A stretch of 64,000 bases of DNA from Ostreococcus lucimarinus. Taxonomy: Eukaryota. The stretch is from assembly GCA_000092065.1 (NCBI GenBank), contig CP000589.1; one strand, 5' to 3'. Positions 1-64,000 of this stretch are shown here, piece by piece; position 1 is the first letter of the stretch; every line of letters starts with the position of its first letter. The position numbers were made by a program, and so were the translations under genes. The notes below the pieces were generated by a model that worked only from the letters and a program-made list of their open reading frames with translations, was not told the DNA's origin and did no database searches.

Positions 1-299
1 TTCTCGTACCCTGGTTTGCGCCATTTTGAAATCAGCGCCTGATCAGCGATTTTCTCGCGGCACAAGTAATCGTACAGCTCGCGCTTCAACGCTTTGCGCT
101 TGTACATCAAATCGAATACGAAGCGATTCTTCTCCCAGTGAATCCTGTGAATTCGCCACGACAACTCATTCTTCCTCTTCCCCTCGTGCTCCTCGTTCAC
201 CGCGTCCTTCATCTGATTCTCGAAATCCTCGATCGCGTGTTCGATCATATCGAACCCCTCGGGCGGCTGTTTCCCTTTCAATCGTCGTCGAAACGACAT
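1..299 (-). CDS. BUD31: BUD31/G10 splicing factor, 5' part only (C-terminus lies beyond the window start)
   Basis: Reverse-complement of 1-299 translates from an ATG at 299 to MSFRRRLKGKQPPEGFDMIEHAIEDFENQMKDAVNEEHEGKRKNELSWRIHRIHWEKNRFVFDLMYKRKALKRELYDYLCREKIADQALISKWRKPGYE. This matches the BUD31 N-terminal two-thirds nearly residue for residue from memory of human BUD31. Not in the ORF track because there is no stop inside the window. Confidence 0.8.
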   Translation of the reverse strand, partial: MSFRRRLKGKQPPEGFDMIEHAIEDFENQMKDAVNEEHEGKRKNELSWRIHRIHWEKNRFVFDLMYKRKALKRELYDYLCREKIADQALISKWRKPGYE

Positions 300-549
300 C
301 GCGCCTCGCGTTGGCTTAGGGATTCACCGGGACGATTGGCGTCGAAATATCACCCGTCGCCGCGCGAGGAGACTGTGATGCGCGCCGCGCACCGCTTAGG
401 GACGTGGACGTTGGATCACGCACTGTCGTGCGAACGCGCGCGCGCGTGATTCGGACGACGACGATTTGAAGACGCGCTGAGGAATGAGAACAAAGTCTAC
501 GCGCGCGAGCGCCGACGCCTCGCGGCGGATGGTTTCAAAATCTAAATGT

Positions 550-1938
550 CTAGTTGTCGACCGAAATTACGCGTCCCGTGGCGTCGCGCGTGAGCTTAGA
601 GTCGTCGCCGCCGTCCGCGGCGCGCCAAGCGACGTCGAGCTCGGGGCGGATGGCTCGCAGATTGTTGACGAGTCGCTCCCACTCGTCGTCTTGGGCGCCG
701 GGATTGCCACCGACGACGAGCGTTCGTAAATCAGAGAAAGTCTGAGGGTTTTCGAACGCTTTGACGACCGCGCGGAGGCCTTCGACGGTTAAACCCACGG
801 CACCGAGGTCGAGGAGCGTGAGAGAAGATCCTTGGCCGGCGCCGAAAATTTTTGCGACTCCGGCGTCGCCGAGTCCGGCGTTGTCGAAGAGCGCGAGAGA
901 CTTTGAAGCCTTCAGCACAAACCCCAATGAGTCGGCCGCGTCGACGGTGATCGCGCACGCTCCGAGATCAAGTGATTCTGGCACTCGAGTCCCGAACGCA
1001 CCCTTCGCGAGCGTGGCTAATCCAGCGTCACCGAACGCGTTGCCTCGTAAATTCGCACTCACCAAATTTGGACACGCGGCGAGGAAGCTGTCGAGCGCCT
1101 CGACGTCTTTCGCGTCCTCGATCTCGCACTGCACGAACTCAACCGCGGTGATGCTTAATTTTTGCGTTCCAATCGTGAACAGGCCATCGCCGAAGCACGC
1201 GTGAGCGCCCCCTTTACCGAGCTTCACGCCGTTCATCTCTAGCGCCTCCACGCTCGCTCGCGACGCCAAACCCGCGCCCACGGCGCGCAACCCTTCCGCT
1301 CCGATGGCGCATCTCGTCAAACCCAGTCGCTTCAACGGGCACGGTGACTTCAAGAACTCCCCCAGTGCGCTCGCGCTGGCGGTATCGAGCGCGTTATCCG
1401 TCAAATCGAGCGTCTCGAGCGTCGCTCCCTCGCTCGCTCCGTTAAACGTCGCCGCGTATCCCACCGCGCCCAATTTCTCATTCCTCCCCAACCGCAGCTC
1501 GCGCATCGCGCACTGCGCCATGCACTTCCCCAACGCCCGTCCGTGCTCGTCTCGCACGCCTTTATACTCTAAATCGAGCCTCTCCAGCGCCGCTCCGTGC
1601 GCCGCGCCCCGCAGCGTCGTCTCCAGCGCGCTCTCCGTCCCGTCGTCCCCATCGTCCCCGAACGTTTCGTCTCCCACGCACATCGACTTGATGGACGTAT
1701 TTATCGCCAAGCACGCCGCCCACGCGCGCGCCGCGGGCGCGCTCACGCGATGCCCCGAGGCGTAAAACTCTCGCACGTGTTCATTCTCCTCGAGCGCCTT
1801 CGCCGTGGCGATTTGCGTCGCTTCGTCGAACGCGCGCACGCGCAGCACGTGCACCGATCGAAGCGCGGCGTCGTTCGCTTCGATGCGCGCGAGCCAGGAC
1901 GGTCGATCGCCCTCGGGCGCGCTTTTACCCCACGCCAT
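550..1938 (-). CDS. Leucine-rich-repeat protein of the RNI/RanGAP-like class (LRR_RI)
   Basis: 462 aa ORF with repeated LxxLxLxxNxLgdxGaxxLaxaL units (LDLTDNALDTASASALGEFL, LGLTRCAIGAEGLRAVGAGL, ANLRGNAFGDAGLATLAKG, LDLGAVGLTVEGLRAV). Confidence 0.6.
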   Translation of the reverse strand: MAWGKSAPEGDRPSWLARIEANDAALRSVHVLRVRAFDEATQIATAKALEENEHVREFYASGHRVSAPAARAWAACLAINTSIKSMCVGDETFGDDGDDGTESALETTLRGAAHGAALERLDLEYKGVRDEHGRALGKCMAQCAMRELRLGRNEKLGAVGYAATFNGASEGATLETLDLTDNALDTASASALGEFLKSPCPLKRLGLTRCAIGAEGLRAVGAGLASRASVEALEMNGVKLGKGGAHACFGDGLFTIGTQKLSITAVEFVQCEIEDAKDVEALDSFLAACPNLVSANLRGNAFGDAGLATLAKGAFGTRVPESLDLGACAITVDAADSLGFVLKASKSLALFDNAGLGDAGVAKIFGAGQGSSLTLLDLGAVGLTVEGLRAVVKAFENPQTFSDLRTLVVGGNPGAQDDEWERLVNNLRAIRPELDVAWRAADGGDDSKLTRDATGRVISVDN

Positions 1939-1981
1939 CGGCGCGCGCGCGCGACGCGCGGGACGAACGGCGCGGCACTCA

Positions 1982-2872
1982 ATGACGCTTCGACGCCTCG
2001 TGGCGCGATGCGCGACGACCGCGAGAGCGTCGACGAGCGCCGCGGCGATCGATGCGTCGCGCGCGACGCGAGTGCGACGTCACGAGACGTCGGCGGTGAA
2101 GGATGACGCGGGAAAGTTGCCGGGACAAGTGGACGCGAGGGAAAAGGCAAAGTTTGAAGCGGACGCCGCGCTGTGGTGGAACGAAGGCGAGGGCCCGTTC
2201 GCGGCGCTGCACGCGATGAATCCGGTGCGGGTGCGGTTCATACGGGACGGCCTGGTCGGACAGTACGGCGATGTGCTGGGCGGGAACGGGCCGGGGGCGG
2301 CGCTGCGCGGGTTGAAAATTTTAGACGTCGGCTGCGGGGGGGGGATATTGGCGGAGAGTTTGGCTCGATTGGGAGCGCAAGTGACGGCTATTGATGCGGG
2401 TGCGGCTAACATAGCGATCGCGCGCGCGCACGCGGAGTTGGATCCGGATTTAGTGAAGAATTTGAAGTACGAGGCGGTGACGGCGGAGGAACTCGTCGAA
2501 CGCGGCGAAACGTTTGACTGCGTGACGAGTTTGGAGGTCATCGAGCACGTCACCGATCCGTTGGAGTTCACGAAATCGATTGCGAAATTAGTGAAACCGA
2601 AAGGCGCGTTGTTCGTGAGCACGATCAATCGTACGGCGAGATCGTTCGCGTTCGCCATCTTGGCGGCGGAACGCGTGCTCGGCCTCGTGCCGCCGGGAAC
2701 ACATCAGTTCTCAAAGTTTCTCACCCCTGGAGAGATTGCGATGATGGCGGGTCACGCGAATTGTGAGATGGTCGAGCTCGCGGGGATGGTCTACGACCCG
2801 TTGCGAAACAAATGGTCGTTATCTTCCGACACGCAAATCAACTTCATCGCGCACTGCGTCAAGTCGTCGTGA
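1982..2872 (+). CDS. COQ3: Ubiquinone biosynthesis O-methyltransferase (COQ3/UbiG family), mitochondrial presequence
   Basis: The ORF reads DAALWWNEGEGPFAALHAMNPVRVRF...ILDVGCGGGILAESLARLGAQVTAIDAGAANIAIA...FDCVTSLEVIEHVTDPLEF...KPKGALFVSTINRT. These are the UbiG SAM-binding and C-terminal motifs. The first ATG after the divergent LRR gene is at 1982 (MTLRRLVARCATTARAS, presequence-like). Confidence 0.8.
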   Translation: MTLRRLVARCATTARASTSAAAIDASRATRVRRHETSAVKDDAGKLPGQVDAREKAKFEADAALWWNEGEGPFAALHAMNPVRVRFIRDGLVGQYGDVLGGNGPGAALRGLKILDVGCGGGILAESLARLGAQVTAIDAGAANIAIARAHAELDPDLVKNLKYEAVTAEELVERGETFDCVTSLEVIEHVTDPLEFTKSIAKLVKPKGALFVSTINRTARSFAFAILAAERVLGLVPPGTHQFSKFLTPGEIAMMAGHANCEMVELAGMVYDPLRNKWSLSSDTQINFIAHCVKSS

Positions 2873-2954
2873 GTAAGCGCAGACGAATCGTTAGTTTTAG
2901 AGATTTATTTTATCATACACCGAAGCACGCGTCACGCATATTTCATCACGCGCG

Positions 2955-3491
2955 CTACGCCACGTCCCTGATCGCTATACGGCTCAGCACGGCGTCCGCT
3001 AAACTACCGATCTCGAGCTCATTCTCGTGCACCTTGTACCACTTCTTCAACGCCGCCTCGTCCACCGCCGGCCGCGCGTCGAACGCCACGAGCTCTCCCT
3101 TCACCACGCTTCGCACGCGCTCTAAATCTTCGTCGTTCGCGTCGAACTTACACACGATCAACGCCCTCGTGTTCTCGTCGCCGCCGAAGCGTCGAAACGC
3201 CTCGCTGATGTGCCGCGTCGGCGACAGACAAAACACCAGCTCGCTGTGCACCGCGCGCGTCACCATCGCCCCTCGCTCGCACGCGAGCGCCGCCTTGTAC
3301 GCCGCCAACTCCACGCACGCCAGGCTCGCGATCGCGCGCGCGTCCATCACCGCGCACTCGAGCGTCCCGTCGCGCACCGCCGCGCGCACCTCCTCGGCGT
3401 TCGCGACGTCCGCGAACGTCCACACCGCGAGCTCGCGCGCGGCGCCGCGAGCGGACGTCTTCGGCAGGCGCAGCGCGCGCGACGGCGTCAT
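2955..3491 (-). CDS. CGI121: KEOPS/EKC complex subunit Cgi121 (TPRKB)
   Basis: 178 aa. It aligns along its length with the human TPRKB sequence from memory (FADVANAEEVRAAV..G.L..AV.DA..I.S...A..KA...M.TR..HSELVF.LSP...ISEAFRRFG...L.V ... LKKWYKV..E.EIGSLADAVLSRIAIRDVA). Confidence 0.75.
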   Translation of the reverse strand: MTPSRALRLPKTSARGAARELAVWTFADVANAEEVRAAVRDGTLECAVMDARAIASLACVELAAYKAALACERGAMVTRAVHSELVFCLSPTRHISEAFRRFGGDENTRALIVCKFDANDEDLERVRSVVKGELVAFDARPAVDEAALKKWYKVHENELEIGSLADAVLSRIAIRDVA

Positions 3492-4270
3492 CCGCGCCGC
3501 TCGCGCGCGCGCTCGCGGTCGTCGTCCCGAATCGTCACTCGCGCGCGCGGCGATGACGACGACGTCCGACGCGCGCGCGAGCGCGAGCGCGAGCGCGAGC
3601 GCGCGTCGCCGCGCGAGCGAATCCCTGCGCGTGCTTCGCGACGGCGCCTACGCGCTCGCGCCGATCGCGTCGCCCGAGGACGACGCCGCGCTCGCGCTCG
3701 ACGGCGACGCCGCGCTCGACGGCGACGCGCGGCGACGCGACGACGCGACGACGCGCGTCGCCGTCCCGGTCGCGCTCGGCGCGAGCGAGCGGCGCGCGTT
3801 CGCGGACGCCGTCGCGGCGTCCGCGCGGGCGTCGAGGCGCGGATCGAGCGGCGCGCGGCGCGCGACGACGCCGCGCGCGACGCTCGAGCGCACCGAGAGC
3901 GAGCGCGCGCTCGAGGCGCTCGCGGCGACGGCGACGGCGACGTAGGCCGGTAGCCGCAGGCGTTAGGCGCGCGTGTATTTTACTCACCTCGATCGCGCGA
4001 CGACGCGTCGGATCGCCGCGCGCTCTGAGCGCGCGGCGATCGCATCGGTCGACGACGCGCGCGGTCGACCGCGCGACGCGACACATCCAGCCTCGCCTCG
4101 CTCGCGAGCGCCGCGGACGCGGACGCGCGGTCGAGCGCGGAACGACGTCGACGTCGACGCGGAATCGACCGCGCGAACGAGACCGTCGTCGTCGACGCGC
4201 GACGCGCGACGCGCGAATCGCGAATCCGAAATCGCGACGGAAACCTCGCGCTCGAACGCGCGCGGTGACG

Positions 4271-4591
4271 ATGAGCGATGAAGAGGCGCGCGCGAGCGCC
4301 GTGCCGGCGTCGGCGATGCTGTTCGCGGTGCACAAACACCTGCAAACGCGATGCGCGGAGAAGACGAGCGCGTTCTTGAAGTGCAAGAAGGGCGATCAAG
4401 ACCCGGAAAAGTGCCTGCGACAGGGCGCGGCGATGACGGGGTGTCTGGTGGAGGTGCTCAGGGACTTGAAGGCGACGTGTGGGGATGAATTGAACGCGTA
4501 CGCGGAGTGCTTAGATTACAGGAGCAATAACTTTGAAAAGTGTCGGCGGGAACAAGAGGCGTTTGAGACGAAGTGCTCGCTCGGGAAGTAA
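4271..4591 (+). CDS. NDUFA8: NADH dehydrogenase (complex I) subunit NDUFA8/PGIV, double CHCH (twin Cx9C) protein
   Basis: Four Cx9C pairs (CAEKTSAFLKC, CLRQGAAMTGC, CGDELNAYAEC, CRREQEAFETKC). Spacing and flanking residues match NDUFA8 (DP..CL..G; F.EY..CLDY; CR..Q..F..KC). Confidence 0.75.
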   Translation: MSDEEARASAVPASAMLFAVHKHLQTRCAEKTSAFLKCKKGDQDPEKCLRQGAAMTGCLVEVLRDLKATCGDELNAYAECLDYRSNNFEKCRREQEAFETKCSLGK

Positions 4592-4641
4592 GCGTTTGGA
4601 ACGCATTTTTTTTATCGCATCGTAGCAAAGTAGAAACATCC

Positions 4642-6948
4642 TTAATCTCCCTTCACCACGCGCGCGCCGCCGGATTCAACCTTGACTGAACGTAAAGGGC
4701 GGCGAACGAGCGATACGCACTGAATGACGTCCCCCATTCGGATGTCGACGACGTCTGCGAGAGCGATACCGCAGTCGCTACCTTTGCCGACGGCGTCGAC
4801 TTCGAGCCGGTGGCGGCGCATGGAAGAACAGTCGAGTAGCTCTTCGTGGATGCACACTCCGTCGCGAATCAACCTAAATTTCTCACCCGCTTTCATCGCT
4901 CCTTGGCCGACGACGCAGCCGGCGACGATGGTCGCGTTGTTGCCTTTCGCGCCGGACATGTCGAATATCTGCACGACGTTCGCCTCACCCTCGATTTGTT
5001 CGTGCTCCTCCATGGGCGCTAAGCCGGTGAGCATCTCTCCCACTTCGTCGAGTAAGTGGTAAATAACTCGGTGTCGAACGATGCGCACACCTTTCTGCTT
5101 GGCTAATTTCGCGAGCGAGTTGGGCGGCTCGCGCACGTTGAATCCCAGGACCGGAGCGCCGATGGCAGCGCTCAAGCTTATATCGCTTTCCGTGATGGCG
5201 CCAACGCCCATGAACACGACCTTCAATCCAACGGCTTCAGATGCGAGCCCTAAAAGAGCGTCGCGCACAGCTTCTGCCGTTCCTTGAACGTCAGCCTTGA
5301 TGATGACGTTTAAATGTCCTCGCTCTTCGGGATCAATTTCAGACTGATTCGCTGGCGCCGCCTCCTCGTCTTCACCTTTCATCCGCGCTTCGCGTTCTTC
5401 TCGTGCTTCGCTTATTCTCTTCGCTCTAGACTCGGATTCAACCATCGTGATGCTATCACCGGCCGAAGGAACCCCTTTCAAACCGACGAGCTCGAAAGGT
5501 TCAGCCGGACCAACGTGCGAGATTTGCTCGGCTTTGGCGTTGCGCAAGCTTCGAACTTTGCCATACTGATTACCCACGACCACATACGAACCGACTTTGA
5601 GCGTACCAGAGCGCAGTAATCCAGTAGCTGTCGGACCTTGCCCTTTATCTAACTTTGCCTCTAAAACAACACCATTAACTTTGCCCGAGAGAGACGCCTT
5701 TAACTCGAGCGCATCCGCCTCGAGGACGAGACACTCTTCCAATTCTGCCAATCCCTCACCTGTGATGGCTGAAATGGGAACACACTGCACTTTACCCCCG
5801 AATTCTTCTAATTCTATGCCCATGCTCCCGATCTCACTCTTCACTCGTCGTGGATCGGCATTTTCTCTATCAATCTTCGTAAGCGCGACGACCATCGGCA
5901 CCCCCGCCGCCTGTATGTGCGCCGCTGCCTCTCGCGTTTGTGGCATTACCCCATCATCCGCGGCGACAACAAGTACGGCAACATCCGTTGCCGTCGCTCC
6001 ACGCTGTCGCATCGCACTAAACGCGGCGTGACCGGGAGTATCGAGAAATGTCAGCGATCCGTGTCCGCCTGGAAGCTCGACGACGAAGGCGCCTATGTGT
6101 TGCGTGATTCCTCCCGCCTCGCCCGCGGCCACGGATGTCTTGCGCAACGAATCCAGCAGCGTCGTTTTCCCATGATCGACGTGTCCCATGACCGCCACTA
6201 CGCCTCGTCGCCGCACAACCTCTGTCGCGTCCGCGTTCGGATCCGGAGAGACGGAGATGTCCACGTTCAGTTCCAACCCGACCAACTCCATCACGTCCGT
6301 CGGCACCGCATCCTCGCTCGACGCCAAGGACTCACCCAAGTTCGCTAGCACAGTTTCTAAATCCCGAGTTTCCATCTCCAATACCCTCGCCAACTCTACC
6401 AAAGTCGTTCCCTCCGCGATCTCCGCGGCGCCGCCCGCGCGCGGACTCTCGAGCGACCGAGCCTCCCTCGCGTTCTCCCCGGCGGCGTCCTTCCTCTTCG
6501 CCCGCACCGTCCCTTTCCCAGCCACGCTAAATTTCCTATATTTAGAAATCTTTTCCTTCGTCTTCTTCGATCGCTTCCCGTCGCCGTCGTCCTCCTCCTC
6601 GTCAGCGGTGAGTTTCTTTCCCTTGTACCCGACGCGCGGCTTCTCTCTCGCCGTCGCGCTCGTCGCGCCCGTCCCGTCCCGACCCTTCGCCATCGTCATC
6701 ATCGACGACGTCCCGAACGATCTGCGCGCGCGCGACGACGGACGATCGCCGTCCGCGCGCGACGTCGTCGTCGTCCGCGCGCGAGCCGCCGCGAGCGCAC
6801 CAATCGCGCGCGCGTTCGCGGAATGCGGCGCGTCTCGCGCGTCCGAGCGCGCGCGCGCGCGATCGTCGACGCTCGGGGTCATCGTCGACAGCGCGCGCGT
6901 CGCGGCGCGGGCGCTCGTCGACGCGCGCGACGCCGCGCGACGAATCAT
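4642..6948 (-). CDS. infB: Bacterial-type translation initiation factor IF-2 (organellar), with N-terminal Arg/Ala-rich extension
   Basis: GTPase domain (VVAVMGHVDHGKTTLLD, LDTPGH, TKID) followed by IF-2 domains (GKVRSL.., VIIKADVQGTAEAV, GAITESDISLS, KGVRIV.HRVIYHLLDE). The ORF extends to 7143, but the ATG at 6948 (MIRRAASRAS...) gives a plausible presequence and avoids overlap with the divergent gene. Confidence 0.85.
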   Translation of the reverse strand: MIRRAASRASTSARAATRALSTMTPSVDDRARARSDARDAPHSANARAIGALAAARARTTTTSRADGDRPSSRARRSFGTSSMMTMAKGRDGTGATSATAREKPRVGYKGKKLTADEEEDDGDGKRSKKTKEKISKYRKFSVAGKGTVRAKRKDAAGENAREARSLESPRAGGAAEIAEGTTLVELARVLEMETRDLETVLANLGESLASSEDAVPTDVMELVGLELNVDISVSPDPNADATEVVRRRGVVAVMGHVDHGKTTLLDSLRKTSVAAGEAGGITQHIGAFVVELPGGHGSLTFLDTPGHAAFSAMRQRGATATDVAVLVVAADDGVMPQTREAAAHIQAAGVPMVVALTKIDRENADPRRVKSEIGSMGIELEEFGGKVQCVPISAITGEGLAELEECLVLEADALELKASLSGKVNGVVLEAKLDKGQGPTATGLLRSGTLKVGSYVVVGNQYGKVRSLRNAKAEQISHVGPAEPFELVGLKGVPSAGDSITMVESESRAKRISEAREEREARMKGEDEEAAPANQSEIDPEERGHLNVIIKADVQGTAEAVRDALLGLASEAVGLKVVFMGVGAITESDISLSAAIGAPVLGFNVREPPNSLAKLAKQKGVRIVRHRVIYHLLDEVGEMLTGLAPMEEHEQIEGEANVVQIFDMSGAKGNNATIVAGCVVGQGAMKAGEKFRLIRDGVCIHEELLDCSSMRRHRLEVDAVGKGSDCGIALADVVDIRMGDVIQCVSLVRRPLRSVKVESGGARVVKGD

Positions 6949-6978
6949 CGTCGACGGCGCGCGCGACACACCGCGGCG

Positions 6979-8256
6979 ATGACGGCGCGCGCGCTCGCGA
7001 CGACGTCGAGCGCGAGCGCGTCGACGAGCGCGCGCGCGCGTCGATGGAGCGCGCGCGCGACGCCGGACGCGAGGCGTCGACGAGTGTCGGCGGCGGCGAT
7101 GCGGCGCGGGCGTTCGGTGTCGACACCGCGCGAAGGCCGACACCGAAGACGCGTCGACGCGCGCTCGAGGGCGAGCGAGGACGATCCGGACGGCGAGGAC
7201 GATACCTCGGACGCGCGCGGGAGCGACGACGGCGTTCGGGCGGTGAAGGCGTGGTTGCGAGAGAACTTTTTCTTCGCGGGCGTGGGGGCGGCGGCGTGCG
7301 CGAGCGCGTCGCCAGAGTTTCGCGACGTCGTGGAGTCGTTCGGTGGTGCGGCGGGAGGGTCGTGGGGGTCGGGAGGGTTGGAAAAGTATGCCATCGCAGC
7401 CTTATTCTTCATCGCGGGCGTTGGATTACCGGTGAGAGCGTTGAAGGAAGCCGCGAGCGACGTGTCGCTCAACGCGTTTACGCAGGCGTTCATCTTCGTC
7501 TTTCCGACGATCGTCATAGCCGCAGCCGCGCCGGTTTTGATTGAATCGGGGTGGTTGAGCGAGAACGTGGTCGATGGTTTATTCGTGTTGGCGTGCTTGC
7601 CCACGACAGTAGGTTCCGGCGTGGCGTTCACGCGGTCGGCGAACGGGAACGTCGAAGCCGCCTTGCTGAATTCCATGGCGGCGAACCTCGCGGGTATTTT
7701 CTTGACCCCTGCGTTGATACATTTCTATCTCGGCGCCGACAGCTCGGTGGATCCGATCGCATCGAGTTCGAAGCTGCTCGTTCAAGCATTTTTACCCGTC
7801 GCTCTCGGTATGAGCTTGCGTTTGATCCCGGGCGTGGCGTCCGCCGCCGAGGGCGGCTTGAAGGAGCCGAGCAAACTGCTCGGCGATGCCATTTTGCTCG
7901 CCATCATCGCCAAAACCTTCGTCACAGCGGAACAAAGCGAGGCGGGGATGTTAGATTTCAACTCAAGCGCACACTTAGTGAGCGTCTTGTTGGTGTTCAT
8001 GCTCTTGCACAAGGGATCGATTTTTTTGGCGGCGTCTCGCGTCGGCGCCTTCTCGCGCGAGGACGTCGTCTGCGCCCTATACATGGGTTCGCACAAAACC
8101 TTAGCGTTCGGCTTGCCTTTGATATCGACCACGTTCGAGGGCGATCCCAATCTCGCGTCTTATGTGCTTCCCTTGGTGATTTACCACCCCCTTCAAATAT
8201 TCGCGAGCTCGCTCCTCGCGCGCCCTCTGGCGCGGTACGAGAAGCGGCGCGAATGA
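6979..8256 (+). CDS. Sodium/bile-acid symporter family (BASS/SBF-like) membrane transporter, probable plastid envelope
   Basis: C-terminal about 330 aa is polytopic membrane with SBF-like segments (FFIAGVGLPVRALKEA, LACLPTTVGSGVAFT, AANLAGIFLTPALI, ALYMGSHKTLAFGLPL). N-terminus is a Thr/Ser/Ala-rich presequence. The start is ambiguous (6979 or 7099). Confidence 0.65.
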   Translation: MTARALATTSSASASTSARARRWSARATPDARRRRVSAAAMRRGRSVSTPREGRHRRRVDARSRASEDDPDGEDDTSDARGSDDGVRAVKAWLRENFFFAGVGAAACASASPEFRDVVESFGGAAGGSWGSGGLEKYAIAALFFIAGVGLPVRALKEAASDVSLNAFTQAFIFVFPTIVIAAAAPVLIESGWLSENVVDGLFVLACLPTTVGSGVAFTRSANGNVEAALLNSMAANLAGIFLTPALIHFYLGADSSVDPIASSSKLLVQAFLPVALGMSLRLIPGVASAAEGGLKEPSKLLGDAILLAIIAKTFVTAEQSEAGMLDFNSSAHLVSVLLVFMLLHKGSIFLAASRVGAFSREDVVCALYMGSHKTLAFGLPLISTTFEGDPNLASYVLPLVIYHPLQIFASSLLARPLARYEKRRE

Positions 8257-9172
8257 ATCTTCCTAGCGACTTAGCGAGTCAAATAGCGAGCGATTAGCGA
8301 TTAGTGCGTGCATCGCGACGCGACGCGCGTTCGACGCGCGTCGACGTCGTCGATAAATTAAAAGCGAGCCCATCGTATTGACAAGCCGCCGAGCGCGCGC
8401 GCGCCCGGCGACGAAACCCTACGTCGTCCCTCGCGAAGAATCACAACCTACTAATTCGTCCGCCTCCGCGCTCGAACCGCCGTCGAGCGCTCCCCGCGCC
8501 TCGCGCGCGTCCCTCTTCTTCGGTGCGTTCACTTGGACACGACCGTCATCACCGCCGGCGCCGTCGCCGGATCCACCGTCGGGTACTCCACCGCCTTGCG
8601 GTTTCGGTCGCTCGGTCGATGCTTCTTCGGTCGCGTGTCGGTGTGTCCCTTCGTCGCCTTCTTCCGCACGTGTCGCGCCGCCTTCACGGTGAACGTCATC
8701 GGAGCCCCGATCGTGATCGCCATCGCGTCTCGCCGAGCGCGCGCGCGTGTGCGTGCGCCGCGGTGGCGGCGTGGCGCGCACGCATGCGTGCTCATTCATT
8801 CGCGTCGACGCCGCGTCGACGCCGCGCCCGACGTCGCCTTCTTCCGCACGATCGCCCTCGCGAGCGCCATCACCGCGCCGTCGCGTGCGCGCGCGCTAAA
8901 AAAATAAAAAAAAACCACCCCCCCCCGATCGAAGGGTCAGGACTCGTCGATCGCCGCCCCCGGACGAACGTAAAACCTAGCCCATCGCCGCGCGCGCGCG
9001 CTTCGATCGTCGTCCGCCGCGTCGCGTCGTTTTGTCGTTTTATCCAAAAGGGAGGCGCGCGCGCGTGTGCGTGCGCCGCGGCGACGCGCGCGGGATCGCC
9101 GCGCGGCACTCGCGGGCGGACGATCCGAGCCGTCGCGCGCGAAGGCGAAGCTCTCGCGCGCGTCGATCGACG

Positions 9173-11362
9173 ATGCGGGCGATGGACGCGTCGAGCGCGC
9201 TGGCGCCGCGGCGACGCGCGATCGGGACGCGCGGCGCCACGCGCGGGGCGAAGACCTCGAGGGCGATCGCGCGGGGGGCGGTGCGCGTCGCCGCGGGCGC
9301 GGTGTCGCAGGAGTACGCGATGGACGAACGAGGCGTGCTGATGCCGACGGGGAAGTACTGCGTGAATCACGCGGAGACGGTGCGAAGGAAGACGCGCACG
9401 GTGCACGTGGGCAACGTGAAGATTGGCTCGGAGCACCCAATCGTGAAGCAGACGATGACGACGAGCGACACGAGAGACGTCGAGAAGACGGTGGCGGAGG
9501 TGATTCGATGCGCCGATGCCGGTGCGGAGATGGTGCGGATCACGGTTCAGGGGATGCAAGAGGCGAAGGCGTGCAAGATCATCAAGGAGACGCTCGTGGC
9601 GAAGGGATACGATACGCCGCTCATCGCGGATATCCACTTCGCGCCGAAGGTGGCGATGATGGTGGCTGAATGCTTCGATAAGATTCGCGTGAACCCCGGT
9701 AACTTTGCGGATGGTCGTAAGACGTTTGAAAACATCCTGTACGAAACGGATGAAGAGTACAACGCCGAACTCGCGGAGATTGAAGAAATCTTCACGCCGC
9801 TCGTGTTGAAGTGCAAGGAGCGAGGCGTGGCGATGCGCATCGGTACGAACCACGGTTCTTTGTCCGCGCGCACGTTGTCGCGCTTTGGTGACACGCCGAT
9901 GGGGATGGTGGAATCTGCGTTCGAATTCGCGCGCATTTGCCGCAAGCACGATTACCACAACTTTGTCTTCTCCATGAAGGCGTCTAACCCTCTCGTCATG
10001 GTGCAAGCGTATCGCCTGTTGTCCCACGAGATGTACAAGCTCGGCTGGGACTACCCGCTTCACCTCGGCGTCACCGAAGCCGGCGAAGGCGAAGACGGTC
10101 GCATGAAGTCTTCCATCGGTATCGGTGCTCTCTTACTTGACGGTCTCGGAGACACCATTCGCGTGTCTCTCACCGAAGCATCCGAGCTCGAAATCGAGCC
10201 GTGCACGCGCTTGGCCAACCTCGGTATGAAGGCGTGCGCCGAAAACATCGGTGTCGAGCAATTCGAGGACTCTGTCCGTGACTTCAAGACCTTCACGCGC
10301 AGAACTGGTGATTTGCCCGAACAAAAGGACTCTGATGCGATTGATTTCCGGAACATTCTCCACCGCGACGGCTCTGTGCTCGCCGCCGTCACCACGGCGC
10401 AACTCGCGTCGGAAGATGGCTTCTACCGCGAATTGGGCGCCAAGCTTGCGGTCGGTATGCCGCTTCGTGATATCGCCACCTGTGATTCCATCTTGCTCAG
10501 CGAAGTTCCCGCCGCGTCCGAAGAGAAGGCGCTCCGATCTATCCGTCGCCTCCAAGAAATCGGCTGCGGCGTTGTCGTGCCGGCTGACCTTCTCCGAGCG
10601 ACGCCGTTGGAGAACGCCATCGCCCTCGTCAGCGCCGACGAAGTCGGTGCTCCGTTGCCGGCCGGTGCCGCGCGAAAGGCTGTCACGTTGAACGGCTTCG
10701 AGACCGTCGAACAACTCAAGGCTGTCGCAGCGTCTGACGCCGTCATGGTGCTCATCAAGACGAAGGATGGCGAGTCTCGTCTCCACTCTTCTCGCCGCAT
10801 CGCCGAAGTGATGGCGCAAGTCGGTGCGAAGATGCCGGTCATTCATCACATGTACATGCCGACCGGCGACAAGTCGGACATCGTCATTCAATCCGGCTCC
10901 CAAGTCGGTGGTTTGCTCGTCGACGGCTTTGGCGACGGCGTGTTGATCCAATACGCCGGCTCCGACAAGGATGTCTCATTGGACTTCCTTCGTACGACCT
11001 CGTTCGGTTTGCTCCAAGGCTCTCGTATGCGTAACACGAAGACGGAGTACGTCTCTTGCCCGTCGTGCGGACGCACCCTCTTCGACTTGCAAGAAGTCAC
11101 GGCGCAAATCCAAGAGAAGACTGGACACTTGCCTGGCGTCGCCATCGCCGTTATGGGTTGCATCGTCAACGGTCCGGGTGAGATGGCGGATGCGGATTTC
11201 GGTTATGTTGGTGGTGCTCCGGGTAAGATTGACTTGTACGTCGGTAAGGAAGTCGTCAAGCGAGGTATCGCGATGGAAACTGCGTGTGATGAACTCATTC
11301 AACTCATCAAGGACAACGACCGCTGGATCGAAAAAGAAGTCGAGGAAGCCGTCGCCGCGTGA
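9173..11362 (+). CDS. ispG: 4-hydroxy-3-methylbut-2-enyl diphosphate synthase IspG/GcpE, plant/plastid type with insertion domain (MEP pathway)
   Basis: TIM-barrel N-domain (VHVGNVKIGSEHPIVKQTMTT, MVRITVQG, IADIHF, IRVNPGNF), long plant-type insertion, and C-terminal 4Fe-4S domain (YVSCPSCGRTLFDL...GVAIAVMGCIVNGPGEMADADFGYVGG). About 730 aa mature length is typical of plant/apicomplexan GcpE. Confidence 0.9.
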   Translation: MRAMDASSALAPRRRAIGTRGATRGAKTSRAIARGAVRVAAGAVSQEYAMDERGVLMPTGKYCVNHAETVRRKTRTVHVGNVKIGSEHPIVKQTMTTSDTRDVEKTVAEVIRCADAGAEMVRITVQGMQEAKACKIIKETLVAKGYDTPLIADIHFAPKVAMMVAECFDKIRVNPGNFADGRKTFENILYETDEEYNAELAEIEEIFTPLVLKCKERGVAMRIGTNHGSLSARTLSRFGDTPMGMVESAFEFARICRKHDYHNFVFSMKASNPLVMVQAYRLLSHEMYKLGWDYPLHLGVTEAGEGEDGRMKSSIGIGALLLDGLGDTIRVSLTEASELEIEPCTRLANLGMKACAENIGVEQFEDSVRDFKTFTRRTGDLPEQKDSDAIDFRNILHRDGSVLAAVTTAQLASEDGFYRELGAKLAVGMPLRDIATCDSILLSEVPAASEEKALRSIRRLQEIGCGVVVPADLLRATPLENAIALVSADEVGAPLPAGAARKAVTLNGFETVEQLKAVAASDAVMVLIKTKDGESRLHSSRRIAEVMAQVGAKMPVIHHMYMPTGDKSDIVIQSGSQVGGLLVDGFGDGVLIQYAGSDKDVSLDFLRTTSFGLLQGSRMRNTKTEYVSCPSCGRTLFDLQEVTAQIQEKTGHLPGVAIAVMGCIVNGPGEMADADFGYVGGAPGKIDLYVGKEVVKRGIAMETACDELIQLIKDNDRWIEKEVEEAVAA

Positions 11363-11528
11363 TGTCGCACTCGTAGCTCGCATGATGTTTAATACTAAGT
11401 CGATTGATTCTTCAGATTCTTTTCTCTAATTCTTTCTGATTTTCTTAGTTACAATACGTGGGACGGGAGTTTAATTGAGCTTCGTCGCTCATTCTTTCGA
11501 AAACGACATGCAATGCACCGCACGCTTA

Positions 11529-12743
11529 TTAAATTTTCTCCAGGGCTTGAGCAATATCCGCTTCGATGTCGACGTAATCCTCAATCCCAGTCGAAAATCG
11601 AACGAGGTTATCCTTAATGCCAATCTCAGCGCGCTTTTCAGGACCCTGATCCCAATAAGAAACGACAGTCGGTTGTTCAATCAGCGACTCCACGCCACCG
11701 AGAGACGGCGCGATGTACGGAAGCTCGCAACTATCGATAAACTTTGCAGTCGCCCAAAGATCACCCTTGACCTCGAAAGATACCACCCCACCGAAACCTT
11801 TCATGTATTTTTTCGCAACTTCGTGGTCGCAGTGGCTCGGTAATCCCGGATAGTGCACTTTGTCAATCTTTGGATGCTTCTCGAGGTATTGAGCCAGTCT
11901 CATCGCGCTGTCGTTGTGGCGCTCGACTCGAAGCGACAAGGTCTTCAAACCTCGAAGAACCAAGTAAGCAGCGTGAGGATCGATGACACCACCCAAAATA
12001 TTATGAAATTGTCTGCACGCGGCGACTGCTTCCTTCTTACCGACGATGACACCGGCGAGAACGTCGTTGTGCCCGCCCATGAATTTCGACGCGCTGTGAA
12101 TCACCAAGTCGGCGCCAAAGTCGAGCGCGCGAGAGTTGCACGGCGTGGCAAAAGTACCATCGATGCACACGAGGCAACCCGTGGGCTTGCACAGGTTCAC
12201 GATTCGTTCGATATCGACGCAACGAAGGTACGGGTTCGTTGGTGATTCGGAAAAGTACAGCGAGCACTTGTTCTCCTTGAGCGCCTTTTCCAAGCCGTCG
12301 TAATCGGACGGATCGAGCACCGTGGACGTGATGCCCATCTTCGGCAAGAAAGTTTGAATGAATTGTCGAGTGCGTCTGTAGCAGTCCGTGGTGGTGACAA
12401 TGTGTCCACCGGCTGGGACGAGCGCGAGCAGCATAGTCGTCGCCGTGCACATGCCGGACGCGCTCAACAGAGCGTCTTCTCCGCCCTCGAGTTGGCGAAT
12501 CTTCTCTTCGCACGCCTTGGTCGTCGGATTCCCGTATCGACCGTACTCAAAGCTCCCATATCGTCCCTCTTGATACGCGATCAACTCTTCCGTGTCCTTG
12601 AAGTGGTACGTCGACGTGCACACGATCGGGGTCGTCAACGAGTCGGATACCCTCGGTCGCCCCTCCTTGCGTTCGCCTGCGTCAAAGTAACAACCGCGAT
12701 CATCACCGTCAGTCCGCGCGTCTCCCCCCTCGCGTCTCCTCAC
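11529..12743 (-). CDS. PLP-dependent Cys/Met-metabolism enzyme (cystathionine gamma-synthase/beta-lyase family)
   Basis: 404 aa with CGS/CBL family motifs: YGRYGNPT, SESPTNP, HSASKFMGGHNDVLAGV (PLP lysine), VESLIEQP, LVRFSTGIED. Confidence 0.8.
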   Translation of the reverse strand: MRRREGGDARTDGDDRGCYFDAGERKEGRPRVSDSLTTPIVCTSTYHFKDTEELIAYQEGRYGSFEYGRYGNPTTKACEEKIRQLEGGEDALLSASGMCTATTMLLALVPAGGHIVTTTDCYRRTRQFIQTFLPKMGITSTVLDPSDYDGLEKALKENKCSLYFSESPTNPYLRCVDIERIVNLCKPTGCLVCIDGTFATPCNSRALDFGADLVIHSASKFMGGHNDVLAGVIVGKKEAVAACRQFHNILGGVIDPHAAYLVLRGLKTLSLRVERHNDSAMRLAQYLEKHPKIDKVHYPGLPSHCDHEVAKKYMKGFGGVVSFEVKGDLWATAKFIDSCELPYIAPSLGGVESLIEQPTVVSYWDQGPEKRAEIGIKDNLVRFSTGIEDYVDIEADIAQALEKI

Positions 12744-13320
12744 TCGCGCATCACATTTTTATGCACCATCGCGCGTCCATCGCGCGTCGCTCCTCGTCGT
12801 TCGACGCACCGTTTTGCACGCACTGCGTCGAGTCGCCCCAAGGTTTCTCGCCGTTCGCCGCGCGCGTCGTCGCGCCTCGTCGTCCCGTCCCTCCTCGGCT
12901 CTTCCGCGTCGTCGCGCTCAGCTTCACCACCGTTCGCGCCTTCGCGCTCATCGCCGCGCTCATCCTACGCTCGAATCCCGTCGTCGTCGTCGTCGTCGTC
13001 AGTCCTCGCTCGGCTCGATCGCGTCGAACCTCTCGCGCCTCGGCTGGCCCTCGCGCGTCGTCGCGTCGTCGCGTCGTCTCGCGCGCCCGCGACGCGTCGG
13101 CGTCGTCCCGCGCGCGTCGCGCGTCGCGCGTCGCGTCGCGTCGCGTCGCTCGACGGACGCACCGCGCGCGTCGTCCCGGACTCGACCTCGATGTGCGGGC
13201 GCGACGCGACGCGGCGGGCGGCCGAGGATCGAGGATCGAGGATAAAAAAAAATCCGCGCGCGACGCGCATAAAGCGCGAACGATTCGCCATGAAGGCCGA
13301 AACGCGTGACGCGCGGTCGA

Positions 13321-13390
13321 TCTCGAACGACCGATCGATCGATCGATCGATCGATCGAACGAACGAACGATCGAACGATCGATCGACGGA
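13321..13390. repeat. Compound microsatellite (CGAT)n/(CGAA)n in intergenic GC-rich spacer
   Basis: cgatcgatcgatcgatcgatcgaacgaacgaacgatcgaacgatcgatcg read directly. Confidence 0.8.
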
Positions 13391-13465
13391 CGAACGATTC
13401 GAGGGCGCGGCGAAGCCGAACGCGCGGCGGTGAGGGTCGAAGGAACTACGGGTCTATGAATGTGA

Positions 13466-14206
13466 TCACACGATGATGCTCTCGCACGTGCAGCAGTCGT
13501 ATCCGGGAACGGTGCACTCGGTCGTCGCGTTGGCGGCGACGTGGGCGCATCGACACGCGTCGGCGCCGCGCGCGCCGGGAACGCACGAGAGGGAGACGCC
13601 GGCGTCGGACGCCGCTCGACACGACGCGTCGCAGTCCGTGGTGCCCGCACCGCAGCTCTGCGCGCACAGGGCGTTGTAAATACCGGCGTGTGCGGGATCG
13701 GTGCACACTCCGGTGTCTAAAGTGGTGACTTCGGGCATGTGGGACGCCGGACACCCGCTCGGCGCTTTCAGCGCGCATCCCTCGTCGCACGAACCGTAGA
13801 CGTACGTGAACGTCTTCCCATCGAATACGCGGTTGTAAAAGATGTCATCGCCCTCCTCGATGACAGAGGTACAAACCTCCATGCCTTCGAGAGCCGATGG
13901 AGTCGCAAATTTCGGACATCGCCCGCCCCCCCTGTGCAAGCAACCGATGTCGGACACCGTCGCCTCGTCGCTCGTGTTGTCGAGCGGGTACAAATAAAAT
14001 CCAAACTGCTCCCCTGCACCGAGCATGACGTCCACTTCAAACGTTCCACACCTTGTTTGCGTCATTTCCTGCGCTTGGGAGAATAAAAAGTCGTTCGACA
14101 TCGACTTTGTCGTCACCCGAGCGCCGACGACGTCCTCCCACGCTCCCGGCGCAAACGTCAACGACCCGAGTTGCGCGCACGCCGTGAGCAACGTCAAGTG
14201 CACCAT
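13466..14206 (-). CDS. Hypothetical secreted cysteine-rich protein (signal peptide MVHLTLLTACAQLGSLTFA; Cys-rich C-terminal half)
   Basis: ORF 13466..14650. An internal ATG at 14206 begins a canonical signal peptide. The C-terminal 150 aa have about 25 Cys (CDEGCALKAPSGCPASH, CAQSCGAGTTDCDASCRAASDAG, CTVPGYDCCTCE). No family recognised. Confidence 0.4.
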   Translation of the reverse strand: MVHLTLLTACAQLGSLTFAPGAWEDVVGARVTTKSMSNDFLFSQAQEMTQTRCGTFEVDVMLGAGEQFGFYLYPLDNTSDEATVSDIGCLHRGGGRCPKFATPSALEGMEVCTSVIEEGDDIFYNRVFDGKTFTYVYGSCDEGCALKAPSGCPASHMPEVTTLDTGVCTDPAHAGIYNALCAQSCGAGTTDCDASCRAASDAGVSLSCVPGARGADACRCAHVAANATTECTVPGYDCCTCESIIV

Positions 14207-14757
14207 CGTCGCCGCCGCGCGTGGTATCATCTCGACATCTTCTCTGTGATTCACCTCTATGTCTCCACTCGACGACATTTGCGATTTCCGCACTAAAGAA
14301 TACTCCTCGCTCGCTCCGTCGTCGTCGCCGCCGCCCGTGACGAACGGGTCGCTCACCACCGCGAACGGCGTCGTCCCGTCTCCGCTCGTCGCCAACGCGG
14401 CCGCGCTCCCGAACGCGCTCATTTTCCCTCGTTCATTCGCGCTCGCGCGTTCGCGCGCGTCGTCTCCAGACATCCAGTCGCGCGCGATCGTTCGTCCAAC
14501 ACCATTCGTCTTCGCCAGCGCGCACGCGCACGCGAGCGTCACGCCCAGCGCGAACGTCGGTCGAAACACCGACGTGGACGCGCGCGCGCGCGACGAGCGG
14601 TGTCGTCGATCCCCGTCGCCGTCGCGCGTCAACAGCGGGGCGTCCTCCATCGCCGTCGTCGTCGCGTCGTCGTCGCGATGTGACGCGCCGCGTCGCCGCC
14701 GCCCGCACTGCGCGACGCGCGCGACGACGACGACGCGCGACGACGACGACGGGGGCG

Positions 14758-14897
14758 ATGCGCGCGATGACGACGACGCGCGGGCGCGGGCGCGCTCGCG
14801 CGGCGAACGCGACGACGACGACGACGACGCGACACCGGCGACGTCACCGCGCGGTGCGGGCGCGAGCGAGCGAGGACGCGAACGAGGCCAGCGAGCG

Positions 14898-14929
<32 letters not shown>

Positions 14930-16131
14930 AAGTGGTCGTCCTCGGCGGCACCGGACGCGTCGGGAGCGCGACGGCGGCGGCGCTGGTGCGAGGCGCGAAC
15001 GGCGGGGTGGAGGTGACGCTCGGCGGACGGTCGAGAGAGCGAGACGCGGAGGCCAAGGCGCGACATCGAGGGTTGGCGAACGCGTCGTTCGTTGAGGTGG
15101 ACGTGTGCGATAAGGCGAGCGTGACGCGAGCGATTCAAGGCGCTGACTTGGTGATCAACACCGCGGGACCGTTTCAGAGACGAAAGAGTTGCGCCGCGCT
15201 CGAGGCGGCGCTGGAGAGCGGGGTCAAGTATTTAGACGTCTGTGACGACGCGTCGTACGGCGCCGAGGCAAAGAAATTGAGCGAAAAGGCGAAAGCCGCG
15301 GGTGTGGCCGCGATCACGTGCGCGGGCATCTATCCCGGGGTGTCAAACCTTATGGCGCGAGACATCGTGGAGTCGATGAAGGCGGAGTTTCGCGCGACTG
15401 AAGAAAACGAAGGCAAAGAACCCGAGGTGGAGTACGTGCTTTACAACTACTTCACTGCGGGGTCGGGTGGGGTCGGGACGACGATTTTAGCCACGAGCTA
15501 TTTGCTCTGTGGCGAAGATGTCGTGTGTTGGGAAGACGGTCAGCGCATCGTCGAGAAACCAGCTTCGCAACGCAAAGTCGTCGATTTCGGCAAGGGCGTG
15601 GGCCGACGCGAGGTGTTCCTGTACAACTTGCCCGAAGTTGCATCGACACGTGAAATTTTCGGTGCGCGCACCGTGAAGGCTCGATTCGGTACGTCGCCAG
15701 GGATTTGGAACGGGGCCATGGTGGCAATAGCGAATTTAGTTCCAAAGTCGCTCTTGGAAAATCAAGACGCAATGAAAGGATTGGCGAACTTCTCCGCCCC
15801 GATCGTGCGCTCGGTGGATGCGATCGTTGGAGAAACTACATCCATCCGCGTGGACGTCAAACTGAAGGACGGCAAGCAGTCTGTGGGTTTGTATACGCAT
15901 CCGCGTTTAAGCGAGTGCGTCGGCACGTGCACGGCGTCTTTTGCAACGGCGATGTTGAATGGTGAATGTGCTCCTGGGGTTTGGTATCCTGAAGAAGTGG
16001 AAGCCATCAGCGATCGGGATGCGTTGTTCGAACGTGCCAAAGAAGGAACGTCGTTGTTTGCTTTGAATCAAGCGCCGTGGATGGTGGAATCAAAGCCAGT
16101 GAATTTGGGTTTCGGATTGTATTGGACGTAG
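14758..16131 (+). CDS. Saccharopine-dehydrogenase-like NAD(P)-binding oxidoreductase
   Basis: Rossmann start KVVVLGGTGRVGSATAAAL, DLVINTAGPF, YLDVCDD, and Sacchrp_dh-like C-terminal region. The N-terminus contains a poly-Thr run encoded by (ACG)n. Confidence 0.6.
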
Positions 16132-16283
16132 CTCGTGATAGGAAGCATGAATGTTATGAAAACGAAAGCGCGCGCCATGATTTCTTTATTTTCTTTATGT
16201 GTGCAGTATTTGCATCGAATTCGCTTGCATAATCGTTTACTAATATCTTTACTAATATTCAAACCGCCGAGCTCTCGAGTCTA

Positions 16284-17330
16284 TTACGCCGCGGACGCCA
16301 TCTTTGCCAGCGCCTTGATGGACGTGCTCACCAACGTGGCCAACTGCATTCCCTCATCCGCTCCTTGTGCCAAAAACCTGTCTACTTCACCGAGTTTGAT
16401 GAAGATCTCCGCCTTGACCTCGTCCGAGCAATCTGCCTCCAGGACGTAGTCAGAGTACTGATCGAGAATTTTGAGTCCTGAAAAACCGTCGCGCAAAATG
16501 TCCTCCATGTGCGCCTGCGCCTCTTCAAACTTGCCTTCACGGCACAGATCATACATCTTTTTGATTTTTTCATCTGGAATGTGCCCCGCCACTTCAACGA
16601 TGCTCGCACCACTAATCTTCCCCGCGAACAAACGCGCTGCGCTTTGCAACAACGTAATCGCCTTGCGCATGTCTCCTCCCGAGTGCTTTGAACACATCGC
16701 GAACACGTCGTCACTCATCTCCAAACCTTCTTGTTCGCCGATGAACTTCAATCGCGCACCCATAGTTTCCTGAGCGAGCGGTGAGAATCTAAACTTTGCG
16801 CATCGACTCGCGATCGGATCGATGATTTTCGTCACGTAGTTGCACAACAGAAAGAACCGAGTGACTTTTGAATACGTCTCCATCATCCTTCGCAGCGCCG
16901 ATTGCGCGTCGCCCGTCATGGCGTCCGCTTCGTCCAAGATTAATATCTTATACGGCGGAGACGGGTATCCCGGCGCGGGCGCACCGACGGCTTGCGAGGC
17001 AAAGGTTTTGATCTTGTTGCGGACCACGCTGATGCCTCTCTCGTCCGACGCGTTCAACTCCTTCACCCTTTGCTTATACAGCTCCGGTCCGTACAACTCC
17101 TTCGCGATCGCCAGCGCGGTGGTGGTTTTCCCAGTTCCCGGCGGTCCGTAGAACAGGCAGTGGGGCATGTTCCCCGTCTTCAGCGCGTTTTCCAGCACCC
17201 CCACGATTTGCTCCTGGCTCGCCACATCCTTGACGACGCGAGGGCGGTATTTCTCCACCCACGGCGCGTGCGCCTCGGCGCGCTGCGGACGCGTCGCTTC
17301 CGCGTCGACCATGGTCGTATCCGCAACCAT
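16284..17330 (-). CDS. Replication factor C small subunit (clamp loader AAA+ ATPase)
   Basis: WVEKYRP, Walker A FYGPPGTGKTTTALAIAKEL, DEAD-like ILILDEADAMT, SRC motif ASRCAKFRF, and C-terminal RFC helical domain. Confidence 0.9.
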   Translation of the reverse strand: MVADTTMVDAEATRPQRAEAHAPWVEKYRPRVVKDVASQEQIVGVLENALKTGNMPHCLFYGPPGTGKTTTALAIAKELYGPELYKQRVKELNASDERGISVVRNKIKTFASQAVGAPAPGYPSPPYKILILDEADAMTGDAQSALRRMMETYSKVTRFFLLCNYVTKIIDPIASRCAKFRFSPLAQETMGARLKFIGEQEGLEMSDDVFAMCSKHSGGDMRKAITLLQSAARLFAGKISGASIVEVAGHIPDEKIKKMYDLCREGKFEEAQAHMEDILRDGFSGLKILDQYSDYVLEADCSDEVKAEIFIKLGEVDRFLAQGADEGMQLATLVSTSIKALAKMASAA

Positions 17331-17635
17331 CGCGTCCGTGCGTCCGTCCGTCCGTCAGTCGTCGGCGTCGTGTGACGCGCGCGCACCCGCGAACGCCCGC
17401 CGCGCATCTCGCGCGCGGCGTCGCGGAATTTGAAATCGCGCCCGCGGCGAGGGCGTTCGGGCGTAGGGTTCGGTGAATGATAAACGATAGAGATAGCGTT
17501 AAGAACGCACTGAATGCGTCGAATGTGGACGTGTTTTGTATTTTCAACGGCGCGACGACGCGCGCGACGCGGTCGGTCGGTCGCTCCGTCGCCGTCTCGC
17601 ACTGCGCGGCGACGGCGACGGCGACGGCGACGGCG

Positions 17636-19012
17636 ATGTCGGACGCCGCGCGCGCGTCGACGCGGACGTCGTCGACATCGCGCCTCGCGCGTCGCGCGGT
17701 GGATCGAAGCGTCCGCGCGAACGACGCGACGACGCGACGGCGACGACGACCGCCGCCGGCGCGCGCTCGAGGCGAAGTGGACACGTGGACAGACGTCACG
17801 CTGCCGCTGAGCGAGGACGCGCGCGAGGCGTTCATGCGAGAGTATTGGCAGAAAAAGCCTCTGCTGATGCGGCAGGCGATACCGAACTTTCGACCGCCGC
17901 TGGATGGGAACGAAATCGCTGGTTTGGCGTGCGAGGAGGACGCGAGCGCGCGCATCTTCGTGCGCGAGGGGGACGACGAGCAGTCGTGGAGGAAGAAGAT
18001 TGGACCGTTCGAAGAAAGTGATTTGACATCCTTACCCGAAGACAAGCCGTGGAGCCTGATCGTTAACGATTTGGACGTGCAGGCGCAACCGTTTGGGGAC
18101 ATGTTGGAACTCTTCAACTGTTTTCCGCGTTGGCGAATTTCTGATATTCAAGCGAGCGTATCACCGGACGGCGGGGGCGTAGGACCGCACTCCGATCACT
18201 TTGATGTATTTCTTCTTCAAGCCGAAGGCGAAAAAGTTTGGGCCGTGGCGGATAACGAGGAGTACTGGCCAGATAATGATGCGGCATTTGTCCCAGAATG
18301 TGAAATTCGCGTGCTCAAAAGCTTTGTCGAGGACGATTCCTTCACGTTGGTTCCGGGTGATATGCTTTACTTGCCCCCCAAAATCGCTCACAACGGCGTG
18401 GCGACGAACTCAAAACCAGGCGTGAGCGTAACGTTGAGTATAGGCTTTCTAGCGCCGACGACGGATGAACTCGTCTTGTCTTACACGCAACGAGCATCTG
18501 AAAAATTGAAGGGCTCGCGTTGGTCCGATCCTTGGCTCAAACCGGTCGAAGACGTCGGTGCAATATCCGCTGAATCTATCACGTATGCATCGGAGATAAT
18601 TAAGCGCACGTATCCGAAGAATGATGCCGAAGTGGCGCGTTGGTTTGGTTGTCACACGACGGCGCGCACCGGCGAGGACGACGACGCGGACGAGAACGAA
18701 GTGAGCATCGAAGAACTATTAGCGGCTTGGGAACACCAAGGTCTAGTCGCGAGAGAAGATTTACGCTTCGCTTTCGTGGAAAAGGTTGCGGATGATAGTT
18801 TGAAGAACGCGCTGTTTTTCGCAAACGGAGAATGTTGGGATGTCGTCAGCCCGGCCGCTGTGAAAACAGCCACCGTCATCGCAAATAGAGGCGAGCTTTA
18901 CGAAGAAGACACGCAGACGGAGGAGTGTGATTTCGATGATGAAGCCTTAAAGCTCGCACTAACGCTATTTGAGCGTGGTTATCTCTATTTCCCCGAGGAT
19001 GAAGACGATTAA
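17636..19012 (+). CDS. Cupin/JmjC-type 2-oxoglutarate oxygenase, RoxA/YcfD-like (ribosomal protein hydroxylase family)
   Basis: N-terminal region follows E. coli YcfD (F.REYWQKKPLLMRQAIPNF..P..GNEIAGLA.EEDASARIF). Includes an HxD...H-type metal-site context (GPHSDHFDVFLLQAEGEKVW...IAHNG). The ORF begins at 17477, and the ATG at 17636 precedes a presequence-like stretch. Confidence 0.65.
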   Translation: MSDAARASTRTSSTSRLARRAVDRSVRANDATTRRRRRPPPARARGEVDTWTDVTLPLSEDAREAFMREYWQKKPLLMRQAIPNFRPPLDGNEIAGLACEEDASARIFVREGDDEQSWRKKIGPFEESDLTSLPEDKPWSLIVNDLDVQAQPFGDMLELFNCFPRWRISDIQASVSPDGGGVGPHSDHFDVFLLQAEGEKVWAVADNEEYWPDNDAAFVPECEIRVLKSFVEDDSFTLVPGDMLYLPPKIAHNGVATNSKPGVSVTLSIGFLAPTTDELVLSYTQRASEKLKGSRWSDPWLKPVEDVGAISAESITYASEIIKRTYPKNDAEVARWFGCHTTARTGEDDDADENEVSIEELLAAWEHQGLVAREDLRFAFVEKVADDSLKNALFFANGECWDVVSPAAVKTATVIANRGELYEEDTQTEECDFDDEALKLALTLFERGYLYFPEDEDD

Positions 19013-19028
19013 TGCTATTCCTAGTGTC

Positions 19029-19743
19029 CTATTGCGCCTCTCGGCTCTTGTCAATCCCCGTTCCCCAAGTACCTCGCGGCGCGTCGCTATATGAAGCTGG
19101 ATCCATTGGATCGAGCGGCTCAGATTCTTTCCTCGCCGGCGCGCGCGCAGCGATAGCTTTCCTTTTCGGTGCACGTTCATGATTCGAGTTGCCCTGCGCG
19201 CCCGACGGACCGATGTCTCGCCGCACGCTCGCCGGTTTGCTCACGGCGGAAGCCTTCGTCTCGACTCGCGCCGTGCCCGTCGCGGTCGATGCTTTCGCTC
19301 GCTGTTGTTTCGTCATGAATGGGTTATCGACGACGTCCAATGAACTCACGCCCGGAGGATACCGACCCAAAATTCGCGAGCAGTGTAAACAGTAACCGTG
19401 CGCCTTCACGAGTCCGCGCCCGAATCCGCCGCACCCCGAGCACCTTCGCATCCCCACCGCCGTCGCACCGTCGCGCGGTCGCTCCCAAGACGTTCTCTGC
19501 GTGTGTGGATTAAAGAAATATTCTCTTCCACTCGCCGGATCCGTCGTCGCTCGCCATCCCGGCGGCAACGGCGTCGCCGCCGGCGGCGGCGGCGGCGGCG
19601 GTCTCGTCTTCTCCGCCTCCACAGGTCGTTCCCACTGCGTCTTATTCAGCGCTTTGTTGTAGTAATACGTCTGTCCGTACGTCGGATCGACTTTCGCTCT
19701 CCACCCTCGCGGCAGCTTCGCGTCGACGTCCGTTCCCGTCCCA

Positions 19744-19774
<31 letters not shown>

Positions 19775-19792
19775 GTCGTCGCTTCGTCGTCG

Positions 19793-19832
<40 letters not shown>

Positions 19833-19892
19833 CGGCACCGCGATCCCTCGCTTCGCCAGTCGCGCCAGCAGCGCTTCCGGGAGCGCGCCCAT
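19029..19892 (-). CDS. PQBP1: Polyglutamine-binding protein 1 homolog (PQBP1), two WW domains
   Basis: N-terminus [11 protein letters not shown] and C-terminus [25 protein letters not shown] match PQBP1 almost exactly. Two WW domains ([31 protein letters not shown]; [31 protein letters not shown]) and acidic DG/ED repeats encoded by (GTCGCC)n/(GTCCTC)n. Confidence 0.8.
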
Positions 19893-20102
19893 CGCGTCGC
19901 GCGGTGCCGACCGGCCGGGACGCCCGACGGGGAGTCAAAACACCCGGTCGCGCGGTCGCGCCGAAACACGAACGCGAAAACGGTCGCGACGCGGCGGGAA
20001 ACGCACGCGACCGACGCGTTCGAACGAGCGAGCGAACGCGCGCACACGCGAGCGCGCGAGCGACCGCGCTCGCGAACGAAAGGCGTCGACGGCGTCGGGT
20101 CG

Positions 20103-20175
20103 GGTCGCGCCGACGGCGAACGGCGAACGGCGAACGGCGAACGGCGAACGGCGAACGGCGAACGGCGAACGGCGA
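20103..20175. repeat. Heptanucleotide microsatellite (GAACGGC)n, about 10 units, in the 5' leader of the TPR gene
   Basis: gaacggcgaacggcgaacggcg... read directly. It lies 55 nt upstream of the ATG at 20229. Confidence 0.85.
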
Positions 20176-20228
20176 ACGACGGTTCGAGCGGGCGCGCGCG
20201 CGCGGAATCGAGTCGACCCGCGCGAGCG

Positions 20229-21530
20229 ATGGAAGAGAGCGATGGATGCGCGACGTCGCGAGACTTTGCGAGCGTGAAGATGGAATATTTTAAGACGCGC
20301 GCGCGCGAGGCGCTGGGGAACGGGAACTATAAGGAGGCGTACGCGACGTACACGAAGTGTCTGGAGGAACTCGCGCCGAGGGACGCGGGCGAACGCGCGA
20401 AACTGCTGTGTAACCGTTCGATGGCGTACGCCAAGTCTGCAAACTTTAAAGCGGCGCTGGAGGACGCGTCTGCGGCGGTGTCGTTGATGCCGACGTTCGC
20501 CAAGGGGTGGTGGCGCAAGGCGACCGCGCACGTGGGGCTGCGACAGTTCCCGGACGCGCTCGCCGCGTACAGGCAATCGTTCGAATGTCAGGACGAAGGC
20601 GACGCCGGCGTGATCGACGAGCACGTGAAAGCGATGAATAAAACGATCACTTCATTTACGCGCGAGCAACTTGCGAACTGGATTCTTGAAACTCTGCAAG
20701 ACATGGAGAATCGCGAGCTCATCGAGCACGCGCACCTCGAAAACGTCACGTCGTTGGAGATGGCAGAGGGAATGTTTTGTCAAATCAAAGGCATAAATGA
20801 AGGAAGCAAGCCGCGCGGCGACTACTATCGGTTCGTACAACATTGGAACGTACACGGTATGAGCGTGCCGATGGCTTACACCCAGCGTGCGAGCATGTAC
20901 CGCCACGCGTTGTGCTTTATGCAAGCTCGCGCCGACGCGGCGGCGGCGTTGACCTTGTTACAAGACGACGCATCGCTTTCTGACAAGGAAACGGAGATGA
21001 CCTTCACGTACAAAGTCGATGACTTCTCGCCTTTCAAGGAAGATACAGTCATCACCAAAGCTTGGGCGTGGTACGAGATGGGCAAGGCTTTTGAAGGGCG
21101 CGAAAATGGTGACACGCAAGCGGCGGCGAAGTGCTTCTCGGCGATAACGCACTTGGACACCAAGTATCCGATGTTCACGAACGCCTTCAAGAATGTGTGC
21201 AGTCGTATGACTGATGTCGAGGCTGGGAAAATATTGAGCGACATCAACGATCAGTACGGCGTGGCGGAGTATGGCGTGCGCACCGTTCCCGACGCTTTGG
21301 CAACTTACGTGGTCACCGTCAGCCTTCTCTTCAAAACTGGCAAGCTCGTCGGCTTCAACTCTAAAGTGCGAGACTCGTTTCGAGAAAACGTCGCGAAGGG
21401 TGCGAATGTCATCAAAGAAAAGGTACTCATAGAAAGCGTGCGCTCAAGGTTTCGTGGAGCGCCTGGTGTCGCGCTTTCGTATCGAATTCTCGCCGGCGAA
21501 GATAAATTAAACTCCGAGGTACGTGTTTGA
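20229..21530 (+). CDS. TPR-repeat protein (three N-terminal TPRs, Hop/Sti1-like) with uncharacterised C-terminal domain
   Basis: From the ATG at 20229: MEESDGCATSRDFASVKMEYFKTRAREALGNGNYKEAYATYTKCLEL...AKSANFKAALEDASAAVSLMPTFAKGWWRKATAHVGLRQFPDALAAYRQSFE. Upstream ORF sequence (19398-20228) is repeat/GC artefact. The 3' end carries a consensus donor (GAG|GTACGT) two codons before the stop. See findings. Confidence 0.6.
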   Translation: MEESDGCATSRDFASVKMEYFKTRAREALGNGNYKEAYATYTKCLEELAPRDAGERAKLLCNRSMAYAKSANFKAALEDASAAVSLMPTFAKGWWRKATAHVGLRQFPDALAAYRQSFECQDEGDAGVIDEHVKAMNKTITSFTREQLANWILETLQDMENRELIEHAHLENVTSLEMAEGMFCQIKGINEGSKPRGDYYRFVQHWNVHGMSVPMAYTQRASMYRHALCFMQARADAAAALTLLQDDASLSDKETEMTFTYKVDDFSPFKEDTVITKAWAWYEMGKAFEGRENGDTQAAAKCFSAITHLDTKYPMFTNAFKNVCSRMTDVEAGKILSDINDQYGVAEYGVRTVPDALATYVVTVSLLFKTGKLVGFNSKVRDSFRENVAKGANVIKEKVLIESVRSRFRGAPGVALSYRILAGEDKLNSEVRV

Positions 21531-21559
21531 TATCCGTCGTTCGGCGGCTGGTATTCACG

Positions 21560-22828
21560 ATGTTAGCGCAGAAAATGCTCGAGAAAATTCAAGCACACGA
21601 TTTGATGTTACTGGGTGGCGCAGAAACGGAGGCTGCGATGGGTACGGCGAGCGACGTGCAAGGTGAGTTAATTAAATGGAATAAATTGATGAGGAATTAA
21701 ATAATTCATCACGTAGGCGAGCTCAAGGAACTGAAGTCGGAGGACTTGGTAGATCGCATCAACAACTTACAAGGAATTATCTTATCGACATTAAAAAGTG
21801 GCAAGGAGATCGTAGTCGCGAAGCGACCACCAACCGACATGGAGCTTCCTTACAGAACGTACAAATTAGTTTACAACGACGGCACCCCGGTCGAACGAGT
21901 GAACAAAACGGGCTATCAAATGTCACAAGTGCACTACTCGGCGCAAGGAATGCACAAACGCGAAGTATGGGCTGAGATGATGGTGCGAACGACCGCAATT
22001 AATTATTTACAATTAAATTAAATTTGACACAGGACAAGTCTTGCCGATGGCACCAGAGCTCATCTGAGATAGCCGTTCAAGCGTTACAAGTGCCGAAGGA
22101 CGCCAAGAAGCAAGATTTGGATGTCTGCATCACGCCGTCGACCGTCAGAGTGTCATGTCGAAACACTGGACGCACGTACCTAGAGGTGATTTAAATTAAT
22201 TATTTCTCGACACGCAATTATTTACAATTCATTCGCTATCAGGGAGAGTTATTTCGACAAATCATACCAGAAGAGTCTGCGTGGGTTCACCTTGGTACGT
22301 GACAAATTAAATCAATCTTCACTATCGTTTCGCGATCGAAATTAATTATTTTGCTTCAGGCGGAGAGGATGACGACGGTTTCGTGTTGTACCTGAAGAAG
22401 ATGAACCTGGAGCTTTTCAAAGATAAGAACGCCGCGCCCAGTGATAGCTGGTGGGAACGGCTGTTTAATTCTCATGGAGATATTGCATTCGATGACTACG
22501 ATAAGGATTTCACGGATCTACCCACTCCTATCGCTGAGGTGAGTGTGCTTGTTTGTTTGTATCTCCTGTTTGAGCACCGCACTGACCAACTGCATTGCGC
22601 CCGACATAGTCCATCGCAGCCGCCGAAGATGCGTCAAGTGTACTGCAGGCGAGAGAAGAGGAAGAATATAAGGAGCGCGAAGCCGCACGCGAACGTGATG
22701 ACCTCCGAAAGCGCGAGAGACAAGTGCGCCTGGCTGAACTTCGCGGGGGCAAGTATTTGTCGTGGGTTGAGCTCGACAGACGCAATCCCGCGCCGAATCC
22801 TCTGGCACAACGCAGCGAGCCTGCGTAA
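21560..22828 (+). CDS. CS (p23/HSP20-like) domain protein, six exons with five short AT-rich introns
   Basis: Exons placed by eye: 21560-21662, 21717-21982, 22033-22185, 22243-22294, 22360-22538, 22610-22828. Introns are 54, 50, 57, 65 and 71 nt with GTGAGT/GTGCGA/GTGATT/GTACGT/GTGAGT donors and YAG acceptors, and phases are consistent. The spliced product contains a CS-domain signature (CRWHQSSSEIAVQALQVPKDAKKQDLDVCITPSTVRVS...YLEGELFRQIIPEESAWVHLGGEDDDGFVLYLKKMNLELFKDKNAAPSDSWWERLF) and a charged coiled-coil tail. Confidence 0.6.
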
Positions 22829-22983
22829 TTCCAGTATGTTTTCCACGATTTTGCCTCAAAATGACCATAACCAGCGCTTGTCGTGAAAGTTACTAATTTG
22901 TGCTTGAATTCTCGCCCGGTTGAACGAGCCGTCTAGACGTCCACGCGTTTGTCCCGTCGACACACGTCGAACTGTGCGCGAAC

Positions 22984-24128
22984 TCACGCCTTTTTCACTG
23001 TCCATAGCCAACTCCAGTATGTTTTGCTCGGATTTACTCCGTATCTTGCCCGTGGATCCGCCATGATCCGGAGCAATACTTCAACGACCCCCATGTCCTG
23101 TGTCACGAACTTGGGCACCTCAGCCGTGTGCATGAATGTGTGTTCGCGGATGAACACGACGGCCGTCGCGAGCAAAGACAGTAGCATGCATACCGTAGAA
23201 ATTGAGAAAAACATCGAAAGACAAAGCAACATGCTTTTCAAGTCGAAAAGAAGCACCTCTTCACCGAATAGATGACTGCACAACATCGTGTTGAAGCCCA
23301 AAATAGTGGATTGCCAAACCATGCGGTACCCCACAGTCCAGCACCACGCCTTCATGTAGCACCCCTTACAAGACGGACTGATCGTGGCAAATAGAAAATT
23401 ACCGCGATATTTGATGAAATTGTCGAGTTGAACTCGTGCGAGCCTTGGTTTATCGTCTATTTCGCTGGCTTGCATCGCAAGTCTGTGTTCGAGAATCGAG
23501 TCGCCAACGACGGTGTGTAGTATGGGTGGATCTCCCTGCGCGATAGGTGTGAGCGAACGTGTTCAGGGTGAAAAGCGAAAAGTCTTACGTGATAATAACC
23601 ATTATGAGACACGATAGAATGACAGATCGGACACGTTCCAGAGCCCTCTTGTCCTGTGAAAGGACACATCAATTTTGACTCTGCTTTCGTCAGCTCGTCG
23701 GAGTCTTCCAGTAGTGGAGCGGCGTTTTGCCATGGCTTTGTGTCGAAAACGGCACGAATTCCCTCGTATCGACCGGTTTCTAGCAAAACGAAACACGTAA
23801 CGCTAAAAAACATCATAAACGACGACACCAAGAGCGTCCACCATTCTGCAAAGTGTCGTGAGTGTCTCGAGTTTGACTGCGACATGGTCAACTCACCACA
23901 AAAGCTGTACAAGGCCGTGCTCTTTGGAGCCGTTAGGGCCGCCGCTAGGGCTGCAGTTGCGCTGATCGGGACTGAAATCTTGCCTCTCAAGGCATTCATG
24001 ATGCCAAAAGGCTGCATCATCACTTGCATAACGGTCATGGTTGGAGGCAAACTGTGACGTTCTCCCCTCGTTTCCAAAATTGAGACTTGATTAGACTCGT
24101 CTTGAGCGCGTGCGTCATGGGGCGACAA
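22984..24128 (-). CDS. Probable multi-exon gene for a small polytopic membrane protein (exon structure unresolved)
   Basis: Two adjacent minus-strand ORFs (23457..24128 and 22984..23475) in the low-GC island encode hydrophobic helices (WWTLLVSSFMMFFSVTCFVLL; LLCLSMFFSISTVCMLLSLLATAVVF) separated by segments that look intronic. No family recognised. Confidence 0.3.
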
Positions 24129-24241
24129 TTTCGCGCGTGCATCGATTTATCGATTTGTGAGTGAAGTAAATTATTACGGTGTAAGGAGTTGCGATGAAAG
24201 TTCGGGATGATTCTCATCTCACATTCAAACGATCTAAAGTT

Positions 24242-27141
24242 CTACTTTTCCATTTCCTCGACCCACTCCGGGTTCTTCTTTAAGATGACAACTCCCTCTA
24301 AAACAGGAGTCAAAGGAATGTATTTCTCGCTCGCCAGCTCCGCTCGATCGCCAACTGACAGAAGTACGGGAGTGTTATGTGTTTGGAAGCCAGTGATAGT
24401 CTTTGGTCGCCCAGCCTGTCCCACGACGTCAACAGCTTGACCGACTCGAACAGACACTTGCAACGGTTCCCCTTGTTCATCCACAGTCATGAGCATGCGC
24501 GGTTGGGCAGCGACAAACAAATAGTACAGCATGTAGTGATGCTTACCCAAAATCGTATGCTTCATGTCGAGTCCCGCAAAGGCGGTGATGATCAAACCAG
24601 CAAGTGCGACGTTTGACACCAGCGCTCGGTCCGAGTGCGCCGGAGAAAGCGTGAGCAAGCCCTTACCCATATGCACAAGACCCTGTGAGACACGCACGAG
24701 GAACAAACACGACGGCTCCTTGTAGTAGTAACTACTAAGTTGTCGTAGCTGCGAGGCCAAGCGCGCGTTGTTGGTTCCCGCTCCAACAATACCGAGGGCA
24801 AGGCACGCGGACTGCGCGACCTCTTCATTGCTATCGTGACTGAGTCTACCAAGTAAATCCGTGACATCAAGCTTCGGGTTGGAGGTGTGTAACAGCGCAA
24901 ATGCGAGAGGAACGGCTTTCTTTACTGCCGCGTCACCATACTGAATAAGGTGATCGTACGCACGGACCGCCATGTCTGCTCCAAGTTCTTCGCCCATGGC
25001 AACGAGAGCGATGCCCAACACAGCGACACTCTGGGGATCTGCAATCCATTCATCGCCTTCGTCAGCCTCCGGGTGCTCGCCGCACTTCGCCAAAAGAGAC
25101 TGAATTTTCAACACATTACCACTACCGGCGTACGCGCACACGTCCAGCACAGTTTGTAAATATCCGCTGATTCGCGCCGGGAGAGTTTTCGCAACTTCCA
25201 ATGTCGCTTCCACTTCCGCTTGACGCTGTAAGAAAAGTAAACCTAAACCTAGGCACAAAAAGTGCACAAACGTATTGTCGAGTTCTTTCTCAGGCCGCAT
25301 CATCAGCGTTTGGACGATGGTCGACACAGACTCTTCGTGGCACGTGCCGCAGAAGACGAGGCCAAGCGACAGCGCTGCGAAAGCAACGACTTCCAACGGA
25401 GCACTGTCATCGTGAATCACCTCCGTGAGAAGCTCGGAAACTTCTTCTTTTTGAGTACCAGCATATGCCAAACCAAGTCCCATTATCGCACCGATTCTTA
25501 CTGCGGAGTTTTCCTTGGTCACGCTCTCGTACAACAAACCGTAAGCGGGATCGCAATCGTTCCGCACATTAGTGTTGATGAGACCAACGGCAAGCAAGCC
25601 ACCCGCAACGATGTTCGGTTCCTCGCTATAGAGATAAGCATCGACTTGCGGTAGACCGCCTTCAACGTCCCAAAGCAAGATGCTCCCAAGGCTAGCAGCT
25701 GCTGACATTTTACCGTGATCTTTGTTTTTGAAAATCCAGCTCACATTAGATGTGGAACCATCCGCGGCTTCTGAAGAAGTTAAAAGCTTATCTTGTCCGA
25801 AACCGGCGTTCACGAACGCGTTCACGAATGTCGCTGCGAGGTTAGCACGAGCACTATCCACTGCGGCGCCCGAAGGAGCGCGAACTTCCATTAAATGCGA
25901 TTTGTAAATGTCCTCGGGTAACTTCGCCTCCATGACATCCAAGTCACGCGCCAGCATCAAGTAGTTCTTTGTCAAGTCTGAGTGACTCATGATGTTCTGC
26001 AGCATATCCAGGTTATCTTCTTCAACCTCACACGGGCCTTCATCGAGCTTCAACGGATGGCCGTGACGGGCCAACATGTAGCAAAGTTGCTTCTTGATGG
26101 CCAAGTTGGTGCACGCGTTGAACGTCTCTTCGATGATGCTCTGCTCGCAGAGCTTGAGCGCAACTCGCATAGCGTCTGGCATCTTCCCAACCTTCATGAA
26201 AATCGCATGCGCCGTCTTCAACACGATTGCATCTTCTGGCTCAGGAAGATAGTTGGCACAGCTGAACAGGTACAAGCATGTCCTCGAATAGTTGGCGTCG
26301 TTCACGTTGTCGAGCAAAATGTCGAGCTTCTCAACTTCCAATAGTAAATCGACAGCCTCTGGCTCGGCGTTGTGTTGCATGTGAAAAGGAACGATTTCGT
26401 GCACCAAACCCATGAGATCTTCCATCGAAGCCTTGTCCCCATCTTGCTCTATGCGACGATGGTATTCAGTGCCGATCTCTGCGGCGAGATTACGCACATA
26501 CTCGTGTCCCCAGTTCCCGATGTCCTCCTTTGACCCTAATAATCTGTACTTCAACGACTCTGGAATTTCCCCAGCCACCGGAGCGTTGGTCATGGACAAC
26601 AAGGAAATGATATCCGCCAGCAGTAACTTGTTTTCTCCATTCTTCGTTTTGTCGTACACCTCCTTCAAGGTTTGCAAGTGCGGTCTCAAAAACTTTAAAG
26701 GCTTTGGGACCGAAGTCATCGAACTGTTCGCATCGCCGTAAAGTACCGTATCATTTCGTCAGTATCGCGCATATCACTCACTCAATCGTCGCGTGATCCA
26801 CGATCGCGTCGTAATCGTTCATGCGACCTCGTCGCTCTCGCACTCGCGCACCTCGTCGCCGTTCGGATCTCGCGTCTCATCGTTTCAAGCGCCAATTTCG
26901 CCACCCCCGCCTTCGGATCGCTCGCTCGCATCACCATCAGTTCCAAGTTCTCCTTCAGCGCCGCGTCTTCTTCGCTCAACTCCACCTCGTTCTTCTTATC
27001 CTTTCTATTCTTCGTCGTCGATGACTTTCCATCGCCAACGACCCCATCGCCGTTTTTGTCGTCTTTGTCGTCGCCCGCGGCGTTCTTTCCTTTCTTCGCG
27101 CTCGCCGCGGCGACGGCGTCGTTGGGTTTCTTCGTCACCAT
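24242..27141 (-). CDS. RPN1: 26S proteasome regulatory subunit RPN1 (PSMD2), two exons
   Basis: Exon 1 is 26852-27141 (MVTKK...LSEEDAALKENLELMVMRASDPKAGVAKLALETMRREIRTAT), matching the RPN1 N-terminus. A 128-nt intron at 26724-26851 has a GTGCGC donor and AACAG acceptor. Exon 2 is 24242-26723, beginning S-MTSVPKPLKFLRPH as in human PSMD2, followed by PC repeats and a conserved C-terminus. The two ORFs in the track are in different frames, as the intron length predicts. Confidence 0.9.
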
Positions 27142-27395
27142 CGCGTGAGTCGGTTAAAGCGTCGCGTCGGGTGACGACGCGTCGACGAGAGCGGCGATCA
27201 TTTGCTCGCCGATCTTCATAGGCATCCTCAGCTCACCGTCTGCGCTCGTGCCCTGGGCGAGCGCTCGACGACGCGACCTCGCGAGCGCGAAGGGACGCGC
27301 GGATGGCTTTAGAAAACGAAAATCGCGAGCAATAATGTAAAAGAAAACCGACAGATGCTAAGATATCACTAAAAAATGCGTCGCGTTTCGTTCGT

Positions 27396-29444
27396 CTACT
27401 CTACGGAAGCCGCCGCTCGCGCGTCGAGCGTCTTGCGCTTGTGCGAGCTCACCGAGGTGTTCGCCTTCATCAACTCCCGAAGAACCATGGTGGCGTAAGA
27501 AGACGGGGGCAGAGTGAACTTCACCGTTACGGCACGTAAAGGGCCGTCTTCGATGGTGCGTTCGGTGATGCCATTGATGCGATCGAGATCGGTCAAAACC
27601 AAATCCGCCGCCGCGTCCGCGTACGAAATGACGGTGTGCGATACGTTTGTGGGTTTGAGAAAGCATCTACGGTAGTCACCGGTGAATGAGTTGATTGCGA
27701 ATTCACGAACCGAATGCGTCGTAGTATTCAAACTGATTCCATCCTCCGCGGCGAATCGATCGTAAACATCACCCAAATTTGTTGGGTACGTTATCGAGTT
27801 TCCAGGAAGCGGCAGCACCACGAGCGACGAGTCAATCGCACCCAAAGCGGCTTCCTCGGCTGTCACTACGCGAACCCTCGGCATACTCACCCGAGTATCG
27901 CCATTCATATCGTCTTCGCCTTCATCTCCGGCACAGTTTCCCTCTTCGAGCACTAAGTCACCTTCGACGACCGTGTTGACTCCGTACTTACGAATGCGCT
28001 CCGACACGACACGATTAAACAAGTATGCCTGGTAGGCGTGAATGTACATCAGTCTAATCTGCTTCGGCACGGCCAACAGCGATCCGACCAAGTCCGTGGA
28101 GCGAACTTTTGACATGCGCTCGAGCACACAGCGCTCTGCCGCGCACCAGCGTGGCATCAACTTCAAAGTCTCATTGGGATCCTTTGTTTCCATCCATTTC
28201 AAGCGCGCCTTCATGACATCGTCGCGCTCGCCTTCGCGCGGCAGCAGCAAAGCGTCGATCGCAGCTTGCCATTCGCCACGTAAAAGTTCAATTCCAATTT
28301 TATGCGTTGCGTGTTTGCCCCCAGCGCTACCAAATCTCTGCAAACCGTAGTAGTTGATGGTCCCTGAAGACTTGAGTGCGCGCACTGCCTCCTCCACGTT
28401 CCCGACGACGTCTGGGTCGATGCCTCGGAGCGTTATCTCAAACTCGTTCCCGCAATGGTCTCCGAAACCAAGTTGTCTGTCGACATACGTATAGTTACCA
28501 ATTTTACACCCATAAAGTACCAGCTTGGCCAACCTTTTCGCCCGAACTCTGTGCACGGTGACGTGTTGCGTTGTCACTCCGCGCTTGTCCTTCGTTCCGG
28601 CGACGCCAATAGACTTGAAGTTCACCTTCAAGGCCCGGGCTATGACGTTGAGCATCTCGTAAGACTCTTTGTTTTCTTTGCAAAACGCAAATCGCACATG
28701 TTCTGGAACGCCTTCGGGCCAAAAGTTTCCCACCGCTCGATGATCCATTGCCTCCACGCGCGTTCGCTTCTTGCCTTGCTTGACGGCGGCATGCACGCGC
28801 ACGCTCGAAGACGGCTTTTTCAAGTTCTTGAGAGCTTCCTTCTCTTCCTCGTTCGACTCCACGACGTTGTCCGTAGGTAATAAAAAGTGTTTCTTGAAAA
28901 ATTGATGAATTTGCGTCCGTTTCGCTTTATCCGTCGTCGGCTCGAGCACGAGCGGTTGGGGCGTTTCCGCCTTTCCATCGTGCGTCTTCTGACTTCGACG
29001 CGTCACCCCGGGAGTGGCTAAAAATTCTCTCAGTCGCCGCGCGTCCTCTGCACCGCACAGCGCTTCGAATTCTTTCATTGCCTCCTCAATACTCTCTTCT
29101 TTATCCCCCTCCACGTCATCCTTCGCCGCGTCCTCGTCCTCCGCTTCGTCGTCCGGCCCGCGCTCGCGTTCCATGGCTTGCACTTTCGCCTTCATCGCCT
29201 CAAACTTCTTCCGCTCTCGCGCGTCGATCTCTACATCGCACGTCGCGCTCAGTTCATTCAAAACCACCGCCTCACCGCTCTCGATGTCGATCTCCCGCAC
29301 GATGAAATCGCTGTAGCGTTCTTTCAGCACACCATCGAATCCGGCGGCGGCGTTGGCGTAGAGCTCGAGGCCGACGAGTCGCTCCTCCACGTGCTCGATC
29401 GCGTCGTTCTCGCGCCACGATGCCGACGACGGCGCGTGCGACAT
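27396..29444 (-). CDS. PUS7: tRNA pseudouridine synthase, TruD/Pus7 family
   Basis: TruD motifs: YSDFIVREID, catalytic-Asp region GVAGTKDKRGVTTQHVTV, FEITLRG, NYYGLQRFG. 682 aa, typical of eukaryotic Pus7. Confidence 0.8.
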   Translation of the reverse strand: MSHAPSSASWRENDAIEHVEERLVGLELYANAAAGFDGVLKERYSDFIVREIDIESGEAVVLNELSATCDVEIDARERKKFEAMKAKVQAMERERGPDDEAEDEDAAKDDVEGDKEESIEEAMKEFEALCGAEDARRLREFLATPGVTRRSQKTHDGKAETPQPLVLEPTTDKAKRTQIHQFFKKHFLLPTDNVVESNEEEKEALKNLKKPSSSVRVHAAVKQGKKRTRVEAMDHRAVGNFWPEGVPEHVRFAFCKENKESYEMLNVIARALKVNFKSIGVAGTKDKRGVTTQHVTVHRVRAKRLAKLVLYGCKIGNYTYVDRQLGFGDHCGNEFEITLRGIDPDVVGNVEEAVRALKSSGTINYYGLQRFGSAGGKHATHKIGIELLRGEWQAAIDALLLPREGERDDVMKARLKWMETKDPNETLKLMPRWCAAERCVLERMSKVRSTDLVGSLLAVPKQIRLMYIHAYQAYLFNRVVSERIRKYGVNTVVEGDLVLEEGNCAGDEGEDDMNGDTRVSMPRVRVVTAEEAALGAIDSSLVVLPLPGNSITYPTNLGDVYDRFAAEDGISLNTTTHSVREFAINSFTGDYRRCFLKPTNVSHTVISYADAAADLVLTDLDRINGITERTIEDGPLRAVTVKFTLPPSSYATMVLRELMKANTSVSSHKRKTLDARAAASVE

Positions 29445-29578
29445 CGTTCACGACCGCTCGACGCGACGAAAGGTGACGCCGAACGCGCTCGCGCTCGTCG
29501 CGACGCCGCGCGCGCGAGTGTGACCGCCCAACAAACTCGTTCGAGACTGTTCGCCGCATTGTTCGCCGCGCGCGCGCG

Positions 29579-30295
29579 ATGGGCGCTTCGATCGAGGGCG
29601 AGGTCGATGAAATAATCGCTCGTCATCGCGCGTGCGTGTTACGCGGACGCGCGTTCTTCGTCGCGTGGCACGGGACGCTGACGCTCGCGTTTCAAGCTTG
29701 GAGCGAAGATTTCGCGAGACTCAAGCGCGCGCTGAACGAGATCGACGCGATGCAAGCCGAGGCGTTCGGATCGAAGTGGCCGAAAATTTCATTGGGGTGC
29801 TTGAAATCAGACGACGCGGGGGGGAGGTTGACGATGGAGGAGTACGAAGCGTTGCGCGACGTCTGCGATGGCTTTCGCGGTCGAGCGGAGCGCGACGCTC
29901 GAGTTCGAGCGAGCGAGCTGAAAGTCGTGGTTTTTGGTTCGAGATGCTGCGAGCGACGCGTGAGCGTAAAGCGCGTGAAACTGCGCCCAGAGGAATGCGG
30001 TGAGGAGGCATCGAGGGAAAGTGTAGCGCTCGTTGAGTCTGTGCTAAGTGAGGGACGGCGTGACGAAGAATACTTAAATCGCGTCAACGCGCCGGGGCAT
30101 CGAGCGTGTCATTACGAACAAGGAAGCGGTGTCACGCTCGTGGCCGACGCTCTCGAAGGAAACACCTCCGACGTTTCTGATTTGACAGCGTTGCTGCTCG
30201 AGTTTCGGAGCGCGGTTGAGAAAATATTACCGGGACGCTTCCGTTGGTTTCGAGACGATTCTCTGCACGTCACCGTGCGCGGTCTCGTAAACTAG
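29579..30295 (+). CDS. Hypothetical protein, possible 2H phosphoesterase (LigT/CPDase-like) fold
   Basis: Two H-x-T-x motifs about 200 aa apart (WHGTLTLAF near the N-terminus; LHVTVRGL near the C-terminus) are the hallmark of the 2H family. No other support. Confidence 0.35.
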   Translation: MGASIEGEVDEIIARHRACVLRGRAFFVAWHGTLTLAFQAWSEDFARLKRALNEIDAMQAEAFGSKWPKISLGCLKSDDAGGRLTMEEYEALRDVCDGFRGRAERDARVRASELKVVVFGSRCCERRVSVKRVKLRPEECGEEASRESVALVESVLSEGRRDEEYLNRVNAPGHRACHYEQGSGVTLVADALEGNTSDVSDLTALLLEFRSAVEKILPGRFRWFRDDSLHVTVRGLVN

Positions 30296-30333
30296 ACAAA
30301 TAGAGTTAGAAAAAATAGGGCATTGTTTTAGAC

Positions 30334-32147
30334 TTACATTCGATCAACATAGAAATCATTTTCTTCGTCATACGCGATGACGTTATCAGCAACGCGCGCG
30401 GGATCAACAATCATGGGCCCGCGAGTCATTCCTCGCGCGGTCGCGGACGATCCGGCGTAATCGGCCACGCTGAGTGCCACGCGTTGCAAAATATCCCATT
30501 GCCACGACGACGCATTAGCGCCCGCACCACCAAATAATGTCGCCGCCGGCGACGGTTGCTTAAGCTGGACGCTAAAAATTTCGGCGCCAGCGCTGAGGAG
30601 GTCGAGAAGGACATCGTCAGACGTTTTGAGTTTGTCCACCAAATTTCTCGACAGCGCATCTTTGCCAAACCACGTCTCGCCCGTCGCGACGTTGTCAATG
30701 TCCAAAGTCGGTCTATTTTCGGCGACAAAACCCTTGAAGAGCACCAAAACGTCTTCGATGTCCTTCTTTGACTTTTCCAAGTCTTCCTCGGTGACCTTCT
30801 TCGTGGGCGTCAAGGTTCGCTTGAACTTGCCAGCGGTGACAGTTTGAAATTCGATACCTTCCCGTTGAAGCCGCTCGTAGACATTAGGTTGCTCGCTAAT
30901 GACACCGATAGAACCGAGAACCGCGAACGGAGACGCAACGATTTCGTCGGCCACGCAAGCCATCATGTACCCACCAGAGGCGGCGACTTGCTCGACACAG
31001 ATGGTCAGCTTGAGACCGGCGTCTTTGATTCGCATCAGCTGCGCAGCGGCAAGCCCGTAGCCAGTGACCGTACCGCCACCCGTATTCAACCGCAAAACAA
31101 CTTCATCACCTCGTTCCTTTTTCGCCGAACGTAACAAACCAGTGACTTCTTCACGGAGCTGTTCCGCTTGAGATGCGCGCACGTCGCCAAAAAAGTTCAA
31201 CACAAAGACATGCTTCTTCTTTATCTTCGAGTTTTGGTCCGTTTCCGGGTTCAAAGCGAGCACGTCCGCGTTCATTTGCCAACCAGCAATTTCGCGTGGG
31301 TCAGACAGCAATTTCATGAGACTCTCGCGGCGAGCTTTCGGCAACGCCGCGCCGACGGTTTGCAAGTACGCGTCTTCAGCGGCGGCGCGGTCGGCGGTCA
31401 ATTTGCTGAGCTTCTTGGTCAAACCCGCGAGCTTATCGCCACCAAACGGATTCTTGAATCCACTACTTTTCGTTTCACCGTCCGGCTCGGACTTCTCGGA
31501 ATCTTCGCTCTCGGTGTCGCTCTTTGCGCGCTTTCCGCCAGATTCCAACGACGTCGCCCGCATTTGAGCCAAAAGCTCGTTCATCTGGTCCATCAAACGC
31601 TTGTCCGTCATCGTCCACTTCTTGTTCGCTTCGAGAATGGCATTGCACTCGTCTTCGCTGAGCGATCCGAGGGCGGCGCCGAACTTTTTGCTGAATTCCA
31701 TATTCTTGCGGCGTCGTTCGGCTTGCATTTCGCTCACCGTCGCCGCTTCAAACGACAGCGAATATCCGTCGAGTTTATCATTCATGCGCTTGATCTCCAA
31801 GTAAGGCTCCGTGCGCGGTTTCGCACCCGCGCCCCCTTTGATGAAACCGAAAGGTCCGCTACCCTTCTCGCGGTCCCGTCTCCCTCCGCGTCTCGAAGAA
31901 GCAATCAGAAAAAACGCGCCCGCCGCGACCGTCGCGCTCGGCACCCCCCACGAGATGAGCGTCTTCAGCGTGTACAATCCCAACTCCTTCGCCTCGGGCG
32001 TGCTCAACGCGTTCGGAATCCACGCGAACAACCCCGCGACGAACGCCGTCGCGCCGTGCGCGTCCGCCGCCGCCAGCGCCGGTTCCGCCGCCGCCGCGCT
32101 CAGGAACATCGCCGCGCTCAGGAACATCGCCTTCGACACCGCTCGCG

Positions 32148-32184
<37 letters not shown>

Positions 32185-32469
32185 TGTCGCGACTTCGCCC
32201 TTTTTCGCCCCGATCGCGTCGACGACGACCGCCCGCCGCGTCGTCGCTCGTCCCGTCGTCGTCGTCGTCGTCTTCATCTTCATCTTCATCTTCATCGTCT
32301 TCGTCATCGCGCGCGTCGTCGTCGCGCGTCGTCGCGCGAGCGCGCCCGCGAGCGCCGTCGAGTTCCGCGTCGTCATCGCCGTCGTCGTCGTCATCGCGCG
32401 CGTCTTCGCCCCGACGCGATGTGGCGTCGAGCGCGTCTCGTCGATGCGCGTGACGTCGCGCCCACACAC
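30334..32469 (-). CDS. Peptidase S49 family (SppA/SohB-like signal-peptide peptidase) with long low-complexity N-terminal region
   Basis: C-terminal 300 aa: LRLNTGGGTVTGYGLAAAQLMRIK, ICVEQVAASGGYMMACVADEIVASPFAVLGSIGV, TAGKFKR. N-terminal region is poly-Thr/Asp-rich with TM-like stretches. The true start may be downstream of 32469. Confidence 0.65.
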
Positions 32470-32569
32470 CCGGGTGTGTGAATCCGGCGCGAATCTGGAC
32501 GCGCCCGGTCGTCGCCAGATCGCCGCGGCGCGTCGACGCGCGCGCGCCGTCGCGGCCGCGGTCCGCGCG

Positions 32570-33679
32570 ATGACGACGTCGGTGACGTCGGCGACGCGAT
32601 GCGCGCGCGCGGGCGACGCGATGCGCGCGCGAAGATCGCACCGCGCCGGAACGTCGTCCCGGTCGTCGACGCCGACGCGACGCGTCGTCGCGGCGCGGCG
32701 CGGGCGTCGACCGGCGCTCGCGTCCGACGACGCGACGACGACGACGGCGGGGACGGGGACGGGGACGGGGACGACGCGCGCGGCGACGACGGCGCCGCTG
32801 GCGCACGAGCTGGTGCAGGGCGCGCTGGTGCGTTGGAGCGTGGAAAAACCGGACGGACCGCACCCGCCGACGTGCGTGCTGGTGCACGGAATCCTGGGCT
32901 CGCGAAGAAACTTGCAATCGCTCGCGAAGCGCCTGGCTGAAAAGTTTCCGTCGTGGCAGTTTTTGTTGGTGGATTTGAGAAATCACGGGGAGTCGAACAC
33001 GGCGCTGGAGAAGAAACCAGAGGGCGCGAACACGGTGCAAAACGCGGCGAGAGACGTGCTGGGGGTGTTGAATCATTTAAAGATATATCCGTACACGCTG
33101 ATCGGGCACTCGTTCGGGGGGAAGGTGGCGATGTCGATGGTGCACCAGTTTGGACGCGCGTTGCCGCGGCCGGTGCAGGTGTGGGTGCTGGACACGGTGC
33201 CGGGAGACGTGTGGTGCGATGACGTCGGAGATCACCCGAGAGATACGATTCGGTTCTGTACCACGCTCGATAGACCGATCGAAAGTCGCAGATCGCTCGT
33301 GGAGTCGCTCACGGGGGCTGGATTCACCGTGGAAGGCGCGCAGTGGATGACGACGAATTTACGAGCGGATGGGAACGGGAAATTCGATTGGACGTTTGAT
33401 TTGGATGGCATCGCGGAGATGTACGCGTCGTACGAAGCGTGCGATTTGTGGCCGATGGTTGAGACGCAACCCGCGGGATTGAGCTTAGATTTCGTACAAG
33501 CAGAACGGTCGGCGTTCGTGTGGACGCCCGAGGACGTGGCGCGCATTCGCGGCACCGGCGCCAACGTGCACTTGCTGCGCAACTCCGCGCACTGGGTGCA
33601 CATCGATAACCCGAACGGGTTGCTAGACATTCTGGCCCCTTCTTTCGAGAACATGGAGCGCAACTCGAAGGCGCGATGA
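32570..33679 (+). CDS. Alpha/beta-hydrolase fold protein (ABHD11-like) with N-terminal presequence
   Basis: Oxyanion-hole motif HGILGS, nucleophile elbow GHSFGG, and C-terminal NSAHWVHID (catalytic His). Start chosen at the ATG at 32570, after the divergent S49 peptidase gene. Confidence 0.6.
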   Translation: MTTSVTSATRCARAGDAMRARRSHRAGTSSRSSTPTRRVVAARRGRRPALASDDATTTTAGTGTGTGTTRAATTAPLAHELVQGALVRWSVEKPDGPHPPTCVLVHGILGSRRNLQSLAKRLAEKFPSWQFLLVDLRNHGESNTALEKKPEGANTVQNAARDVLGVLNHLKIYPYTLIGHSFGGKVAMSMVHQFGRALPRPVQVWVLDTVPGDVWCDDVGDHPRDTIRFCTTLDRPIESRRSLVESLTGAGFTVEGAQWMTTNLRADGNGKFDWTFDLDGIAEMYASYEACDLWPMVETQPAGLSLDFVQAERSAFVWTPEDVARIRGTGANVHLLRNSAHWVHIDNPNGLLDILAPSFENMERNSKAR

Positions 33680-33771
33680 GGAAATTGTAATATATATTTT
33701 GCGCGCCGCTCGCCGCGCCGACGCCCGCTTTCATAACAACGATTCCATAAGCTCCCGATGGCTCTATTACG

Positions 33772-34281
33772 TTAACCTCCCATGCGAATGCCGTGTTGAG
33801 ACGAATCTTTCAGGTCCAGATCACCCGTATCGCTCACCAACGGTTCTCCCGCGCCTTCGCACTCGATGCTCTCGCCGTCAAACGTCACCGCGCACGCCTC
33901 GTCGAGATCCGCGACGTTGACCACGACGTACGTGCCGCTTTCGATGCCTTCGCACACGAGTTCACCCTCTCCCGTGAGTTCGCACCGCACCTCGCATCCG
34001 CGCTGTCGCTCGCTGTCGCACCTCGGCGCGTTCCCTTTCCCGTCGTTTCGCGCGCCCGCCCACCACGCCGATACCTGGTACGTCCCGCTCGGAATGTCCC
34101 CCTCCGCCACCATCACGCCGTCCTCGCGCACGACGCAGTTGTACCCCTCATCGAGCGATGATTTCGACACCCCACCGCTCGCCGCTCGCGCGCGCGTCGC
34201 CCCCCCCCCCCGTCGCGCGCGTCGTCCCATTCGCGTCGTCGCCCTCGTCGTCCCCGTCGTCGTCCGCGTCGCCGTCTTCAT
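33772..34281 (-). CDS. Hypothetical small acidic Cys-containing protein
   Basis: ORF only. Moderately complex sequence (GTYQVSAWWAGARNDGKGNAPRCDSERQRGCEVRCELTGEGELVCEGIESGTYVVVNVADLDEACAVTFDGESIECEGAG) with no family recognised. Confidence 0.25.
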   Translation of the reverse strand: MKTATRTTTGTTRATTRMGRRARRGGGATRARAASGGVSKSSLDEGYNCVVREDGVMVAEGDIPSGTYQVSAWWAGARNDGKGNAPRCDSERQRGCEVRCELTGEGELVCEGIESGTYVVVNVADLDEACAVTFDGESIECEGAGEPLVSDTGDLDLKDSSQHGIRMGG

Positions 34282-34467
34282 CGCGCGCGACGCGCCGGTC
34301 CACCGTCGTTTCGCGCGTTCGCGTCCTCCGAAAAGCGCCTCGACGCGCGCGCGTTCGTCGCGTCGGTCGCGTCGCCGAGTCCCGCGCCGCGCCGCTCGAC
34401 GCGTCGCGCGATCGGCATCCGCGTCGAGCGATCCGACGCGGATCGCGCGACGCGCGAACGAATCGGG

Positions 34468-34488
34468 CTTAGGGTTTAGGGTTTAGGC
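34468..34488. promoter_or_regulatory. Interstitial plant-type telomere repeat (TTTAGGG)x3, telo-box-like element in the RABL3 upstream region
   Basis: cttagggtttagggtttagg read directly. It lies about 90 nt upstream of the RABL3 ATG at 34579. Confidence 0.5.
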
Positions 34489-34578
34489 GACATCGTTCGC
34501 GTTCGTCGTTCGTCGTCGTCGTCGTCGTCGTCGGCCCGGCACCGCGCGACGTCGGGACGTCGGGACGTCGGGCGCGGT

Positions 34579-35502
34579 ATGAGCGACCGCGCGCGCGCGC
34601 GCGCGGCGTCGGTGACGCGGACGAACGCGACGGAGACGACGACGCATCGCAAGGTGCGCGTGCTCGTGATCGGCGACTCGGGGGCTGGGAAGACGACGCT
34701 GACGCGCGCGCTGGTCGGCGGCGGACGACGCGGGAGGGAAGAGCACGGACGAACGAGCGGGTGCAGCGCGGAGGTGATGCGAGCGAGCGAAGAGGGCGCG
34801 GAGGGGACGACGGGGACGCGCGACGCGGCGACGTACTTCGTCGAACTGTGGGACGTGGGGGGACATCGACAGTATAAACGAGAGCGAGGGATATTCTACG
34901 ATCAGATAAACGGGGTGATAATCGTGCACGATGCGTCGATGCGAGCGAGCGGGGCGCGGTGCGAGGCGTGGGCGCGAGAGGTGGCGACGAGAGGGACGTT
35001 TTCGGCGCCGACGCCGACGGCGGAGAGTTTCGCGAGCGGCGAACAGCCGTGCGTGATGTACGGTTTCGGCGGTTTACCGGTGCCGTGCTTGATCGTGGCG
35101 AATAAGGTAGATTTAGAAAGCGCCGCAAACGATGGGTTCGGTCGAGGAGATGGACTTTTACGGCGTGCGCTAGACTTTTTTGGCGATAAAAGCCGGCGCC
35201 GGCGGTCGATTCTTCCGGAAACCATCGGCGAAGCCGCGCGCGCGAGCGCGTCGGCGGCGCACAGACGCCAACCCTCGTTCGGGGCGACCGCGCTCGCGAA
35301 ACTTCCACCGGGTGGCGGTTTGCGCACGTCCGCGACGCTCGGTCGTATAGACGTGGACGTCATGCATGGGTTCTTTCGCGAGCTCGTCCGCCGTCGATAC
35401 GACGCCGCCGTGATCGACGCCGGCGCTTCGCGCACGTCCGAGCGGCTTTTACACGCCAAGCCCGCCGCGCTCGTGGATGATGATCTCGACGACTTAACCT
35501 AG
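34579..35502 (+). CDS. RABL3: Rab-like small GTPase, RABL3-type
   Basis: G1 VLVIGDSGAGKTT, G3 ELWDVGG, G4 IVANKVDL. The insertions and FF..K..RR.. C-terminal region resemble human RABL3 recalled from memory. Confidence 0.65.
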   Translation: MSDRARARAASVTRTNATETTTHRKVRVLVIGDSGAGKTTLTRALVGGGRRGREEHGRTSGCSAEVMRASEEGAEGTTGTRDAATYFVELWDVGGHRQYKRERGIFYDQINGVIIVHDASMRASGARCEAWAREVATRGTFSAPTPTAESFASGEQPCVMYGFGGLPVPCLIVANKVDLESAANDGFGRGDGLLRRALDFFGDKSRRRRSILPETIGEAARASASAAHRRQPSFGATALAKLPPGGGLRTSATLGRIDVDVMHGFFRELVRRRYDAAVIDAGASRTSERLLHAKPAALVDDDLDDLT

Positions 35503-35631
35503 CCCTCGCCGCCCGGCGTACCTTAGCAAATTAGCCGTGCCATAAGCACTAAGCACTCTTTGACGCGCGCGCGCTCGCCCTCGCGACGCGGATAAAGATG
35601 ACTTGGACGCCATTCATCGACGCGTCGGACC

Positions 35632-36639
35632 ATGTCATCGCGCGCCGCCACGCAGTTGACGGCAACGTCACGCGCATCGTCAGCGTCCTCGCGCAGCGGC
35701 AGACGCTCGCTCGCGCGCGCGTCGGCGTCGCGTCGCGTCGCCGCATCGTCGTCGACGTCGACCGCGACCGACGGCGTCGGTTTCAGCGCCGCTGGTTTCT
35801 TCTTTCCGTACCACGTCGGCGTGTGGGAGGAGCTCGTGGCTCTAAAAGTCATGCGCAGCGACGAGACGCCGTGCGCGGGCGCATCCGCGGGATCGCTCGT
35901 CGCCGCGATGCACTGCTGCGGCTTAACGCCGGCGGATGGGAAAAGAATTTTAATGGACGTCCTGGCGGATTGTCGAGCGAACGGGGTCGTCGGACGCGTC
36001 GGTGCGGTGCTAGAAAATGCGCTGAGGAAAGAACTTCCGAGCGATGCGCACGAGCGGTGCTCGCGTGGGAATTTATTCATCAGCGTATCGTCGCCGATGA
36101 TGCGCGATGGGAAATTTGCGTTGGACGGCGAACTCGTGTCAGCCTTCGAGAGTTTCGACGATTTGGTCGGGGCGCTCCTGGCGTCGTGTCATATTCCGTT
36201 GTATTGTGGGTGGCCGGCGCGAAGGTACCGAGGTAAGTGGTGCGTGGATGGGGGATGGCATAATTTAACGCCGACGCCTCCGGGCTCCGAGCGAAGCGTT
36301 CGCGTGTGTGCTTTTCCGCTTCTCGACGCGTGGCGCAAAGCTGAACCTGGAGATGGCAAAGAGTCTGGTGATGTCTTCGCGCAACAGGCTTCATTCTGGG
36401 CGGGATGGGGCGATGATGACGCGCGAAACTTGCTCGTGGCCCCGGACGCCGCAGGCGGGAAGCCAGAGTGGGATTACTCGGAGGCGATTCGCTTTGCTCT
36501 ACTGCCGGGTTCGAATGACGTCTTGGAGGAGATGATCGTCATGGGTCGCATGGACGCCAGGCGTTGGGCGAAGAGCGTCGGGTTCGATGTCAAACTAGCG
36601 ATGAGAGGTGCGGTAGGCGAGTCTAAAATCACTATGTAA
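35632..36639 (+). CDS. Patatin-like phospholipase domain protein
   Basis: Oxyanion/Gly-rich loop (FSAAGFFFPYHVGV), lipase serine in a G-x-S-x-G motif (GASAGS) and catalytic DGG (CVDGGWHN). N-terminal Ser/Ala/Arg presequence. Confidence 0.6.
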   Translation: MSSRAATQLTATSRASSASSRSGRRSLARASASRRVAASSSTSTATDGVGFSAAGFFFPYHVGVWEELVALKVMRSDETPCAGASAGSLVAAMHCCGLTPADGKRILMDVLADCRANGVVGRVGAVLENALRKELPSDAHERCSRGNLFISVSSPMMRDGKFALDGELVSAFESFDDLVGALLASCHIPLYCGWPARRYRGKWCVDGGWHNLTPTPPGSERSVRVCAFPLLDAWRKAEPGDGKESGDVFAQQASFWAGWGDDDARNLLVAPDAAGGKPEWDYSEAIRFALLPGSNDVLEEMIVMGRMDARRWAKSVGFDVKLAMRGAVGESKITM

Positions 36640-36651
36640 TACTAAGTAGTG

Positions 36652-39600
36652 CTAGTGCGTTGAATCGACGATTTGCGACCAAAGCGCAAGCGTCACGTCG
36701 TCGCGTAATTCTAATAATGTATCCGTCGCTACTTTCGAATACTTACCGTTCAAATTTCTGAGCAGACACGACACCAGTGTTTCCATCATGCCGGATAACT
36801 CGCCTCGCAGGAGATGCGACAAAGTATATGGAAGTGCGAGAATGCACTGCTCTATGGATGTCATCGACAGGAGCGCCGACGTCGGTCCCCACGCTGCGGC
36901 AAGTATAGCGATGCATGGGATCGCATCGACATCGGTGAGATTGGCGGCTTCGTGTATCATTTGTGCTCGAAGTGAGTTTGATGATGTGGTGAGATGACCT
37001 ACCATCGCTCTCAAAGTGACCGTCCTCGTCGCCTTTGGCCAAGTCGCCAGTGATGTGAGCGTTTCAGACGCAACTTGTCCAGCATTGTATAAGCGAGCGC
37101 AGACGATGGGTTTGACGTCGAGCGCGAGCTTCTTCACGACTTGTTCTCGTAATACCGATGAAGTAAATTGACTAACGCACGTGGAGACTGCATCAAGCGT
37201 TCGTGTATCCGTCAAACTTAAACGAGACACGAGTTCGCAAACTGCCGCTGTAGCTGTTTCGCTTTCAGAGACATCAATCAAACCATTCCAAAGCGACTCC
37301 ACGCAACCGTCGGACGCGTGCGGTGAAAACGCCATTTGAGTGAATCGTTTTATCGCACTAGCACCGGTCTCAGACCGTAAAGCGCACGCGTATGGAGCGC
37401 TCAACATCGCCAAGCGCTGTGTCTCCGGCGCCAGATTGAAGAAGTCTGCATCAGAGAGTGCTACGAGCAATTCCAAGACGTCTCGACCTATTGAAGCTTC
37501 CGGGTGCGCACGACACATTCGAAGGCAAGCACACTGAAGCGCATTCTTTTCAACTTTATCCGCATCGCCACTGGAAGTCGCGACTCGCCACCAACGATGC
37601 AAGGCATTTGACCAGCCAGCATTCGGTAAGCGAGCGAGCTCTCGCAGTACATCCAACGCCAACGTCGCGCCGTTCAGTTGCTCTCGGGACGGACAACTCA
37701 CGACATTATCCAAAAGTGCATGCATAATAAATCCAATGATGGTGTCTTTTGGAACAGACGACTTCGAATCAGTTGATCTCGGGCCAATCGTAACGGCAAT
37801 TTGTGCCGCTCTGTCTGACACCCCAGCGAGCGTCCAAATGGTTAAATCTCGCAACGCTTTCGAAACAATATCGCCTGGCGCGTACGCGATACTTTCTAGC
37901 GTCTTCAGAACACGTTTTGCCTCGATCTTTGATTTATCACCGCCCCAGAGCAACGGCGCTGAAAATACCGCACCTTCATCGAATGTTCCGGCGACGCTCA
38001 CATCGTGGCCGTCCCAAGCGCTGCCCAACACCCCAGACAGGGACAGGACACCAATCGAACGGTCGAACGATGTCGCCATGTCGTCTCGGACCGTTGACGT
38101 GACTCTCGCAATAATTTCCTGAACGGTTTGTATCGGAATCGCGCAGCCATGGTCGAGCGTTACACCAAGAATGATGCCGGCGACGGCGCGAATAGCGGGC
38201 TGTTCCGAATCATGCGTCGTCCTTAGCGCCTTCAACGCGAGGACCTCACTCTCGGTATTGTGCCTATGATTGAGTAATGACTTCACGGCAACTGGTAGAG
38301 CAATACTTCCAGGAAATCTTCCGCACGACGTTGCGCCGATGAGCCAGTTTATGATCGCTAAGGTGTTTGTCATGGCTTTGTCATCTTCGAAGACATCCAA
38401 AGCGCACGCTGCCCTCGACAATCCAGTGTAAACTCCACAGACTGCATCGGACAAGTCCCCTTTCGGAGGTGAAATAATGTCATTCGCTGGCTGAACTTTC
38501 AAGACATCTATAAACGGTTCACCGAGCGCGACCAAGGTAGCGCCCAGGAAGCTGTAAATTCTCCTGACGAGATCCAATCGCCATGACGAAGACGAGCCGC
38601 CGGGCAAAACGTTCGACGACAACTCGCGGCACATTAAACCAAGAGCTTCCGCGGTAACACCCATCGTCAATGCGCCATCGATACGGCAATCGCTGATTTG
38701 CTTCATCATAATTTCAGCAACCTTGTTCGGGCGCTGTGCGTCACCTCTATCCTCGAGAGTACCCGCAGCGAGACCGAGGGCGACGTACAACCCACGCTCG
38801 GCGCCCACGATGGATGACTTTTCCTCCAACAGTGAGAGCAATAAATCCACCAATGCTGCACCGAGTCCACCGTTTCCAACCAAAACTGGTGTCGCGAGAA
38901 GTAAAGCTATATTTTGTAATTCATCAGGCATGGAAACATCTTGGAGTGCTTCCATGGCCGTGGCGTTAATGCTCGCTCGAACTTCGGCGTACAGCTCATC
39001 CAATCCGTTCTCGGCGGTTCTCGCCGAAACTTCGGCGTCGAACCAGCGACGAGCAAAACGAGTCCACGCGCGCGTGACGAGATTGACGTGCCATGAACCA
39101 CTCCAAAACACTTGCCTTATCGCGCGCTTAAACTCAGTTCGATACGCCTCCGCACGACTTCGCCTCTGGGAATTCTCATCGACTGAACGCGTCGCTTCCG
39201 ATTTCCCCTTGTGCGGGCGGAACAAAAGTAAGCGAGCGCACGAACACAGCTGACTGTCAAGCAACTTTTTCGGAAGTGTTTGCGTTACTCGATATATGAG
39301 CGGATCCGACGGAGGTGGATGCGAGACTTGTTGAGACTCTCGAGCCACTAAGGCAGTGCGAGATAACAAGCTCGCCTCGTGTTTCGTCATCGTCCGAAGC
39401 ATTCGCGTGGCGCCGACGAACGATTCTTCTCCAAAACTTTCAGACAGCGCGCTCGCCGCAATTTCTGCCGGAGTCGGCGAATCATTTTCAATTATGAACT
39501 CTGGATCGTATTCACTCAACGAATTCCAGGCTTCGTGACGAACACGAGCGTCCTTGGACGTTTTGATTGCATTCCATACTGTGTCAATGAGCGTCGCCGT

Positions 39601-41544
39601 CGCTTCGGGGAACGAAGCGCCGTCGCGACCACCGTGTCGAATCAGTCTGATCCATTTTCGTGCCACAAGTGGGTGCTGCGGAAGGCTAGGTATATGTCTA
39701 GTAACTACCTTGAACGCGGGTAAAAAGTCAAGCGCGTCGTGCGCGCACATGCTGTCAATCGCTTCGAGGGCGAGCGCTTGCGCCTCGGGCCAATCTGATT
39801 TCAAACAGCCTTGCATGGGTATCACCAACTCCGCCGCTCGAAAGGGATGGGCTTTTGCTGCAGCTGCGACTGCGGCGGCGCACCCAACCGTCACTTCGCG
39901 TTCGTGAGAATGCGATGCTTCTTCTAAAGCTCCTCGTAAACGAGGTCCAAGCTCACGATTGTGGATCCACATTTCAGCCAATAGTCGCAGCGCCAATGCG
40001 TGTAGACGAGCGTCGGGTGACTTTTCCCCAGGATTTGTGCTCATGAGCGGAGATATCGCGCGCAACACGGCCGGCGCAGCCATAAAATTAGAAGCACCAG
40101 CGGCTAATGCGTTCAAAGACGCGAGCGTGGACTTCGCGTGACGTGCGTTGGACGATTTCTCGCAAGCCGCTCGCAGGTGCAAGAGCGTCGCCGTGATGTT
40201 CGACAAGCCTTGCGGCCGTTTGCCTCCGAGCTTTCTTCCGAGTGTTTCTGCTGCGCACTCACGAATCGAGGGAACCGGGTGAGACAAGCATGCGAGTTCA
40301 AGCGATGGAGACCTGACGTCGACGTCGTTTCGAATGCATGCGGCGAGCGTCTCCGTGGCGTCTCCGTCGTCCCAATTCGCCGCAAGTGCGGCGCTCACGA
40401 ACCCATCTCGAGTGGCGTATCCCATTAGTCTGCTATTTTCGACATTGCGTACCGAATCATCGTTTCGCAGCGTGGCGAGCGAGAGCGCCAAGCGCGCACC
40501 CGATTCTCCTGGAAGCATGAACGCTGCCGACGCGTGCATCGCGCCGAGCGCGCGCGCGGGGCCGCTCGTTGGAAAGTACGGCGCCAGAAGTGCCAGTAAA
40601 GCAGACGTCTCCTCAGCGCTATGTACAAGCGATAAACATGGTAACAACTCACCACATACACTTACGTCTCCAAGCTCGCTCAATCGCGTCAGCGCGCCGA
40701 CAAAGGGGACGACGCTGTCGCCGGAGCGCGCCGCCGCGCGCGTCTGTCGCACCAATCCCTCCGCCAGCAACGGTACAACTTCGCGCGCAGACGCGTCTTC
40801 GACGTCGAAGAGTCTACACTCGATGGCATCTATGATTTCCGCCGCCGCACACGCAATCCACGACCTTGACTCACTCGTGGGCGCTCGATACGCCCCGAGC
40901 GCCTCGACGCACACCCCTAAAACCGCGCGCGCGTTTTCCCCGCGCCCGCTCGCGATGCCCATCAATCGCGCGTGCAATAACATCGCGAACGAACTTCGCG
41001 GCGCCGGTGCGGGATGTTCCAACAGCGCGCGAAACACAAACTGCCGCAGGGCGTTGAAATCCGAAATCGACCCCCTCGCCAGCTTACTCGCCGTCGCCTC
41101 CAACAACCCGGCGCCCGCGTCCGAGTGCGCCTTCAGCGCGCGCACGAGCGGATGCCCACTCCCCCGCGCGCACTCCCCAGCCAACTCCCCATCCCCGAAC
41201 GCGCAACACAACTCCACCAGCGCTCGCGTCAACGCTCGAACGTTCGCCCTCGTCCTCGCGCTCGCCGCGCCGCTCGCGAGCTCCGTCGCCAACGCGCTCG
41301 CGCTCGCGTTCCCCGACCGCGCGATCGCCACGATCCCTCGCGCCAGCTCATCTTGCGCTCGCGCGTGCGTCGTCGCCTCGCACAGCGTCCGCACCGCGCG
41401 CGCGACGTCCTCCCGTCCCGTCGTCGTCGCCTCGGCGAGCTCCCGCGCGAGTCCTCTCGCCGCCACGCGCGCCGTCGCGCCGTCGTCGTCGTCGCCGTCG
41501 CCGTCCGCGCGCGCGACGTGCGCCAGCAGCGGCGACGGCGCCAT
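36652..41544 (-). CDS. Large (1630 aa) alpha-helical ARM/HEAT-like repeat protein of unknown function
   Basis: Uninterrupted 4.9 kb ORF with normal codon bias and helical Leu/Ala-rich repeat character throughout. No catalytic motif recognised. Confidence 0.5.
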   Translation of the reverse strand: MAPSPLLAHVARADGDGDDDDGATARVAARGLARELAEATTTGREDVARAVRTLCEATTHARAQDELARGIVAIARSGNASASALATELASGAASARTRANVRALTRALVELCCAFGDGELAGECARGSGHPLVRALKAHSDAGAGLLEATASKLARGSISDFNALRQFVFRALLEHPAPAPRSSFAMLLHARLMGIASGRGENARAVLGVCVEALGAYRAPTSESRSWIACAAAEIIDAIECRLFDVEDASAREVVPLLAEGLVRQTRAAARSGDSVVPFVGALTRLSELGDVSVCGELLPCLSLVHSAEETSALLALLAPYFPTSGPARALGAMHASAAFMLPGESGARLALSLATLRNDDSVRNVENSRLMGYATRDGFVSAALAANWDDGDATETLAACIRNDVDVRSPSLELACLSHPVPSIRECAAETLGRKLGGKRPQGLSNITATLLHLRAACEKSSNARHAKSTLASLNALAAGASNFMAAPAVLRAISPLMSTNPGEKSPDARLHALALRLLAEMWIHNRELGPRLRGALEEASHSHEREVTVGCAAAVAAAAKAHPFRAAELVIPMQGCLKSDWPEAQALALEAIDSMCAHDALDFLPAFKVVTRHIPSLPQHPLVARKWIRLIRHGGRDGASFPEATATLIDTVWNAIKTSKDARVRHEAWNSLSEYDPEFIIENDSPTPAEIAASALSESFGEESFVGATRMLRTMTKHEASLLSRTALVARESQQVSHPPPSDPLIYRVTQTLPKKLLDSQLCSCARLLLFRPHKGKSEATRSVDENSQRRSRAEAYRTEFKRAIRQVFWSGSWHVNLVTRAWTRFARRWFDAEVSARTAENGLDELYAEVRASINATAMEALQDVSMPDELQNIALLLATPVLVGNGGLGAALVDLLLSLLEEKSSIVGAERGLYVALGLAAGTLEDRGDAQRPNKVAEIMMKQISDCRIDGALTMGVTAEALGLMCRELSSNVLPGGSSSSWRLDLVRRIYSFLGATLVALGEPFIDVLKVQPANDIISPPKGDLSDAVCGVYTGLSRAACALDVFEDDKAMTNTLAIINWLIGATSCGRFPGSIALPVAVKSLLNHRHNTESEVLALKALRTTHDSEQPAIRAVAGIILGVTLDHGCAIPIQTVQEIIARVTSTVRDDMATSFDRSIGVLSLSGVLGSAWDGHDVSVAGTFDEGAVFSAPLLWGGDKSKIEAKRVLKTLESIAYAPGDIVSKALRDLTIWTLAGVSDRAAQIAVTIGPRSTDSKSSVPKDTIIGFIMHALLDNVVSCPSREQLNGATLALDVLRELARLPNAGWSNALHRWWRVATSSGDADKVEKNALQCACLRMCRAHPEASIGRDVLELLVALSDADFFNLAPETQRLAMLSAPYACALRSETGASAIKRFTQMAFSPHASDGCVESLWNGLIDVSESETATAAVCELVSRLSLTDTRTLDAVSTCVSQFTSSVLREQVVKKLALDVKPIVCARLYNAGQVASETLTSLATWPKATRTVTLRAMVGHLTTSSNSLRAQMIHEAANLTDVDAIPCIAILAAAWGPTSALLSMTSIEQCILALPYTLSHLLRGELSGMMETLVSCLLRNLNGKYSKVATDTLLELRDDVTLALWSQIVDSTH

Positions 41545-41685
41545 GCGCTCGATCGTCCCGCGGCGACCGCGTCGCGTCGCGTCGCGTCGCGAAATCGCGT
41601 CCCGTCGCGCGACAGCTCGCGCGGAGGATTTGAATCGACGGCGTCGAATCGACTCGCGCGCGCGTCGCGCACTCGCGCGCGCGGC

Positions 41686-43870
41686 GATGACGACGGCGAG
41701 CGATGCGCCGGGAACGCCGATGCGCGCCGTCGCGGCGTCGACGCCCGTCGACGCCGACGCGACGTCGCCGGGCGTCGTGCGAGAGACGCCGACGAAGACG
41801 ACGCGGGCGCGCGTCGCGTCGGCGCACGACGCGGAGGCGCGAGACGCGCTGGTGTTCGCGACGGAGACGGAGTGCGAGCGGTACGCGGAAGCGACGAACG
41901 GGACGGCGCGCGCGGCGAGCGTGACGTGCGATCCGTTCGTGTCGGGGAAGCTGCGCGAGCATCAACGCGCGGGGGCGAGGTGGATGTATCGAGCGCTGCA
42001 CGGGATCGGAGAAGACGCGGCGAGCGAGGGCGGGACGCGAGGGGTGCTGTTGGCGGATGAGATGGGATTGGGGAAGTCGTTGCAAGTGCTGGCGGTGCTG
42101 TGGACGATGCTGAGGCAAGGACCGTGCGGGAAGCCGACGGCGCGAAGAGCGGTTTTCGTGTGCCCGGCGTCGCTCATCGGAAACTGGGGCGCCGAGTTCA
42201 CGAAGTGGTTGGGAGGCGTGCGCGTGCAGGCGTCGTTGGCGGAAGGGAACGCCGAAGCCGTGGATGCGGCGTGCGATCGATGGTGCGCAGAACCGGCGAA
42301 GGGATCGAAGAGTTCGTTCGATCGGTGGCCGGTGCTCGTGATGTCGTACGAGACGGCGAGGCGCCTGGCGCCGCGCGTGCGGGCGATGAAGCCCGAGCTC
42401 ATGGTGTGCGACGAGGCGCACAGATTGCGCAACGCCATGGGCTCGCAAACCATGACCGCTCTGCGAGAAATCAACGCGCCCATGCGAGTGCTGCTCACGG
42501 GGACGCCGATTCAGAATAATTTGAACGAGTACGCGGCGGTTTTAGACTTTGCGCAACCGGGTATCCTCGGGCCGCTGGAGGATTTTCAGCGCGATTTCAC
42601 GCAACCTATTCAGAGGCAATACGAGCGAGGCGCGAGCAAGGAACAAATCGCACAAGGTCGCAAGGTTGCGGACGAACTCAATCGACGAACGAAAGGGAAG
42701 ATTTTGAGTCGGAAATCTTCGACGAATGCGGCGTACTTGCCAAAAAAGACTGAGCTCGTGGTGCTCTGTCGCTTGACGTCCGCGCAGAGGCAAGCTTATG
42801 AGGCTGGGGCAAAATTAGTGGAGTCGTGGACGAGTAGCGATACGAGTGCGTCCTCTGGCGCGGCGGCGCTTTGTGCGATTGGAATCTTGCGACAGACAGC
42901 GAATGAGGTTGATCAAATCCTCGCGAGTGCCGATTCGCATTCGCAGACTATGACGGATGCGGAAAAGGAGCTCGATGATGAGATGGAGATGGACGCCATC
43001 GCGCGCGCAGGGACGTCCGGAAAGTCAGTGGATGATTTAAAAGCTGCTATGGCCAAAGCTTTGCCTCGAGATTACGCGGGAGGAATCGATGGCTCGGGGA
43101 AATTTACCATTTTGCGGCGCATGCTCGAGGCGCTCAAAGAGCGCGGTGACCCAACAGAGCGCGTCGTTGTCGTCTCCGGTTACTCTGCATCACTCGCGAC
43201 TGCGGAAGATATCTGCAAAAAATTAAACGTAACCACTTCGCGTCTCGATGGCACAGTGGCAGTCGATTTGCGTACATCCATCGTCAAGAATTTCAACTCT
43301 GGTCAAGGCGGTCAAGTCATGCTGCTCTCCGTCGTCGCTGGCGGCGCCGGGTTGAATCTTGTCGGTGCCAATCGGTTGATTCTCATGGACGTATCTTGGA
43401 ATCCTGCGCACGATCGACAAGCGATGGGCCGAATTTGGCGCGATGGTCAGACGAAACCGGTCACAATTTATCGCCTTGTCTCTGCTGGCACTGTAGAGCA
43501 AAAAGTTTTCGAGCGACAGCTCGGCAAAGAAGTGCTAAAGAATACGGTCGAGAGCGGGTACACGGGTTATGAAGGCGATGGATTCACCACGAAAGACTCG
43601 CTCGTGGGTATCGTAAAATTCACAGGTGATGAATTGAGCGAAATCGTCGATTGGGGCCGCCCTTTGGACGTCCACGATGCGTGTCCATTGCTCGGCGCGG
43701 CACGTTCACACGGTGCGGCGTTTCAAGTCATCGACGTCGACGATGGTACCGCCGCCGACGAAGCGCGAGCGAACATTCCGAAAAAGGAACCAATCGAAGT
43801 TCGCGCTAAAAAGTTGGCCCCAAAGCGCACTGCTTTCGAAGATTTATTTTCCGCAAAACGCGCGAGGTAG
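41686..43870 (+). CDS. SNF2-family DNA-dependent ATPase, Rad54-like
   Basis: LREHQRAGARWMY (Rad54 motif I context), GLGKSLQ, DEAH box VCDEAHRLRN, LLTGTPIQNNLNEY, helicase-C region (LDGTVAVDLRTSIVKNFNS, LLSVVAGGAGLNLVGANRLILMDVSWNPAHDRQAMGRIWRDGQTKPVTIYRL). The ORF begins at 40334, but its first 450 codons are antisense to the preceding gene, so the ATG at 41686 was taken as the start. Confidence 0.8.
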
Positions 43871-43972
43871 TTGGAATAGATAAACTTAGACTTTTCACCC
43901 GTACTCACGTTCACCGCACTTGCTGACGCGTCGCGTCGCGCGGCGACGCGACGCGACGTGACGTCACGCGCA

Positions 43973-44785
43973 ATGTCCGAAGCCACCGACGCGACTCGTT
44001 CTTCGAGCGGTCTCGCCGCCACGTGCTCGAGAGAACGATCGAGAGCTGCACGAACGGTGCTGAATGAATTCTTTTATCCCGTCGCCGACGGCGCGCGATA
44101 CGCGCTTGATTTGGGCTGCCCGTTTAGCCACGCGCGTGATTTGTTCTACGAGCACGAGACCCACAAGGAACCGGTGCGACATTCCAAGCTTTACTGGCGC
44201 TCGCTGTACAGTGGGAAGGTGTTTAAGAGCGAGTATTACGTCGATAAACACATGGAGCGACGACACGGCGATAAGATTCCATCGACCGCGGACGTGTGTC
44301 TGGCTGATTATTGTGACGTGCTGCAGTGCGATAAGCACGCGGAGTACGTGAAGAATGGGCGTGGGAGCAAACCGACGCGGTGCGATGAAGAACAAATGTC
44401 CCTCGTGCGAGACAAATGTCATGAAATGTTGACGCAATGCTTTCCAAACGAGAACGGGAGTACGCGGGATAACGCGGGAAAGTTGAATGTATATTTCACC
44501 AAGTACTACTGCGATCAAATGACGTGCGCAGACGTCGATGGGGTTTTCGAACTGATGAGCGCTCATCACGATTCGCCGGGAGTCGGCTATTACATCGCTC
44601 TGGCTTTTCTCTTCTTCATCGTCGCCATGTATTACTTAACGGTGTACTCCTGGACCAATGGTCGACGCGTGAGCTCGGATATCAAACGCGCGCGCGTTCG
44701 AGCACGAGCTTCGTGGTCGGATTATCTCCCGCGACCCGTTGCACGGCGCTTCAACCTTGAGCGCCGAAAACGCAAGACGTATTAG
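43973..44785 (+). CDS. Hypothetical Cys-rich protein with single C-terminal transmembrane anchor
   Basis: About 270 aa with conserved-looking Cys/His pattern (YVDKHMERRHGDKIP, CLADYCDVLQCDKHAEY, CDEEQMSLVRDKCHEMLTQCF, YYCDQMTCADVDG) and a C-terminal TM helix (VGYYIALAFLFFIVAMYYLTVY) followed by a basic tail. Confidence 0.4.
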   Translation: MSEATDATRSSSGLAATCSRERSRAARTVLNEFFYPVADGARYALDLGCPFSHARDLFYEHETHKEPVRHSKLYWRSLYSGKVFKSEYYVDKHMERRHGDKIPSTADVCLADYCDVLQCDKHAEYVKNGRGSKPTRCDEEQMSLVRDKCHEMLTQCFPNENGSTRDNAGKLNVYFTKYYCDQMTCADVDGVFELMSAHHDSPGVGYYIALAFLFFIVAMYYLTVYSWTNGRRVSSDIKRARVRARASWSDYLPRPVARRFNLERRKRKTY

Positions 44786-44880
44786 TTAATAGTAAATCGT
44801 CGTGAAGGACGAGGAGTAGTGGCGCACACAGTCAACGGACGCATGTGTACCAATCGCAGCTTTTGAACGTGTGAACGCGT

Positions 44881-45564
44881 GTGTCATCACATTCTCATCA
44901 ACCCGTCCACGTCTCTCCAGGCTCCTGGTTCACGGCGTGTGCGATAGACGACGCGCTGCGCGAGCTCGAGGACGAGTCGCTGGGGGGAGGCTCGAGGACG
45001 AGTCGCTGGGGGGAGTCGCTGGGGCGAGTCGCTGGGGGGAGGCTGGGGGGTCGCTGGGCGTGCGTGACGGCGTGCGCGGCGTTTCTGGGAGACTTGGAAC
45101 TCGTGCGGTTGGCGCGCGATTGCGGGCACGAGTGGGACGCGTACACGTGCGCGTTTGCCGCCTATAGTGGAAACTTGGAGTGTTTGAAGTATGCGCACGA
45201 GCACGGGTGTCCTTGGAACAAGTCGACGTGCGCATGTACCGCCTATACTGGACATTTGGGGTGTTTGAAGTACGGGAGGATGGTCCACGGCGTCGACGTC
45301 GAGTCCCACGCCTCGACGTCGGGTCCCACTCGCTCCGCGAGCGCTCGAACGCACGCCCTCCGATCGCGCACTGGACTGCCCTTTTCGCAGTGCAGCGCCA
45401 CGCACGCGCATCCTCTGTCGTCAACGTACGCCTCGAGGTGTACGCCATCCATCGATTCGTCTCCCCACGCGGGTTTGCTCACGTGGATATACGCCCCCGG
45501 TGGGGTCAAGAAACGAGTCTCCCACCCTCGCGCGCGGTCCGCGAACGCGTCGCCGAGACGTTGA
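44881..45564 (+). CDS. Hypothetical protein with degenerate ankyrin-like repeats
   Basis: Repeats of the type CAFAAYSGNLECLKYAHEHGCPWNKSTCACTAYTGHLGCLKY (the AA..GHLE.LK.A.E.GCPW ankyrin variant). The N-terminus overlaps a GC-rich minisatellite and no in-frame ATG is evident, so the gene model is unreliable. Confidence 0.25.
   Translation: MSSHSHQPVHVSPGSWFTACAIDDALRELEDESLGGGSRTSRWGESLGRVAGGRLGGRWACVTACAAFLGDLELVRLARDCGHEWDAYTCAFAAYSGNLECLKYAHEHGCPWNKSTCACTAYTGHLGCLKYGRMVHGVDVESHASTSGPTRSASARTHALRSRTGLPFSQCSATHAHPLSSTYASRCTPSIDSSPHAGLLTWIYAPGGVKKRVSHPRARSANASPRR
44955..45060. repeat. GC-rich minisatellite (GACGAGTCGCTGGGGGGAGGCTCGAG / GTCGCTGGGG units)
   Basis: Direct tandem copies read in sequence at the 5' end of the ankyrin-like ORF. 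Confidence 0.7.
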
Positions 45565-46297
45565 AACTCACGATCGAGCGCGGCGCGGTCGGACATGCCA
45601 GCGGCGCGCGGGGCAGGCGTCGAGTGAGGTGATTAAATGTCAAACAAATCGTAATAAAATAAAGAAGCGCCGCCGCCTCACGGCGCGCGCGGGGGAAGCG
45701 ACCCGAATGGACGCGCGGGCACGGCGCGCAGCGGTCGGTGGTGCTCGAAGCGCGCGGGCGCGCGCGGGGCGCACGCGAAGCGCACACATCGTCCCAGGGC
45801 GACGCACACGGCACACATGACGTCGGCGGGGGGCTCACGACGCGACGCGGTGTGACCCGACGACACGGGGGGGGCACACGCAGGTTGAGAATCGTGACGA
45901 CATGATGACGACATTGTGCCGGTTCATGTCGTCGTTTGGTTGTACCGAGTGAAGGGATTGGTCCGTCCAGAACGCGACGCGGCGCGCGACGGGGATCGCG
46001 TCGACGGACGACGATGGCTCTCGTCGGGACGCGATGCCCCGAATTCCACGTGATCCAGCTCGCGGCGGACGGCACGCGGATGGAACGGGTCAGTCTCACC
46101 GAAGCCGTCCGAGGGGGGCCCGCTGTGATTCACTTTTACAACTCTGGGTGAGGAGGATGCCGCAGGACGACTCTCACGTCGACGTAGTCCCCTAAACGTT
46201 TCAACACGTTGTAATTCATTCGAGGTTTTGGTATTCTTCTATGGCGATAAGTAATACAATCAAATCAATGCGTAACTGCTAACTGCCGCGGCGGCGT

Positions 46298-46816
46298 CTA
46301 TTCCGTCCAGCGGACGTGTTGACGGTGTGGTCTCGAGCCATCCTGAATCAGTTCAATCTTCCGAATGAAGACTTGCTCTGTGTAGCAGCACGAGCACGAG
46401 TGCGTGAGCAAGTGCGTGCATCCGTGTCTCGCGACGAGATCCGCGATGTCCGCGAGCGTGGAGCGCTCGATGCTACTGCACGCCCAGTTCACACGCGCGG
46501 GACACGTGGACTCTGGGTCGTCCAACGTGTCGACGACTTGGAGAATCTTATTTTGGAATTGTCGCACGGCGTAATCGGTTCTATTCCACGTCACTCGGTG
46601 TTCGTCAAAGTAAATTTTAACGACTTTCGCGTCGGACACGTCGAGCGGATCCGATTTCCCACTCAACGCTTCGACGACATCCTTGTAATCCTTGTCCTTG
46701 AAGCGATGCTTCTCGTGCAGATCATCGACGAGGGCGAGCACGCGGTGCCGATCAACGTTCGGGCACACCATGTCCGCGGCTTCGCGGCGGCACGCAATGG
46801 CGCGCGCGTCGCGCAC
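46298..46816 (-). CDS. Hypothetical protein (172 aa) with C-terminal Cys/His cluster
   Basis: Non-repetitive ORF with good codon usage (HGCTHLLTHSCSCCYTEQVF). No family recognised. Confidence 0.35.
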   Translation of the reverse strand: MRDARAIACRREAADMVCPNVDRHRVLALVDDLHEKHRFKDKDYKDVVEALSGKSDPLDVSDAKVVKIYFDEHRVTWNRTDYAVRQFQNKILQVVDTLDDPESTCPARVNWACSSIERSTLADIADLVARHGCTHLLTHSCSCCYTEQVFIRKIELIQDGSRPHRQHVRWTE

Positions 46817-46871
46817 GGTGACCGCGTGGGTCCCGTCGCGTCGACCGGTCGCGTCTTGTATGGGAAAATGG

Positions 46872-46934
46872 CGGGTCCGCTTTAGTGGTATTTGGATCCG
46901 TTATAGTGCTATCTTGGGTCCGCCCTCAGTGGTC
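46872..46934. promoter_or_regulatory. Three tandem imperfect copies of a ~20 nt element (GGGTCCGC-N-TAGTGGTA type) in the leader/bidirectional promoter between the 46298..46816(-) gene and the RRM gene
   Basis: gggtccgctttagtggta / ttggatccgttatagtgcta / ttgggtccgccctcagtggtc read directly. It lies between divergent genes. Confidence 0.4.
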
Positions 46935-46995
46935 GTCCGGAAAAAAAGGAGACTATGTCGACACATCTGGACGCGACGGCACGACGACGAAGACG

Positions 46996-47808
46996 ATGAC
47001 GCGAGCGGCGACGGAAGCGACGACGGAAGCGACGACGACGCCGGACGACTGCGAGGCGAAGAAAGTCGTCGCGGATGCTGCGGAGGTGGATACGAAAATG
47101 GACGCCGAGGCGAACGCGTACGACGACGATGCGCGCGGTGCGGGTGGGAAGATGAGAAAGGACGGTGCCGCGCGCGCCCGAACGGGCGCTCGGATGACGC
47201 CGTACGCGCGACAGCGGCCGGTGATGACGTCTCGGGTGGGAAATCCCGCGGTAAACGCGGACACAAAAGTGTACGTCGGCAATCTTCCGTACGGGTGCTC
47301 GTGGCAGGACTTGAAGGATCACTTCTCGAACGCCATGGGCGGCGAGAGCGTGCGATTCGCCGATATTCTGACTTCGCGCGATGGACGATCGAAAGGATGC
47401 GGCATCGTGACGTTCAATTCGAGCGAAGACGCGAAGAAAGCTATAGAAACGATGCATGACACGGAGATTGGTGAACGAAAAATCTTCGTTCGGGAGGATC
47501 GTGAAGGAGAAAGAGGAAACGACCTTCGAAATCGGATCGGCCCCTCGGCGACGTCCCCGGACGCGTCAGTCTACGTCGGGAACCTTCCTTGGAGCACTCG
47601 ATGGCAGGAGTTGAAAGATATTTTCCGCAAAGTCGGCAATGTCGCGCACGCTGACGTGACGATGGGCTTTGACGGACGATCCAGAGGTTGGGGCGTGGTG
47701 ACGTTTATGGACCCCCAGTGCGCCCAAGTCGCCATCGAAAGGTTGAACGGTACAATGTTGAACGATCGTGCTCTCATCGTCCGCAGGGATGAACGAGCTC
47801 GAAGCTAA
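46996..47808 (+). CDS. RNA-binding protein with two RRM domains
   Basis: RNP-2/RNP-1 motifs twice: KVYVGNLPY ... KGCGIVTF, and SVYVGNLPW ... RGWGVVTF. The upstream part of the ORF (from 46885) is probably 5' leader. Confidence 0.75.
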   Translation: MTRAATEATTEATTTPDDCEAKKVVADAAEVDTKMDAEANAYDDDARGAGGKMRKDGAARARTGARMTPYARQRPVMTSRVGNPAVNADTKVYVGNLPYGCSWQDLKDHFSNAMGGESVRFADILTSRDGRSKGCGIVTFNSSEDAKKAIETMHDTEIGERKIFVREDREGERGNDLRNRIGPSATSPDASVYVGNLPWSTRWQELKDIFRKVGNVAHADVTMGFDGRSRGWGVVTFMDPQCAQVAIERLNGTMLNDRALIVRRDERARS

Positions 47809-47957
47809 AAATGTAAGCATCAATAGTAAAGCCTGTAAGGCTAGTAAGTCTTTAAGAGAAGTGTACCGCACTACCACTCTTACCGCACTCTCTCTCTTGG
47901 CCAGGCTTCACATCACGTCGCGCAATTGTCCCGCGTCGCGCGCGCGTGCGCGCGCGC

Positions 47958-50900
47958 GATGGAGTCACGAAGCGACAACGACGACATCGATGCCTTTGTC
48001 GATCGTTTCGAGCGCTCGTTGTGTCTAATAAACGACGACATCGACGGCGCGTACGAAGAAGCAACGACGTCAAAGTTGCTTTCGGAGACGCAACGAACGA
48101 TTGAGTCTTGCGGATGGACTCCGCGTTCTATGCGCCTCGACGATGGCGACGGGTGGCGAACCATGACGACCGATGCGTTTGATCGCGCACTCGCGGCTCT
48201 TTTACGCGCGCGCGCGCGGACGAAGAGCGAGTCGACGTTGAGATTGTGGTGGTTATCTGTGCTTGAAATTACGAGCGCGAGAGGAGTGAAGAGTGCGAAT
48301 GATAGTTCTAAGAAAAGTGACGCGTTGGAAGAATTGTGTAGAACGCTCGTGGATGATGTCGCGAGATTAGCGGCTTCGAAACAAGCGCCGGATCGAGAGC
48401 GATGGGGAGAAATTATGGAAGAGCTCGCGCTGACGACCCCTGACGTGGCGACGCGAGAAGAGACGCTTGCGTTGGCGATGCGCGCGTTATACGCGATTGC
48501 GCCTGATGTGGTGCTAAACTGTGCGAGAGAAGCGCTGAAATCTAGACAATCTCAGGCTACTCGCGAAGCGGTGTATTGGTTGCTTTTTGCTTTGAGCGCG
48601 GTGGATCCCGTCGCGGATGACGCATGCACGCAGTTGCTGCGATTAGTGGTGGAGTTTTCTCCAATGAAATGGGCACCTTCGTACAGAAAGAGTGATTTCA
48701 GGCACTCTCTGTCGACAACATTAACGGTGGTGACCACTCGATATCTCTCGCGTGGTAGACCGTCGCCAGGAAGTGTGGACGTGGCCGTTGTGAACAAGGT
48801 ACTCGCTGAAGTCGTGAAGTGGTCGAACGAAAATGAGAAAAAGCACAACACAGCGGGATTACCTCTTCGTGCAATTCTTATAGGATTGGGATTGACACAA
48901 GAAGTAATCTCAGCTGATGCGATACCGATATGGCGACTCCTCCTCGAGAGTAGGGTCAAGGCTGGCATTGAGCAAAAAATGAAGATTTCGAGTTTGCTCG
49001 CGGCGATTCGAGGCGTCGTCATGGGCATCTCAGACCAGCATATCACTGTCATGGAATGCGCAAAGCAGAGTTTGAGTGCGTGTATTTCAGCGATCAAATA
49101 TGGCAGCGGCTCGGAGGATATCGAGCGTCCGCTTGCTCTAGCTAATTGTGTCATGGCAATTCACGGCGTCAATCCGGTGGAGGGCTCAAACGTTCTCAAA
49201 ATGTTCCTTGACGAAACGGACGAGTCTATACGTGCTGCTTCCTGTATCTCGTGCGCCAAAATGACTCAAGAAATGAGCGCCGACGAAGTACGCTCAAGTT
49301 CTTTTCTTTGCGAGTACGTTGACGGAGTGTTGCCAAAATACCTGACCGGCTTGTCGGCTTCGGCTTCAGCTGCGACGATAGCGGGGGCACTGCAGTGCTC
49401 GAAGTTCACCAGCCCAAAATATATTGCGCCGTCATCGGTGGAATTCGCGTGCTCTTGGGTTAAAAGTGACTCTGTCGCGGTTCGTAATGCCGTAGAAGAA
49501 TATTTGCTGCACGTCATAAGGTCCAATGTCAGCCTGCGCAACGCAACGCTTCAGGCGGTTGCGTCGGCTGTGTTGAACATGAGAGACTTTGCGCCCGCTG
49601 CTCGGTTATCGGCGATCAACGTTCTCGTGGGTGTTTGCAAAATTTGGCAAGATTGTTTACAAAACGGCGCAAATAGTAAATGTGAGTGTAGCGACGAGCG
49701 CGCAGAGGCGGCAGCTCTTCTACTGGTTTGCGATGCAGACTTTTCAGTGCGCACTGGCGCTGTTCAAGCACTGCGAGAAATTTCCAACCTGCGCGAACGC
49801 GTAGACTCGATGAATGGAGACAATGCCACGTCGCGTGCGGCCCTCTATCCAGTACTACAAAAGTATTTAAACATCACTGATATTCCGACTCTCATCAGGG
49901 AAATCAGCCGAACGACAGCGCTTGAGTGTGCCGCCGTCCATACGACAACGCACGCGCAAGCGTATCAACGAATTCAAGCGATGATGGTCGCCGAGGGAGA
50001 CGGCAAACTCTTGGTCGTCCCAGTCAAGCCGTCCGAGTATAGGTACAACTTATGGCAAAACTATATGCTGTTCGTTTGTTCCACCGATGGCGCGGCTGGC
50101 GGCGGCGGCGGGCTTGATGCACGACAAGTCGTCACGATCGGCCAACGGGGTTCTCTTGCGGGATTGTTGCAAACTGTGATTCCGCGATTGGGTCAATCCA
50201 ATGTTGAAGTCGACGCTATCATGCGACTTTTCCAGCTCGTGCCTGCACAATCAAAAGCGACAATTTTGAGTGCACTGCTTCCGTTACAAAGCGGATTGAT
50301 GAGATACACGCTCATGAGGCGAAAGCGTCGAGAAGACTTGAACATGGTCATCCGCTTCGGGGAACTGTACCAAGACTACGCGTTGCATGGTGTCTTCGCG
50401 TCCACCGCTGATGCGACAAAGAATTTAAATGCAGCTATCGATTTCGTGTTGATGGTTTGTTCCTACTTGAAAACGAATGCAAAAGCAGAGTGTTCGCCTA
50501 CTGAGATAATTCAGCTCAGGTTTTCGGCAGCCGCAATTATCGGTGCAGTGCTCACAGATGCGGAGAAGGTGCGGGCACTACCCGTGGTGACGCATGCTGA
50601 ATTATGGGACAACTTTTACGCGTGGCAAGAGTCGCCAAATCCGAAGGCATTGGATGAGAGTGGCGATTCAACTTCACGTATGCATGTGCAAACGCTCATC
50701 GATGACCTCGCACGCGATCACACGCGAAAACCCACCGAGAGAGACGTTGGTTTTGCATCAAGGGAAGCGCTGGCGGCGCTGAGTCTCAGCGAGCACTTTA
50801 CGCGAGAATCGGCGAAGAAGATTTTCGATTGGGTGAACCGTCTCGCTGAGCTTGGTGACAGTAAGAGTCTAGAACTCTCCAAAAGAGTAGTCGTTGAAAT

Positions 50901-53163
50901 GCTGCGTTCGACTACGTCGGTATTCGAAGCATCTTTGGACTTTTGCTACTCCGCGTCGGCGACGGTGTCTCGCATGTACGTTGTTATTCTCGCCGAAATG
51001 AGCGATGCAGTTGTGGACAATCTTTCCTGTCCTCAACTAATTTCGTTGGTGCTTTACATGACGATGCACGAAGACGACGCAATTCGATCCGCAGCAGGAG
51101 TTTTGTTGCGCGCCGTGAATCGAGAGTGCGGATTGATCGATGGCCATCTCCCCTTGCAAATAGATAACAAAGCGCAGCTTATTGAAGAATGCGAGCGTCT
51201 CGTCAAGACGGATACACAGCAAATTGAAGACGTTCTTCTCGAGGTTTGGAAACGACAACTTAACAAAGCCAAGCAAATGAAGAGTGACTCCAATCCAAGT
51301 CACCTTTCTGCATGCTTAGTTCCGTGGATATCGGCTCTACACCTACCGCATTTAGTCGCCGCTGGCAAAGCCGATGAAGTCTTGCTTGGTTTGTACAACG
51401 TGATGACGCACTCAGATGAGAGCACTTGGGCAGAGTTGGGAGAGCTTTGGTCGGCGATCGGTGTTCAAGCGAGAAACATAGCACCCACACTACGATTTCT
51501 TCAAGAGAGAACGATCACATCGACTGATCGAGACGCGATATCTTTCCGCGCGGCGAAAGCTGCGTGTGGTTGGATCGCGCGGACGTCACCACAACAAGTC
51601 ATCGATCAGTTGGTTTACACAATTTCTTTCCGCGCATTGGAGTCGGACGATAGCGATGCCACGAAGCCACTTCCACAAGATTCTGCGACGTCGAAAATCT
51701 CTTCGGCTGATGTCGGAATCATACTTCTATCTGAGCTCGCGTTGGACCACCGCGAGGACTTCAGGTTTCATTTACCCGTGCTCGCGCACGCCGTCGTGGT
51801 GACTCTCATAGTCACACATGAGCAAACAGTGCGAGAGCATTGCGGTGAGTTGCTCTGTAACCTGGCGATGGGTCAAACGAGTGAGATACGTGCGCTTAAG
51901 AAAAAGAGCCCGGCCTATCGTTTGGGGAAACTGTTTGTGGACGACAGCTCGCAAGCATGGACATCGGGTAAAATCAGAACTCTCATCAACACGTTGCCGC
52001 ATGCGATTGATTTGGATGAAAATTTGCCTCAACGTTGGGCAAACGAAGCTCGAAGATGGATCTTGCGATCACCGTCGTTTTCGTTGGCGTGCGCTTCGGC
52101 CGAAACGCTGATGTCGCTCAACGTTCCTCTTGACGACGAAGCGTTTGAGGCGCTTTTAGCGGCAACGTGCATGTGTGCCTCGATGTCTGGTGAAGTCGAA
52201 GATCAGAGGAATAATGAAATGTCGAAAAAACTCACGCAACACTTGTTGAAAACGCTCGGTGCGTCTTTGTGTGACATGAGTGCGCATGCGACGTTGATGT
52301 ACACGCAAGTTTTCTGGTGCGGGGCAATGTGCTTGAGGACGATGGACGTCTCGCTGTACTCTTCCGCTCTTGATTTATCGTATTTGTTCCTTTACAAGAC
52401 TTTAGATCACTCTACGATGGCGTTTGACGTCATCACTTCGTGTGCGCCTCTACCTCGAGGTTCTTTTTATCCCGACATCCCCATGGTGGAAACGTACGAG
52501 GAATTGCTCTCCATTGTTCCTGCAAAAATGCCCAGCCCGGAGATCTCCTGGGCCGATTTCGTCTTGCTCGTGATCAAAGGGTTGTTCCAAAGGGAAACGT
52601 TCGTGCGTGCCATACGTGTACTGGCTATGCTTGTGCCTTACTTACCTGATCACGACCGATGGAATGGCCTTCAATTGAACGTTTTGATCTCGTATGCCTT
52701 GATTCCGCTCGCCCTCGTTGCGGTTGAAGTTGAATCGTCCGCGGTGATCGGGGATTCAGAGGCGCGAGCGATCGCCCATCGGTTAGCGCAAGGGTTACAT
52801 GGTGATGAACCAGACCTTGCAAAGGCGCTGGCGAAGTTTGCGTCTATTAAACACGATCCTCGAGGAGAGTTTTTGGCGAGCGAGTTTGCGGCGACGATGG
52901 CTCGCCGGCAGTCCAACGCGGCGCACTTGCCGGCACACTGCTTACGCGAATTTTCGCTGTGTTCGGACTCAGCGACGGCAAAGAAGATCCTTCAAATCTT
53001 ATCCAAGGCTCCCAAAGCTTCAAAGTCATTCAATAGAGACTTTTCTGGCTCATGGTCGGCAGATTCGGCTTCAACCATCGCCGCCGCGTCGTACGGCGTG
53101 CTCCTGAGCGCTCGATTGGAGACCGACAACAAGGGTGCCGTTCCATCGTGTCTAGAGTACTAG
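47958..53163 (+). CDS. Very large (about 1735 aa) alpha-solenoid protein of unknown function
   Basis: Continuous 5.2 kb ORF, helical-repeat character, moderate GC. Start taken at the ATG at 47958 (MESRSDNDDIDAF...). Confidence 0.5.
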
Positions 53164-53256
53164 CGCATCAACGACGACGACGTCGATGATATATTTTAGT
53201 CATTAGCAGTCAACATCTACCGTTGTTACAATAGCACGAGCTAGAATAGTCTAAAA

Positions 53257-53514
53257 TCAATCGTCTAAATTCGCGGGTGAATTTCCCAGATACGGCGGCG
53301 GCCACATCGGCGGATCGTACCCTTTATCGCCAAACGGATTACATCGCATGATTCGCCACGCCGTCAGCACGAATCCCTTACTCGTACCATATTTCCTATA
53401 CGCCTGACGCGCGTACTCCGAGCACGTCGGCACGAAACGACAACTCTTCGGCAATATCGGCGACACCTCGCGCTTGTAAAAGTCTAACAACCCCATCGCG
53501 ATTTTCATCGACAT
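53257..53514 (-). CDS. yidD: YidD homolog (membrane protein insertion efficiency factor, UPF0161/haemolytic domain)
   Basis: C-terminal 85 aa of ORF 53257..54030: MSMKIAMGLLDFYKREVSPILPKSCRFVPTCSEYARQAYRKYGTSKGFVLTAWRIMRCNPFGDKGYDPP. The CRF.PTCS.Y, G...G, RI.RC.P motif series matches E. coli YidD. A longer acidic N-terminal extension (start at 53592) is possible. Confidence 0.7.
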   Translation of the reverse strand: MSMKIAMGLLDFYKREVSPILPKSCRFVPTCSEYARQAYRKYGTSKGFVLTAWRIMRCNPFGDKGYDPPMWPPPYLGNSPANLDD

Positions 53515-53890
53515 CGTGTCTTCCTCCTCCTCGTCGCCTTCGCTCGCCCGCGCCGCGCGCGTCGACTCGCGCGTCGACTCTTCGTCCCTCATCGCTCCCT
53601 TCGCGGCGACGCCCTCGCGCGCGCGCGCGACGACGACGACCGTCCGCGCGCAGTTTCGACACGCGCGCACGCGCAACGGCGCTCCGCGCGCGCGTCGCGC
53701 GGTGCGACGACGACCGTCCCCGACGTTCGAGCGCGCGCGCATCGTCGTCGTCGTCGTCGCCATCGCGCGTCGTCGTCGTCGTCGTCGTCGGCGGCGGCGG
53801 CGAGTGACGCCGCACGCGCGCCACAGTGCGACGCGTTTTCGTGGCGACGCGTTCCCGCTTCGCGCGAGGCCCGTTCGATGCGCGCGCGCG

Positions 53891-55132
53891 ATGTCGCGCG
53901 ACGACGGCGCGAAAGACAAACGCCCGATCGTCGTCATCAAGGTCGGCACGAGCTCGCTGCTGAAGACGAACGACGGGTGCGTGCACCTGTCCCAGCTCTG
54001 CGCGCTGTGCGAGACGGTGGCCAACCTCAAGCGTCACGGATACCACGTCGTGCTCGTGAGCTCGGGCGCGGTGGGGGCGGGCATGGTGAAAATGGGGATA
54101 AAACCCTCGGCGACGAAGCCGTCGCTGGCGCGTAAACAAGCGCTGGCGGCGATCGGGCAACCGTACTTGATGAGGTATTACACCGACGTGTTTTCGTCTC
54201 TCGGCGCGAGCTGCGCGCAGGTGTTGCTGACGCTGGAGAATCTGTCCAATCGCACGCAATACCAAAAGGCGAAACAGACGTTTGAGCAGCTATTTGAACT
54301 CGGGGCGATTCCGGTGGTGAACGAAAACGATACGGTGGCGGTGGAGGAGTTGAGGTTCGGGGACAACGATACGTTGAGCGCGCAGGTGGCGGCGCTCGTC
54401 GAGGCGCAGTATTTATTCTTATTGACGGATGTCGACGGATTGTACACGTCGAATCCAGCGAGCGATCCCGCGGCGAAGAAGATCGAAACGGTGGAAGATA
54501 TAAACGCCTTAGACGTAGACGTGAACTCGGGCGCAGGCTCAAACGTCGGTACCGGCGGGATGGTGACCAAGCTCACAGCGGCGCGCATCGCGAGCGCGGC
54601 GGGGTGTCAGACAGTCATCTGTCTTGCATCCGTGCAAGGCACAGCCATCATGGACGTGTTGGCTGGTAAATCGGGGATAGGTACCCGATTTTTAGCGGCC
54701 AAGAAAAGCGCGAGAGGGAAGAAGCGTTGGTTATTATCGGTGCCCATCAAGGGCGAGGTGCGAGTCGACGAAGACGGCGCCAAGGCTGTGCTAAACGGCA
54801 TGGCGCTCATGGTTTCGAAATGCGTAGCCGTGGAGGGCACGTTTGGCTTGCAAGAAAGTGTGCGCATTTTAGACGAAAACGGCGCCGAGCTCGGGCGTGG
54901 TCTCTCCAATTACATCATCGGCGCAATGCGCGATTTTCTCCAACGCGGCCCGGCGACGAGCGACGACGAATGGGAAGACGATCTCGACGGGCCGCCCGAG
55001 TTGATTCACTCCAACAACGTGTGCATCACCAACGCCGAGACGCTCGCCAAGTCTTTCGTTCTACGAAATATAGGCACGTATGGGTCGATGATGATGGACG
55101 GAGGCGCCTCGAGCGGCGACGACGAACGATGA
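53891..55132 (+). CDS. proB: Glutamate 5-kinase (ProB) with C-terminal PUA domain
   Basis: IVVIKVGTSSL, VVLVSSGAVGAG, NENDTVAVEELRFGDNDTLSAQVAALV, TDVDGLYTSNP, GTGGMVTKLTAARIA, then PUA-like VRVDEDGAKAVLNGMALMVSKCVAVEGTF. No fused gamma-glutamyl-phosphate reductase domain. Confidence 0.85.
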   Translation: MSRDDGAKDKRPIVVIKVGTSSLLKTNDGCVHLSQLCALCETVANLKRHGYHVVLVSSGAVGAGMVKMGIKPSATKPSLARKQALAAIGQPYLMRYYTDVFSSLGASCAQVLLTLENLSNRTQYQKAKQTFEQLFELGAIPVVNENDTVAVEELRFGDNDTLSAQVAALVEAQYLFLLTDVDGLYTSNPASDPAAKKIETVEDINALDVDVNSGAGSNVGTGGMVTKLTAARIASAAGCQTVICLASVQGTAIMDVLAGKSGIGTRFLAAKKSARGKKRWLLSVPIKGEVRVDEDGAKAVLNGMALMVSKCVAVEGTFGLQESVRILDENGAELGRGLSNYIIGAMRDFLQRGPATSDDEWEDDLDGPPELIHSNNVCITNAETLAKSFVLRNIGTYGSMMMDGGASSGDDER

Positions 55133-55545
55133 GAGGAATAATATTTCAAACGAGTAGACACACAAAGCGAGCGAGATGTAGTACAAACAAACCAGCAGTC
55201 CTTGGAAGCGCGCGCGATGTGGCTGCCGCAAAAAAATCGCGGTCGCAAACGCGAAGGTGATGGGCTTAAAAAAATTGTTGTATATCGAACAGAAGTTTCG
55301 ATCTTCTGACCTTTGGGTTATGGGCCCAACGCGCTTCCACTGCGCCAGTTCGATTTCTTCGTCGCCGTATTGCGGGCTACAATATATCCTCGTACAGCCT
55401 AAATTTCAAACAGTACCCACCCCGTCGCCTTCATCGCGTAAAGTTACGGGTTTCTTCCCGAAGTCAACGGCGGGCGACGGACGCGCGTCGTCGTCCGCAC
55501 TCGCCCCCCCGACGTCGCTCGGATCGCGACCGCGCGCGCGCGCCG

Positions 55546-55995
55546 ATGACGGTGACGGGCAAGACGTCGCCCGCGACCGCGCCGACCGCGTCGCCGACCG
55601 CGCCCGCGTTCAAGACGGAGCGCGACGTGTTAAACTACTGGGAGACTCTGAGTCAAGAGGTGAACCTGGCGCGAGGGAAGATTGGCGAGCTCGCGGTGAG
55701 CCTGCGCGAGCACGTCAACGTGCTCGAAAACGTCAAGAACCTGGACCCCAGTCGACGATGCTTTCGCTCGGTGGGCGGCGTGCTCGTCGAACGGACGGTG
55801 AAGGAGGTGATCCCGGCGGTGGAGTCGAACGCGGCGAATCTGCGTCGAGCGATCGAGGCGATCAAGGAGCAGTGCGCGGTGAAGGAGGCCGAATTGGAGG
55901 CGCTGCGAAAGAAGTATAAAATTCGCGTCCAGGGCGAGGACGCGATGCCGACCGACGCGCGCGAGTCATCGAGCGGCGGCGGTGTTTTAGCGTAG
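55546..55995 (+). CDS. PFDN2: Prefoldin subunit 2
   Basis: RRCFRSVGGVLVERTVKEVIPAVESNAANLRRAIEAI......EALRKKYKIRVQGED matches human PFDN2 (RKCYRMVGGVLVERTVKEVLPALENNKEQIQKII...HNIRLMGED). Confidence 0.8.
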   Translation: MTVTGKTSPATAPTASPTAPAFKTERDVLNYWETLSQEVNLARGKIGELAVSLREHVNVLENVKNLDPSRRCFRSVGGVLVERTVKEVIPAVESNAANLRRAIEAIKEQCAVKEAELEALRKKYKIRVQGEDAMPTDARESSSGGGVLA

Positions 55996-56072
55996 AAGCG
56001 TAGACGTGTCGACGAGCGAGAGACGGAAAAACCAACGAGTCAACGACGTCATCTTCGCGCGCGCGCCGCCGC

Positions 56073-56591
56073 ATGGACGACCCGATCGTGTTCTTAGACA
56101 TAGCCATCGGCGCTCGACCGATCGGACGCATCGAGATCGCGCTCGACGTCGCGGCGGCGCCGAAGACGTGCGAAAACTTTCGCGCGCTGTGCGTGGGCGA
56201 ACGCGCGTCGCCGTCGACGCGAAAACCGCTGCACTACGCGTCGAGCGTCGTGCACAGAGTCATCCCGGGATTCATGATTCAGGGCGGGGACTTCACGAAT
56301 CACAACGGCACGGGAGGCGAGTCCATCTACGGGCGAACGTTTCGGGATGAGAACTTCACGCTGAAACACGACGCGCGCGGCGTCGTCTCCATGGCGAACG
56401 CCGGTGCGAACACGAATTCGTCGCAGTTCTTCATCACGCTCGCGGCGACGCCGCATCTCGACGGTAAGCACTGCGCGTTCGGGCGCGTGCTTCGCGGGAT
56501 GGACGTCGTCGACGCCGTCGAAGCCGTCGGTTCGCAGTCGGGCGCGACGTCGGAAGCCGTCGCGGTGACGGACTCGGGACAGCTCAGCTGA
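56073..56591 (+). CDS. Cyclophilin-type peptidyl-prolyl cis-trans isomerase
   Basis: [84 protein letters not shown]. Confidence 0.9.
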
Positions 56592-56721
56592 CGGAATGTT
56601 TGTTTGTATTATACGCGGTAGAGTCATAGAATCACGGCGTCTCGGGACCGATCGAGGACCGATCGTTCGCCTCGCCGTCGTCGCGCGCGCCGCGTCTCGT
56701 CGCGTCACACCCCGGCGGTTC

Positions 56722-57447
56722 ATGCTCGGTGGTGCCCGCGCGTTCGCCCGCTCTCCCGCTCGCGTCGTCGCTCTCACCGCGTCCATCGCCGCGTGCGCCA
56801 CCGTCACCGCGCCTCGCGGTTCGATGACGGCCGCGCGCGCGACGTATTCGGACAAACACACGCGCGTGAGCGCGTCGTTCGGTGACGTCAAGGACATTCG
56901 TTTGAGGCCGCTGCCGAAGCGCGACGACGAAGAATCGTTCGCGGCGTCGGGTTTGTGGAGAGAAAAACCGTGCGTCATCGTGGTGATGCGCAGGCCGGGA
57001 TGAGTGCTGTGCCGTGGGGAAGCCGTGAAGGTGTACGAGAGGAAGCGCGAGTTCGACGCGCTCGGGTGCACGCTGGCGTGCGTCCTCAAGGAAGGCTTAC
57101 CCGCGGAGGTGGAGGAGTTTAAGCGAGACTTTTGGCCGGAACACTTATACTTGGACGAAGATAAGGCGTTCTTTAAGGCTGTGGGGGGTGGGAAACTGAA
57201 GAAAGGGTCGCTGAGTGCGTTTTTGAATCCGTTTTCTCGCATTTGGAAACACGCGGGCGACGCGAAGAAAGCCGGCGTCAAGGAACACAATCTGAACGGC
57301 GAAGGGCTGATCATGGGTGGGATGTTCGTGATGAAGCCCGGTTCACAAGGCGTGCAGTATCAGTTTCAAGAGCGAAATTTCGGCGATCACGCGCCCATCG
57401 AAGACGTGTTGGCGGCGGCCAAGGCGGCGTCTGAGGCGTCGAAGTAA
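56722..57447 (+). CDS. SELENOU: Selenoprotein U (SelU; PRXL2/FAM213 peroxiredoxin-like family) with in-frame TGA (Sec) at 57001-57003
   Basis: ORFs 56596..57003 and 57004..57447 are in the same frame, separated only by TGA. Joined, they read ...LWREKPCVIVVMRRPG-[TGA]-VLCRGEAVKVYE...NLNGEGLIMGGMFVMKPGSQGVQYQFQERNFGDHAPIEDVLAAAK. This aligns with human PRXL2A (...LWEKNGAVIMAVRRPGCFLCREEA......GNLEGEGFILGGVFVVGSGKQGILLEHREKEFGDKVNLLSVLEAAK), with the TGA at the first Cys of the CxxC redox motif. The ATG at 56722 precedes a presequence-like N-terminus. Confidence 0.85.
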
Positions 57448-57657
57448 CGTCGCAACGACGTCACGATTCAACGAGCAAGTGCGCCACCGATTGCGATCGC
57501 GTTTCATCAGGCGTGTGTACGTGACGTGATAAACGTAAAGTCTTTGTGTTTCATCGCAAGGATCGTTTCTTCACCGATTTTCATCGCCGCGCGATCGATT
57601 CGGACGTCGCTTCTCTTTTGTCTCATCATCAATTTGTAAATCTGTGCGTTCATGCAA

Positions 57658-58575
57658 TCACTTGTCTTTTGCCTTCTCCTTGTCATCCGACGACGCGGCT
57701 TTTTGTGTCGTCTGCACGCGCTCTTCCTCCGCCTTTTCGTCCGCTTCCGAAGGCTTGTACACGATGACGGGCTTTTTGCATCGATGCAAACAATAGTTGC
57801 ACACGCTCCCGATGAAAAATTCACGAATGCGGCCTTTTGACGATGAAGCGAGAACGACGGCGACGGCGTCGTCGATGAGCGTGGACTTTTCCACCATGAT
57901 CTCTCCCACGGATGACACATTCGTGTCGTACGGGACGATGTCGATTTTGTACGCGATCGAGGCTTCGTCGAGCAGTGGGACGACGTGTTCGTCCATCCAT
58001 CTGAGCGCTTCGTTTCGCCACGCCGTTTCCTGCGCATCAAATACAACAGTACGTCAATCCTCGGTTCTCATCTCGTCCGATCGACGTAGATGCGAAACAA
58101 CCTGCTCTCGCGCGTGGAACACTTCTCGGCGAAGCATCGGCGATGACTGATAGAGGTATCGCATTGCGGCTCTGCGGACGAACGAACGAACGAAAAAACG
58201 ATGATTAATCACTCGCCTGTTCTTCATCTGGCACGGTGACTGGGTAGAAATCGCCCATCAACGCGCTCACGCTGTCCGAAGCCGGAAAAGTTCTGCGCCA
58301 CACGTCAACGAAACGAACGACGCGAGCGCGAGCGCGCGCGCGACGCCTCGAAACGAAACGCACCCCGGAATCACGTGCACCACCCGGCACTCGTCTCGTT
58401 CGCTCGTCGCGAGATTTTCGATGAACCATCGAACCATTGGAACCGTGGTCTTCGCGCAGTCGACGCCCAAGATCCAAATCTTCCGCGCGCGTCCCGCTCG
58501 ACACGCGCACGCCGCGCCGCACGAGCAATTTTCATCGCAGTCCCCTCCGCACGCGCACGTCGCGCAGTCGCACAT
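57658..58575 (-). CDS. Universal stress protein (UspA) family gene, at least two exons, with metallothionein-like Cys-rich N-terminus
   Basis: 5' exon (ATG at 58575): MCDCATCACGGDCDENCSCGAACACRAGRARKIWILGVDCAKTTVPMVRWFIENLATSERDECRVVHVIPG, where the Usp N-terminal beta-strand/ATP-loop context follows a Cys-rich leader. 3' exon (ends 57658): EALRWMDEHVVPLLDEASIAYKIDIVPYDTNVSSVGEIMVEKSTLIDDAVAVVLASSSKGRIREFFIGSVCNYCLHRCKKPVIVYKP, the Usp C-terminal half with the G-x2-G-x9-G-S motif. Intron boundaries between 57997 and 58340 are not resolved. Confidence 0.55.
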
Positions 58576-58815
58576 CGGCGTCGGTGGCGTCGTCGTCTTC
58601 GTCGTCTTCGTCGTCTTCGTTTCGCTCGTCTTCGCGTCGCGCGTCGTTTCGCTCGCGTCCTCGCGCGCGCCGTTTTACCGGTCGCCGCGCCGTCCCTCGA
58701 CTTTCGCCGTTTTCGCCGTTTCGCGTCGCGGCGCCCGAGACGCGGCGCGCGCGCCCGCGCGCGCCAGGCGGCGACGCGTCCGCGCGCGACGACGACGACG
58801 GCGACGGCGACGGCG

Positions 58816-59526
58816 ATGGCGGACGACGCCGGCGACGCCGTCGCGAACCCCGCGAGCGCGATGCGCGCGCTCGGCGTCGACGACGCCGCGCGCGCGCTGT
58901 CGCAGGGCGCCGAAGCGCGCGTCTTCGCGCTCGAATTCTGCGGGCGGGACGCGATTTGTAAGCAGCGATTCGCGAAAAAGTACCGCTTGCCGGCGCTGGA
59001 CGAACGGCTGACGCGAGCGAGATTGGTGGGAGAGGCGAGGGCGATCGTGCGGGCGCGAAAACTGGGCGTGCGAGCGCCGATGGTGCTGCACGTGGACGCG
59101 AACGAGGCGTGCGTGTACATGGAACGCGTGGCGGGCGTGGCGCTGAAGGAGGCGCTGCGGCGAGAGACGTGCACGAGGGAAGACATCGCGAGGTACGGAA
59201 GAGAGATCGGAGAGGCGATAAGTAAATTGCACGACGGCGGTCTCGTGCACGGGGACTTGACGACGAGTAATTTCATGGTGAGAGACGACGACGGCGCCGT
59301 CGTCGTCATCGATTTCGGTTTGAGCTACCCTAGCGCGGTGCCCGAAGACAAGGGCGTGGATTTATACGTTCTCGAGCGCGCCATCAACGCCGCGCACCCA
59401 TCGCAAACCGAGCTGTTCGATGAAATCATAGCGACGTACAAAAAAACGTCAAAGATGTGGTGCGCGACGCTGAATAGATTCGCCGAGGTTCGCGCGAGAG
59501 GACGCAAACGCTCGATGGTGGGTTAA
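58816..59526 (+). CDS. BUD32: KEOPS/EKC complex kinase Bud32 (PRPK/TP53RK)
   Basis: SQGAEARVF..., KQRFAKKYRLPALDERLTRARLVGEARAIVRARKLGVRAP, LHDGGLVHGDLTTSNFMV, VVIDFGLSYPSAVPEDKGVDLYVLERA, and C-terminus EVRARGRKRSMVG. All are near-identical to human PRPK segments recalled from memory. Confidence 0.85.
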   Translation: MADDAGDAVANPASAMRALGVDDAARALSQGAEARVFALEFCGRDAICKQRFAKKYRLPALDERLTRARLVGEARAIVRARKLGVRAPMVLHVDANEACVYMERVAGVALKEALRRETCTREDIARYGREIGEAISKLHDGGLVHGDLTTSNFMVRDDDGAVVVIDFGLSYPSAVPEDKGVDLYVLERAINAAHPSQTELFDEIIATYKKTSKMWCATLNRFAEVRARGRKRSMVG

Positions 59527-59769
59527 AAAATCCCTCGCGCCTCGTTTTCAGCGCGCGCGTGTCACACTCATAGTCTTAGGCATCACTCTTCCCATCATTT
59601 TCCGTTTTCGCGCGTTCGAGCGATGCGAGTGTCGATGTGACGCCGATTCGCCAAACGCGGCCTCGCGCCAGCTTTGGCTATCCACACATCCTATCCAACC
59701 GCGCGCCATCGCGCCACTTCCATTCGCGTCTTCGCGTTTCCGCGCCCGAGCGCTCGCGCGCATCGAACG

Positions 59770-60813
59770 ATGGAAGCCATGTCGTGCGTCACGCGCGCCC
59801 GCATCGCGTGCGTCGCACCCACGGCGTCGAAACCGCGCGCATCGTGCGCCGCCGCCCGACGATCGATGACGACACCCATCGCGCAGCCGCGATCGTCCAC
59901 GAAACGCACCGCCGTGACGTCGAACGCGACGAACGAAGCGACGGAGAGCGAGATAAAAAAGCTCACCACGGATTGGCAGATCGATTTCTGCTCTCGACCG
60001 CTTCGTGACGATCGAGGGAAGAAGGTTTGGGAACTCTTGGTGACGGACGACGCGAGAACCTTTGAGCACGCGGAGTACTTTCCGAATAATCGAATCAATA
60101 GCGTTGAACTGGCGCGAGCGCTCGAACGAGTGATGGCGGAAAAGAAGGAAAAACCGAGACGATTCAAGTTCTTTCGGGCGCAGATGCAGACGATCATCTC
60201 TAGGGCGTGCAATGAGGTTGACGTCCAACCGTTGGCGAGCCGTCGATGCCAGACGATGACCAAGTGGCTGAACGAACGAGTGGAGAATGTGTACAAGAAA
60301 CATCCCGGGTACGATGCCAGTGCGCCTCCGTTGATGGCGTTCGAAGCAACGGCACCGAAGCGATTGCCCGATGCGTTGAGAGGGGAGTCGTGGGCGTTCG
60401 TCGCGTTGCCTTTGGTCGGGGTGCGGGAAGAGATGGAACAAGTCAAGCGAGGACGCGTCTTTGGCGCGACGTTGGAAATTGATGAAAACTTACCGGACGA
60501 TACGTTAATTCCCGGAATCGCGGTGTACACGTCTCGTGCTGCCGCGCTCGCGGGATGGACAAAGGGTTTAGAGCTCGCGTGCATCTCTTCCGACACGCAA
60601 ACGAGCTCAATCGTGTTGGAAACTGGGGTGAATGATTCGTGGTCGTACGCGTTTTTCCGCAAGTCGCCCGAGTTGACCAAAGAGGCCAAGGAGTGGGAGG
60701 AAGTAAAGCGCGCGTGCAATGGGTTACATTTCCTCGCCATTCAAACCGACGAGGAAGCGGAGGCGACGGATGGGTTTTGGATATTGCAAGACTCTGACCC
60801 CGCGAAATTTTAG
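59770..60813 (+). CDS. TAB2: Tab2/ATAB2-like RNA-binding protein (DUF1092; photosystem I PsaB translation factor), chloroplast presequence
   Basis: WQIDFCSRPLRDDRGKKVWELLVTD, FFRAQMQTIISRA, PDALRGESWAFVALPL, FGATLEID. These are conserved Tab2 blocks as recalled from the Chlamydomonas/Arabidopsis proteins. N-terminal MEAMSCVTRARIACVAPTASKPRAS looks like a transit peptide. Confidence 0.7.
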   Translation: MEAMSCVTRARIACVAPTASKPRASCAAARRSMTTPIAQPRSSTKRTAVTSNATNEATESEIKKLTTDWQIDFCSRPLRDDRGKKVWELLVTDDARTFEHAEYFPNNRINSVELARALERVMAEKKEKPRRFKFFRAQMQTIISRACNEVDVQPLASRRCQTMTKWLNERVENVYKKHPGYDASAPPLMAFEATAPKRLPDALRGESWAFVALPLVGVREEMEQVKRGRVFGATLEIDENLPDDTLIPGIAVYTSRAAALAGWTKGLELACISSDTQTSSIVLETGVNDSWSYAFFRKSPELTKEAKEWEEVKRACNGLHFLAIQTDEEAEATDGFWILQDSDPAKF

Positions 60814-60868
60814 CCACGAACGACGCTTGACTTATGATATTACCTTACACCTTAGACGTCACAACGAG

Positions 60869-62725
60869 ATGTCCGCATCACCACGCGAGAAGATCAAGCG
60901 CCTCGCCGTGGCATGCGTGCGACGCGGCTCGTTCATCTCGCTCTGTCTCTACGTCCTCGGCCTCGTCGTCGCCTCGCTCGCGCCGTCGCTCGCGAGAGAC
61001 GTCTACGTGGATGAGAATGCATTCCTCGTAGGCTCCACGCACGCGACGTTTGACGACCTCGACGGCGCGCGCGCGGATGATTACGTCGAGACATTGACTA
61101 AAATCACGTTCGACGCCCGATCGCGGGCGCGAACGACGCGTGAGCGCTTGGAATGGGTTTTAAACGCCCTCGATGAGCGCGGCTTTGAGAGTTACAAATC
61201 ATGGCTCGACGGCGCTGGTGACTTGTTCAACGTCCACGGCGTCGCTCGCGCGGCGCGAGGGAACGGACGAGAATCGATGGCGTTGGTCACGGTCCTGGGT
61301 GACGGTGACGCTGACGCTGAGGCGGCGACGGTCGGATTGGCGTTGCGCGCGTTTGAGAAGATTGGTCGCGCTCCGTGGTTGGCGAAGGATTTAATGTGGG
61401 TCTGCGTCGATGGCTCGCGAGGAGAGATCGATGGGACGATGGCTTGGTTAAAGACGTATTATTCATCTAGCGTTGGGGACTTGGGTGGGGGATTTGAGCG
61501 CGCGGGGGCGATACAGCAGGCGTTTGTGTTTCGCGCGGCGAACCGTGGCGCCGCGGCGTCGGCGGTGCGCGTCAAGTTGGAGGGTTGGAATGGGGCATAT
61601 CCGAATCAAGACATATTTACGATGTTTCGTAGCATCGTGGAGACGTACCCTGTGAGCATGAGAGTAAGCTTGGAGTCGGATGTCGAGGTGCGAGAAGATG
61701 ATCTTTCGCGCTGGAGTTTGATGAAATCGACGGCGCGCTTCATGTGGCGCGCCGCCACGGGAATTCCTTCGGGTGCGCACGCCGCGTTCAAGGCGCACTC
61801 AATCGATGCGATTAGTTTCGAAGCGATCGAACGTCAACAAGACGCTTACGTGCGAAGCGGTTTGCGAGCGTACGTCACTTTGGGACAGATGCTTGAACTT
61901 ACGTTTCGAGCGTGCAACAACTTGCTCGAGCTCTTGCATCACAGTTGCTTTTATTATATCTTGCTCGGTCCAAACAAGTTTCTTGGCATAGCAGAGTACA
62001 TCGCGCCGCAAGCAATTCTTCTCGTCAGTCTTTTACTCACCGCGTTGAAAATGACGACGTTCGGGATGGAAGATACGTCGTCAACAAGCGATGGCGAAAC
62101 GCGAATGTCACATGATTGGTTTGCGGCAATATCGAAACTTTCCTTGGCACTCGTGTTCGGTGCCATCGTAGGTACGAGTTGCGTTTCATTGCATTTGAGG
62201 GAGCTAAATCACGTGACGGTGACTTTGGGTACAGTCGCCGTCGCATTCATCGCTTTCATTACCTTTTTACGCTTGACACTCGACGGCGAGGCGTCTCCGG
62301 TTCGCTCGACGACAAAGGTTTGCGACGTTACCATCGTCCGACAAGAGCAGTGGGTCGGTGTGAAAGTGATCAACATCGCGTGGTTGCTATTTACGATGAG
62401 TGCGTGTACGTTTTTCAACTTCGCTCTCGCGTTTTTAACCACCGTGGCGTTAGCGCCCGCGTGCTTGCTCTGCGCGCCGAGCGGCGACGCCGCGAAACGA
62501 AACCGCGCAGTTGCGGTTCTCGGCGCGCTTCCGCCGACATGGATGTTCGTTCTCAGCCGTTTTGCTGGATCACCGGTGTACGAGTCTTTCGGTCTGCTCG
62601 CCGAACACCACGTACGTTGGAAAACGTTCGCGTTGCCAGTCGTCTTTGGCATCGCGTTCCCGGTGCTGTTAATTTGTTTTGATGTTGCGCGTTCTCCAGT
62701 GAAATCGAAAACAAAAAAGGCTTAG
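60869..62725 (+). CDS. GAA1: GPI transamidase component GAA1 (GPAA1)
   Basis: N-terminal signal-anchor, a large lumenal domain, then about 7 C-terminal TM helices. LLHHSCFYYILLGPNKFLGIAEYIAPQAILLVSLLL aligns with human GPAA1 [33 protein letters not shown]. Overall length (618 aa) and topology fit. Confidence 0.65.
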   Translation: MSASPREKIKRLAVACVRRGSFISLCLYVLGLVVASLAPSLARDVYVDENAFLVGSTHATFDDLDGARADDYVETLTKITFDARSRARTTRERLEWVLNALDERGFESYKSWLDGAGDLFNVHGVARAARGNGRESMALVTVLGDGDADAEAATVGLALRAFEKIGRAPWLAKDLMWVCVDGSRGEIDGTMAWLKTYYSSSVGDLGGGFERAGAIQQAFVFRAANRGAAASAVRVKLEGWNGAYPNQDIFTMFRSIVETYPVSMRVSLESDVEVREDDLSRWSLMKSTARFMWRAATGIPSGAHAAFKAHSIDAISFEAIERQQDAYVRSGLRAYVTLGQMLELTFRACNNLLELLHHSCFYYILLGPNKFLGIAEYIAPQAILLVSLLLTALKMTTFGMEDTSSTSDGETRMSHDWFAAISKLSLALVFGAIVGTSCVSLHLRELNHVTVTLGTVAVAFIAFITFLRLTLDGEASPVRSTTKVCDVTIVRQEQWVGVKVINIAWLLFTMSACTFFNFALAFLTTVALAPACLLCAPSGDAAKRNRAVAVLGALPPTWMFVLSRFAGSPVYESFGLLAEHHVRWKTFALPVVFGIAFPVLLICFDVARSPVKSKTKKA

Positions 62726-62800
62726 TATTAGTAGCCGCTCAGTAGAGATAGCTTAGAATTGGCATATGAATATAGAAAGAGTGAATGAGTTCTCTAATTG

Positions 62801-63982
62801 TCAACGCGCGGGCACAGGGTCTACTTTCGTGTCCGTTTCGACTTTCGCGTTCGGCGATTTTTTCAATTCGAGCAACGCCTCGAAAAATTGCATCACCACG
62901 GCGTCCGGCCAAGGCGCGCCGAACGGCGCTTCTGGACCCGCCTCCCATCCCAAATGACCGCCGCTTTCAGTTTCAAGCAAAATCACATTTGGATTTTCCT
63001 CGATGATCGCGCGAGGGATTGAATCGGCGATGGCGATTGGGTCGTCGCGCGCCTGCACCGTCATCAACGGGACGCGAACGTCGCCAATCTTATTCTTGCT
63101 CCCAGAATATTCGTAATACGCATCCACGGACGGAAATCCGAAAGTAACTCGCGTGATTGCTTCGTCGAAATCCCTCACCGTCTTCGCCGCCTTGACGAGC
63201 TCGGGATTGTACTTCGGTAACCCCGCGAAGAGGTTCTCGTGCGGCGCGAAGAGCTTGCGCATGTTCTTCGCCATGGCTTGACTGTACACTTTACCGAAAA
63301 ACCCACTCTCGAGCGCAGTGTCGCACGCGTTCAAGTCGAACGGATTGCACAGCGCCGCAGCACCGGTGACTTTCGCGTTTTCTCCCTCTTCTCCGAGGAA
63401 ATTCGTCAAAATGTTTGCCCCGAGCGACCAACCGATGGCGAAGAGCGGCGCGTCTGGGTATCGTTCGCGAAGCGTGTTCACGACGTGCCTGATATCGCCC
63501 GTGTACGATGCGCTGTAAAATTGCGGCGTCGTCAGCGGCGATTCCGAGGTGCCGCGGCAGTTGAACGCGACGCATCGAAATCCGCGCGCCCTGGCGCGCT
63601 TTAAAAAATGCTTCAAGTACTTGTCGTGCGACCCGCCGGCGATGCCCGACATCAGCACCAACACCGGCGCGTCGGCGGCGATTCGAGCGTGATGCACCGC
63701 CAACCTTCGACGCACGAGCGCGCTCTGATCGAACACCCGACGCACGAACGGCGGTCCGCGCCGCTCAATCTCGCACGCTTCCTCCCCCGAGTCCTCGTAT
63801 TCGCTCAAATCCGCGTCCCCGTCCACGCTCATCGGCCAGTCCAGGGTCGCGTGTCCGCCGTCCGGCATCGCCAACACCTCCCGCTGATACGCCACGTTCA
63901 AATCCCGCCTGAGCAACGAACTCAAAATCGTGCTCGCGTGCCTATTTTTCAACCACGCGACCGCGTCGTACCCTCGCTCCAA
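62801..63982 (-). CDS. Alpha/beta-hydrolase, ABHD1/ABHD3 (EMB8-like) family
   Basis: PVLVLMSGIAGGSHDKYLKHF, nucleophile elbow GWSLGANIL, catalytic Asp/His context (DDPIAI...GGHLGW). Topology is typical of the ABHD3/yeast Eht1 class. Confidence 0.6.
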   Translation of the reverse strand: MERGYDAVAWLKNRHASTILSSLLRRDLNVAYQREVLAMPDGGHATLDWPMSVDGDADLSEYEDSGEEACEIERRGPPFVRRVFDQSALVRRRLAVHHARIAADAPVLVLMSGIAGGSHDKYLKHFLKRARARGFRCVAFNCRGTSESPLTTPQFYSASYTGDIRHVVNTLRERYPDAPLFAIGWSLGANILTNFLGEEGENAKVTGAAALCNPFDLNACDTALESGFFGKVYSQAMAKNMRKLFAPHENLFAGLPKYNPELVKAAKTVRDFDEAITRVTFGFPSVDAYYEYSGSKNKIGDVRVPLMTVQARDDPIAIADSIPRAIIEENPNVILLETESGGHLGWEAGPEAPFGAPWPDAVVMQFFEALLELKKSPNAKVETDTKVDPVPAR

Positions 63983-64000
63983 GATGGCCCCGCACTTGTC

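What the first reader, a model, noticed from the sequence alone, without database searches (positions are those of the whole stretch)
58267..58575. Universal stress protein with a metallothionein-like Cys-rich N-terminal extension
The 5' exon begins MCDCATCACGGDCDENCSCGAACAC. That is 10 Cys in 25 residues, with CxC/CxxC spacing like metallothioneins. It continues directly into the Usp-domain N-terminal strand (KIWILGVDCAKTT...VVHVIPG). A metal-binding leader fused to a Usp/ETFP adenine-nucleotide-binding domain is not an architecture I recognise. It could link metal stress sensing to the Usp module.
Basis: seen in the sequence. Interest (0 to 1): 0.5.

Follow-up and report, generated by a model that had tools for sequence, protein, structure and literature searches.

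The report
Cysteine-rich leader on an algal stress protein
A small stress-response protein of the marine green alga Ostreococcus lucimarinus starts with a conserved 25-residue stretch holding nine cysteines, which looks like a metal-binding metallothionein; the reference annotation misses it, and nobody has yet tested whether it binds metal.

Summary
On the minus strand, an ATG at 58575 opens MCDCATCACGGDCDENCSCGAACAC. That is 9 Cys in 25 residues, not 10. A short basic linker then leads into strand beta-1 of a complete Usp domain.

The window is Ostreococcus lucimarinus CCE9901. Its reference protein (XP_001419735.1, 112 aa) covers only part of the last exon. The real gene has three exons and encodes 219 aa.

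The leader recurs in at least four further syntenic Ostreococcus lineages with the spacing C-x-C-x2-C-x-C-x3-C-x3-C-x-C-x3-C-x-C. All nine Cys codons are invariant apart from TGC/TGT changes, while the spacer residues evolve almost neutrally. No other ATG lies upstream of beta-1 in O. lucimarinus.

The leader is absent from O. tauri, from one other Ostreococcus lineage, and from Micromonas and other Mamiellales. It is therefore genus-restricted and dispensable.

It matches no curated metallothionein family. The whole protein is only 6.4% Cys. No transcript or metal-binding evidence could be obtained.

Best reading: a lineage-specific metallothionein-like thiolate-cluster module fused to an ordinary Usp. 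This is a new variant of a known kind and of moderate interest.

Side finding: a conserved, apparently mutually exclusive alternative exon sits inside intron 2.

The parts
58364..58575 (-). Exon 1 (212 nt). It holds the start codon, the Cys9 leader, the basic linker, and Usp beta1-alpha1-beta2 up to VVHVIPG. It ends in phase 2 at the donor GG|GTGCGT.
   Evidence: The same exon boundary is found in 5 other Ostreococcus lineages.
58501..58572 (-). Cys9 block, codons 2-25 (CDCATCACGGDCDENCSCGAACAC). The spacing is C-x-C-x2-C-x-C-x3-C-x3-C-x-C-x3-C-x-C.
   Evidence: All nine Cys are invariant in 5 lineages, with only TGC/TGT synonymous changes. The spacer residues evolve with omega about 0.7-0.8.
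58480..58500 (-). Basic, flexible linker RAGRARK between the Cys block and Usp strand beta-1 (IWILGVD).
   Evidence: Orthologues have linkers of different length and sequence here (QSGQSGRARR, KRPSRSGTTTRR, poly-Thr).
58293..58363 (-). Intron 1 (71 nt, GT-AG, phase 2).
58217..58292 (-). Exon 2 (76 nt), encoding (G)TFPASDSVSALMGDFYPVTVPDEEQ. This is the exon homologous to Micromonas ...YYAFDEFVPEVPDPEQ.
58030..58216 (-). Intron 2 (187 nt). It has a GC-AG donor (CAG|GCGAGT) in O. lucimarinus and L013, and GT donors in the other lineages.
58102..58171 (-). Candidate alternative exon '2b' (70 nt) inside intron 2, encoding (G)AAMRYLYQSSPMLRREVFHAREQ. It has the same phase class (2 to 0) as exon 2, so it is frame-compatible only as a mutually exclusive exon.
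   Evidence: pS 0.4-1.0 against pN 0.07-0.33. One search shows it fused directly to exon 3 in the genomic DNA of lineage L020.
57658..58029 (-). Exon 3 (372 nt including the TGA stop). It encodes Usp alpha2 to beta5, with A-S-S-S-x9-G-S in place of G-x2-G-x9-G-S, a CNYCLHRC motif and an acidic/basic tail. The reference protein XP_001419735.1 (112 aa) starts at the internal Met (MDEHVV...).
58576..58815 (.). 240-bp divergent intergenic region shared with the Bud32-type kinase gene (ATG at 58816, plus strand). It must contain the Usp promoter and 5' UTR. The frame upstream of the ATG is open to 58674 but holds no ATG, GTG or TTG. The stretch 58587..58675 is (TCGTCGTCT)n-like repeat.

Best explanation
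The locus encodes a 219-aa, three-exon, single-domain universal stress protein of Ostreococcus lucimarinus.

Shown here:
- The N-terminus carries a translated 25-residue module with nine cysteines, joined by a short basic linker to strand beta-1.
- The module is conserved in several Ostreococcus lineages, and selection acts on the cysteines rather than on the spacers.

Inferred:
- The nine thiolates fold around metal ions as a metallothionein-type cluster. Nine Cys is the number used by the M(II)3Cys9 beta-domain of vertebrate metallothionein and by Zn3Cys9 CXC/pre-SET domains. Cu(I) binding is equally possible.
- The Usp would then carry a small metal-buffering or metal- and redox-responsive head.
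- Metal loading, or oxidative metal release, most plausibly changes the oligomeric state or partner binding of the Usp domain. Plant USPs are known to switch oligomeric state and chaperone activity with redox state.

The module is an accessory. It arose in the Ostreococcus ancestor and was later lost at least once, probably twice (O. tauri and lineage L018).
For: Gene model and Usp identity:
- The three-exon structure is conserved in 6 lineages.
- Pfam Usp covers residues 36-188.
- 1MJH matches at E=2e-7 over profile positions 34-190.
- The AF2 Usp core has pLDDT 84-94, and the top 28 Foldseek hits are USP structures.

Translation of the leader:
- In O. lucimarinus, L009, L011 and L015 the only in-frame ATGs upstream of beta-1 lie 5' of the Cys block, and the next Met is inside helix alpha-1.
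- All indels in the leader are in frame: a 5-codon gap in L001, a 4-codon deletion in P0140, and an (ACG)3-11 tract.

Selection:
- The nine Cys codons show 0 nonsynonymous differences over 24 nonsynonymous sites in every pair of lineages, while synonymous TGC/TGT changes do occur.
- In the same block the non-Cys codons have omega of about 0.7-0.8, and about 2 in the closest pair.
- The Usp domain has omega 0.08-0.3 with dS above 1.

Synteny: all loci share the order Gaa1, Tab2, Bud32, USP, AhpC-TSA_2, cyclophilin, prefoldin.

Metallothionein-like composition:
- 9 Cys in 25 residues, CxC motifs, and no aromatic residues or His in residues 1-31.
- This fits the compositional definition quoted in PMC7216689.
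- AF2 gives no confident apo-structure for the leader (pLDDT 53-62), as expected for a fold that depends on metal.

Redox link: plant USPs are redox-regulated and share two conserved Cys (PMC6560075). This protein keeps CNYCLHRC at the equivalent C-terminal position.
Against: - No metal-binding data exist.
- No curated metallothionein family in Pfam is hit at E<=10, and no solved metallothionein chain is hit.
- The Cys number is not fixed: 7 in the L001 lineage, 8 in variant P0140, and one C-to-S variant in P0143.
- O. tauri and lineage L018 do without the leader, so any function is dispensable.
- No spliced transcript or 5'-end evidence was found.
- The canonical ATP motif of the Usp domain is degenerate (A-S-S-S-x9-G-S), so what the Usp domain itself does is unclear.
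Confidence: 0.55

Rival explanations
1. The leader is a thiol redox switch rather than a metal store. Its cysteines, with or without bound Zn as in Hsp33, would be oxidised under stress and drive disulfide-linked oligomerisation or activation of the Usp. This would parallel the H2O2/DTT-dependent oligomer-to-monomer switching of Arabidopsis AtUSP. This rival overlaps with the best explanation if Zn is the leaving group.
For: Plant USPs are redox-regulated thioredoxin targets with conserved Cys (PMC6560075). The Usp domain here keeps CNYCLHRC. A peroxiredoxin-like AhpC-TSA_2 gene is the conserved convergent neighbour in both Ostreococcus and Micromonas. Strict conservation of the cysteines fits this reading as well.
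Against: A redox switch rarely needs nine cysteines in regular CxC spacing. Gene adjacency carries little weight in a eukaryote. Nothing was tested experimentally.
Confidence: 0.2
2. The leader is an S-acylation (palmitoylation) cluster. Together with the following basic linker, it would anchor the Usp to a membrane, as N-terminal Cys-plus-polybasic motifs do in other proteins.
For: The module is an N-terminal Cys cluster followed directly by a basic stretch: RAGRARK, KRRLQSG or GRARR.
Against: Acidic residues are interspersed among the cysteines and no hydrophobic residues flank them. Simple membrane anchoring would not require all nine cysteines and their exact spacing to be conserved.
Confidence: 0.1
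3. The leader is a functionally neutral low-complexity extension produced by GC-rich (TGCGCG-like) sequence at the 5' end. It would be tolerated rather than selected, and in decay.
For: It has been lost in O. tauri and L018. It is shortened in L001 and P0140. The spacers evolve fast. A weak 9-nt periodicity is present.
Against: Nine of nine Cys are invariant across lineages whose synonymous sites are saturated, while 12 of 15 neighbouring positions vary. There are 0 nonsynonymous changes where roughly 7-12 per pair would be expected at the spacer rate. TRF finds no real array in the block.
Confidence: 0.1
4. The Cys codons are not translated. Transcription or translation would start downstream, and the ORF would be a 5' UTR artefact.
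For: No transcript evidence was obtained. The reference annotation omits the region. Some variants of the L001 lineage have an ATG (MPTR) just before beta-1.
Against: In O. lucimarinus the next in-frame ATG is Met47, inside helix alpha-1. A downstream start would therefore delete strand beta-1 of the Usp fold. The codon-level conservation and the exclusively in-frame indels argue for translation.
Confidence: 0.05

Closest known systems
Single-domain universal stress proteins of the MJ0577 / plant At3g01520 type (Pfam PF00582)
   Same: It has a full Usp alpha/beta domain: PF00582 positions 7-141, a sequence match to 1MJH, and a fold match to many USP structures. The C-terminal G-S and Cys/His-containing segment resembles plant USPs. 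Orthologues in Micromonas and other Mamiellales are plain Usp proteins.
   Different: It carries a 25-residue Cys9 N-terminal module that was not found on any other Usp in the searches run here. The partner domains listed for plant USPs in PMC6560075 are kinase, U-box, SWIM, HD-Zip, cation exchanger and IKI3, so this one is not among them. The G-x2-G part of the ATP motif is A-S-S-S in O. lucimarinus.
Metallothioneins, in particular a 9-Cys M(II)3Cys9 unit such as the vertebrate beta-domain (the comparison of Cys number and cluster type is from general knowledge)
   Same: Cys density is 36%. The motifs are CxC and CxxC. There are no aromatic residues or His. The spacers vary freely while the cysteines are invariant. 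No stable apo-structure is predicted (definition in PMC7216689).
   Different: It is not a free-standing small protein but the head of a 219-aa protein with 6.4% Cys overall. It has no sequence match to any Pfam metallothionein family or any solved metallothionein chain. Metal binding is untested.
Zn3Cys9 CXC / pre-SET / tesmin-type cluster domains (general knowledge; not tested here)
   Same: Nine cysteines could form a trinuclear zinc-thiolate cluster within a larger protein.
   Different: The spacing and flanking sequence differ. Those are structural domains of nuclear proteins. No Pfam hit was obtained.
Hsp33-type zinc-thiolate redox switch (general knowledge; functional analogy only)
   Same: A Cys/Zn centre appended to a stress-protective domain acts as an oxidation sensor. 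Plant AtUSP is a redox-switched chaperone (PMC6560075).
   Different: There is no sequence or fold relationship. Hsp33 uses four Cys at its C-terminus.

Membership tests
Universal stress protein family (PF00582) | Scores above the Pfam gathering threshold over the full domain | tested here: met
   37.9 bits against a cut-off of 24, covering residues 36-188, which is profile positions 7-141 of 141. Orthologues score 48-95 bits.
Universal stress protein family (PF00582) | MJ0577-like alpha/beta (Rossmann-like) fold | tested here: met
   The AF2 model has mean pLDDT 72.5, with the core at 84-94. The top 28 Foldseek PDB hits are USP structures at probability 1.00. 1MJH matches by sequence at E=2e-7.
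ATP-binding (UspFG / MJ0577) subclass of Usp | G-x2-G-x9-G-(S/T) nucleotide-binding motif | tested here: not met
   O. lucimarinus has A-S-S-S-x9-G-S. L009 and L011 have A-S-S-G-x9-G-S, and Micromonas has A-S-H-G-x9-G-S. The loop has pLDDT below 50. Nucleotide binding is therefore uncertain.
Metallothionein (compositional definition: <=300 aa, 15-35% Cys, <10% aromatic; PMC7216689) | High Cys fraction and few aromatic residues in the protein as a whole | tested here: not met
   The whole protein has 14 Cys in 219 residues, or 6.4%. Only the leader meets the criterion, with 9 Cys in 25 residues (36%) and no aromatic residues or His in residues 1-31.
Metallothionein | Clustered CxC / CxxC motifs with conserved Cys positions | tested here: met
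   The spacing C-x-C-x2-C-x-C-x3-C-x3-C-x-C-x3-C-x-C is invariant in 5 lineages.
Metallothionein | Sequence membership in one of the curated metallothionein families | tested here: not met
   Five leaders gave no Pfam hit at E<=10. No solved metallothionein chain was hit at E<=10. HMMER's composition filters may hide weak matches.
Metallothionein | Binds Zn, Cd or Cu in thiolate clusters | not testable with these tools
   This needs recombinant protein with ICP-MS or ESI-MS.

The most novel reading that the evidence does not exclude
The leader is a previously undescribed, Ostreococcus-specific family of metallothionein-type metal-thiolate modules. It would act as a built-in metal or redox sensor for a universal stress protein, making this the first metallothionein-Usp fusion. 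It would sit in a gene that additionally uses two mutually exclusive exons to vary the loop after strand beta-2. Its repeated loss (O. tauri and lineage L018) would reflect ecotype differences in trace-metal or oxidative exposure.
Probability: 0.3. Interest if true: 0.6.

Novelty: new variant of a known kind. Interest (0 to 1): 0.45.

Why it matters
Metallothioneins are poorly catalogued in marine picoeukaryotes. PMC7216689 counts a single Ostreococcus entry annotated as a metallothionein in GenBank.

This would be a compact 9-Cys module under clear selection, attached to a stress protein whose biochemical role is itself unclear. It offers a tractable handle for three reasons:
- Closely related species with the module (O. 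lucimarinus) and without it (O. tauri) are both cultured.
- The module is small enough to synthesise.
- Metal and redox phenotypes are easy to assay.

There is also a practical annotation point. The reference gene models in both O. lucimarinus (112 aa) and O. tauri (71 aa and 243 aa) are wrong, so this architecture cannot be found in protein databases.

Tried and rejected
1. A first four-exon model joined exon 2 to the 'AAMRY...' segment (242 aa). I rejected it because the phases are incompatible. Micromonas and other Mamiellales join ...PDPEQ directly to EAEWR.
2. A read-through model that used the whole 102-aa ORF and then a GTGAGC donor (248 aa). I rejected it because the intron 1 boundaries are conserved in 6 lineages.
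3. Exact look-ups of spliced full-length models for five lineages found none in the 15-billion-protein collection.
4. Two DNA scans of JGI metagenome contigs for spliced junctions found nothing. One used the exon 1/exon 2 junction. The other used a gapped exon 1 to exon 3 pattern that would catch either isoform. The 5' end and the splicing therefore remain unconfirmed at the RNA level.
5. A third protein search with the full-length alignment found full-length, leaderless orthologues from other Mamiellales but no spliced Ostreococcus product.
6. Pfam and PDB sequence searches with the leader alone or as a profile gave no metallothionein hit.
AF2 of the alternative isoform did not discriminate between exon 2 and exon 2b: pLDDT was 71.3 against 72.5, and both variable segments had low confidence.
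8. I considered an N-terminal Met-Cys N-degron. Only O. lucimarinus starts with MC, and the orthologues start with MTC, MVDC, MEC or MTETVKC, so it is not the conserved feature.
9. I considered whether the O. tauri N-terminus is a frame-shifted leader. None of its three frames is Cys-rich.

Full report
**What is at the coordinates**

The first 25 residues contain nine cysteines, not ten. Across all six reading frames of the 64-kb window this is the only stop-free 25-residue stretch with nine Cys, and the runners-up have seven. The sequence is GC-rich eukaryotic DNA. An exact look-up of the downstream ORF identifies the source as Ostreococcus lucimarinus CCE9901. That ORF is the reference protein XP_001419735.1 / A4S2E2, a 112-aa 'predicted protein' starting at an internal Met (MDEHVV...). 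The published model therefore lacks the leader and the N-terminal half of the Usp domain.

**Gene model**

Homology to the Micromonas pusilla orthologue (P0005) and to syntenic metagenomic Ostreococcus loci gives a three-exon gene:

| Feature | Coordinates (minus strand) | Notes |
|---|---|---|
| Exon 1 | 58575..58364 | |
| Intron 1 | 58363..58293 | GT-AG, phase 2 |
| Exon 2 | 58292..58217 | |
| Intron 2 | 58216..58030 | GC-AG in O. lucimarinus and L013; GT-AG elsewhere |
| Exon 3 | 58029..57658 | includes the stop codon |

The exon boundaries are conserved in six lineages. The product is 219 aa. With this model, Pfam Usp covers residues 36-188, which is profile positions 7-141 of 141, at 37.9 bits against a cut-off of 24. 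The best solved relative by sequence is the ATP-binding protein MJ0577 (1MJH, E=2e-7). An AlphaFold2 model has mean pLDDT 72.5 with the core at 84-94. Its leader scores only 53-62 and its nucleotide loop scores below 50. The model retrieves USP structures as its top 28 Foldseek hits in the PDB. The leader is therefore an N-terminal extension of a complete, otherwise ordinary Usp domain.

**Is the leader real and selected?**

A profile search with exon 1 recovered exon-1 ORFs from further lineages:

| Protein (locus) | Leader | Cys |
|---|---|---|
| P0008 (L013; flanking proteins 99% identical to the window's) | MCACARCACGGVCDEKCSCGAACAC | 9 |
| P0009 (L009) | MTCACEKCSCGGECDETCACGNACAC | 9 |
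| P0010 (L015) | MVDCPCALCSCDGACGEGCACGDACEC | 9 |
| P0011 (L011) | ...TCPCARCSCDGACGDGCACGDACEC | 9 |
| P0007 (L001) | MTETVKCACEKCECENCECGC, followed by poly-Thr | 7 |

Every locus long enough to show it has the same gene order: Gaa1, Tab2, Bud32 kinase, USP, AhpC-TSA_2, cyclophilin, prefoldin. The short L015 contig shows only part of that order. The shared spacing is C-x-C-x2-C-x-C-x3-C-x3-C-x-C-x3-C-x-C.

The codon-level evidence is as follows:
- The nine Cys codons show only TGC/TGT changes. There are 0 nonsynonymous differences over 24 nonsynonymous sites in every pairwise comparison.
- The 15 spacer codons evolve with omega of about 0.7-0.8. In the closest pair, O. lucimarinus against L013, they show 5 nonsynonymous changes and 1 synonymous change.
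- The Usp domain has omega 0.08-0.3 with dS above 1.

All length changes are in frame. These are a 5-codon gap in L001, a 4-codon deletion (DEKC) in variant P0140, and (ACG)3-11 in the L001-lineage linker. One variant, P0143, has a Cys-to-Ser change.

In O. lucimarinus no ATG, GTG or TTG lies in frame upstream of 58575 back to the stop at 58674. The next Met is residue 47, inside helix alpha-1. A complete Usp domain therefore cannot be made without translating the leader. Together these results argue that the leader is translated and that its cysteines are maintained by selection.

**Distribution**

An exhaustive HMMER search of 1.84 billion representative proteins with the exon-1 profile found the leader only in the two Ostreococcus clusters. 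All other hits were plain Usp N-termini.

The leader is absent from:
- The O. tauri orthologue (L016; OUS48995.1 and CEF99000.1). It has the same synteny and introns, but its N-terminus is a 30-residue sequence without Cys.
- Lineage L018.
- Micromonas pusilla.
- Three other full-length Mamiellales orthologues, P0093-P0095.

A Micromonas-rooted neighbour-joining tree of Bud32 plus Usp exon 3 gives (L001,(L009,L011)) and (O. tauri,(L018,(O. lucimarinus,L013))). Support is 94% for the second clade and 75-81% for L018 grouping with O. lucimarinus. The simplest history is one gain in the Ostreococcus ancestor followed by two losses, or one loss if the weaker node is wrong. The module is therefore genus-restricted and dispensable.

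**What it most likely is**

Shown:
- The protein is a Usp with a conserved Cys9 head.
- The head is 36% Cys, built from CxC/CxxC motifs, and has acidic and small residues as spacers.
- It has no aromatic residues or His.
- Its spacers vary freely, and no stable apo-structure is predicted for it.

These are the compositional hallmarks of metallothioneins as defined in PMC7216689.

Inferred:
- The nine thiolates form a metal-thiolate cluster. From general knowledge, nine Cys is the number in the M(II)3Cys9 beta-domain of vertebrate metallothionein and in Zn3Cys9 CXC/pre-SET domains. Cu(I) is equally possible.
- Metal loading, or oxidative metal release, modulates the Usp domain.

This last step draws on the known redox-dependent oligomer and chaperone switching of Arabidopsis AtUSP, and on the two conserved Cys of plant USPs (PMC6560075). 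The protein here keeps CNYCLHRC at the corresponding C-terminal position.

I put 0.55 on a metal-thiolate module and 0.2 on a pure thiol redox switch, noting that the two overlap. I put 0.1 on an S-acylation anchor, because the Cys cluster is followed by a basic linker. I put 0.1 on a neutral low-complexity extension and 0.05 on the region not being translated.

**Comparison with known families**

The protein is a member of the Usp family by sequence and fold. The strict ATP motif G-x2-G-x9-G-S reads A-S-S-S-x9-G-S here, so the nucleotide-binding subclass is uncertain.

It is not a metallothionein as a protein, because it is only 6.4% Cys overall. Its leader also belongs to no curated metallothionein family: there was no Pfam hit at E<=10 and no hit to a solved metallothionein chain. 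The right wording is 'metallothionein-like module' and not 'metallothionein'.

The review of plant USP architectures lists kinase, U-box, SWIM, HD-Zip, cation-exchanger and IKI3 partners, but no Cys-rich metal module. Literature searches for Ostreococcus plus metallothionein, Ostreococcus plus universal stress protein, and USP plus metallothionein plus cysteine-rich found no description of this fusion.

**What could not be settled**

No spliced transcript or protein product of any Ostreococcus orthologue was found:
- Exact look-ups of the spliced models returned nothing.
- The full-length profile search found no spliced Ostreococcus product.
- Two junction-pattern scans of metagenome contigs were empty.

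The transcription start, the GC-AG splice and translation of the leader therefore rest on comparative evidence only. Metal binding is untested.

**Side finding**

Inside intron 2 lies a 70-nt segment, 58171..58102, that encodes (G)AAMRYLYQSSPMLRREVFHAREQ.
- It is conserved at the protein level in every Ostreococcus lineage, including O. tauri. pS is 0.4-1.0 against pN 0.07-0.33, and third codon positions vary in 9 of 10 codons.
- In all six lineages its best acceptor needs a phase-2 donor, which is the exon 1 type, and its donor is phase 0, which is the exon 3 type.
- That is the same phase class as the 76-nt exon 2, so including both exons would shift the frame.
- In lineage L020 the segment is fused directly to exon 3 in genomic DNA.

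The only frame-compatible reading common to all lineages is a pair of mutually exclusive exons that vary the loop after strand beta-2. AF2 did not favour either isoform. This needs RNA evidence.

**Verdict**

This is a new variant of a known kind and of moderate interest (0.45).

Noticed in passing
window 58102..58171 (minus strand), inside intron 2 of the Usp gene; also L001, L009, L011, L013, L016, L020: A 70-nt segment encodes (G)AAMRYLYQSSPMLRREVFHAREQ. It is conserved at the protein level in all Ostreococcus lineages and shows coding-type substitution. It has the same splice phases (2 to 0) as exon 2, so it is frame-compatible only as a mutually exclusive alternative exon. In L020 it is fused to exon 3 in genomic DNA.
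   Followed up: partly
window 58030..58216 (minus strand): Intron 2 uses a GC-AG splice pair (CAG|GCGAGT) in O. lucimarinus and the near-identical L013. The other Ostreococcus lineages have GT donors at the same position.
   Followed up: partly
window 57658..58575; L016: The reference gene models are wrong. O. lucimarinus XP_001419735.1 is only the last 112 aa. O. tauri CEF99000.1 is a 71-aa read-through of exon 1. O. tauri OUS48995.1 (243 aa) includes intron-derived residues and both exon 2 and exon 2b pieces.
   Followed up: yes
window 57004..57447 (plus strand) and 57658..58575 (minus strand); L007 3001..4675: The Usp gene and a peroxiredoxin-like AhpC-TSA_2 (PF13911) gene form a convergent, tail-to-tail pair in both Ostreococcus and Micromonas pusilla. 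The other neighbours differ in Micromonas.
   Followed up: no
L001 3570..3610; L019 1488..1500; proteins P0007, P0137: In the L001 lineage the linker between the leader and the Usp domain is an (ACG)n microsatellite that encodes 3 to 11 threonines in different metagenomic variants. Some variants gain an ATG (MPTR) just before beta-1.
   Followed up: partly
proteins P0140 and P0143 (variants of the L013 and L011 lineages): The leader shows microdiversity. P0140 has an in-frame 4-codon deletion that removes DEKC and leaves 8 Cys. P0143 has a Cys-to-Ser change at the third Cys. I could not tell whether these are real polymorphisms or assembly errors.
   Followed up: no
window 58587..58675 and 58787..58837: The divergent intergenic region between the Usp and Bud32 genes is made largely of short tandem repeats: (TCGTCGTCT)n with 15-27-nt periods, then (CGACGG)n running into the start of the Bud32 coding sequence.
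   Followed up: no
window 58570..58575 (minus strand): The O. lucimarinus protein starts with Met-Cys, the N-terminus that the plant Cys/Arg N-degron pathway recognises. This feature is not conserved in the orthologues, which start with MTC, MVDC, MEC or MTETVKC.
   Followed up: partly
window 42036..42110 (plus strand) and 33126..33200 (plus strand): These are the next most Cys-dense stop-free stretches in the window, with 7 Cys in 25 residues and many Arg and Trp. They look like off-frame translations of GC-rich sequence.
   Followed up: no
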